This document shows, piece after piece, positions 1-30,494 of a DNA stretch of 30,494 bases. Every line of letters starts with the position of its first letter. Positions within the stretch are counted from its first letter, which is position 1. Under the pieces are notes generated by a model. That model saw nothing but the letters and a program-made list of their open reading frames with translations. It was not told the DNA's origin and did no database searches. The stretch is from NCBI GenBank assembly GCA_021801885.1, contig JAKABL010000001.1, positions 1-30,494 on the forward strand, read 5' to 3'. The DNA is from a bacterium. Lineage in GTDB: Bacteria > Patescibacteriota > Minisyncoccia > UBA6257 > 2-01-FULL-56-20. The translations under genes and the position numbers were made by a program.

Positions 1-921
1 CTTCATGAACCGCGCGCGCTTGGCCGCCGGAAGCTCGGGAATGGACGCACGGATCGTCTCGAGATCGAGCGTCGCCGTTTCGAACGGCGGGATATCGGGC
101 TCGGGGAAATAGCGGTAATCCTGCGCCTCCTCCTTGGAGCGCTGGGAAACGGTCTTCTGCGCCGCATCGTCCCATCCGCGCGTCTCCTGCATAATCCTCT
201 CCCCCTTCTCGAGGAGCGCGGTCTGTCGCGCGATCTCATAATTGATCGCCTGGAACACCGAATTGAAAGAGTTCAAATTTTTGACTTCCGCGCGCACCCC
301 GAGCGGCGCGCCGTCCTTGGCGAGCGAAATGTTCGCATCGGCACGCATCTGCCCCCGCTCAAGATCGGCATCGCTCACTCCGAGATAGCGAAGCACGAGC
401 TGGAGCTCCTTCATGAACGCGACGGCGTCCTCCGCGCTATGGAGGTCCGGTTCGGTCACGAGCTCCATGAGCGGCACCCCCGCGCGGTTATAATCCACAA
501 GCGTATCACCGGCCTCAGCACCTTTCCCCTCTCCCCCTTCGTCATGCACGAGCTTCCCCGCATCCTCTTCGAGATGGATATGGTTCACGTGTACGCCATG
601 GAGCATACCGCCCACGACGAGCGGTTCCCCGTTCTGGGTGATCTGATATGCCTTTGGCAGGTCCGGATAGAAATAGTTCTTGCGATCGAAATGCGTGCGT
701 GCCGAAGGGATGGCGCCGATCGCGATCCCCACCTTCACGACATGTGCGATGGCGGCCTTGTTCGGCACGGGGAGTGTCCCGGGATGCCCCATGCAGACCG
801 GACACACGTTCACGTTCGGACGCGTCTCGTCGGGATCGTTCAACGAGTCGCAGAACATCTTGGTGCGGGTCTTCAGCTCCGCATGGACCTCGAGACCAAT
901 GGTAGGACGATAATCGCTCAT
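1..921 (-). CDS. gatB: Asp/Glu-tRNA(Asn/Gln) amidotransferase subunit B; 3' end runs off the window
   Basis: Manual translation from ATG at 921: MSDYRPTIGLEVHAELKTRTKMFC...RKNYFYPDLPKAYQISQY...HLEEDAGKL...DYNRAGVPLMELVTEPD...EVKNLNSF...QETRGWD...DYRYFPEPDIPP. Not in the ORF track because it has no stop codon in the window. Confidence 0.97.
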   Translation of the reverse strand, partial: MSDYRPTIGLEVHAELKTRTKMFCDSLNDPDETRPNVNVCPVCMGHPGTLPVPNKAAIAHVVKVGIAIGAIPSARTHFDRKNYFYPDLPKAYQITQNGEPLVVGGMLHGVHVNHIHLEEDAGKLVHDEGGEGKGAEAGDTLVDYNRAGVPLMELVTEPDLHSAEDAVAFMKELQLVLRYLGVSDADLERGQMRADANISLAKDGAPLGVRAEVKNLNSFNSVFQAINYEIARQTALLEKGERIMQETRGWDDAAQKTVSQRSKEEAQDYRYFPEPDIPPFETATLDLETIRASIPELPAAKRARFMK

Positions 922-928
922 ACGCCCA

Positions 929-957
929 ATGATAGCCGAAAAGAAGCTATCCCTCAA
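929..957 (-). promoter_or_regulatory. sigma70-type promoter of gatB (probably leaderless)
   Basis: Minus strand TTGAGG-N17-TATCAT, 7 nt before the gatB ATG. Confidence 0.6.
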
Positions 958-1047
958 GGAATTGAAGGGTTGCCGGCCATCGCTCTTCGCCTCACGCATG
1001 GGGCACTGCGCCGGGCATTCCACCGTCCCCATGATCCGTAGATACAA

Positions 1048-1074
1048 AAAACGGCCGCGTAGCGCGGCCGTTTT
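1048..1074 (-). terminator. Intrinsic terminator
   Basis: Perfect stem AAAACGGCCGCG-tag-CGCGGCCGTTTT; T-run of 6 on the minus strand. Confidence 0.8.
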
Positions 1075-1227
1075 CCCCTGTCGCATCGTAACGTTATTCC
1101 ACCGTGATCCCCATAGTTCTCGTGCAACCTCGAATAATTTAAAAAAATCTGCGAAAGCCAGTCGAATATTAATAGCTTTTAAGTTGCAATTTGATGATAG
1201 CACGAAATCCATCCGGTCGTGCTGGTC

Positions 1228-1261
1228 GTCGGCTGTGGATAAACGCCCCGCTATGACATGC
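1228..1261. repeat. Left end (attL-like) of integrated element; imperfect inverted repeat of 12634-12664
   Basis: GTCGGC-tgtgga-TAAACGCCCC-gc-TATGAcATGC versus reverse complement of the right end GTCGGC-aaatc-TAAACGCCCC-TATGAgATGC. Confidence 0.6.
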
Positions 1262-1272
1262 TTTTAAAAAAG

Positions 1273-2217
1273 CTATTCTCCCCGCAAACTGCGATAGGCC
1301 TCTTCCCGATCCTTCCCAAAAAGCATCGTATACGGATACGAGCTCTCCACCCTGGCGTGGCCCATCATGCTCGAAATGACGAAATTGTTTGCTTTCTTTT
1401 TCGCCAGATCGCGGCCGAACAGGTGCCGGAAGGAATGAGGATTGATGATAGGCAGTCCCGCTCTGTTCGAGTATTTGCGGAATAGTTCGGAAACATAACC
1501 GACCTGCAACCTTCTTCCCTTCGCGGAATAGTTCGACGCGCTCCCGCCCGCCTTGATTCCGAAGAACACCGCCTTCGGCTCGTCGAGCTCCATCGTCGTG
1601 AGAAATTTCTCGCGGGTCGCAACCCACTTCTTGAGCTGTTCGTTTGCCTCGCGCCCCCAGAAGATCTCCCGATATGGCAGCTCGCCGCGCGACTTTTCCG
1701 TCTTGATCCGCGCCGACTTCCTACCAAGATCGATGTCGTCCATGTCGAGCGCGACGATCTCGCCGTTGCGCGCCCCGGTGTCATGGATGAGCATGAGGAT
1801 CGCCTTGTCGCGGACCGCATACGTAATCTCGCCGCACTTCCCCTCGTCCTTCACCGCCGCCAGCAACCGTTCATACTGCTCTTCGGTTGCCACCCGTGGG
1901 AACTTGAACACTTTTCTTGGTATCGGGATGAGATCCGGATCGAAGCCCACTTGGATGCGGCGGCGGAACATGTGCTCGAAGAACAGTTTGAGCGCAATCG
2001 CTTTTTTGATCCGCGTGTTGTCGTCGTACCCGAGCGACTGCACGACCCCCAGCCAGCTTTCACATTCTTCGAGCGTGATCGATTCCACTTCCCGATCAAC
2101 GTCCCGCATGTAGAACATGAAGTCCGAGAGGTGCATGAAATCCTGCGTAACCGTCCGCGACTTCCTCGTCTGGTGCCGGGAATTCAGATACAGGTTTATT
2201 GCATCGTTGAGTTTCAT
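1273..2217 (-). CDS. Tyrosine recombinase/integrase (XerC/D-like)
   Basis: RDKAILMLIHDTGARNGE (catalytic R), KTEK, HSFRH (HxxR), MMGHA and terminal Y (SSYPYT). ATG at 2217 preferred over GTG at 2247, which lies inside the upstream terminator hairpin. Confidence 0.93.
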   Translation of the reverse strand: MKLNDAINLYLNSRHQTRKSRTVTQDFMHLSDFMFYMRDVDREVESITLEECESWLGVVQSLGYDDNTRIKKAIALKLFFEHMFRRRIQVGFDPDLIPIPRKVFKFPRVATEEQYERLLAAVKDEGKCGEITYAVRDKAILMLIHDTGARNGEIVALDMDDIDLGRKSARIKTEKSRGELPYREIFWGREANEQLKKWVATREKFLTTMELDEPKAVFFGIKAGGSASNYSAKGRRLQVGYVSELFRKYSNRAGLPIINPHSFRHLFGRDLAKKKANNFVISSMMGHARVESSYPYTMLFGKDREEAYRSLRGE

Positions 2218-2235
2218 ATTTAATTTATTTTTAAC

Positions 2236-2446
2236 GCAAAAGCCCACCGATACGACTCAGTGGGCCTTGCGCGGAGACAATCCTTGCAGATTGCTCCAGG
2301 GCGTCATTCTACTCGAAAAACGCCGAAAATACGAGACCCCATTGGTCGTATCGCGCCTTGCGGCAGATCCCTTTCGGGACAATGGGTTTTATGCTGTTTT
2401 ATCGACCTTGCCGGACTATACGGCGGTTCGTTTCCGCCGTCCAGTT
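2236..2446 (-). ncRNA. Putative structured cis-regulatory leader RNA/attenuator of the integrase
   Basis: Several hairpins with GNRA loops (tccc-GAAA-ggga, gcc-GCAA-ggc, caatct-GCAA-ggattg), ending in gcccactga-gtcgta-tcggtgggc-TTTT just upstream of the int ATG; 2345-2353 is complementary to 2248-2256. Confidence 0.55.
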
Positions 2447-2584
2447 ATGTCATAGCTAAATTGTTTTTGAGGTAGGTTTTGTCAGTACGATTGTGAGTTA
2501 TGAACACTTTGGCATTTGATTCGACCTTGACGGCGGGGTTTAAAATGAAGGCGTGCTCGCCTGTTTAAGACGCCCTTCATTTTA

Positions 2585-2860
2585 ATGGTGAACTCAACGA
2601 CAACATGCAGCTATGCGAACCCCCTCGTTCTTACGAAGGGCGCTTTAAACCCCGCTTCGGGAAACGACAGCGGGGCGTTCCAATTCGGCAGCTCAACGTG
2701 CACCACGCTTTACGCGCAAAGCACCTCCACCAATCCCAGTTATTATAATGGGTTCACCTACGGCGAAATAGTTATTTCTGTGCTTCTTCTGTTGATAACT
2801 GTCGCGACACTCTATAGCTTCTTCTGGTTTAGTGTGAAAGGTGTGAAAATCAGGCAGTGA
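2585..2860 (+). CDS. Small membrane protein (Ser/Thr-rich N-terminus, C-terminal TM helix, basic tail); possibly a minor virion-like protein
   Basis: 91 aa ending ...GFTYGEIVISVLLLLITVATLYSFFWFSVKGVKIRQ. Confidence 0.7.
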   Translation: MVNSTTTCSYANPLVLTKGALNPASGNDSGAFQFGSSTCTTLYAQSTSTNPSYYNGFTYGEIVISVLLLLITVATLYSFFWFSVKGVKIRQ

Positions 2861-2975
2861 TTTTTCATATTTGCTTTAGAAATAATTTATGTATAAAAGC
2901 GTATAATGTTATGCACATGGAGCAATATGGCAACCACGCGGCTTTATGTGTTAAAATAACTGTATTGCGAGGCGC

Positions 2976-3004
2976 TTGATTTTCGGGCATTCTGATGGTA
3001 CAAT
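2976..3004 (+). promoter_or_regulatory. sigma70 promoter of the antitoxin-fic operon
   Basis: TTGATT-N17-TACAAT with an extended -10 TG. Confidence 0.7.
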
Positions 3005-3031
3005 AAGGTCTCGATCATTGGCACTAAAAAT

Positions 3032-3256
3032 ATGAAAAAGCGCGTCATTCCAAATATTGAGAACCAACTGAAGAAATTGGTTGAGTTGCAGTTGGAAGTG
3101 GAAAAATTGCCGCCGCTCACTCCTGTCGAAAAGGCGAAGTTCGAACAGTCGCTTGCGATCGATCAGCTCTATTATTCGAGCAAGCTCGAAGGGAGCGAGC
3201 TCACGACCAAAATGATCGATAAAGCGATTCATGGCAAGAAGCTTTCGGCGGCCTAA
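3032..3256 (+). CDS. Fic antitoxin (alpha-inh motif)
   Basis: 74 aa containing SSKLEG, matching (S/T)xxxE(G/N); overlaps the fic start by 26 nt. Confidence 0.75.
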   Translation: MKKRVIPNIENQLKKLVELQLEVEKLPPLTPVEKAKFEQSLAIDQLYYSSKLEGSELTTKMIDKAIHGKKLSAA

Positions 3257-3887
3257 GGACGACGAAGAACTTCAGGAATTGGAAGCCGCCGGGCTATGGC
3301 GTGCTCAAGCGCTCGCGAAAGAGATCGGCGAGAGCAGCGAAAAGATAACCCTCGAAATCATCTTGCGTATTCACAAGGTGTTTTTCGAGCACGCCAACCC
3401 GGACATTGCGGGAAGATTTCGCCGTAGCGGCGAAGATATAAAGAAGCTGAAATACATCGAGCCACCGCTCGGAACCGGCGTGCAAATGCGAATGTACGAG
3501 TTCTGGCGCGACTTCGACACTCGCCTTTCGCAAGTGCCACAACTTCCCAAGACCGCAGGCAAACGGGCATCCCAACATGCACTCGCAAAGCGTAATGATG
3601 CCGTGATAACCCTCGGAGCGTGGACGCAACACCAGATCGCCGCAATCCATCCGTTTTGCGAGGGCAACGGCCGTATGGCCCGCCTCCTTACCAACCTTAT
3701 TTTGTATCGCTTCAAGCTTCAGCCCACGGATATAAAATACCAAGGCGAAAACCGCGTCGCCTATCTCGAAGCACTTGGCGCGATCGATCAGCACGACGAT
3801 TATCGCCATCTGAAGCAATTAATCATTAAAGGGATGATGAGCTCGTATCGGCGTCTTGCGGAGACAAGAAAGCGAATGGCGAAATAG
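3231..3887 (+). CDS. Fic-domain protein (AMP-transferase toxin)
   Basis: Canonical motif HPFCEGNGRMAR; 218 aa. Confidence 0.92.
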   Translation: MARSFRRPKDDEELQELEAAGLWRAQALAKEIGESSEKITLEIILRIHKVFFEHANPDIAGRFRRSGEDIKKLKYIEPPLGTGVQMRMYEFWRDFDTRLSQVPQLPKTAGKRASQHALAKRNDAVITLGAWTQHQIAAIHPFCEGNGRMARLLTNLILYRFKLQPTDIKYQGENRVAYLEALGAIDQHDDYRHLKQLIIKGMMSSYRRLAETRKRMAK

Positions 3888-3951
3888 CTGTGTACCGGAC
3901 AATGTAAAGTATTGCCGCTATACTAAAACTGGGCGGCAAGCAAAAAATCCC

Positions 3952-5018
<1,067 letters not shown>

Positions 5019-5205
5019 GGATGGAAATGCGAACGACACCCTTGGCTCTGCGGGAGGGCGCATTCCGCGCGATCCCGCAGAGGAACGGATGATATTTTCC
5101 CTTTCGGGAAGGAAGAGGGGCAGTAGCCGTCTTGGCGCAGACATGCGCGCGATGCGCGCAGGGATCCGTGAATCCCCTGTTCGGGCCAATGCATTCGATG
5201 ATGAA
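5019..5205 (-). ncRNA. Structured spacer between TR and RT (3' part of DGR RNA)
   Basis: Stems 5046-5055/5073-5082 (10 bp perfect), 5097-5110 (GAAA loop on the sense strand) and 5144-5160. Confidence 0.6.
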
Positions 5206-5320
5206 TACTGGGCACAGCGGAATCCGATGTTGTTGTTCGTGTTGCCGGGAGTATTGTTCAGGTTGAGTGTCTCCACCCCCGCATTCGCGCCATTGTTCCA
5301 ATTGCCGCCGCGGATGAAAC
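5206..5320 (-). repeat. DGR template repeat (TR)
   Basis: 115-bp copy of 5804-5918 with 13 mismatches, all at TR adenines on the sense strand; rich in AAC/AAT codons; lies between avd and RT. Confidence 0.97.
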
Positions 5321-5380
5321 TCCACTGTGGTGCACCCCTGTCCCTGCCCGGCGATGCCGGGCATCTTCCATTCTACCGCA

Positions 5381-5731
5381 TCACGCCGCGTTCGGCTGGG
5401 GAAATCGCGCCATCCATCCCGCGAGCATCCGGCCGATCTCGTTCATGCGCTCCGCCGCGAAGCCGTATTGCCGCACACTCATGAACCGGAGGTCTTTCGC
5501 GAGGCGGACAAGCATGCGGAGTTCGTCGAGATCCGCGCTCGCGGCGGCGAGTAGGGTATGTTTCTCCCGCGCGGCGTTCGCGACGATGAACGCGTGGATG
5601 AGGTCGATGGTCTTATTCTCAATGCGCTGGCCGAGCACGAACCGCTGGCTCTTGGGGAATTTGTTCACGACGGGATGCAACCACAGCATGAAGTCGTAGG
5701 TCTTTTGGTAGATGGCAAGGTCGTCCAGCAT
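5381..5731 (-). CDS. avd: DGR accessory variability determinant (Avd-like four-helix bundle)
   Basis: 116 aa, LAIYQKTYDFMLWL...KFPKSQRFVLGQRIEN...LDELRMLVRLAKDL...EIGRMLAGW; sits directly upstream of TR. Confidence 0.92.
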   Translation of the reverse strand: MLDDLAIYQKTYDFMLWLHPVVNKFPKSQRFVLGQRIENKTIDLIHAFIVANAAREKHTLLAAASADLDELRMLVRLAKDLRFMSVRQYGFAAERMNEIGRMLAGWMARFPQPNAA

Positions 5732-5802
5732 GGCGGAAGGAGGCAGAGGCAGAAAGAAAAAATGCGAAGATAGATTGCAGATTTCAGATGGCTACGCGGC
5801 GG

Positions 5803-7326
5803 CTACCGGGCACAGCGGAATCCGACGCTGTTGTTCGTGCCGCCGGGAGTAAGGCTCAGGTTGAGTGTCTCCACCCCCGCATTCGCGCCATTGCCCCAAC
5901 CGCCGCCGCGGAGGAAACCATAGACGGTGGTATTGCCCGAGGTGCCGTCGGAATATATTTCGCCCATGCCTTGTGTAGAGCTCCATGCGTTGTTGAGAGG
6001 CCCCGCGGTCTGCTGAGTCATCGTGCCCCAGTTCGTGATCGCGGTATATTGGCGCCAGGTGAAGCCCGGGCTGCCGCCATACGGCTCGTTCTGTCCCTGG
6101 ATCGTGTCGCTCGTCCACTGCCAGAGGTTGCCCGCCATGTCCCAGACGATGCTGCCGTTCGAGAGCGTGAGGGTGCGGATCTGGGAATTCGCCGATCCCG
6201 TGCCGCCGCAGGAGGAAGGGCCGTCGGTGCCCACGCAGTTCTGGGAATCGCTTGTGGAAGGGAGGCTTGCGTTTGCGGGAATGTTGTCGTTGTGTCCCGA
6301 ATACACATAGTTCGTACCCACCGTGCCGCCGTACCAGTTTGATCCCTGCCCCTCCGCGTTCCAGGCGATGGTCTGCCACTCCGCGTTCGTCATGAGATGG
6401 GCGCCGATCGAAGCGCAGTAGCTCGCGGCCTGGGTCTGGGACACGTCCACGATGGGATAGCCGGTGGCGATCGAGGCGGGGGCATAGCCGTTCGCTTGGG
6501 AACAGTTGTTCGTATTCACACCCGCGCCCCCATTGTTGTAACCGTTCACGGCGGTGCCATCCAAAGGAGAGGTGAGGCCCACACCCGTCGTGCGGTTCAC
6601 GCATGACGCGTCGTACTTCATCACCATGAAATTGCCGGTACCGAAGGTGCTGTTGCCGGGGACGGGCACCCAGGCGCCCGTGAGGTTGGCGGCGGAGCCG
6701 ACCGTGAAGGCGAGAGGATTCTGCACGAGCATCGCCTGATATTTCTGGGATTCGGGGACGGCCGTGACGCGGAAGGTGGTGCCGAAGGATTCGTAGGTGT
6801 AGTAAAAGTTGCTTGAGGTGGAATTCACGGGATCGACGGGGAGGGAGCCGAAGGGGCTTCCAGCGCTAATGCTATTGAAATTGATCGGCAGCCAGCCGGT
6901 GGTCGAAGCGTTGCGATAGGTGCTTGATGCGGCGCAGTGGAAAGATCCGCCTGCGAGGAAATTGCCGCTCATAAGGGAGCAGTCCGTGCCTGCGGTCGAG
7001 GTGGCATTCGGATCGGGAATGGAAACGTAGGTGACGGATGAGGTGCCGAGGGAGAAATTGGAAGCGCCCCCTTGGTCAGTGGTATACAAATTGATCGCCG
7101 AGTTCAGGGTGGCAAGGTCGGAGAGGCGGTTCGCATCCCTCGATTGGGCGAGAAGCTGGGCGGGATTGAGGGTCAAGACGACGACCACCGCCAAAATGGC
7201 GATGATCGCGATCACGACGAGAAGCTCGATGAGGGTGAAGCCCTTATCGAGCATGGCCGCAGGTGGAATTACTCTCTCTCTCTCTCTCTCGGAGCGATTA
7301 TTCCGAACAAAAGCTGGGTTGCCCAT
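5803..7326 (-). CDS. DGR target: type IV pilin-like N-terminus fused to a C-terminal C-type-lectin (FGE-sulfatase-like) variable domain; alternative start at 7254
   Basis: Class III signal KG|FTLIELLVVIAIIAIL...; CLec/FGE motifs HLMTNAEWQ, WDMAGNLWQWT and RGGGW...GFRC; VR at the C-terminus. Confidence 0.9.
   Translation of the reverse strand: MGNPAFVRNNRSERERERVIPPAAMLDKGFTLIELLVVIAIIAILAVVVVLTLNPAQLLAQSRDANRLSDLATLNSAINLYTTDQGGASNFSLGTSSVTYVSIPDPNATSTAGTDCSLMSGNFLAGGSFHCAASSTYRNASTTGWLPINFNSISAGSPFGSLPVDPVNSTSSNFYYTYESFGTTFRVTAVPESQKYQAMLVQNPLAFTVGSAANLTGAWVPVPGNSTFGTGNFMVMKYDASCVNRTTGVGLTSPLDGTAVNGYNNGGAGVNTNNCSQANGYAPASIATGYPIVDVSQTQAASYCASIGAHLMTNAEWQTIAWNAEGQGSNWYGGTVGTNYVYSGHNDNIPANASLPSTSDSQNCVGTDGPSSCGGTGSANSQIRTLTLSNGSIVWDMAGNLWQWTSDTIQGQNEPYGGSPGFTWRQYTAITNWGTMTQQTAGPLNNAWSSTQGMGEIYSDGTSGNTTVYGFLRGGGWGNGANAGVETLNLSLTPGGTNNSVGFRCAR
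5804..5918 (-). repeat. DGR variable repeat (VR) at the 3' end of the target gene
   Basis: Encodes FLRGGGWGNGANAGVETLNLSLTPGGTNNSVGFRCAR, differing from TR only at adenine positions. Confidence 0.97.
7272..7290. repeat. (GA)9G microsatellite in the leader of the DGR target gene
   Basis: ctctctctctctctctctc at 7272-7290, between ATG 7326 and the pilin cleavage site; currently in frame. Confidence 0.95.
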
Positions 7327-7332
7327 AGGAAT

Positions 7333-7341
7333 ATCATACCA
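7333..7341 (-). promoter_or_regulatory. Extended -10 promoter for the pilin-avd-TR-RT transcript
   Basis: TGGTATGAT, 6 nt upstream of ATG 7326. Confidence 0.55.
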
Positions 7342-7367
7342 TATACCGATGAAATCCCTGTGTAAAA

Positions 7368-8357
7368 CTAAGATTCCGCCGCCTTTATTCCCCGCATCAC
7401 CTCCGCTGCCACTTGCGGCACGATGGCGTTCCCAAGCGCCTTTATCCGCTCGATCCGGTGTCCTTTCGCGGTTAGCTCGCGTCCGTCCAGGCGGGCGGAA
7501 AGCCCATCATCCACTCCACAAAGAGCGGTTGCAGCCTCAAGCCAGCCGATCCCTGAATCGTCTCCCCAAAATTTGATTTGCCCCGATCCGTAGAGCCAGC
7601 CCTGCTGTCCTGCGCCTTGGGCGTGGGCAAAAGTTCGGGCAGGCGCGGCAGGATCTGCCCCAGGCGCGCGCCGTGCCGCACCCCTTTCGCTTTCGATCGG
7701 CGGAAAAACACCCCGTTCTTGAACTGCACAGTTTTCGTGTATTCCCCTCCCGTCGTCTCGCTCGCGACGGGCGTCGGCGCCATATTGGGCAACGATCCAG
7801 ACCCTGTCCCTCCGGTGCGGGGCTTGGACGGCGCAAGCTGGAATAATAAACGGCTGGACGGCGTAGCCTTCGTTTTCCAAGTCAGAGAGCACCTGGTCGA
7901 GCGCCAGGCGGACGATCCCAGCAACATTCTCGCCAATGATCCAACGGGGTCGCGTCTCTTGTATGACCCGTAGCATGTGAGGCCAGAGATAACGGTCATC
8001 CGCACTGCCTCGACGCTTCCCGGCGACACTGAAAGGCTGGCACGGGAATCCGCCCGTGAGGAGATCGAGCGCAAGGCGTCGGGCAGGTTCATGCTGTGCT
8101 TGCTTCCCTTTTTCGTCTGCGAGCTTTTGAGGTTCGGCGTGAACGTGTCCGCCGCGGTCGGCGTCGGCAAGAAGTCGCTCGACCGATAGCTCCCTGATGT
8201 CTCCATAGATTTTCGCATGAGGAAAGTTTTTCTTTAATATCGCCTGACAAAATTCATTGTTGTCGCAAAAGCCGACGTTCTCATACTCGTCGCCCCACGT
8301 CCACTGCGCCGCGAGGGCGAACCCGCCAATGCCGGAAAAAAGATCAAGGTGTCGCAT
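7368..8357 (-). CDS. C5-cytosine DNA methyltransferase, large (alpha) polypeptide
   Basis: Motif I FSGIGG, IV GFPCQ, VI ENV, VIII PHRRDRVW and X KALGNAIVPQV; motif IX not seen in this frame. Confidence 0.93.
   Translation of the reverse strand: MRHLDLFSGIGGFALAAQWTWGDEYENVGFCDNNEFCQAILKKNFPHAKIYGDIRELSVERLLADADRGGHVHAEPQKLADEKGKQAQHEPARRLALDLLTGGFPCQPFSVAGKRRGSADDRYLWPHMLRVIQETRPRWIIGENVAGIVRLALDQVLSDLENEGYAVQPFIIPACAVQAPHRRDRVWIVAQYGADARRERDDGRGIHENCAVQERGVFPPIESERGAARRAPGADPAAPARTFAHAQGAGQQGWLYGSGQIKFWGDDSGIGWLEAATALCGVDDGLSARLDGRELTAKGHRIERIKALGNAIVPQVAAEVMRGIKAAES
7472..8218 (-). CDS. Overlapping alternative-frame ORF, putative beta polypeptide of the methyltransferase (true start uncertain)
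   Basis: 248 codons open in a shifted frame wholly inside the MTase gene; three PTP repeats (LPTPTAAD, APTPVASE, LPTPKAQD); ends in motif IX-like LQPLFVEWMMGFPPAWT. Confidence 0.72.
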   Translation of the reverse strand: MRKSMETSGSYRSSDFLPTPTAADTFTPNLKSSQTKKGSKHSMNLPDALRSISSRADSRASLSVSPGSVEAVRMTVISGLTCYGSYKRRDPVGSLARMLLGSSAWRSTRCSLTWKTKATPSSRLLFQLAPSKPRTGGTGSGSLPNMAPTPVASETTGGEYTKTVQFKNGVFFRRSKAKGVRHGARLGQILPRLPELLPTPKAQDSRAGSTDRGKSNFGETIQGSAGLRLQPLFVEWMMGFPPAWTDAS

Positions 8358-8366
8358 GTCATTGGA

Positions 8367-8630
8367 TCAGTTCACGCCAGGGATCTTGTTATAGATCCAT
8401 TTCACGGCCTTGTACCCGAAGTAGCCCGCCTCGACCGATACGACGATGCCGAAGACAATGAAAAGCGTCGATATGGGCAGGAAGAGGTCGAAAAGGGCGA
8501 GATAATTGCCCGCCTGGGAAAGCGTGCCCGTGAGGTTCACCGAAAGCGACGCCACGGGAAGCAGCGTAAGCGGGGCGGTAACGAGCCCCAGGAGGTAGAT
8601 GAGGATCTTAAAAAGCCAGTAGACGATCAT
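8367..8630 (-). CDS. Inovirus pVI-like minor coat protein
   Basis: 87 aa, very hydrophobic, ends YKAVKWIYNKIPGVN; ATGA overlap with the pIII-like gene. Confidence 0.75.
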   Translation of the reverse strand: MIVYWLFKILIYLLGLVTAPLTLLPVASLSVNLTGTLSQAGNYLALFDLFLPISTLFIVFGIVVSVEAGYFGYKAVKWIYNKIPGVN

Positions 8631-9955
8631 AGCGTGATGTGCTGGATGAAGCGGAAGATCCAAAAGCCGAGCGCAAGGATGAGCATGAAGGAGATTCCCG
8701 CCTTCAGGGGATCGAAGACGGACGAAAGCGCCGCGTAGGTGGTCGTCGTCATCAAGGTGCTCGTGTTCACGCCTTCCTGGAAATTCTGGAATGCGGACAC
8801 GATGATGCCCGCGTAGCCGAAGGGAACGCGCGTCGAAAGCTGGCTCCACGTGCCATTGAAGGAATCAAAAAGATCAGCCTGCTCGGATGTGTTCGGAATG
8901 AACAAATTGCAGCCCGCTTCTTCGAGATTGCCGACCGGATCGGTAAGGAAGCTCGACGTGGTGAATTGGCAGTTCGCCGCGGTGGATGACGTTTCCCCTC
9001 CCCCGAAGTTGAACATACCGTTCGGGAAGGGTGCGACGGCTGGAGCGGTGTTGCTGATCGTGAAGCTGATGACCGATCCCGTGATGTCGAAGTTCGTCGA
9101 GGTGTTCGCCACTTCGAGGTCGGCGTACCAGGTGCTGGACGGCGGCCCCTGGGGCGTGATGAATTGGTACGTCTGCGGGATCTTGAGCTCGGTATCCGTT
9201 CCGGGCGGTAGGTCGGTGTACGTCGTGGACGCCTCGAGCGTGAGGTTGCCCGGACCCGTGCCGAAGTGGACGGTTACGACCCCGCTCTGGGTGCTCGTCG
9301 AATTGTTCGAGAGGTAAAAATCCCAGTTCGGAAAAGCGCCGATCACCGCGCCGTCGAACGGCTGGAGGAAGACCGGCTGCACGGGCTCCTGGATTGAGTT
9401 CACGTAGTACGTCTCCCAATACTGGCTGCCATCCGTCGGCAGGGATTCGCTCACGCCGCAGGTGTAGCCGTTGTAGTAGAAAAAAGTGAGATAAATGGGC
9501 GTCGCTTGCGTGATGCTCACCGTCGGCACGAAGGAGTTGGTGTTCGCGTTCCATACCGTGCTCATCGGGCCGTACGTGTTGCCGTACGGCGCCTGGCTCG
9601 CGCCCGCATACGTGCTGCCGAACCCACCCGCGCACCCGCCCCCGGTGCCCACGCCGCCGTGCGTGAGAACGTGGCCGCCGGCCGACCATCCGGAATACGG
9701 GCCGTTGTAGCTGAGCTCCGGATCGGTGCTTGTCCCGTTGATCGAGACCATGATGCCGCCCGGCAGGTCGTACCCGCCAAAGCCGAGCTGGACCTTGTGC
9801 CAGTCGATCACAAGGTTGCCGTTCTGGTCGAGGTAGATCGAATCGGGCTGCACGTAGGTCGAGGGGTCGGTGATGCTGTATGCCAACGCGTCATGCGTCG
9901 CAAATATGGAAACGCCAAGCAAGAGCACGAACGCGGCGGCAAAGTATTTCTTCAT
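8627..9955 (-). CDS. Inovirus pIII-like adsorption protein
   Basis: 442 aa; signal peptide (ALA|Y), Gly/Ser/Thr-rich beta-like body, C-terminal TM anchor; positioned between coat genes and the pVI-like gene. Confidence 0.72.
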   Translation of the reverse strand: MKKYFAAAFVLLLGVSIFATHDALAYSITDPSTYVQPDSIYLDQNGNLVIDWHKVQLGFGGYDLPGGIMVSINGTSTDPELSYNGPYSGWSAGGHVLTHGGVGTGGGCAGGFGSTYAGASQAPYGNTYGPMSTVWNANTNSFVPTVSITQATPIYLTFFYYNGYTCGVSESLPTDGSQYWETYYVNSIQEPVQPVFLQPFDGAVIGAFPNWDFYLSNNSTSTQSGVVTVHFGTGPGNLTLEASTTYTDLPPGTDTELKIPQTYQFITPQGPPSSTWYADLEVANTSTNFDITGSVISFTISNTAPAVAPFPNGMFNFGGGETSSTAANCQFTTSSFLTDPVGNLEEAGCNLFIPNTSEQADLFDSFNGTWSQLSTRVPFGYAGIIVSAFQNFQEGVNTSTLMTTTTYAALSSVFDPLKAGISFMLILALGFWIFRFIQHITL

Positions 9956-9983
9956 GGTGGTGGGCGGGGATATTCCATGTCCG

Positions 9984-10232
9984 TTATTGGCCGCGGTGGC
10001 GGATGGCGCCGATCACGAATTCGACGACGACGAGGGCGAGCAGCACGCCGATGATGAGCTCCATGTACGCACTCAAGGAACCGAGCAATGCGGTCGCCTG
10101 GGCGAGGATCTGCGCCGTGAGATCAGACGGAAGCTGGATGGTGTCGGTGGCCGTCTGCGCGAACGCGAAGGCGGGCGCGAGCGCCAGGGTGCCGAGTATT
10201 GAAATGGCGATGGTGATTCTTTTCATGCGCAT
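9984..10232 (-). CDS. Inovirus major-coat (pVIII)-like protein 2
   Basis: 82 aa; signal peptide ending AFA|Q, amphipathic helix, TM helix, basic end RHRGQ. Confidence 0.7.
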   Translation of the reverse strand: MRMKRITIAISILGTLALAPAFAFAQTATDTIQLPSDLTAQILAQATALLGSLSAYMELIIGVLLALVVVEFVIGAIRHRGQ

Positions 10233-10302
10233 ACGCGAAGGGGTGTCCTCACTCGATACATCCCCTCGCCTATACGCCCTAAGCGGGGCGGCAAAGCTGC
10301 GC

Positions 10303-10575
10303 TTAGTGGACGCGGGCCCGGGACTTCGGAAGGAGGCCGATGACCTGCTTCGCGAAGTAGAAGACGAGCGGGACGGCGGCGGCGATGATGACGAGGCCGA
10401 GGATGCCCGGATCGGTGAAGATGTTGGACACCGAAGCCAGGAGATCCGTTACCGTCGAAGACGGCACCGTAAGCGTTCCCGCGGGGATCGTCTGCGCGTG
10501 AGCGGCGGCGACGGCAATTGTGCCGAGGACCGCGGCGCCAGCGCCCGAGACCCACATGGAGATCTTCTTGATCAT
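10303..10575 (-). CDS. Inovirus major-coat (pVIII)-like protein 1
   Basis: 90 aa from ATG 10575; signal peptide ending AHA|Q, amphipathic and TM helices, basic tail LLPKSRARVH. Confidence 0.75.
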   Translation of the reverse strand: MIKKISMWVSGAGAAVLGTIAVAAAHAQTIPAGTLTVPSSTVTDLLASVSNIFTDPGILGLVIIAAAVPLVFYFAKQVIGLLPKSRARVH

Positions 10576-10616
10576 GGTGGATGCGATATTGATTTGTATG
10601 CGACCTTTGTTCTCAT
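10572..10616 (-). CDS. 14-aa mini-ORF (MRTKVAYKSISHPP) linking two genes by ATGA overlaps
   Basis: Its start overlaps the stop at 10613-10615 and its stop overlaps the coat ATG at 10573-10575. Confidence 0.4.
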   Translation of the reverse strand: MRTKVAYKSISHPP

Positions 10617-10738
10617 AGCCAGGTATCAATGAAAGTGAAGAAAAGCGCGTGGGCGGTTGTCATGCCGAACAGGACGAGAATCCATGAGGGATTCACCACT
10701 TGAGACCACGCGAGGAAAATTTGATCGAGCGGGGGCAT
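10613..10738 (-). CDS. Small hydrophobic protein, 41 aa (pIX-like position)
   Basis: MPPLDQIFLAWSQVVNPSWILVLFGMTTAHALFFTFIDTWL; starts 1 nt after the previous stop. Confidence 0.6.
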   Translation of the reverse strand: MPPLDQIFLAWSQVVNPSWILVLFGMTTAHALFFTFIDTWL

Positions 10739-10739
10739 A

Positions 10740-10883
10740 TCAGGGGTTCCGGATGACGACCTTGATCCACTTGCTGCCCGTAATGCCGAGGAAGATCCCG
10801 ACCACACCGTCCACGAGCGCCACGATGAAGAAATCGAGGGCGAACGTAACGAGGATGAGGGCGAAGAAATACTGGAAGGTCAT
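10740..10883 (-). CDS. Small hydrophobic protein, 47 aa (pVII-like position)
   Basis: MTFQYFFALILVTFALDFFIVALVDGVVGIFLGITGSKWIKVVIRNP; ATGA-coupled to the upstream gene. Confidence 0.65.
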   Translation of the reverse strand: MTFQYFFALILVTFALDFFIVALVDGVVGIFLGITGSKWIKVVIRNP

Positions 10884-11053
10884 GCAGGTCGGAAATGATC
10901 GTTATCGTCGTCGAGCGGCTCGTAATGGTAATCGTCGTCATTGTCGCGTTTCCCCTTGTCGGCATTTTCGGGAACCGACCAAATGAGGGCGACGAGGACG
11001 AGGATCATCGAGAGGCCGCCTGCCCAAAATCCGTTGAAAAAATACCAGTTCAT
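10880..11053 (-). CDS. Small membrane protein, 57 aa, acidic C-terminus
   Basis: MNWYFFNGFWAGGLSMILVLVALIWSVPENADKGKRDNDDDYHYEPLDDDNDHFRPA; ATGA overlaps at both ends. Confidence 0.65.
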   Translation of the reverse strand: MNWYFFNGFWAGGLSMILVLVALIWSVPENADKGKRDNDDDYHYEPLDDDNDHFRPA

Positions 11054-11193
11054 TTTTTGAATATCTTTTGCCACCAGGACTTTTTCGGCGGGATGTAGAA
11101 TCCCAACGGACGGGGCGGCCGCCTGATCTGCGTCATGCGCTTCGCGAGCCAGTAGAGGATGATGAATCCGATGATGGTGAGAATGGGTGTCAT
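11050..11193 (-). CDS. Small membrane protein, 47 aa, basic C-terminus
   Basis: MTPILTIIGFIILYWLAKRMTQIRRPPRPLGFYIPPKKSWWQKIFKK. Confidence 0.65.
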   Translation of the reverse strand: MTPILTIIGFIILYWLAKRMTQIRRPPRPLGFYIPPKKSWWQKIFKK

Positions 11194-11195
11194 GG

Positions 11196-11348
11196 CTAAT
11201 CGTCGTCGTATTCTTCGTCGTCGAAATCATCTTCCTCAAGATCGTCTTCGACATCATCCAATTCGCGTTCGGCGTCGTGGCACGCGCAGTCGCATATCCT
11301 GCCGCCGTCGCACCAGTAGCTGTCATCGCAAATCGAACAGGCGATCAT
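11196..11348 (-). CDS. Cys-rich, highly acidic 50-aa protein
   Basis: MIACSICDDSYWCDGGRICDCACHDAERELDDVEDDLEEDDFDDEEYDDD; 6 Cys and 23 Asp/Glu. Confidence 0.65.
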   Translation of the reverse strand: MIACSICDDSYWCDGGRICDCACHDAERELDDVEDDLEEDDFDDEEYDDD

Positions 11349-11394
11349 GGTTTTATTCTGGAGCGGCAGTCTCAAGATTTCCGCGGGGCCAAAG

Positions 11395-11584
11395 TGTGCA
11401 TAACTGCCGCCACAAAACTTGTCCACACTTTGGCAGTGGAAATAAAAAGCGAAAGGGGCAAATATATCATTAAGCGAAACAAGGAAATGAAGCGGAAACC
11501 CAAGAAAAAACACGGAGGGGGCAAATCTTAATTAATTAAGAAATTAATTAATATATTTGCCCCTATGCACTGCAAGGGTATAAT
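11395..11584. promoter_or_regulatory. Divergent control region with repeated operator-like boxes and the HEPN gene promoter
   Basis: 14-bp inverted repeat 11454-11467/11551-11564; GGGGCAAAT three times; palindrome CTTAATTAATTAAG at 11527-11540; TTGCCC-N16-TATAAT at 11557-11584; DnaA-box-like 9-mers at 11395-11403 and 11419-11427. Confidence 0.6.
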
Positions 11585-11591
11585 GGTGGAC

Positions 11592-12188
11592 ATGAGTGAT
11601 ACGGCGAAAAAATTTTTTGAGGAGCACAAGCTAGAGCTTGGTGAAGTTGGAGAAATAATCACTGTTTTCAACAGGATTGAAAATATTGTAGTAATGCTTA
11701 TAAGTAATGCTTTCGCCTCAGTTTACGGACAGGAGCGAATAATTTTGATAAACGACACATTGAACGATGGCAATATTTTTGAAACTTTCGAGCAAAAAAT
11801 AAATTTTCTCGAAAAAGTCATTTCGAGAGTTGCTATGATTGCCACTAAAAGAAGCGAGTCGTTTGATGAAAAAAAGTACCTTGCCGTTTGTAAATCCATA
11901 AGAAATATTCAAAAATATAGAAATAAAATTGCTCATATATCCCTTGCCTTCTCTCCTGAAGGTAAGGCGGTAATTTTTAAACGCAAAAAAGATAAAGAAT
12001 TATTGACCACAAAAAATGGCAGCTTCAACAAAGAAGAGCTCGATCTAAAAGATATAAAGGAAAAAATCTGGGCGGTTTATCAGGAGGCGGAAAACGTGCT
12101 GATTAAAGAAGGTTCTACCCAAATGCTTAATATCCTTCTGAAAGAGGAATTTCAAAACCTCAATCGCATCAAGAAATCTAAAACTTGA
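11592..12188 (+). CDS. HEPN-domain protein (putative RNase toxin/defence factor)
   Basis: RNKIAH (Rx4H) motif; N-terminal helix GEIITVFNRIE; markedly AT-rich. ATG 11592 chosen because the upstream ATGs overlap the promoter. Confidence 0.7.
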   Translation: MSDTAKKFFEEHKLELGEVGEIITVFNRIENIVVMLISNAFASVYGQERIILINDTLNDGNIFETFEQKINFLEKVISRVAMIATKRSESFDEKKYLAVCKSIRNIQKYRNKIAHISLAFSPEGKAVIFKRKKDKELLTTKNGSFNKEELDLKDIKEKIWAVYQEAENVLIKEGSTQMLNILLKEEFQNLNRIKKSKT

Positions 12189-12489
12189 TCCGATAATACG
12201 TCGCTTTGCGGAAAAACCCGCGGCCTTTCTCTGGATCTTTGAACGTCGTAGTCCACTGCTCCAAAAATCCTTTTTTGACGAGCGTGTTTTTGGCGCACCG
12301 GGCAGCCTTGTAGGTGATCCCGAGGCAGTTCGCGATCTTCACGAGCTCGACCATTTTCGGCACGCGGATGTTCCCAATCTCCTCCACGAACGCCTGATAC
12401 ACCCTTGTCTGCCTATCGGTGAGCTGGCGCAAGAGAACGGACCGCGTAGCCGCGCTCGATACTGCGCCGAGACGGGTAAATCCTTCCAT
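12178..12489 (-). CDS. Winged helix-turn-helix DNA-binding protein
   Basis: LTDRQTRVYQAF...IANCLGITYKAARCAKNTLVKKGFLEQ pattern. Confidence 0.7.
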   Translation of the reverse strand: MEGFTRLGAVSSAATRSVLLRQLTDRQTRVYQAFVEEIGNIRVPKMVELVKIANCLGITYKAARCAKNTLVKKGFLEQWTTTFKDPEKGRGFFRKATYYRIKF

Positions 12490-12637
12490 GATTTTTCGGG
12501 GTTATCGCCCGCGAGCAATCCCGACAAAGAACCGCGACCATTTCGTCTTGTCGGCCGAAGTGATAGATCTTGCGGCAGCGGCGGTCGCACCGAACGCACG
12601 TTTCCCAGCGGGAAAACCGCTTTCTTTCTTTTTGCAT
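12413..12637 (-). CDS. Small putative zinc-ribbon protein
   Basis: 74 aa with CVRC...CRDC; overlaps the wHTH ORF by 77 nt. Confidence 0.45.
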   Translation of the reverse strand: MQKERKRFSRWETCVRCDRRCRKIYHFGRQDEMVAVLCRDCSRAITPKNHGRIYPSRRSIERGYAVRSLAPAHR

Positions 12638-12664
12638 CTCATAGGGGCGTTTAGATTTGCCGAC
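12634..12664. repeat. Right end (attR-like) of integrated element
   Basis: GCATCTCATA-GGGGCGTTTA-gattt-GCCGAC, an inverted copy of 1228-1261, located just past the rplK terminator. Confidence 0.6.
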
Positions 12665-12679
12665 CTTTTGGATGCAACG

Positions 12680-12707
12680 AAAAAGCCGATCAATTACGAT
12701 CGGCTTT
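12680..12707 (-). terminator. Intrinsic terminator of rplK
   Basis: AAAGCCGATC-aattac-GATCGGCTTT, with a T-run on the minus strand. Confidence 0.8.
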
Positions 12708-12768
12708 CGCCAGGGCGCCCAATGATAATTTTGGGCGAACCCTGATTTTATTGATCTTTTAAACTATT

Positions 12769-13194
12769 CTACGAGGTAACCTCAATTCCCATGTTCTTCG
12801 CCGTGCCGGCGATGATCTTCTCAGCGGCATTAAGATCGTCGGTGTTGAGGTCGACAAGCTTCTTTTCGGCGATTGCGCGGATATCCGCTTTGCTCACCTT
12901 GCCAACTTTGCTCTTGAGAGAATCAGCGGCACCCTTCTCGATGCCAGCGGCCTTCTTGAGAAGCGCGGAAGCGGGAGAGGTTTTAAGTACGAATGAAAAC
13001 GAACGATCCTCGTAGATGGTGATCTCCGCAGGCACCACATCGCCCTTCATGTCCTTCGTGGCGTCGTTGAACTGCTTGCAGAAATCCTGAATATTGATGC
13101 CCTGAGGGCCGAGCGCGGTACCCACCGGAGGCGCAGGATTCGCACCGCCCGCGGGGAGCTGGAGCTTCAGAACGGTTTTGATCTTCTTGGCCAT
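12769..13194 (-). CDS. rplK: 50S ribosomal protein L11
   Basis: [20 protein letters not shown]...[10 protein letters not shown]...[10 protein letters not shown]. Confidence 0.98.
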
Positions 13195-13203
13195 AACTCG
13201 AAT

Positions 13204-13232
13204 ATGATACTCGATAATGTCGTTTTAAGCAA
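13204..13232 (-). promoter_or_regulatory. sigma70 promoter of rplK
   Basis: TTGCTT-N17-TATCAT, 9 nt before the ATG. Confidence 0.55.
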
Positions 13233-13285
13233 GAGGGAAGGAAAGGGCATTCTGCACCCTTTTCCACCCCCCTCCCCTTAAATAT

Positions 13286-13780
13286 CTAGAACGGGATATC
13301 TTCGGGTTTGATCTCTTCGTCCTCCAGATTGATGACGGGGATATCATCGAGGGAAGGCGCATCTGCGCCCTTATCGGCCCCTCCAGAAGGCATGGCTTCC
13401 ATATCCGCCCCGGAGCCGGCGCTGCCGCTTCGGAACCCTCCCCCACCGCCGGTAGGACGAGGACCGAGCTGAAATCGCTCGCACATGATCTCGGTCGTCC
13501 GCCGCTGCTGCCCCTGCTTGTCGGTCCAGCTGCGCGTCTGCAAACGCCCCTCCACGAGGACGGTCGAGCCTTTCACGAGATACTGGCCCGCCACCTCCGC
13601 CTGACGCCCCCAGATCACGATATTATGGAATTCCGTATCTTCCTGCTTGGCTCCCGCCTTATCGGTCCAGGTACGATTGGTCGCCACCCCGATCGTCACG
13701 ACCGACTGCCCCCCGGGGGTCGTCCGAAGTTGCGGGTCCGCCGTCACCCGGCCTACGATGATCACTTTATTGAAATCCAT
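13286..13780 (-). CDS. ssb: Single-stranded DNA-binding protein
   Basis: NKVIIVGRVTADPQLR...TEFHNIVIWG...VEGRLQTRSW; acidic tail ending EDIPF. Confidence 0.98.
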   Translation of the reverse strand: MDFNKVIIVGRVTADPQLRTTPGGQSVVTIGVATNRTWTDKAGAKQEDTEFHNIVIWGRQAEVAGQYLVKGSTVLVEGRLQTRSWTDKQGQQRRTTEIMCERFQLGPRPTGGGGGFRSGSAGSGADMEAMPSGGADKGADAPSLDDIPVINLEDEEIKPEDIPF

Positions 13781-13907
13781 GGATATGAAGGGTTATTTGA
13801 TTAGGTTCGACCCCTGTATGGTACCACTATACGCTAAATGTTCTCCGAAGAAAAGTTCAAAGAATCCTCAATCCCCGGAAAGAGGGTCTCAAAAAAAAGC
13901 AGCGAAA

Positions 13908-13934
13908 ACAACGGCCCTCATTGAGGGCCGTTGT
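13908..13934 (-). terminator. Intrinsic terminator of rpsF
   Basis: ACAACGGCCCTC-att-GAGGGCCGTTGT. Confidence 0.75.
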
Positions 13935-13938
13935 GCGT

Positions 13939-14376
13939 TTATCCGAGGATCTCTTCCAGTTTCTTTTCGAGCGCCTCATTGCTGAGAGGCTTGGGGGCCG
14001 CAGAGCGCGGCTCTCCCCCGGGCCGGACCGCATGGGGCCGTTCGCCCATTGCAGGAGATGCACCGCTCGCGGCAACCGGACGGACAGAGGGCTTGGGAAG
14101 CTTGACCACCAGCGCGCGGAGGACGTCGGCGCGAAGGCCGAGCGCATGCTCAAGTGCCTTCACCTCGTCGCCATAGGCCTTAAAGGTGATGCTCGCGAAC
14201 ACGCCCTCCTTATGCCCCTTGATCTCATACGCGAACGCGAGCTTCTTTGCCCGTGCCTCGGACGTAATGTCGGCATGGTGCTCCGCAAGGAGTGCAAGCA
14301 CGCCTGGGAGATCTTCCTCGCGGAGGATCAATACGCCAAGCTCATATTCTTTTTTGTCCTTTTCTTCGTTCGTCAT
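13939..14376 (-). CDS. rpsF: 30S ribosomal protein S6
   Basis: KEYELGVLIL...KKLAFAYEIKGHKEGVF...DVLRALVVK, plus a low-complexity C-terminal extension. Confidence 0.9.
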   Translation of the reverse strand: MTNEEKDKKEYELGVLILREEDLPGVLALLAEHHADITSEARAKKLAFAYEIKGHKEGVFASITFKAYGDEVKALEHALGLRADVLRALVVKLPKPSVRPVAASGASPAMGERPHAVRPGGEPRSAAPKPLSNEALEKKLEEILG

Positions 14377-14431
14377 GATGATAGTGGAGATAACGGGCTA
14401 ATGGTAGCAGGATCGGGGAGAAATGTCCAGA

Positions 14432-17400
14432 TTAGCTGCCCGCCATGGCGGCTTCCTCTTCTTCCTCCTCCATTTCGGCCTCGTGGAGAATGGCGTCAGA
14501 GACGATCTCTTGCTTTCCCGCAGGAATAAGGCGCCCAATAATGACGTTTTCCTTGAGGCCGCGGAGCTTGTCGATCTTACCTTCAATGGCGGCCTTCACG
14601 AGCACGCGCGACGTGTCCTGGAAGGATGCCGCCGAAAGGAACGATTCCGCGGAAAGGGCGATGCGGGTGATGCCGAGGAGCGTCTCCTCTGATTTCGCAG
14701 GCTTGCCGCCCTGCTTCTTGATCTCGCGGTTCACTTCGAGGAAGCGGGACTTTTCCACGACCTCGCCCATCACGAAATCAGGAGCATCACCGCCGTCCGT
14801 GATCTTCACGCGGGAGAACATCTGGCGCACGATCATTTCGATGTGCTTGTTGTTGATGGACGCGCCTTCCGACGCATAGATCTTCTGCACTTCGTTCACG
14901 ATATAGCGGCTCGCTTCCTTCATGCCCCTGTGGGCATAGAGCTCATGGATATCGAGATTGCCTTCCGAAAGGCGATCGCCTTTCTTCACCGTGTCGCCCG
15001 CCTGCACAAAGAGGACCGTGCCGCGCGGAACGCTGACATCCGTCGCTTTGCCCTTCTTCGTCTCGGGAATGAAGCGGACCACCTTGAGCGTGCCGCGCTC
15101 TTCGATCTTGTCCACCGTGCCGTCGAACGGCGCGAGGATGGCGCGCCCTTTCGGCGCGCGGGTCTCGAAGATTTCTTCCACGCGCGGCAGACCGTGGGTG
15201 ATGTCGGCGCCGGCAACGCCTCCCTGGTGGAACGTACGCATGGTGAGCTGGGTGCCCGGCTCGCCGATGGATTGCGCGGCGAGTACGCCGACGGCGGTAC
15301 CGAGGGCGGCCGGCTTATTGCTCGAAAGGTCGTACCCGTAACATTTCATGCAGATCCCATAGAAGGTCTTGCAGGTGATCGGCGAACGAACGACGACATG
15401 ATCGATCTTTTCGGCCGCTTCGATCGCCTCCGCGGTCTCCTGGTCGATGGTCTCGCCCGCATGCACGAGGATCTTGTTGCCCACTTTCACGTCATCGAGT
15501 GCCGTGCGCGAGAAAAGGCGGGATGCAAAGCTCTGATTGAACTCCTTGCCGTCGGCACGCGCGATCTCGATGCCTTCCTTCGTATGGCAGTCCTCTTCGC
15601 GGATGGTAAGGTCCTGGGCCACATCGACGAGACGGCGAGTGAGATATCCTGCCTGCGCGGTCTTGAGCGCGGTGTCAGTGGTACCTTTGCGCGCCGCGTG
15701 GGTCATAATGAAATACTCGAGAATGGAAAGCCCTTCCTTGAACGAAGACTTGATCGGAAGTTCGATCGTTTCGCCCTTCGGATTCTGCACGAGACCCTTC
15801 ATACCCATCATCTGGATCGGCTGGGACCAGGATCCGCGGGAGCCTGAATTGACGATCTGATAGATCGGGTTGTCTTCGGGGAAGATGTCCGCGATGAGCT
15901 TCGCAAGGTCGTTCTTCACCTTCTCCCATACGCTGATCACGCGGCTGCGGCGCTCGACCGGCGTAAGAAGGCCTTCGTCGTATTGCTGATGGATGAGCGC
16001 GACCTCGTTGTCCGCCTTTTCGATCATGTCTTTCTTCTGCGTCGGCACGAGGAGGTCCGCCATGGCCCAGGTGATACCGGAGATGGTCGCCGTATCGTAG
16101 CCCAGACTCTTCACGCGATCAATGACATCCCGCGCGGCATCCATGCCCTTCACGGCAAACACACGACCAAGGAGCGCATTGAGCTTCTTCTTGGTGACGA
16201 GCTCGTTCACATAGGGAATGGTCCCGTTGAGCGCCTTATTGAAGATGAGGCGACCGGCCGTGGTGGGTTCGTCCATACCGAGAACCTTGATCGGCGTATG
16301 AAGCTTGATATGGCCGAAATGATACGCGAGCATGACCTCGTCGTAATCCGCGAAATGCTTGACGTCGGCGTTCTCCGGAAGCGTGTCCATCCGGGTGATG
16401 TAGTAGCTGCCGAGCGCGATGTCGTTCCACGGGCCCGGTACGAGGTCTCCCGTCGCAGGCTTCAAAAGGTTCTTGCCTGCGGACATGATCTCGCGCGCCT
16501 CCTCCTGGGCTGCCACGGAAAGCGGGAGGTGGACGGCCATCTGGTCGCCGTCGAAGTCCGCGTTGAACGCAGCGCACACGAGCGGCGGAAGCTTGATGGC
16601 AAGGCCTTCGACGAGCTGCGGACGGAACGCCTGCACCGAAAGGCGGTGGAGCGTCGGCGCGCGGTTCAGAAGCACGTACTTGTCCTTGATGATCTCTTCG
16701 AGCACGGCGAGGACTTCCGGCGTGTGCTCTTCCATGAAGCGGGATGCGGAGCGCATGTTGTGCGCCATGCCGCGCTTGATGATCTCGCTGATGACGAAAG
16801 GACGGAAGAGCTCGAGGCCCATGCGCTTCGGAATACCCATCTCGTCGATCTTGAGCTTCGGACCGACCACGATGACCGAGCGGCCGGAATAGTCCACGCG
16901 CTTGCCGAGGAGGTTCTGGCGGAAGCGTCCCTGTTTGCCCTTCAACATGTCGGCAAGCGAACGGAGCGGACGGCGCTGTGCGGACATCTGCTGCGTGCCG
17001 AACCGCGCAGAGTTGTCGATGAGCGCGTCAACGGCCTCCTGGAGCATGCGCTTTTCGTTGCGCACGATGACATCCGGGGCTTTGATCTCGAGAAGCTTCT
17101 TCAGGCGGTTGTTGCGGTTGATGACGCGGCGATAGAGATCGTTGAGATCGGAGGTTGCGAAGCGGCCTCCGTCGAGGGCCACCATCGGACGAAGGTCCGG
17201 AGGAAGCACCGGGAGCACGTTCATGACCATCCATTCGGGACGCTGCCCATTGCGCACCATCGCCTTGAACATCTTGAGGCGGCGAAGAAGCTTCGACTGC
17301 GCCATGGGATCGCGCGCGCCTTCGAGCTCTTTCTCGATCGCGGCGACCTCTTTCTTGAGGTCCATCTTCTGGAGGATCGACTGCACCGCCTCTGCGCCGC

Positions 17401-20400
17401 TCGATGCCTTGAAGATATTGCCGAACTTGCGCGACAGCGTGAAGTATTCGTTCTCACTGAGGATCTGACCGATGCGGAGCTTCTCAAGGTAGTCCTTCGT
17501 GGTGTCCGCGGCTTCCATGATCTCCCCTTTCACTTCCTTGTCCTTGTTGCCGACGGTCTTCAGCTTGCCCTTGAGCTCGCGCTCGAGTTCTTCGAGGGCC
17601 GCCTTGCGGTTCTCCTCTTTTATGTCCGTGATGATGTACGCGGAATAGTAGATCACGCGCTCAAGCTTCTGCGCCGACACGTCGAGCGCGAGCGAAAGGC
17701 GCGAAGGAATGGACTTAAGGAACCAGATATGCGACACCGGCGTCGCGAGCGCGATATGGCCGATGCGTTCGCGGCGGACGGCCGCGCGCGTCACTTCGAC
17801 GCCGCACTTGTCGCACACCACGCCCTTATAGCGGATGCGGCGATACTTGCCACAGTAGCATTCATAATCCTTCGTGGGACCGAAGATCCGCTCGCTGAAG
17901 AGGCCATCCTTCTCCGGACGCTGCGTGCGGTAGTTGATGGTCTCCGGTTTGGTGACCTCGCCGTGCGACCACCGGAGGATATCCTCGGGCGACGCCACGC
18001 TGATCTTGAGCGCGGAGAAATTGTCCTTGCGATCGGTCTCCGACTCATAGAGCGGCTGGATGTTGAACGCAAGCGACTTCAATTCATTGACGAGCACGTT
18101 GAACGATGCGGGGACGTTCGGTTCTTTGATCTGCTCGCCGCGGATGATCGATTCGTAGGCCGCCGCGCGTCCGACGACGTCGTCGGATTTGATCGTGAGC
18201 ATTTCCTGGAGCGTATGGCGCGCGCCATATCCCTCGAGGGCCCACACCTCCATTTCGCCGAAGCGCTGTCCGCCGAACTGCGCCTTACCGCCGAGCGGCT
18301 GCTGGGTGATCAAAGAGTAGGGACCGATCGAACGCATGTGCGCCTTGTCCTCCACGAGGTGGTTGAGCTTGAGCATGTAGATCTGTCCCACCATCACGCG
18401 GTTCTGGAAAGGCTCTCCCGTGCGTCCGTCGAAGAGCGTTGCCTTGGCATCCTCCGGAAGGCCTGCCCTCTTGAGTTCCGTGCGGATGTCCGCTTCGGTG
18501 GCCGAATCGAGACCCGGAGTGATCGCGCGATAACCGAGCTTGGAGGCTGCCCACCCGAGATGGGTCTCGAGGATCTGTCCGAGGTTCATGCGGGATACGA
18601 CACCGAGCGGATTCAGGATGATGTCCACCGGCGTGCCATCTTCGAGGTACGGCATGTCTTCCACGGCGCGGACCTGCGAAATGACACCCTTGTTGCCGTG
18701 ACGGCCGGCGAGCTTGTCGCCTGCCTGCACCTTGCGGAGCTCCGCGATCTCCACCTGGATACGGCGGATGATGCCCGGTTCGAGCTTGTCGCCGCGCTCG
18801 CGGTCGAAGATCTTCACGTTGACGACGCGCCCCACCTTGCCGTGCGGGAGCGTGAGCGACGTGTCCTTCACGTCGCGCGCCTTCTCGCCGAAAATAGCGC
18901 GGAGGAGACGTTCTTCGGAGGTAAGCTCCGACTCGCCCTTCGGGGAGATCTTGCCGACGAGGATATCCCCCGCCTTCACTTCCGCACCGATGCGCACAAT
19001 ACCCTCCTCGTCGAGGTTCTTGAGCTTATCCTCGGAGACGTTCGGAATATCATAGGTCGTCACCTCGGGACCGAGCTTCGTGTCGCGCACATCGCAGGAA
19101 TATTCATCGATATGGATCGAGGTGAAGCGGTCCTCCTGGACCACGCGCTCGGAAATGATGATGGCGTCCTCATAGTTCGCACCTTCCCACGATACGAACG
19201 CCACAAGGAGATTCTGCCCGAGCGCAAGGACGCCGTTCTCGATCGAGGGGCCGTCCGCGAGGATCTGCCCCTTCTTCACTTTCTCGCCCCGCACCACGAG
19301 CGGCTTCTGTGAGATACAGGTGAACTGGTTGGAGCGCTTGAACTTCTCGAGCGTATAGGTCTTGGTCGCCTTCTCGTACTTCACCTTGATATGGCTGCCG
19401 TCGGCCTCCATCACCTCACCGGGGCCCTCCGCAAGGATCACGTAGCCCGAATCGAGGGCCACCTTCTCCTCCTGACCGGTCGAAACGTACGGCGCATCGG
19501 GATTCACGGACACCACGGCCTGGCGTTGCATGTTCGAACCCATGAGGGCGCGGTTCGCGTCATCGTGCTGGAGGAATGGAATGAGCGACGTAGCCACGGA
19601 AATGAACTCGTTCGCGGCGATATCAATGAAATCGATGTCTTCCGGCGCGCACGTGCCCGGCTCGCCCTTGATGCGGGTCTCGAGCGCGGTGCCGATGAGC
19701 GCACCCTTTTCATCCCGAGGACTGCCCGCATGGGTGATCTTATATTTCTCCTCTTCCGAAGCGTCCATCCAGACGATCTCGTCGGTCACGGCGCCGTTCT
19801 TCACGCGCGCATAGGGCGCCTCGAGGAACCCGAAGTCATTGATGCGGGTGTAACTTGCAAGATAGTTGATAAGTCCCACGTTCGAACCTTCCGGCGTCTG
19901 AATCGGGCAGATGCGTCCGTAATGGGAGCGATGCACGTCGCGCACCTCGAAGGACGCGCGTTCACGCGTGAGACCGCCGGGACCGAGCGCGGAAATGCGG
20001 CGCTTGTGTTCAAGCTCCGCGAGCGGGTTCACCTGGTCCATGAACTGGGACAGCTGGGATGACGCGAAGAACTCCTTGATGACCGCCGCGATAGGGCGGA
20101 AATTGACGAGCTGCGCGGGCTGGAGCGAATCCTTGTCCTCCGTCGACATGCGGTCCTGAATGATGCGGCGCAAGCGCGCAAGGCCGATGCGAAGCCGGCC
20201 CTGGAGCAGTTCGCCCACCGCCTTGAGGCGGCGATTGCCGAGATGGTCGATGTCGTCCTGTTCGGCTTCCGGATCGTTGTTGAGGCGGATGATCTCCTTC
20301 ACGATCGCAATGAGGTCTTCCTTCTCGAGAAGCTTCGTGCTGCGCTTCCGGTCGAGGTCGAGACGCTGATTCATCTTGTAGCGGCCCACATCGGAAAGAT

Positions 20401-21187
20401 CGTAGCGATCGGCGCGTTCGAACATCGCCGCAATAAGGTTGCGCGCGGTCTCCGCGTTCGCGGGATCGCCCGGACGGAGGCGGCGGTAGATCTCGACGTA
20501 CGATTCATCGGCATCCTTCGCGACATCCTTCTTAAGGGTCGCATCGATGTATTTGATGAGGCCGGTATCCGCGCCTTCGAAGGCCTTCTTGATGTCGTCG
20601 GTCGTCATGCCGAAGATGCGCAAAAGGTCCGTCACCGGAACCTTCCGATGGCGGTCGATCTTCACGCCGATATCGCCGTTCGCATCGGTCTCGAACTCGA
20701 GCCATGCGCCGCGGTTCGGGATGATCTTCGCGCCGAAAAGCTGATGGCCGCGATACGGCACTGCGGTAAAGTACACGCCCGGTGAACGGACGAGCTGCGA
20801 AACAACGACGCGCTCCACGCCGTTGATGATGAACGTACCCCGCGCGGTCATGATCGGGAAATCCCCGAAATACACTTCCTGCTTCTGTTCCCTCCCCGTG
20901 CGGTTGTTCACGAGGCGCAATGTGCAACGAAGCGGGGCCTCGTAGGTGGCTTCCTTATAGCGCGCGGTCACTTCGTCATACTTCGGCTCGTCAAAACGAT
21001 AGTCCGAAAAATAAAGCGCAAATTCCTTCCCCGTATGGTCAAGGATCGGAGAAATCTCCTCGAGGAGCTCATTGAGGCCTTTTTTGAGGAACCATTCATA
21101 GGACTTCAGCTGCGCCTCGTTGAGATTGAGGGGCGAAATGAGGGGTTTTGATTTTGAGAAGTCCTTTGTGGAAGTGAATTTTGCCAT
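14432..21187 (-). CDS. rpoBC: Fused DNA-directed RNA polymerase beta/beta' subunit
   Basis: Single 2251-aa ORF with RpoB motifs (SQFMDQ...[38 protein letters not shown]) continuing into RpoC ([32 protein letters not shown]). Confidence 0.97.
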   Translation of the reverse strand: [2251 protein letters not shown]

Positions 21188-21271
21188 GGTTATGAAAAGT
21201 TATTTTCTGTCAAGACCCTCAACGCGCAAAAAACGGCTAGTCCCTACATGAAGTTCCGAGGGATTTCCGTT

Positions 21272-22288
21272 TCAATGGCTTTCTAAGTATTTAACTCTAT
21301 TTGCGGTTTGTTCGTCAAGGGTCTTGGCGAATATAGTCTTCCCCGTCGCCGGGTCGCTCAGGTAATACCAATAGGGAGAATTTTGGGGATGAAGCGCAGC
21401 CGTGATCGCGGAAGCGCCGGGATTTCCGATGGGGCCGGGGGGGAGGCCCTCATATAGATAGGTATTATAGGGCGACTTCATTTTGAAGTCAAGCGGGGTG
21501 AGCGAGGCACAGGAGGTCGAGGCCCCATGGGCAGCGAGCAGGGCGCCATAGCACACCGTGGCATCCACGTCGAGCGGCATCCCCGCCCTGATCCGCTTCA
21601 AAAGGATCCCCGCCACGATCTCTTGATCGGTCAGATCGGGAACCTCCTTTTCGAGGATGGAGGCGAGGATGAGCGTACGCATCTCGGCAGTGCCGGACGC
21701 GGGATCCGTCGAAGTGCCGAGACCCGCCGCCGCAAAGAGCGGCGCGGCCTTGGCGGCAAATCCCGCCCTCATCTCCGCGACGACCGACGTCGCCGAGGAA
21801 TCGGTGTAGAACTGGTAGGTGTCCGGGAAGAGCGTTCCTTCGAGGTTGCCGTCCGTGCCGGAGGCTTGAAGCGCCACAAGTGCCCCCGGTTTGATCACGA
21901 GCGCATCGCTCAAAAGACGGTCGATCTGAAAGAGATTGTCACCCTCGGGAATGGTTACGGTCGCTTCATTCGCATGAGGATTCGTAAGGATACTAAGGAT
22001 GGCGGCGCTCGTCATGGAAGGAGCGAGACGATACAGACCCGGCCGGACCATGGTCGCGCGACCCACAAAGAACGCATAGGCATCGAAGGCGGATGCGGAA
22101 CGGACGAGGTGAGCAGCCGCAAGACGATCGGCCACCGCGCGAAGTCCCTGTCCCGCCACGACCTCAAAGGTCCTCGGAGAAGCGTCCTTTGCGTCGGCGG
22201 GAGAAAGTGCATAGAGGAAAAGGCCCGCCACGCATGCGACGAGCGCGAGCGTTGCCCCTGCGACCATGGTGGTACGGCGACGGTTCAT
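21272..22288 (-). CDS. mltG: Endolytic transglycosylase MltG (YceG family)
   Basis: N-terminal TM; VTIPEG, LEGTLFPDTY, LILASILEKE, SPYNTYLYEGLPPGPIGNPG. Confidence 0.95.
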   Translation of the reverse strand: MNRRRTTMVAGATLALVACVAGLFLYALSPADAKDASPRTFEVVAGQGLRAVADRLAAAHLVRSASAFDAYAFFVGRATMVRPGLYRLAPSMTSAAILSILTNPHANEATVTIPEGDNLFQIDRLLSDALVIKPGALVALQASGTDGNLEGTLFPDTYQFYTDSSATSVVAEMRAGFAAKAAPLFAAAGLGTSTDPASGTAEMRTLILASILEKEVPDLTDQEIVAGILLKRIRAGMPLDVDATVCYGALLAAHGASTSCASLTPLDFKMKSPYNTYLYEGLPPGPIGNPGASAITAALHPQNSPYWYYLSDPATGKTIFAKTLDEQTANRVKYLESH

Positions 22289-22339
22289 GAAGAAACTATA
22301 AAGAAAATATGGCGCGTCCGCGCGATCGTGGAGGGTGTA

Positions 22340-23389
22340 TCATGCAAGCCGTTTTCTTATTGAATTGACGATCGCAAGAAGAAACCCGTCGGCAAGCAAA
22401 CTTGATCCGCCGTAGCTCAAAAACGGGAATGTCACGCCAACGACGGGGGTAAGTCCCGTCGCCGATCCTGCATTCAAAAGGAACTGCGTCGAAAACATGA
22501 TGGCCGTTCCCATGCAGATGAATTTTTCCAAATTCTCGTCGGCAAGCGCACCGATCCGCACGATCTGGGATATCAGGAAAAAGAACGCACCGCATACGAC
22601 GAGCGCGCCGAGAAGCCCCCATTCTTCGACGACCGCCGAAAAGATAAAGTCCTCCGTCGGTTGGGAGAGAAACCCGAGCTGGGTCTGCGTCCCCTGCCCG
22701 TATCCCTTACCGAACCAGCCCGATGAGCCGATCGCGATCTTCGATTGGATCACGCTGTAATTGATGCCAAGGGCATTCTCTTGGGGCGCGAGATACCCCG
22801 CAATGCGCGCACGCTGATATCCTTTGAGCGCGAAGTTCCACGTGAGCGCGAGGGCTGCGATAAGGACCGCAAGTGCCACCAGCATGCGCCGCATAGGCAG
22901 ACCGAGAAATATGAGAAACCCGAACCAGATGCAGAAAAAGATGATCGCCGAACTGAGGTCCGGGAGCTTGATGGAAATCGCCGCCGGGATAGCGAAGAAG
23001 AGGAAGGAGACAAGAATGGTCTTCCATCGTGCGATAGCAAGATGACGCCTGCTGAAGTAGTTCGCAAAGAGAAGGATGAGGGCCACCTTCATGAATTCGA
23101 CCGGCTGCAGCGTGAGCGGCCCGAGCACGATCCAGCTGTGCGTATGCCGCACAAGCGGCGAGGCGAGAAGGGCCACGAGCATAAGGAGGACGCCAAAGCC
23201 ATACATCCCCTGCACCACCCATCGCGAATTGAAAACCGAACGTGCGTCGATCTTTATGAACAGCACCACGAGACACGCGGCAAGCGCCGTCCAGATGATC
23301 TGAAATATGAACGAATGAAGGGAAAGCGTCGAGAGCGCGATGAGCCCCATGCCCACGAGCACGCCCGCCGGAAGGAAAAGTGCAAGCAT
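22340..23389 (-). CDS. rodA: SEDS family peptidoglycan glycosyltransferase (RodA/FtsW)
   Basis: Multi-TM; SWIVLGPLTLQPVEFMK, QSKIAIGSSGWFGKG, EDFIFSAVVEEWG, GVTFPFLSYGGSS. Confidence 0.9.
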   Translation of the reverse strand: MLALFLPAGVLVGMGLIALSTLSLHSFIFQIIWTALAACLVVLFIKIDARSVFNSRWVVQGMYGFGVLLMLVALLASPLVRHTHSWIVLGPLTLQPVEFMKVALILLFANYFSRRHLAIARWKTILVSFLFFAIPAAISIKLPDLSSAIIFFCIWFGFLIFLGLPMRRMLVALAVLIAALALTWNFALKGYQRARIAGYLAPQENALGINYSVIQSKIAIGSSGWFGKGYGQGTQTQLGFLSQPTEDFIFSAVVEEWGLLGALVVCGAFFFLISQIVRIGALADENLEKFICMGTAIMFSTQFLLNAGSATGLTPVVGVTFPFLSYGGSSLLADGFLLAIVNSIRKRLA

Positions 23390-23469
23390 AACAGGTTACG
23401 ATAAGGAAATATATGGGAGCCGGCCGCCACGACGCGTGCCCGCGTGTTGCATTGGGTACGATTGTATCC

Positions 23470-24195
23470 TCATTTCAATCCGTAGACAAGCACGGTGCTC
23501 GCCGCAGGATCGATGGATCCGGTCTGCGGATACATAACGGAGAAATCGACGGTTTGGCCCGGCGTTACGTTATTGATCTCGGTTTGCGAAACGCCGATAG
23601 GCGCGCCGTTCGTACCAAGGAATATCGCGTCCACAAAGACGTATCTCGTCGTTGCAATGTTCGCGTTCGTAAGCTGTCCGCTCACCGAGACCGTGGAAGA
23701 AGTGCCCTGCGTCGCTGTATTTTCCACGGAAAAATCGGGTAATGTGCCAAGGGTGGATGAGGCCTGCCAATACGCCCTCGTGAGAGAAAGACCCGCACGT
23801 ACGAACGCGCTCGAAATCGTGACGTTCGGCACGACGAGATATTTCGTCTGCCCTTGGTAGACGAACGAACTTTCAGGGATGGATTGAATGACCGTACCCG
23901 ATGCATCGTAAAGATCGATCGCATAGCCAAGATAGGTCGCCGCGTAATCCGGATCGGTATTGGCAACCTGAGCGAGGAACGTATAGTGGTGCGGCGCGGT
24001 GACAAACGTCCATACGGTCGAAGTGGCGAGAGGCGCCGTGCCCGTGGGCGCACAGGTCGCTTCCGTGCAGGGAGGGGCCGGAGGGGTGGGAGGAGCGACG
24101 AAACGCACGGCAAAGTAGACGATCGCAATGCATACCGCCCACAGCACAAGGTAGAACATCCCATAGATGAATTGCTTCGCGCGGCGCGTGGACAT
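23470..24195 (-). CDS. Membrane-anchored hypothetical protein with Ig-like extracellular domains
   Basis: 241 aa from ATG 24195 (TATAAT 6 nt upstream); N-terminal TM, Pro-rich linker, beta-rich domains (AIDLYD; VSGQLTN; AIFLG..GAPIG). Confidence 0.75.
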   Translation of the reverse strand: MSTRRAKQFIYGMFYLVLWAVCIAIVYFAVRFVAPPTPPAPPCTEATCAPTGTAPLATSTVWTFVTAPHHYTFLAQVANTDPDYAATYLGYAIDLYDASGTVIQSIPESSFVYQGQTKYLVVPNVTISSAFVRAGLSLTRAYWQASSTLGTLPDFSVENTATQGTSSTVSVSGQLTNANIATTRYVFVDAIFLGTNGAPIGVSQTEINNVTPGQTVDFSVMYPQTGSIDPAASTVLVYGLK

Positions 24196-24297
24196 ACGTC
24201 CATTATACGGCAAAACGGCAACGGTGATAAAATGATGGTGCGCCGTACAATGCCGCATGGCTGCGTACCGCTCCATAACGAACGAATCCCCATTCCC

Positions 24298-24846
24298 ATG
24301 CTCGCACTGACCATCGCCGCATATGCCATAGGCATCGTGATCATCGCCTGCGGAAGCGCGATCCTTATTTCGATGCAGATTGCCCGCAAAAGCGCTGCGC
24401 CATTTTTCCCAAGCATGGCAAGTACCATCCGCCTTGCACTCCGGGCCGCATCGCTCAAACCCGGCGAGACGTTCTACGATCTTGGCGCGGGAACCGGAAC
24501 ATCGCTCATTGTGGCCGCGCAGGAATTCCATGCGCGCGCTATCGGCATGGAGATAAGCGTCCTCCCCTATCTCATCGCTCGCGCGCGCATCGCCGTTACC
24601 CGCGCACGGCGCGCAACGGTACTTTTCCATGATCTTTTCAAGGAAGACCTCCGTTCCGCCGACGTCGTTTTTTGCTTTCTCGCGGACAGAGTACTTCCGC
24701 AGATCGAGATGAAACTCGCAAAAGAACTGGCTCCCGGCGCGCGCATCATAAGTTATGCCTTTCCCCTTCCCGGAATGATCCCCGACAGGATCGTTCCCGT
24801 TCACGGCGCATGGAAACTCTATCTCTACGTCATTAACAATAGATAA
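24298..24846 (+). CDS. Class I SAM-dependent methyltransferase with N-terminal TM
   Basis: APFFPS, FYDLGAGTG, GMEIS, ADVVFCFL, LAPGARIISYAF; resembles FAM173/DOT1-like protein methyltransferases. Confidence 0.85.
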   Translation: MLALTIAAYAIGIVIIACGSAILISMQIARKSAAPFFPSMASTIRLALRAASLKPGETFYDLGAGTGTSLIVAAQEFHARAIGMEISVLPYLIARARIAVTRARRATVLFHDLFKEDLRSADVVFCFLADRVLPQIEMKLAKELAPGARIISYAFPLPGMIPDRIVPVHGAWKLYLYVINNR

Positions 24847-24860
24847 CAAAAAACGGCACT

Positions 24861-24977
24861 TTGATGTCGGCACATCCTACTTTCCCCATAAATGAGTATC
24901 ATCGGATTGGGGCGCTTTCACTTCTCTGTTCGGAATGGGAAGAGGTGGGGCACGCCCGAATGAAGCACCGACATCAA
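24861..24977 (-). rRNA. rrf: 5S rRNA
   Basis: Terminal helix TTGATGTCGG/CCGACATCAA; conserved CCCATTCCGAAC and GTAGG segments on the minus strand. Confidence 0.93.
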
Positions 24978-25403
24978 AAAGCCGTTTCTTGGCTTGTGAA
25001 GAAGATTTTTATGTTCCTCGGGGACGGCATAAAATTCTTCTGAATTTTTGCCGAGGCACTCGGCGCCTTCGCGCCTCCGTGACTCCCCTCGGAGCACAAA
25101 AATCTTCTTCACAAATCCAAAACGTTCTTTCTGATTGTAGAAAGCTGTTTCTTTCTGCTTCGGAGGGAATGTCGGAGCCGCGCGCCGCCCAAGAGGCGGC
25201 TACGCAACCCGAGACCGAGAGCGGCCGGTCAGCAGACCGGAACGCCGTCCCTACAAAGCAGAAAGAAACAGCTAATGCAAGTCAGCATTGGGATGGTTGG
25301 CGGGGTTATTAGTACGCCTCGGCTAAAGTCCTTGCGAACCTTACACCTAGCGCCTATCAACGTGGTAGTCTTCCACGAAACCACGCATACCTAATCTTGG
25401 GGT

Positions 25404-25437
<34 letters not shown>

Positions 25438-25555
25438 CTTCCATACATAGCTACCCGGCAATTCAGCTGGTGCCAAAGCCGGTAGACCAGAGGTATGTTC
25501 AGCCCAGTCCTCTCGTACTAAGGCCAACTCCCCTCAAGTATGAACGCCTGCAGCA

Positions 25556-25596
<41 letters not shown>

Positions 25597-26960
25597 ACGT
25601 GCCACTTTAATTGGCGAACAGCCAAACGCTTGGGAGCTTCTCCACCCCCGCGCTGTGGCGAGCCGACATCGAGGTGCCGAGCATTGTCGTCGCTAGGGAC
25701 GCTCGGACAATACTAGCCTGTTATCCCCGGAGTAGCTTTTATCCGGTGTCTCCGGCCTTCCTATAAAGAAGCCGTCGGGTCACTAACTTCTGCTTTCGCA
25801 CCTGCTCGACTTGTAGGTCTCGCAGTCAAGCCGGCTTTTGCGTTTGCACGTCCTGCCCGATTTCCATCCGGGCTAAGCCGACCTTAATAAACTCCTCCGT
25901 TACTCTTTTGGAGGAAAACGCCCCATTTAAACTGCCTACCAAGCACTGTCTCAATTGGGTTTCCTTTCGGTCCCCAACCGGTTAGACGTCAAAATTGTAA
26001 AGATGGCTGTTTCATTGACGGATCCACGCGAACCGAAATCCGCGCTTCAAATCCTCACCACTACGCTACGCAGTACAACTCTGAAATCAATACCAAGCTG
26101 CAGTAAAGCTTCCGGGGTCTTTTCGTCCCGCTGCAGGTATCCCGCATCTTCACGGGAATTGCATTTTCACCGAGCTCATCGTTGAGACAGTTCTCCGGTC
26201 GTTACGCCTTTCGTGCGCTTCGGAACTTACCCGAAAAGGAATTGCGCTACCTTAGAACGATTATAGTTATCGCTGACATTGACGAGGGCTTGACTCAGTG
26301 AGCAAACGCATTGCTGCGCCACCCCCAAGCTTGACCTTCTCGCATCGGTCAGGCGTCACCCCCTATACATCCTGTTGCCAGTTAGCAGGGAGCTGTGTTT
26401 TTGGTAAACAGTCGCCAGAGAGACTTTCGCTGCGGCCCCGCCGATATTGCTATCGAAAGGGCAGGCCTTATCGCTAACTTACGGCCGCTATTTTGCCTAG
26501 TTCCTTAACGATGACTCACTCGTTCCCCTTGGGCTACTCGCCCTATACACCAGTGTCGGTTTCCGGTACGGAGACCACGCGCTCGATTTAGCGGATTTTT
26601 CTCGGAGGGCTCTTCACATCCGTCGACCAGGTAAGTTCCTGACCTTCCGTCGGTGGCCGCATGAACTTGCCACAAACGATGCCAAACCAATAAGACACGG
26701 ATGCTTATTTCCCTCGTCCTCCGGTTATGATCGCGCGGTCGGGCTGGAATATTAACCAGCTTCCCATCGACTGCCCCTTTCGGGATTGCCTTAGGACCGC
26801 CTAACCCGTGGATGATTGCCAGTGCCACGGAAACCTTGTATTTTCGGGGTTCCAATTTCTCATTGGGATTGTGGTTACTCATTCCAACATTCTCTCTTCC
26901 GGCCGCTCCAATCGCCCTCGCGGATCGATCTTCACTGCAGGCCGAAATGCTCTCCTACCA

Positions 26961-27159
26961 TTCACTGACTTCATTGAGGAGGCGAATGCATTGCACTCGC
27001 CAAAAGATATTCCTGTGAACCGAAAGGTCCGCGGATAAAAGTGGTGAAGCGGGCTGGGATTGAACCAGCGACCTTCGCATAGTTTTGCGACGCTCTCCCC
27101 ACTGAGCTACCGCCTCACGCACGTTCGAGGAAATGATTCTCCTCAATGAAGTCAGCGAA
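26961..27159 (-). other. Intervening sequence in 23S helix 45
   Basis: ~200 nt replacing the short H45 hairpin; closed by a perfect 17-bp stem 26965-26981/27139-27155. Confidence 0.88.
27042..27116 (-). ncRNA. tRNA-like element inside the 23S IVS (G3:U70, A73, CCA; 6-nt non-canonical anticodon loop)
   Basis: GAGGCGG TA GCTC AGTGGGGA GAGC G TCGCA AAACTA TGCGA AGGTC GCTGG TTCAATC CCAGC CCGCTTC A CCA folds into a full cloverleaf. Confidence 0.85.
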
Positions 27160-27865
27160 TCCGTAGCTTCGGTACCATGCTTAGCCCCGGTACATTTTCG
27201 GCGCCGCCACCCGTCGAATAGTGAGTTGTTACACACTCTTTAAAGGATGGCTACCTCTAAGCCAACCTCCTATCTGTCTATGGGTGAGGACTGCCTTTTA
27301 CACTTAGCATGGATTTAGGGACCTTAGATGACGGTCTGGGCTCTTCCCCTCGCGACCATGGAGCTTAGCCCCCACAGTCTAACTAGTGGAATATGGGCCT
27401 GCGGTATTCGGAGTTTGATTGGTCTGCCGGAGTTTCCCCCTGTACAGACCATCCAGTGCTCTACCCCCACAGGGAACTTCCACCGCTAGTCCTAAAACTA
27501 TTTCGGAGAGAACCAGCTATTACGTTATTCGATTAGCTTTTCACTCCTTACCTCAGCTCATCCGAAGATTTTGAACAATCAACCGGTTCGGGCCTTCCCC
27601 CGCCTTTCGGCGGCGTTCACCCTGGCCAAGGCAAGCTCATAACGCTTCGGGTCTATCTTGTACTGCATAATGGGCGCCCTATTAAGACTCGCTTTCGCTG
27701 TGCCTTCGCGCTATTCGCGCTTAGACTGCAATACAAGATAAGTCGTTGGATCATTCTTCAATAGGCACATTGTCGCTCCGCGAAGACCCGAAGGCCTTCA
27801 CTTAGAGCTTCAATTCCTTGTAGACAAATGGTTTCAGGTTCTATTTCATCGGCCTCACCGGCCTG

Positions 27866-27902
<37 letters not shown>

Positions 27903-28828
27903 ATCTAGAAAAGTATTTAGCCTTACCTGATAGTACAGGCAAATTCACTCGAGACTGTTTTACCTCGAGCTACTCAAGTTAAAAAACTAAGGAGATCATC
28001 GGCTTTCGCCTACGGGGCTATCACCCTCTCTGGCGCCGCTTTCCAGACGGCTCCGGCTAGCTGACGATTTTTTTACTCCTCCACCGATCAGCAAATAACG
28101 CAACGCACGTACGCATCGCCCGAAGGCGGGCGCAGACGCGCTACGTTACTTGCTAAAAGAGCGTTCTTTTCTTATTACCCTAAGGTCGATCGTAAGATCA
28201 GAACCTTAGTTTGGGCTTTTCCCTGTTCTCTCGCCGATACTAAGGGAATAACTGATTTGTTCTTTTTTCCTCCGCTTACTGGAATGTTTTACTTCAGCGG
28301 GTACGCGATCGGCTTGCGCCGAACCATTGAGGTTTGCTCAATGAGGTTCCCCCATTCGGACATCCCCGGATCACAGGTTGCTACGCACCTCCCCGAGGCA
28401 TTTCGTTGCTACGCCACGTCCTTCATCGCCTTTTCTAGTCTAGGCATCCACCATTCGCCCTTAATGCCAACCATCCCAATGCTGACTTGCTCACGCCGCA
28501 CATCCGTAAAGAGATGCGGCGATCGCCATCATCATGTGATGATGTGTGACTCTGACTTGCCATGAGAAATTGCGCGCGGATGCATAACCACGCGGACCGG
28601 AAGTTCCTTACTTCCGATCTAATAAATGGCACAGAGTCTCCTTATTATTCCTCCGGCTCTACAATCCGGAAGTCCGCCAAAACCGACGGATAGATTGAAA
28701 AATGCACCGACGCGCTGTCCTTTCAAAAAAATCAGCCGCACTCGGCGGCCGTTCGCTGCGTCAAAAACGCGGCTTCAGCCGGAGTGTTTTGAAAGGTTGA
28801 TCTTGATAACCATATCGCGTCCTGAGTA

Positions 28829-28856
28829 AGTATACGCAGGCGCGAAAAGAAGTCAA
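28829..28856 (-). promoter_or_regulatory. Promoter of the 23S-5S unit
   Basis: TTGACT-N16-TATACT about 355 nt upstream of the 23S 5' end. Confidence 0.75.
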
Positions 28857-28905
28857 GCCTGGGAAAAAAGCGCCTATAAAAATAAGGGTTCCTGAATATC
28901 GCAAA

Positions 28906-28941
28906 TATAAACCGCTCCCATCCAAAAGGGAGCGGTTTATA
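28906..28941 (-). terminator. Terminator after tRNA-Pro
   Basis: 14-bp stem TATAAACCGCTCCC/GGGAGCGGTTTATA with an 8-nt loop. Confidence 0.8.
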
Positions 28942-28948
28942 AATTCTG

Positions 28949-29019
28949 TCGGGCTGCCGGGAATCGAACCCGGTCTTTACGCACCCGAAGCGCACGTACT
29001 ACCGGTATACTACAGCCCG
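28949..29019 (-). tRNA. tRNA-Pro(CGG), CCA not encoded
   Basis: Acceptor CGGGCTG/CAGCCCG, anticodon loop TTCGGGT, T-loop TTCGATT. Confidence 0.93.
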
Positions 29020-29090
29020 AAGATGTCGAACCCACCTATTAAACCGCGTTTCGGGAAAGAATTCAAATCAGCGCGGGCGGCGGCGCGCCC

Positions 29091-29522
29091 TCATATCCTC
29101 CCGGTCGTGCCGAATCCGCCGCGATCCGCGTGCGGCATGACCTCCGTCTCCTTCCAGACGAACGATGCGATAGGCACGAACATTCCTTGGGCAATGCGCT
29201 CCCCTTTTTCCACGGTGACCGGAGCGGACGAGAAATTATAGTATGCGGCGTTGATCTCGTCGGTGTCCCCGGAAAAATCGGGGTCGACGATGCCGATGCC
29301 GTTCGCCATCATAAGTCCCCGCTTGTGCGTACCACTGCGCGCCGCAAGGAGAAGGAAATGGCCGGGAGGAGTGGCCACCGCGACGTTCAACGGTATGTAT
29401 CCCACCGTACCCGGCGCGATCGTGACCGCCGCGCGCGCGGCGAAATCGAACGCGGCCGCGCCCTCGGTCTGCCGCGCGGGCAACGGGATCTCTTTATCGA
29501 ACCGCTTGAGGGGAATTTCCAT
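29091..29522 (-). CDS. dut: dUTP diphosphatase
   Basis: AAAFDF, ARSG, NGIGIVDPDFSG, ERIAQG, RGGFGTTG motifs. Confidence 0.96.
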   Translation of the reverse strand: MEIPLKRFDKEIPLPARQTEGAAAFDFAARAAVTIAPGTVGYIPLNVAVATPPGHFLLLAARSGTHKRGLMMANGIGIVDPDFSGDTDEINAAYYNFSSAPVTVEKGERIAQGMFVPIASFVWKETEVMPHADRGGFGTTGRI

Positions 29523-29545
29523 GAGAGATAAAAAATAATGATCGT

Positions 29546-30494
29546 TCAGTTGACCTTGAACTCTTTCTTCATCGCTTCCTCTTCGGCCGCCTCGACCGCG
29601 GCCTTCTTTTCTTTGGCACGCGCCATAAGGGTCTTGAGCGCATCGTCATCCAGGCCATTGAGGGCCGTGGCCCGCGCCGTGAGATGCTCCTTCTCGTTCC
29701 GCCCTGGATCGTCGAGCACTTCTTCGAGGAGTGCGTTCAAGATCCACCCGACCCGCGGCCCGGGAGGGATGCCGAGATGCGCCATGAGAGCATCACCGTC
29801 GAGGGCCAGCATTTTCGGCGCGATCGGATCGTGCTTCACCTTTTCGATCATGAACAGGAAATGGCGCAGGCGGTAAGGTACGGCCTTTTGTACGCCGGAA
29901 CCGATGCGGTCCGCCTCGCGCACCTTGAGGAGATCGTCGATGTTCTCGGGCCCCACGCGCACGATGAACCGCCTCACCCCGGCGGCGGACACGGATCCCA
30001 CGTCGTAGTAGAACATATGCCACCGCACGAGATGCGCCACGTATTCGGTGAACTCGCGGGAGAACCGCAGGCGATCGAGCATGCGCACCGCGATGCGCGC
30101 ACCGATGTATTCATGCTGGTAGAAGGTGGAGTCCGGCCCTTCGCCGCGCTTCGCCTTCGGCTTGCCGACGTCATGGAGGAGGGAGGCCATGCGCACCTCG
30201 AGCGAATAGTCCTGCCGTGCGGCATAGTCGAGGGCACGGACATTGTGCTCGAAGACGGTGTACACGTGGTGCTTGTTCTGTCCCACGCCGAGCCCCTCCC
30301 GAAGTTCCGGGAGGATGCAGGGCAAAAGGCCGAGCTCCTCGAGCATGAGAATGCCCTTCGCCGCCCGCGGCGTCATGAGAATTTTTACGAGCTCGTCGCG
30401 CACGCGTTCTTTGGCGATTGCGTCGAGCGTGCGCGCCTTTTCGATGATCGCACGGCGGGTGGCGAACTCGATTTCACAATCAAGCGCGACGGCG
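29546..30494 (-). CDS. cca: CCA tRNA nucleotidyltransferase with HD domain; 5' part outside the window
   Basis: IAKERVRDELVKIL...LLPCILPEL...QNKHHVYTVFEH...ASLLHDVGKP...LDGDALMAHLGIPPGPRVGWIL. Confidence 0.85.
   Translation of the reverse strand, partial: AVALDCEIEFATRRAIIEKARTLDAIAKERVRDELVKILMTPRAAKGILMLEELGLLPCILPELREGLGVGQNKHHVYTVFEHNVRALDYAARQDYSLEVRMASLLHDVGKPKAKRGEGPDSTFYQHEYIGARIAVRMLDRLRFSREFTEYVAHLVRWHMFYYDVGSVSAAGVRRFIVRVGPENIDDLLKVREADRIGSGVQKAVPYRLRHFLFMIEKVKHDPIAPKMLALDGDALMAHLGIPPGPRVGWILNALLEEVLDDPGRNEKEHLTARATALNGLDDDALKTLMARAKEKKAAVEAAEEEAMKKEFKVN

Follow-up and report, generated by a model that had tools for sequence, protein, structure and literature searches.

A candidate two-state attenuator in the leader RNA of a Parcubacteria tyrosine integrase gene

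The integrase locus and its surroundings

The window analysed here, that is, the whole stretch of 30,494 nucleotides, belongs to a genome of 652 kb that is 97% complete and whose close relatives are labelled Candidatus Parcubacteria. On its minus strand, a structured leader is followed by the gene int (1273-2217, ATG at 2217-2215) and then by gatB. The int product is a tyrosine recombinase of 314 amino acids that matches Phage_integrase in Pfam (1.5e-24) and an integrase in PHROGs. The residues R..K..HxxR..H..Y are kept in our alignment A6, and neither Pfam nor this alignment revealed any extra domain.

The block 1098-2858, comprising int, the leader and a small open reading frame, lies beside gatB in three other genomes of the same genus as well. 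The DNA between this block and the conserved genes that begin at about 7384 varies from genome to genome, and because of such variable cargo beyond a conserved block the locus is an integrated element. The integrase is an accessory gene: of 125 genomes of the family 8 carry its clade, and of 400 sampled across the phylum none does. A housekeeping Xer role was rejected on account of this sporadic occurrence. The source genome carries one other recombinase only, which is 24% identical to int. Since 19 IMG/VR viral contigs carry the integrase clade and an Amidase_2 endolysin gene is located just upstream in one subfamily, at least some members of the family probably originate from phages or prophages.

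Targeting of tRNA genes by the element was also rejected, as the integrases of 58 loci have no tRNA gene beside them, save one unrelated tRNA-Gln. Searching the two island ends for direct repeats that could be att cores yielded nothing convincing. About 170 nt 3' of int (1098-1272) are kept together with the module, and homology ends just past ...GAGAACTATGGGGATCAC (~1118-1101), which is likely to represent the element end or an att core. A partial second copy of this putative end, ATGGGGA-CGGTGGAAT, is found at ~1012-1032. Promoter, leader and int are bracketed by GCTATGACAT (2457-2448) and its inverted copy ATGTCATAGC (1268-1255), a pair that may serve as protein-binding sites. The best-conserved intergenic part upstream of the int promoter contains the 16-mer ACACTTTGGCATTTGA (2504-2519), which recurs with 2 mismatches at 11425-11440 near the far end of the island; these copies may be arm-type or regulator sites marking both ends of the element.

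Divergent from int, a conserved ORF of 91 amino acids is encoded on the plus strand (2585-2860), and period-3 substitutions among its homologues show it to be real. It has no match in Pfam or PHROGs, and towards its C-terminus it resembles a prepilin cleavage motif followed by a transmembrane helix (G-FTYGE-IVISVLLLLI...). Between the two loci of genome G017 this ORF is 75% identical, while their integrases share only 36%. A long A-tract/GC/U-tract hairpin (~2540-2583) ends 2 nt before its ATG. Beyond the ORF follow a Fic gene, a complete diversity-generating retroelement (DGR) and a C5 methylase gene. The DGR (3952-7326, minus strand) comprises a target protein with a prepilin N-terminus and an FGE-sulfatase/C-type-lectin-like C-terminus (5803-7326), the variable repeat VR (5804-5918), Avd (5381-5731), the template repeat TR (5206-5320), which is 89% identical to VR, and the reverse transcriptase (RT). 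A long (AG)n tract (~4583-4626, coding strand) marks the exact point at which the RT reading frame breaks into ORFs 4560-5276 and 3952-4635, a split that could reflect slipped-strand phase variation or an assembly error. A link of the leader to the neighbouring DGR was rejected, as some loci with homologous leaders lack a DGR and the cargo differs between genomes.

Further along the window, the minus strand holds a very long ORF of 2251 amino acids (14432-21187), unusual for a genome of 650 kb. The 23S rRNA gene (25291-28474) measures 3184 nt against a model of 2925 positions, and an insertion in it contains a sequence resembling a tRNA (27042-27116, minus strand), which carries CCA at its 3' end, has an undetermined anticodon and is called by both the Rfam tRNA model (54.9 bits) and ARAGORN.

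Probable promoter, leader architecture and covariation

The outermost element of the upstream region, P1 (2446-2411, minus strand), consists of CTGGAC and GTCCGG around GGCGG-N7-CCGCC and was read in the preliminary description as a helix of the RNA. A consensus scan places a sigma70-like promoter, TGGACG-17-TATAGT, at the same site (2443-2415), with the -35 element TGGACG at 2443-2438 and the -10 element TATAGT at 2420-2415; the inverted repeat GGCGG-N7-CCGCC (2438-2422) sits in the 17-nt spacer. The P1 hexamers align one to one with the canonical TTGACA-17-TACAAT of a paralogous locus (G017b), and a hairpin is absent from the position equivalent to P1 in the G017 paralogous locus. Sigma70-like promoters are present in every subfamily, with the -10 element 28-45 nt upstream of P2 and the junction. 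In subfamily C the promoter reads TTGACG-16-TGTAATAAT and again has an inverted repeat inside the spacer; in subfamily B the repeat lies around the -10 element. The P1 stems are invariant in 16 subfamily-A sequences, in which the loop alone varies. Instead of an RNA helix, P1 is most likely a promoter with a possible operator-like inverted repeat, acting at the DNA level and not forming part of the RNA.

A second promoter/inverted-repeat box (TGGACGGCGGAAACaAACCGCCGTATgGT) is located at L014 12760-12805 (G017, minus strand), before the C5 cytosine methylase gene of the same island, with the hexamers and the inner repeat kept and the outer stem lost. This suggests that int and the methylase may be under common control. 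Downstream of P1, the motif AAGGUCG (2403-2409, minus strand) marks the predicted transcript start and is followed by an A/U-rich, unstructured 5' leader that extends to 2387. AAGGTCG occurs upstream of start codons of this genome 19 times, against 7.7 expected, at -60 to -20 from the start codon in 17 of the 19 cases. Its enrichment lies 25-60 nt before the starts, often 3-8 nt past a TAnnnT hexamer; here it lies 5 nt past TATAGT. The pattern suggests that AAGGTCG is a conserved element at transcript 5' ends, and a start of the int transcript near 2409 is predicted.

The A/U-rich leader runs into a three-way junction (2338-2386, minus strand) whose helices P2, P2a and P2b covary across 31 leaders. 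P2 pairs CCCAUUG (2386-2380) with CAAUGGG (2344-2338) and has changes on both sides in 6 of its 7 pairs. Within it lie P2a (UCCC-GAAA-GGGA, 2379-2368; 3 of 4 pairs doubly changed), the linker UC (2367-2366) and P2b ((U)GCC-GCAA-GGC(G), 2365-2354 with its core at 2364-2355; 3 of 3 pairs doubly changed). The single junction strand J, CGAUACGAC (2353-2345), then leads directly into the 3' strand of P2. Farther downstream, minimum free energy (MFE) folding alone predicts a middle hairpin, GGCGU...ACGCC (2300-2324, minus strand). In G003, G002 and G017a its sequence has changed with no clear compensation, and this weakly supported hairpin is not kept even in close relatives. P3 (GGAG-CAAUCU-GCAA-GGAUUG-U-CUCC, 2273-2297, minus strand) is specific to subfamily A, where it survives through G-U and compensatory changes; L033 has a wholly different hairpin that is still GCAA-capped. 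The terminal hairpin P4 (2235-2271, minus strand) closes the leader. A sequence check found all leader elements listed in the preliminary description on the minus strand at the expected positions.

All subfamilies share one order of elements: an A/U-rich 5' leader, P2, P2a, UC, P2b, J, the P2 3' strand, a variable middle and P4. Across them P2 has 6-7 bp, P2a has the form (U)CCC-GNRA-GGG(A) followed by the UC linker, P2b is a hairpin of variable length that is mostly GNRA-capped, J measures 8-10 nt and the variable middle 60-130 nt. The sequence of P2a and the linker is highly conserved, and together with the junction it suggests a possible binding site for a ligand or a protein.

A covariance model, R1, was built from four leaders. 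Among genomes of the same genus the leader region is 75-87% identical and more tightly conserved than the flanking coding sequence. Strong R1 matches were found only before close integrase homologues, and weak ones immediately upstream of integrases that are 35-43% identical. An integrase-based scan retrieved 80 metagenome loci, about 45 of which have an R1 match on the sense strand that ends at the start codon; R1 also matches at least 6 IMG/VR viral contigs and genome G030. Leaders of this family lie directly upstream of integrase genes of a single tyrosine-integrase clade, whose members are 35-97% identical and come from Parcubacteria genomes, from metagenomes and from IMG/VR viral contigs. 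Roughly 13 of 65 clade members have no recognisable leader. R1 found no leader away from such an integrase, its sole exception being a weak match in G125 (L021) that we rejected as a false positive, as it consists of a terminator only, without junction or integrase.

In the alignment of 31 sequences (A7), 96.1% of cells form standard pairs, compared with 84.5% after shuffling and 34-46% after sliding. Changes on both sides were found in 23 of 29 pairs; homologues upstream of related integrases thus show the covariation by which the preliminary description had proposed to judge the leader. The window's leader is also more stable than expected, with an MFE of -90.1 kcal/mol against -68.1 +/- 4.2 for dinucleotide shuffles (z = -5.2; 0 of 200 shuffles). 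The structured leader proposed upstream of the integrase is borne out as a conserved, covarying family. Rfam 15 gave no match to it at the gathering threshold in a search of the whole window, and chance-level matches only at E <= 10 in 1900-3300, in agreement with the earlier remark that it was not recognised as a known riboswitch class.

The opposite strand is also well folded (z = -4.1), and the assignment of the strand therefore rests on dominant G-U pairs and on the fixed orientation to int. The same observation, along with the probably DNA-level inverted repeat of P1, favours the idea of hairpins working at the level of single-stranded DNA, as a replication origin, packaging signal or recombination site of a filamentous-phage-like element. 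Against it, the leaders keep one position and orientation with respect to promoter and int start codon even where the integrases are 35% identical, the GNRA loops are conserved, and some pairs are dominantly G-U (for example U-G in 21 of 31 leaders), which would be C-A mismatches on the other strand. Pfam and PHROGs yielded no homologues of Rep, Zot or coat proteins in the island. We regard a function in single-stranded DNA as highly improbable. Integron attI/attC sites or other single-stranded DNA recombination hairpins were rejected on the strand-specific G-U pairs, the linkage to promoter and start codon, and the score of int in the integron-integrase model, which at 27 is far below the 265-bit cutoff.

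The terminal hairpin and the competing helix

The P4 core consists of 9 bp, GCCCACUGA (2265-2257) with UCGGUGGGC (2250-2242), around the 6-nt loop L4, GUCGUA (2256-2251). It is 99.5% paired in the 31-leader alignment, with 6 of 7 pairs doubly changed. Directly 3' of the core follows the U-run UUUU (2241-2238), which together with the next bases, GCG (2241-2235 in total), pairs with CGCAAG (2271-2266) to form a lower extension. This arrangement is general: in 52 leaders the A-rich 5' flank pairs with the U-run and the next 2-4 nt, giving P4 a median total length of 16 bp. A U-run of at least 3 follows the core in 49 of these 52 leaders and one of at least 4 in 33; it is short or broken in L058, L094 and L107. 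In the window the run reads UUUUGCGUU, and a simple terminator scan did not report P4. With 9 bp and a 6-nt loop, P4 lies within the range for intrinsic terminator stems (5-14 bp, GC-rich, with a 3-8-nt loop). Canonical GC-stem/U-run hairpins are present elsewhere in these loci, and P4 therefore looks like an intrinsic-terminator-like hairpin.

The distance from the base of P4 to the AUG has a median of 6 nt in the family and is 14-20 nt in the subfamily of the window, where an A/U-rich spacer without a Shine-Dalgarno sequence lies between the two (2218-2234, minus strand). The genome shows no Shine-Dalgarno enrichment, with GGAG or GAGG before 9% of 322 well-defined starts versus 13% in the background; the regions before these starts are A/U-rich instead. 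Translation should therefore depend on structure at the start codon as well.

The short distance bears as well on whether P4 ends a free-standing small RNA of about 170 nt that acts in trans, as an immunity or antisense RNA or as a recombinase cofactor or guide, with read-through into int being secondary. Its own promoter, its terminator-like 3' end and its place 5' in a recombinase gene, where IS110 bridge RNAs also lie, would fit such an RNA. In about half of the family, however, P4 ends 1-5 nt before the AUG, too close for int to have a promoter of its own; covariation links the variable single strands with one another inside the RNA, and with no identified DNA site; no match was noticed between the RNA loops and the putative element end (...GAGAACTATGGGRAT...), which was identified only for subfamily A; and the integrase lacks an extra domain. 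We consider a trans-acting role quite improbable. An 8-mer 3' of int, GAUGCGAC (~1085), was tried as a trans partner of the P4 loop and discarded as a chance match, being located outside the conserved module and absent from the homologues.

The junction strand J (2353-2345) is the exact complement of GUCGUAUCG (2256-2248), which covers the loop of P4. This complementarity, pointed out in the preliminary description, is real and covaries: although left out of the model behind A7, the J:L4 pairing is 98.9% paired in the 31 leaders, with 4 of 6 pairs compensatory. It occurs in 28 distinct sequence versions, and a perfect complement of at least 8 nt between the P4 loop region and the upstream sequence is found in 46 of 65 unique leaders, against 2.4% of shuffled upstream sequences. 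The pairing overlaps only the top 2-3 pairs of P4 (GA:UC).

Beyond J, the complementarity continues. The segment X, composed of the P2 3' strand and a tail of about 10 nt (2327-2344, minus strand), resembles the 3' half of P4 in sequence and is complementary to Y, the A-rich extension and 5' strand of P4 (2278-2257, minus strand). J and X can thereby pair with Y and the loop in one interrupted helix of about 25 bp. In the window the X:Y duplex amounts to -11.9 kcal/mol and the combined J+X:Y+L4 helix to -25.7 kcal/mol; in the window's subfamily the part past J:L4 is weaker and contains a single mismatch and a single bulge. Cognate X:Y pairs have a mean of -12.0 kcal/mol, versus -8.4 for non-cognate pairs and -6.8 for shuffled X (0 of 5000 permutations; the significance is overstated, as the 24 representatives, though more than 25% different, are mutually related). 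The tail and the extension alone keep the cognate effect (68 of 3000 permutations), and a slid control of the same 24 representatives showed none. On A7, an alignment fitted to the P2+P4 structure and not to this helix, the X:Y columns are 87.7% paired versus 27-40% when slid, and compensatory changes occur in the part formed by the P2 3' and P4 5' strands. The displaced strands, P2 5' and P4 3', are cognate-complementary too.

The alternative helix excludes both P2 and P4. In folding simulations of nascent transcripts that end just past the loop, 45 of 52 leaders form the alternative helix. At full length the MFE structure is the alternative fold in 28 leaders (23 with the P2+P4 fold; 52 in all) with a median difference of 3 kcal/mol, energies that ignore a possible pseudoknot bonus for the P2+P4 fold. 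For the window, the alternative fold is the MFE structure up to 2242, and the P2+P4 fold from 2233 onward, once the U-run and GCG are added. The folding models thus predict mutually exclusive terminator and antiterminator folds, as in an expression platform. Because a conserved, cognate alternative helix excludes the terminator, the terminator/antiterminator logic suggested in the preliminary description is the best reading. Its geometry needs revision: the antiterminating strand runs into the 5' strand of P4 and makes use of the P2 3' strand, and it takes 2-3 nt of the P4 3' strand at most.

A different reading of the same pairing is a static pseudoknotted leader without any switch, in which J docks on the P4 loop, P2 and P4 both persist, and the structure keeps int translation low or stabilises the mRNA. 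Such a fold would be sterically feasible, as J:L4 overlaps only the top 2-3 P4 pairs and is joined by a 2-nt linker at one end while stacking continuously at the other; P4 adjoins the AUG in most members, and the full-length MFE of the window is the P2+P4 fold. It leaves unexplained why the tail after P2 tracks the 5' extension of P4 subfamily by subfamily, and why the folds are near-isoenergetic across the family. We regard a permanently docked leader as rather unlikely. The view of J:loop as a purely tertiary pseudoknot compatible with P4 was dropped on finding the cognate-specific X:Y helix. In a switching leader, too, J could sterically dock on the loop and form a pseudoknot while the junction is closed.

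A complex fold with a junction and long-range pairing directly upstream of a mobile-element ORF could also be a self-cleaving or processing ribozyme, or an RNase P or RNase III substrate by which the 5' end of the int mRNA is trimmed, and we infer that P2 and J:L4 could stack like the acceptor and T arms of a tRNA. Rfam ribozymes do not match even at E <= 10, however, an invariant unpaired core typical of ribozymes was not recognised, and a switch explains the two-state complementarity better; processing of this kind seems scarcely probable.

Proposed mechanism and relation to known systems

We posit, with a probability of roughly 65%, that the leader (2409-2218, minus strand, about 190 nt) is a bistable attenuator of the integrase mRNA and represents an uncatalogued RNA family. 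As the 5' leader of the int mRNA, it would belong to an integrated mobile element or prophage. In state T (off), P2 would close the three-way junction with its two GNRA-capped arms, and the long P4 would form, with its GC core and with the U-run paired to the upstream A-rich strand, as an intrinsic-terminator-like hairpin. With the base of P4 1-6 nt from the AUG in most relatives, transcription would end or the start site would be buried. In state A (on), J, the P2 3' strand and about 10 further nt would pair with the P4 loop, the P4 5' strand and the A-rich extension. P2 and P4 would both be broken, and the freed U-run and start region would permit read-through and translation.

The nascent transcript is predicted to reach state A first. 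Whatever stabilises the closed junction, whether a small ligand, a protein of phage or host, or a slow pace of transcription, would shift the leader to state T, and kinetics alone could set the balance. The comparisons establish the RNA family with its helices, the J:loop pairing, the alternative helix and the similar energies of the two folds. We infer the transcript ends, termination at P4, which state is the on state, and the existence and nature of an effector. Gating of integration or excision would follow from the identity of the downstream gene.

The P2/P2a/P2b junction is an aptamer-like, covarying fold in a 5' UTR, as is generally expected of a riboswitch. The three-way junction might accordingly be the aptamer of a new riboswitch class that couples a host metabolite or second messenger to integrase expression of a CPR element. 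We consider this a tentative and on the whole unlikely extension of the attenuator, of which the integrase is the only associated gene and gives no clue to a metabolite.

The proposed attenuator resembles the expression platforms of purine, SAM-I and c-di-GMP riboswitches, in which the 3' strand of the closing helix and the sequence next to it pair with the 5' strand of a downstream GC-hairpin/U-run. Two near-isoenergetic folds, between which folding order is expected to decide, are a further shared feature. Unlike these platforms, the present leader has no Rfam match and controls a mobile-element integrase, not a metabolic gene or transporter. Its antiterminator moreover adds the pairing of a junction strand with the terminator loop and spans the whole 5' half and loop of the terminator.

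Pairing of a sensor-domain strand with the loop of a regulatory hairpin over expression signals is also seen in the kissing loop (L5-L13) of cobalamin riboswitches. In E. coli, rpsO/S15 has a pseudoknot translational operator next to the start codon. The T4 gene 32 leader, cited in PMC10690425, is likewise a pseudoknot translational operator next to the start codon. Our leader is like the gene 32 and rpsO/S15 operators in that a possible pseudoknot adjoins the start codon. It differs from the cobalamin kissing loop and the pseudoknot operators in that the pairing continues into a helix which destroys the regulatory hairpin, and it has no homology to them.

The IS110/IS1111 bridge (seek) RNAs are comparable as structured non-coding RNAs in the 5' region of a mobile-element recombinase gene. 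Their recombinases are of the DEDD/serine type and their RNA reads target and donor DNA with two internal loops, whereas the present gene encodes a Phage_integrase tyrosine recombinase and the variable strands pair within the RNA. In the literature searched, no description of the leader RNA was found. What appears to be new is the leader family, its association with tyrosine integrases, and an antiterminator that incorporates pairing between a junction strand and the terminator loop; a leader attenuator with riboswitch-like architecture is of an already known kind.

For a temperate element, integration, persistence or departure depends on how the expression of its integrase is controlled. To our knowledge, almost nothing is known about the regulation of phages and islands in the ultra-small CPR/Patescibacteria. 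The leader adds a complex RNA family whose two-state design is clear and can be tested. Should there be an effector, the leader would be one of the rare instances in which sensing by an RNA is coupled to a recombinase. Without an effector, it would still offer a well-defined model of attenuation in organisms that apparently do not use Shine-Dalgarno sequences.

Follow-up and report, generated by a model that had tools for sequence, protein, structure and literature searches.

A GA repeat in the leader of a pilin-like DGR target gene as a candidate switch of adhesin display in a CPR bacterium

Results

The DGR operon and its pilin-like target

The window analyzed here is a stretch of 30,494 nucleotides from the 651,810-base genome of a CPR/Paceibacteria-type bacterium. 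On its reverse strand, a target gene, the accessory gene bAvd, a template repeat (TR) and a reverse transcriptase (RT) gene make up one DGR operon with the following features:

5803 to 7326, reverse strand: DGR target gene, with a pilin-like N-terminus and a C-terminal FGE-sulfatase/C-type-lectin-fold domain (Pfam)
about 5806 to 5918, reverse strand: VR at the 3' end of the target gene, from the TR/VR comparison
5381 to 5731, reverse strand: bAvd accessory gene (Pfam bAvd, E 4e-28)
5206 to 5320, reverse strand: TR; every VR mismatch falls on a TR adenine
3952 to 5015, reverse strand: DGR reverse transcriptase, RVT_1 in two pieces, split by (GA)21 at 4586-4627
3942 to 3960, reverse strand: terminator-like hairpin (TCCCC-GTA-GGGGA) with a subsequent T run, located by eye at the stop codon of the RT

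The assignment as a DGR rests on the RT, the accessory protein and the TR and VR, which differ only at TR adenines. CPR-bacterial DGRs that act on pilin-like or C-type-lectin-fold surface proteins have been described, and the present locus resembles them in its RT, its bAvd, its TR, a CLec/FGE-fold domain with the VR at its 3' end and the adenine-specific TR-to-VR differences. The hairpin at the RT stop codon, which was missed by a consensus terminator scan, likely marks the end of the operon.

The target protein was classified as type IV prepilin-like from its G|F methylation motif (N_methyl) and the occurrence of a prepilin peptidase in the genome, encoded by a pilD gene (Peptidase_A24, 47.5 bits, above the cut-off). 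Since PilD is present, a leader of 29 residues would be cut off like one of 5 residues.

Anatomy of the 5' end of the target gene

The 5' end of the target gene was dissected alongside that of L001, the closest ortholog found, which originates from another species of the same genus and shares 90% amino acid identity; the close-ortholog comparison consists of this one locus. Reading downstream, the following elements were located:

7333 to 7341, reverse strand: extended -10 TGGTATGAT (TG at 7341-7340 and TATGAT at 7338-7333), read directly, identical in L001
7324 to 7326, reverse strand: ATG, putative 5'-terminal start codon of a leaderless mRNA, opening a 507-codon ORF; ATG and spacing conserved in L001
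7291 to 7323, reverse strand: pre-tract leader of 11 codons, GNPAFVRNNRS, from the translation
7272 to 7290, reverse strand: (GA)9G tract, reading ERERER in the present in-frame (ON) state
7269 to 7271, reverse strand: TAA abutting the tract, the stop for the frame reached at +1 unit
7252 to 7254, reverse strand: internal ATG four codons ahead of the cleavage site (MLDKG|F), the publicly annotated start
7244 to 7246, reverse strand: TAA, the stop for the -1 unit frame, 5 nt past ATG 7254
7237 to 7242, reverse strand: GGC TTC, prepilin peptidase cleavage/methylation site G|FTLIELL (Pfam N_methyl, E 1.9e-7)

Upstream of TGGTATGAT, a C5 DNA methyltransferase gene ends with TAG at 7370-7368 (reverse strand). 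The TATGAT hexamer, directly preceded by TGG, starts at exactly -12 of ATG 7326, and the spacer between TGGTATGAT and this ATG comprises 6 nt (attcct). The (GA)9G tract was scored by TRF with a period of 2, 9.5 copies and a 100% match, and six codons (VIPPAA) separate it from ATG 7254. ATG 7326, the tract, ATG 7254, the codons for LDK and the G|F site all lie in a single open frame of 507 codons, which ends at 5803. The arrangement described in the first-pass annotation, i.e., an extended -10, 6 nt, ATG 7326, (GA)9G and the pilin cleavage site in one frame, is hence real.

That annotation had further claimed that, with translation starting at 7326, a change by one unit truncates the protein. 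Computing the shifted frames bore this out: gain or loss of one GA unit would cut a product initiated at 7326 to 19 or 26 residues, respectively. With 10 units the upstream frame ends at the TAA at 7271-7269, 12 nt before ATG 7254, and with 8 units the TAA at 7246-7244 closes it, 5 nt past ATG 7254.

The tract is not invariant. L001 carries (GA)15 at the same site where (GA)9 is found here, an in-frame difference of +12 nt, while its ATG and the downstream sequence are the same and the flanks of the tract are 94% identical. Between the methylase stop and the ATG the two loci differ by one substitution, and the pre-tract leader shows 5 substitutions in 36 nt, of which two are synonymous, with V to I and N to A among the changes. 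A further homolog, P0002, is 97% identical.

A leaderless signature at ATG 7326

The 16S rRNA of this genome ends in GGATCAATTAAAC rather than GGATCACCTCCTTA and is without CCTCC; with this 3' end, it has no anti-Shine-Dalgarno. Genome-wide, no Shine-Dalgarno-like enrichment was detected at any position upstream of ORF starts. A TANNNT peak was found at exactly -12 of the starts, with 66 cases versus a background of about 12 in a crude ORF set. In a cleaner set of non-overlapping genes the motif stood at -12 in 36 cases versus about 6, and T at -15 and G at -14 were enriched as well. The combined pattern TGnTAnnnT-N6-ATG occurs 47 times in the genome. It opens an ORF of at least 100 aa in 83% of these occurrences, and in 70% its ATG is the first one of an ORF of at least 100 codons, as opposed to 7% for any ATG. 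When the N6 spacer is replaced by N9 or N3, just 12 and 5 occurrences remain. This pattern is the signature of leaderless mRNAs. ATG 7326 matches its geometry to the base, whereas ATG 7254 does not.

The same architecture was seen in 15 5' regions of pilin or DGR target genes of relatives, where an ATG has TGnTAnnnT at its -12 or -13, and every one of these ATGs (15/15) is in frame with the pilin motif. The genome-wide geometry, the 16S rRNA devoid of an anti-Shine-Dalgarno and the shared layout of the relatives' pilin genes support the start at 7326, on which the first-pass annotation had made its truncation claim conditional. Judging from these sequence features, the target mRNA is probably leaderless, with its start at or next to ATG 7326. 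The public annotation, which places the start of the target gene at 7254, would then probably have missed the true start. On a wider scale, the genome seems to have given up Shine-Dalgarno initiation for leaderless starts.

Two other routes of initiation were considered and rejected. A Shine-Dalgarno-driven start at 7254 was discarded as there is no Shine-Dalgarno sequence at this position, no genome-wide signal and no anti-Shine-Dalgarno in the 16S rRNA. A second promoter, TGGGCA-17-AATAAT (7325-7297), from which transcription would start at the tract, is weak, with 9/12 matches and 0.4 hits expected by chance; in L001 its -10 is further degraded to AACAAT. RNA folding around the tract and ATG 7254 gave a structure no better than that of shuffled sequences (z = -0.5).

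In-frame and out-of-frame leader tracts in relatives

Leader tracts of different length and frame were found in homologs and in one ordinary pilin gene:

L033: (TC)7, in frame; ATG six bases after TATAAT, 58-codon leader
L122: (GA)6, in frame
P0017: ...QIERERERESS..., in frame; protein sequence only
P0081: ...LSLSLSLSLS..., in frame; protein sequence only
L024: (GA)15, out of frame
L013: (GA)8, out of frame
G185, an ordinary pilin gene from a distant family of the class: (GA)14, out of frame

Natural ON alleles are thus represented by the present locus, L001, L033, L122, P0017 and P0081, and natural OFF alleles by L024, L013 and G185. The out-of-frame alleles have kept intact downstream ORFs of about 450-480 codons. 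In L024, the sole ATG lies six bases after TATAAT and upstream of the tract, in a frame other than that of the pilin motif, and the gene call for this locus (P0014) begins inside the transmembrane helix. L024, L013 and G185 contain no in-frame ATG, GTG or TTG before the pilin motif, with the ORF intact beyond it. As there is no start codon past the tract in L024, L013, L122 and G185, the tract must be translated in these genes. At the protein level, MLFSLHRQI and SSTPRIRTLARQA on either side of the L024 tract correspond to MRFSFHKQI and SSVPRIGVQARRA of the in-frame P0017, yet the mature proteins share just 66% identity, which argues that the tract was kept through a long divergence as part of a translated leader.

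The L024-type protein is represented by four near-identical assemblies, all out of frame, whose differences are confined to the VR. Since they vary nowhere else, the DGR, i.e., target and RT, has recently been active in a lineage whose consensus is OFF for both genes.

The reading that we prefer, with a probability of about 0.68, is that translation runs through the (GA)9 tract, which switches adhesin display or modulates it strongly. The strongest rival places the start of translation at the annotated ATG 7254. The tract would then lie in a 5' UTR or a short uORF, and its length would have little or a modulating effect, in the manner of a rheostat acting through uORF termination and re-initiation, with no ON/OFF switch. 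MLDKG|F is indeed a typical short prepilin leader (homolog leaders span 3-15 residues), and the 483-aa product of the public annotation begins there; yet no -10 element is found at -12 of ATG 7254, and the sole strong promoter-like element has the position expected for a start at 7326 and is conserved in L001, where the weak alternative promoter is weaker still. Initiation in this genome leaves room for an internal start, since 237 of the 290 genes in the cleaner set, and hence most genes, have neither a Shine-Dalgarno sequence nor the leaderless signature, which makes internal initiation at ATG 7254 mechanistically possible. The position of ATG 7254 12 nt after the end of one shifted frame and 5 nt before that of the other would also suit this rival. 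It does not fit L024, L013, L122 and G185, which have no start codon past the tract, nor the observation that the upstream ATG is in frame both in the present locus and in L001 despite the difference of 6 units. Overall, we consider a start at 7254 unlikely.

Parts of the layout around ATG 7254 recur elsewhere. The (GA)nG-TAA/TAG arrangement is shared by most examples, among them L122, L090, L092, L094, L024 and G185, and in G023 two secreted paralogs of 872 aa have the complete series of uATG, tract, GTAA and ATG ahead of their signal peptide. The G023 layout also speaks for the rival start. Such recurrence may reflect design rather than accident.

Rarity of GA tracts

GA 12-mers are strongly overrepresented in the window, with 22 observed versus 0.2 in dinucleotide-preserving shuffles of the window. 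In the entire genome, (GA)9 and the (GA)21 at 4586-4627 are the only GA/CT tracts of at least 5 units; they are 2.6 kb apart on the same strand, both within the DGR operon, and the genome is nearly free of other long SSRs. No MutS_V or MutL domains were found in the genome, which is 97% complete, and with no detectable MutS/MutL dinucleotide tracts should be unstable. Among 61 sampled genomes of the family, 13 carry GA tracts of at least 8 units, and in 12 of these 13 a tract sits in or adjoins a DGR RT or Avd gene. The tracts of the family cluster in two places, namely DGR genes and the 5' ends of genes for secreted proteins or pilins. An assembly artefact was rejected, as assemblies made independently in different studies carry tracts at homologous sites.

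Leader tracts are less widespread. A strict pattern search recovered them in 2 of 401 genomes of the class, and, with G185 as the one further case, the leader tract appears uncommon; most loci with an RT tract have no leader tract.

The tract could also be a neutral microsatellite without a regulatory role, tolerated in a cleaved leader and arisen by chance or seeded from the RT tract. An (ER)n insert in a cytoplasmic leader that is cleaved off should do no harm, the rarity of leader tracts among DGR targets would agree with such an origin, and repeats would be expected to build up where mismatch repair is absent. Outside this operon, however, the genome has no GA tract and hardly any long SSR, although mismatch repair is missing. 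Nor does neutrality sit well with perfect tracts retained at one leader position between lineages of no more than 51-66% identity, with the clustering of the family tracts described above, or with out-of-frame alleles that retain downstream ORFs of at least 450 codons. We therefore regard a neutral tract as very unlikely.

A second tract in the reverse transcriptase

Every RT with about 65% identity or more to the present one carries a GA tract in the same loop, between RT motifs 2 and 3; it was not found in the more distant RTs examined. The RT tracts of the relatives range from 12 to 24 units. The RT genes next to the leader-tract targets and that of L002 were in the following states:

Present locus: 21 units, out of frame; -1 unit restores 353 aa
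L002: 20 units, out of frame; +1 unit restores the frame
L024: 12 units, out of frame; -1 unit restores the frame
L033: 12 units, intact, 339 aa
L001: interrupted tract with an in-frame TAG (broken)

The first-pass annotation had proposed combinatorial states of display and diversification, with display ON and diversification OFF at present. The target tract is in frame and the RT frame is split here, in agreement with the proposed present state, and the four loci that carry both tracts show the target/RT states ON/OFF (present locus), ON/broken (L001), OFF/OFF (L024) and ON/ON (L033). A spread of this kind is what independent switches would give.

The idea that DNA length is fairly stable, and that transcriptional slippage or ribosomal frameshifting supplies a fixed in-frame fraction whatever the genomic state, draws on the frequent out-of-frame consensus (4/5 RT genes are out of frame or broken) and on the L024-type target, out of frame in 4/4 assemblies whose VRs nonetheless differ, but we judge it very unlikely, given that tract lengths vary among relatives (9 vs 15 in the leader, 12 to 24 in the RTs), that no stimulatory structure is evident (fold z-score -0.5) and that slippage is known from homopolymer runs rather than from GA repeats.

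Discussion

Proposed mechanism of the switch

In the preferred reading, the (GA)9 tract would encode part of the leader peptide of a pilin-like DGR target, and the prepilin peptidase would cut this leader at G|F. As the leader is removed there, an (ER)n insert of any in-frame length would be harmless. Slipped-strand mispairing at replication, with no detectable mismatch repair, would lead to gain and loss of GA units. With 9 units, or with 6, 12 or 15, ribosomes would proceed from the 5' AUG into the pilin, and the adhesin would be made and could be displayed. Gain or loss of one unit would bring the ribosomes to a stop after 19 or 26 codons, and expression would be lost or strongly lowered. 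Observed directly are the layout of the locus, the genome's leaderless signature, the polymorphism in tract length and the relatives' alleles in either frame; the transcription start as well as the slippage rate, the reversibility and the phenotype of such a switch are inferred. The operon would accordingly hold two independent, heritable and reversible switches, with the leader tract acting on adhesin display and the RT tract on diversification.

The OFF state may be leaky at the present locus, because ATG 7254 lies near both shifted-frame stops (within 12 nt). OFF may therefore mean 'low' in the present lineage, while L024, L013, L122 and G185 are without such a fallback ATG. The layouts with 8 and 10 units would both allow ribosomes to terminate and then re-initiate at ATG 7254, yielding a short-leader prepilin, MLDKG|F.

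A more elaborate version, which we put forward tentatively and hold to be possible but doubtful, is that the tract, the conserved G-TAA and the downstream ATG act on a leaderless mRNA as a translational control with three states. An in-frame tract would yield a fused prepilin with a long leader at a high level; at +1 unit, ribosomes would stop 12 nt before ATG 7254 and re-initiate, giving low expression; at -1 unit, they would overrun ATG 7254 and expression would be off. If true, the three-state control together with the RT switch would constitute a heritable 'diversify / fix / hide' circuit for a host-attachment adhesin, and this circuit would belong to a CPR bacterium without mismatch repair or Shine-Dalgarno initiation.

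Relation to known phase-variable systems

Translational phase variation by simple sequence repeats is established for Neisseria opa, with CTCTT repeats in the region coding for the signal peptide, and for pilC, with a poly-G tract in the signal-peptide region. Given a start at 7326, the present locus would share with these genes a perfect short repeat in the part of a surface adhesin or pilus gene that codes for a cleaved leader, and a shift of frame upon a change in unit number; it also shares natural alleles in and out of frame and an otherwise intact ORF. It differs from them in its repeat unit, which is the dinucleotide GA (TC in some relatives), in its seemingly leaderless mRNA without a Shine-Dalgarno system and in its ultra-small CPR/Paceibacteria-type host, in which MutS/MutL were not found. 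Moreover, in contrast to opa and pilC, the switched gene is here a hypervariable DGR target, and a downstream ATG beside both shifted-frame stops may render the OFF state leaky.

In Haemophilus influenzae hif, TA repeats between the -35 and the -10 switch pilus expression. As proposed for the present locus, a dinucleotide repeat exerts heritable and reversible control of pilus expression; unlike in hif, the tract is not located between promoter hexamers but downstream of the -10 and the start codon, and owing to this position it would act on the reading frame rather than on promoter spacing.

Within the operon, the leader tract and the RT tract have the repeat unit, the strand and the presumed slippage in common, and for both the lengths vary and both frame states occur. 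The RT tract, however, lies in an internal loop of the enzyme and is present in every RT of the clade examined, whereas the leader tract is rarer and lies in a disposable leader. The leader tract would govern display of the product, the RT tract its mutagenesis.

The proposed mechanism is classic translational phase variation by a leader-coding repeat in a surface-protein gene. What is new is the context, namely a GA dinucleotide on a probably leaderless mRNA, a CPR/Paceibacteria-type genome without Shine-Dalgarno initiation or mismatch repair, and a DGR target whose RT has a candidate switch of its own.

DGRs are usually regarded as targeted mutators that are always on, and pili of organisms such as this one are thought to mediate attachment to host cells. 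Candidate repeat switches in both the mutator RT and the displayed target bear on the question of how a good or dangerous variant is spared further mutation or hidden by the cell, and would add a second layer of stochastic heritable control above hypermutation. The literature searched by title and abstract, which is incomplete in coverage, yielded neither repeat-based switching of a DGR component nor phase variation in CPR bacteria. The two tracts would be among the first candidate contingency loci in CPR bacteria.

Translation initiation and the start codon of the target gene

The start codon of the pilin-like target gene of the diversity-generating retroelement (DGR) can be placed on either side of the GA tract in its leader:
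7326, minus strand: ATG upstream of the tract, leaderless-type
7272-7290, minus strand: (GA)9G tract
7254, minus strand: ATG downstream of the tract

Public annotation uses ATG 7254, which gives the 483-aa product P0122 (5803-7254). The 3' end of the 16S rRNA of the genome (contig C68, L130:1440-1600, minus strand) reads GGATCAATTAAAC and is devoid of the CCTCC anti-Shine-Dalgarno motif, and no Shine-Dalgarno signal was found genome-wide. A leaderless signature, TGnTAnnnT-N6-ATG, is sharp across the genome (n = 47 sites). Shine-Dalgarno-led initiation seems to have been abandoned by the source organism. For the target gene, the leaderless signature suggests ATG 7326 as the true start, predicting a protein of 507 aa (5803-7326) with the tract inside the coding region.

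Leader alleles in DGR target homologs

The target of the L024 type is represented in four assemblies by P0014, P0123, P0124 and P0125, which are 97-100% identical and differ only within the last ~32 residues, i.e., the VR. All four were called from an internal GTG because an in-frame ATG is absent. Among 120 target homologs, about 10 were called from inside the N-terminal helix and are candidates for additional alleles with the leader out of frame:
P0022-P0024, P0026, P0036, P0037, P0080, P0115, P0117: homologs called inside the N-terminal helix

The DGR target of the relative L030 (L030:3577-3685) has a leaderless-type ATG and a 36-codon leader in which ...SISVSIS... is encoded by an interrupted TC-rich run, possibly a decayed tract.

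GA tracts in the DGR reverse transcriptases

All reverse transcriptases (RTs) examined in the clade to which that of the window belongs carry a GA tract of 12 to 24 units at one common loop:
4586-4627 in the window; also in the relatives L001, L002, L024, L030, L033, L057, L060, L064, L066 and L069: RT genes with the loop tract

The RT genes of L002, L024 and the window are each a single unit away from a restored frame, and the frame of L033 is intact. In L001, which holds the closest target ortholog found, a G>T substitution inside the tract creates an in-frame TAG.

Other layouts were observed in the family. In L059/L095, L065/L097 and L067/L096, the Avd and RT genes are divergent and are separated by a (GA/TC)13-14 tract. 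The more distant RTs of L058 and L068/L098 contain (GA)8-14 at another internal site, which follows residue ~47 in the C-terminal part. DGRs may have come under repeat control more than once.

GA tracts at other loci

Two paralogous secreted-protein genes of genome G023 (872 aa; L090:2472-2489 and L092:2456-2475) each carry a GA tract, in the order upstream ATG, (GA)9-10, GTAACACC and ATG of a canonical signal peptide, with a single frame throughout. This two-ATG layout is that of the window, here located outside any DGR. The same genome holds two similar (GA/TC)10-12 tracts within G/A-rich sequence (L091:2512-2531 and L093:2587-2610).

A gene for a small membrane or secreted protein in G084 (L094:3029-3052) reads MINEQSF-(RE)n-SKVVAILLISAVLIM, with (GA)12 between the transmembrane segment and the start codon. 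An ordinary pilin gene in G185, whose family is a distant one in the same class (L131:1501-1528), carries in succession ATG, 10 codons, (GA)14 and G-TAA. The TAA after the tract ends the ATG frame, and the pilin frame of this gene, which looks like an OFF allele, lacks a start codon.

Follow-up and report, generated by a model that had tools for sequence, protein, structure and literature searches.

A tRNA-shaped cargo in the helix-45 intervening sequence of 23S rRNA genes from one Parcubacteria (CPR) order

The 23S rRNA gene and its helix-45 insert

The window, by which we mean the whole stretch of 30,494 nucleotides of DNA analysed here, comes from a genome of 652 kb with a G+C content of 58%, which is available as a metagenome bin of 73 contigs and is 97% complete as estimated from marker genes. 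We refer to this source genome as G000, and other G-numbers denote the related genomes that were sampled. The window contains genes for a proline tRNA, 23S rRNA and 5S rRNA on the minus strand, and since there is no 16S rRNA gene upstream within the window the rRNA operon appears to consist of the 23S and 5S rRNA genes only. The features of the locus, including an insert located in helix 45 of the 23S rRNA, are as follows.

28948-29019, minus strand: tRNA-Pro(CGG) gene, upstream of the 23S rRNA gene
25291..28474, minus strand: 23S rRNA gene (Rfam LSU_rRNA_bacteria, 2338 bits, model matched over its full length 1-2925)
24865-24972, minus strand: 5S rRNA gene, downstream of the 23S rRNA gene
26960..27160, minus strand: helix 45 including the intervening sequence, seen as an interruption of the LSU alignment at model position 1218
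27139..27160, minus strand: 5' strand of the closing helix, made up of AUUCG and the core of 17 nt; predicted substrate of RNase III, from fold and sequence
27127..27144, minus strand: small local hairpin GAGGA..UCCUC, in competition with the upper end of the closing helix and kept in several homologues
27117..27122, minus strand: leader GUGCGU, pairing with the A73-CCA side to form the clamp helix
27042..27116, minus strand: tRNA-shaped module of 75 nt (ARAGORN, Rfam tRNA and minimum-energy fold)
26982..27041, minus strand: trailer with two hairpins, from fold and homologue comparison
26960..26981, minus strand: 3' strand of the closing helix, from fold and sequence

The 23S rRNA gene is 3184 nt long as compared to 2925 positions in the LSU model. 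The alignment is interrupted at model position 1218, which corresponds to the helix-45 loop enclosed by both strands of the hairpin, and the rest of the gene is complete, in agreement with a preliminary description of this DNA that had placed an insertion in helix 45. From anchor to anchor, helix 45 measures 201 nt here versus 28-30 nt in relatives without an insert (G019, G003 and G073 were compared), corresponding to a net insertion of about 173 nt. The same description had reported a closing stem of 17 bp; a perfect core of this length is present (27155-27139 with 26981-26965), but it is only a part of a continuous helix of 21-22 contiguous bp formed by positions 27160-27139 and 26981-26960. 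When folded, the 221-nt insert region reached -100.3 kcal/mol, with a z-score of -7.3 relative to shuffled sequences. The second hairpin of the trailer (27001-26981) is GC-rich and adjoins the closing helix, and the position of its GGCGA..UCGCC stem is kept among homologues.

A search of region 26900-27250 with intron covariance models yielded no group I or group II family at E <= 1. No sigma-70-like promoter was identified on the RNA strand inside the insert. The sole such site on this strand, TTGACT-16-TATACT at 28856-28829 (minus strand), is located upstream of the 23S rRNA gene and is followed by a terminator-like hairpin at 28751-28733 (minus strand), both in the interval from tRNA-Pro to the start of the 23S rRNA gene. 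The gene also contains insertions of about 100 nt near LSU model position 312 and of 18 nt near position 585, neither of which matches tRNA.

Four DNA runs from mine drainage contained 75-94% of the sampled words of the region, and in the best of these runs the unitigs tiled both junctions as well as the module at a depth of 17-24x, similar to the flanks, with one difference from the assembly in the D-loop (position 27100). Homologous inserts are found in genomes assembled into single contigs (G017 and G110), and the flanks of the insert make a closing helix in which the two sides are fitted to each other. The preliminary description had considered that reads might reveal an ordinary tRNA gene misjoined into the 23S rRNA gene, a possibility to which the state of the genome, a bin of 73 contigs, lends some weight. 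The evenly covered junctions and the homologous inserts both speak against such an assembly artefact, which we regard as exceedingly improbable.

The tRNA-shaped module

ARAGORN reported a "tRNA-???" at 27042-27116 on the minus strand, with a two-base "anticodon" that reflects a 6-nt loop, and the Rfam tRNA model (RF00005) matched with 54.9 bits (E = 2e-9), above the gathering score of 29 for the family. All 7 positions of the acceptor stem are paired (strands GAGGCGG and CCGCUUC, including G1:C72, A2:U71 and G3:U70) and the stem is followed by ACCA, which provides A73 and an encoded CCA. The D stem (4/4, GCUC/GAGC), the anticodon stem (5/5, UCGCA/UGCGA) and the T stem (5/5, GCUGG/CCAGC, with the loop UUCAAUC) are likewise fully paired, and G18G19 are present. 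The anticodon loop, AAACUA, has no U at loop position 2 and hence no U33, so that the combination of a 7-nt loop, U33 and a purine at position 37 taken to define a decoding tRNA is not found in the module. Folded alone, the 75 nt adopt the cloverleaf as their minimum-energy structure (-29.0 kcal/mol). ARAGORN, Rfam and direct reading thus bear out the earlier account of a 75-nt cloverleaf in rRNA sense orientation with an encoded CCA, G3:U70, A73 and a 6-nt loop without U33, that is, of a tRNA mimic without a usable anticodon.

Immediately upstream of the acceptor stem, U-1 and G-2 pair with A73 and C74, and beyond a bulged C three more pairs are formed with C75, A76 and the next C. This clamp helix is coaxial with the acceptor stem and has an energy of -9.5 kcal/mol. 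Shuffled leaders gave -4.0 kcal/mol and equalled the clamp in 3 of 200 cases. Between the module and the rRNA helix lie 22 nt on its 5' side and 60 nt on its 3' side, with the closing helix besides, which differs from punctuation of the mitochondrial type, where the tRNA is immediately adjacent to the mature RNAs and its two cleavages generate their ends. No features of tmRNA (tag frame, pseudoknots) were found in the insert, and the tmRNA of the genome was located on contig C22 by ARAGORN.

We also compared the modules with the housekeeping tRNAs of the genomes that carry them. In the closed genome G110, a module with a Lys(CUU) anticodon is redundant with a housekeeping tRNA-Lys(CUU) whose sequence is quite different, and in G146 the modules read as Arg(UCG) and Thr(GGU) duplicate housekeeping copies of a different sequence style. 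As judged from such comparisons, the modules are not the working tRNAs of the cell. In core identity, the module lineages were not separable from housekeeping tRNA-Val.

Two ideas about the identity of the window copy were abandoned. The first was that the module represents the missing tRNA-Ala(UGC): the G000 assembly lacks this tRNA, but about ten others are missing too, the loop cannot present UGC, and relatives, including G110, have a normal tRNA-Ala(UGC) elsewhere. The second was a derivation from tRNA-Ala, which was dropped since BLAST against E. coli genomes and phages gave generic similarity to tRNA-Ile/Met.

A separate observation concerns G146, in which tRNAs for Pro (CGG), Arg (GCG) and Arg (UCU) are located in tandem just upstream of the 23S rRNA gene on the opposite strand (L187:1997-2229). 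This trio is of the same 'UAGCUCAG' style as the insert modules, and each member duplicates a housekeeping tRNA.

Cassettes and modules in related genomes

Homologous inserts were examined in two samples. For the family sample, 121 genomes were searched with the helix-45 region, the site was recovered in about 60 of them and 32 of these were compared in detail; for the order sample, helix 45 was recovered in 129 of 200 genomes. The same closing helix was identified in at least 18 of the approximately 190 helix-45 regions obtained from these 321 genomes, 13 of which belong to the same family and 5 to other families. Most sites in the family sample are 28-30 nt long and contain no insert. The closing helix is near-identical in G000, G017, G108, G110, G125, G128, G137, G142, G146, G062, G025, G027 and G033, and ARAGORN and/or Rfam (42-73 bits) detected tRNA-shaped modules on the sense strand in 11 of these 13 family carriers. 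There is one module each in G000, G017, G125 and G027, two each in G108, G110 and G146, two or three in G137, G142 and G062, and five in tandem in G025; G033 has the extended helix alone (71 nt, no module) and G128 a degenerate mini-helix. The same closing helix with modules recurs in four other families of the order (G247, G271, G039, G221 and G239), and CCA-ended modules are located behind different closing helices in G293 and G186. A scan of a genome collection with the closing strand and a D-arm pattern returned three genomes, all of which were already in the sample, and in a metagenome scan with a 14-nt word from the closing strand all 80 of the 80 loci examined were chance matches without 23S context.

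Within the genus of G000, the site is empty (28 nt) in nine genomes, holds the cassette in two (G000 and G017) and contains an S23p-type intervening sequence (IVS) in one (G010). The helix-45 insert of G010 (L020:154-528) is 483 nt long and is placed between inverted runs of heptamer repeats of the ACTGGTA/ACTAGTA type; it encodes a protein of 124 amino acids with a match to the Pfam domain 23S_rRNA_IVP (E = 1e-28), as in a classical ORF-bearing IVS. The tRNA-type and S23p-type cassettes thus alternate at one site within a single genus, and the co-occurrence of empty, tRNA-type and ORF-type sites indicates that helix 45 is a hot spot for interchangeable cassettes, like that of classical IVSs. 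Overall, inserts at this one site range in size from 28 nt to more than 750 nt, with unrelated contents.

The ends of the G000 insert (about 45 nt each) are 94/91% identical to those of G108 and 85/90% identical to those of G110, versus 80/75% for the congeneric G017. Given that the segments are only about 45 nt long and that G017 may hold assembly errors, these values are at most suggestive of a horizontal transfer of the cassette. The G017 genome is 70% complete, and in it the RNase III gene is broken into two overlapping frames (G017:C1:471600-471996), which suggests a long-read assembly with indel errors, so that single-base features such as its 8-nt anticodon loop need care.

Other inserts were noted in both samples. 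Unrelated helix-45 inserts of 100-190 nt are present in many further genomes, among them G097, G114, G085, G194, G236 and G219 (L022, L023, L026, L224, L221 and L225); from both the family and the order, these are AT-rich, consist of short direct and inverted repeats, form long imperfect hairpins and have no tRNA-like part. In G051 (L212), helix 45 is an extended hairpin alone (52 nt), and two tRNA-like modules on the sense strand (minus-strand 1-75 and 105-176; Rfam 47-48 bits), called "Tyr ata" and "Phe aaa" by ARAGORN, are located about 700 nt downstream of helix 45. Their site, a second one in the 23S rRNA, falls near LSU model position 1750-1800, which fits helix 63.

We quantified the conservation of the stems in 16 modules of standard size. 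Paired positions amounted to 106/112 in the acceptor stem, 79/80 in the T stem and 64/64 in the D stem, with 4-6 types of pairs per acceptor position, and 13 of 18 modules folded into the cloverleaf by energy alone; in all such counts the modules are non-independent through common ancestry, and tRNA finders favour well-folded copies. The modules of G017 and G247, which belong to different families, have a common T arm, their acceptor stems are distinguished by three double compensatory changes, and their anticodon stems are entirely different in sequence yet paired in both. The survey of helix-45 insertions proposed in the preliminary description thus found the fold to be kept with compensatory changes, also across families.

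The termini were compared in about 24 modules. An encoded CCA is present in 18 of these, being absent from both modules of G146 and from those of G110; among housekeeping tRNAs, with the IVS modules excluded, it is encoded in 1/38 in G000, 9/43 in G110 and 16/45 in G146. U-1 precedes 16 of the 18 CCA-bearing modules versus about 38% of genomic tRNAs, and the nucleotides of the D/T-loop elbow are kept across modules. A clamp helix of 5-11 bp between the leader and N73-CCA and beyond is predicted in about half of the modules, including that of G000, with a sequence that differs from module to module.

The anticodon arm varies freely. Its loop is reduced to 3-4 nt on stems of 6-7 bp in G108-1, G025-3, G293 and G017 (the latter in the energy fold), and otherwise measures 6 nt in G000, 8 nt in G017 and 9 nt in G142-3, and hairpins of 50-170 nt are inserted into the arm in G125, G110-2, G062-2 and G039. 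According to ARAGORN, other modules have normal 7-nt loops with unrelated anticodons, namely Lys CUU, Pro CGG, Arg UCG, Thr GGU and Thr CGU, in addition to "Ser" GGA and "Leu" AAG, both lacking the long variable arm, and CUA in two cases. Because the anticodon arm drifts while the rest is held by compensatory change, the selected property would be the tRNA shape and its ends rather than decoding. Selection appears to keep the tRNA body (acceptor, D and T arms, elbow, CCA and U-1) and not the anticodon.

It could be argued that the modules are harmless stuffers, never matured, without a role and degraded after excision, and that the shape persists because it is a self-folding compact domain that is tolerated in rRNA. 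This would fit the patchy presence and loss of the cassettes, as exemplified by the extended helix alone in G033 and G051 and the degenerate mini-helix in G128. It would also fit the clamp helices, which close each module into a domain, the anticodon stems, which co-vary like the other stems, and the rapid degradation of the IVS RNA in Coxiella (PMC4990558). Self-folding leaves unexplained, however, the invariance of CCA on acceptor stems that differ widely and the retention of U-1 and of the elbow nucleotides of the D and T loops, and we doubt this explanation without dismissing it.

The tip of helix 45 faces the solvent, which would leave room for an insert that is retained after maturation of the 50S subunit, as an expansion segment that ends in a tRNA-shaped knob. 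Many insertions have also been described in CPR rRNAs (PMC11270868). On the other hand, excised IVSs have both this site and a closing helix that is long and perfect, the wide range of sizes with unrelated contents at one site also speaks against retention, and in a retained segment there is no obvious reason for the conservation of CCA and U-1. We therefore attach very little credence to retention.

The base pair G3:U70 is the determinant for alanyl-tRNA synthetase (AlaRS), an enzyme that ignores the anticodon, and the sequence of the window module combines G3:U70 with A73 and a CCA end as in AlaRS substrates. AlaRS is encoded in G000. G3:U70 was observed in approximately 6 of 24 modules (G000, G125, G137-1, G142-2, G025-3 and G025-4), together with A73 in all of these but G025-4, which has U73. 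This share exceeds the roughly 7% that a normal set of tRNAs would lead one to expect. Approximately 18 of the 24 modules have a Watson-Crick pair at 3:70, with G3:C70 in G017, G108, G110-2, G247 and others, and the determinant is consequently not conserved among the homologues. Alanylation, put forward in the preliminary description as one fate of the RNA, does not hold up as a conserved purpose, since G3:U70 is missing from the nearest homologue, G017 of the same genus, and from most modules. Furthermore, position 2:71 is A:U where G:C is usual, the genome yielded no aminoacyl-tRNA transferase of the FemAB type, and the release of the RNA is a step that we infer rather than observe. Alanine charging of the window copy is possible, but that the released RNA is charged through G3:U70 and A73 and serves in trans, as an aminoacyl carrier that does not decode or as a decoy, seems to us very improbable.

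Proposed processing and relation to known systems

RNase III is encoded in G000 and in all five of the other carriers tested. The helix-45 IVSs of Salmonella, Leptospira, Campylobacter and Coxiella burnetii are excised by RNase III, and in C. burnetii the IVS has a stem of 28 bp and its removal leaves 23S rRNA fragments of 1.2 kb and 1.7 kb (PMC4990558). Taken together, the site, the long perfect helix, the patchy presence and the RNase III gene match the insert to this class. The best reading is that it is a helix-45 IVS cassette of one Parcubacteria (CPR) order with a tRNA-derived, non-decoding cargo.

Components for the processing of tRNA ends are also encoded in G000. RnpA is present, and an RNase P RNA of 279 nt was located on contig C6:1733-2011 (L040:1501-1779, minus strand), with 49 bits as compared to an Rfam gathering score of 100. 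The region of its specificity domain is mostly missing, being reduced from about 110 to 22 nt, and the CCA-binding loop is strongly divergent in sequence in the Rfam alignment. Recognition of the tRNA elbow may accordingly differ from that in model bacteria, as suggested by the reduced RNA. The CCA-adding enzyme is a fragment at a contig end, and no clear RNase Z was identified in G000. Metatranscriptome runs of the same study contained no words from the insert and next to nothing of the 23S rRNA of this organism around it.

We propose that the whole insert is transcribed within the 23S rRNA precursor and that RNase III would cut the closing helix of 21-22 bp, as in classical helix-45 IVSs, giving 23S rRNA pieces of about 1.3 kb and 1.7 kb that would be held together by the remaining pairs of helix 45. 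The excised RNA of about 190 nt would consist of a compact cloverleaf clamped by a short leader-trailer helix. A stable tRNA-like RNA of 75 nt might then be generated by RNase P, which would set the 5' end at 27116, together with trimming of the 3' side as far as the encoded CCA at 27042, and the module would be maintained as a self-folding substrate of the tRNA-maturation enzymes and not as an adaptor. On account of its conserved tRNA body, U-1 and CCA, the module is plausible as a target of RNase P and of 3' trimming. In model systems, the pairing of a leader with A73-CCA hinders RNase P until the 3' side opens, and by this reasoning the clamp helix would count against the maturation step. 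Balancing these points, we see the chances as even that the insert is trimmed into a stable 75-nt RNA whose shape and ends, but not decoding, are under selection.

The preliminary description had suggested that the tRNA mimic itself recruits RNase P and 3' tRNA nucleases for the excision of the IVS, which would then fragment the 23S rRNA in a bacterial version of tRNA punctuation. The enrichment of U-1 and of encoded CCA (the latter in 1/38 of the tRNAs of the genome) suits the processing of tRNA ends, and the conserved tRNA body, the presence of modules in most cassettes and that of RNase P components agree with such a signal. The mimic is nevertheless unlikely to be needed for excision: a perfect helix of 21-22 bp and an RNase III gene are there anyway, relatives such as G033 and G051 have hairpin-only inserts or module-free versions of the cassette, the module is set apart from the rRNA by 40-60 nt on both sides, and one module would suffice where arrays of 2-5 are found. 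We consider a role as processing signal quite unlikely. Both mechanisms of the preliminary description, the recruitment of tRNA nucleases and the release of an alanylatable RNA, are thus possible for the window copy, while neither is supported as a common function.

A broader hypothesis is that the inserts in CPR rRNAs give rise to CCA-ended, non-decoding tRNA-like RNAs that are expressed at the level of rRNA and act in trans. Possible roles would be as carriers charged through the acceptor stem (with alanine in this case) or as decoys for nucleases or toxins directed at tRNAs. We think this unlikely, but if it were true, maturation by RNase P would couple tRNA processing to the fragmentation of 23S rRNA.

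In several respects the cassette resembles classical helix-45 IVSs. It occupies the same rRNA site, its terminal inverted repeats form a long closing helix, it is patchily distributed among close relatives, it resides in a single-copy gene of a reduced genome, and a congener (G010) has the ORF-bearing form at the same site. It differs in that the cargo consists of up to five tRNA-shaped modules with CCA, whereas classical IVSs contain nothing or a gene for S23p (23S_rRNA_IVP), and in that excision is predicted here. Short inserts without introns or ORFs at known IVS sites were previously recorded, as uncharacterised insertions, in what is the most comprehensive survey of CPR rRNAs, where the authors suggest that those at sites 23IS2 and 23IS4 are IVSs of the RNase III type (Tsurumaki et al. 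2024, PMC11270868). The insert described here is from the same lineage and probably belongs to the same class, being short and free of introns and ORFs. The word tRNA does not occur in that survey and the tRNA-shaped cargo is not described there, and our search of the full-text literature for tRNA-like elements in bacterial 23S rRNA IVSs found nothing relevant.

Functional tRNAs are well known as neighbours of rRNA, with tRNA-Ile and tRNA-Ala genes in the 16S-23S spacers of bacteria and tRNA punctuation in mitochondria. A tRNA gene is located between the two parts of the LSU rRNA in Tetrahymena mitochondria (Heinonen et al. 1987, as cited in PMC2996981). As in such spacers of split or linked rRNA genes, the tRNA shape is part of the rRNA transcript, and its release by RNase P together with 3' processing is conceivable. 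Unlike the spacers, which contain working tRNAs, the module has an unusable anticodon loop and is located in a bacterial 23S rRNA, inside a hairpin-closed insert of one of its helices. Mimicry of the acceptor and T arms with G3:U70, A73 and CCA but no anticodon function is shared with the tRNA-like domain of tmRNA and with viral 3' tRNA-like structures. The module differs from tmRNA in having no mRNA-like part and in its full D arm and anticodon stem, in a genome that has its own tmRNA elsewhere, and from tmRNA and other non-decoding mimics in that G3:U70 is not conserved among its homologues.

We conclude that the insert is a real and conserved variant of the classical 23S helix-45 IVS, apparently undescribed, of which the window contains a clean example with a single module. 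A practical consequence is that tRNA finders report the modules as odd or suppressor tRNAs ("Pyl/CUA", "Ser" or "Leu" without long arms, and "tRNA-???" in this case), and annotation and inference of the genetic code in CPR genomes should discount tRNA calls inside rRNA genes. Helix-45 IVSs have been known for decades as empty hairpins or as carriers of a small protein gene; here, they contain a tRNA-shaped, non-decoding cargo that is spread over several families in one order of ultra-small bacteria. If these RNAs are only stuffers, they show which folds are tolerated as passengers in rRNA and how hairpin-bounded cassettes carry tRNA genes from place to place. Should they be released, they would represent a new class of abundant small RNAs from the rRNA operon, and a natural test of how RNase P, the CCA-adding enzyme and the synthetases recognize their substrates when the anticodon is irrelevant.
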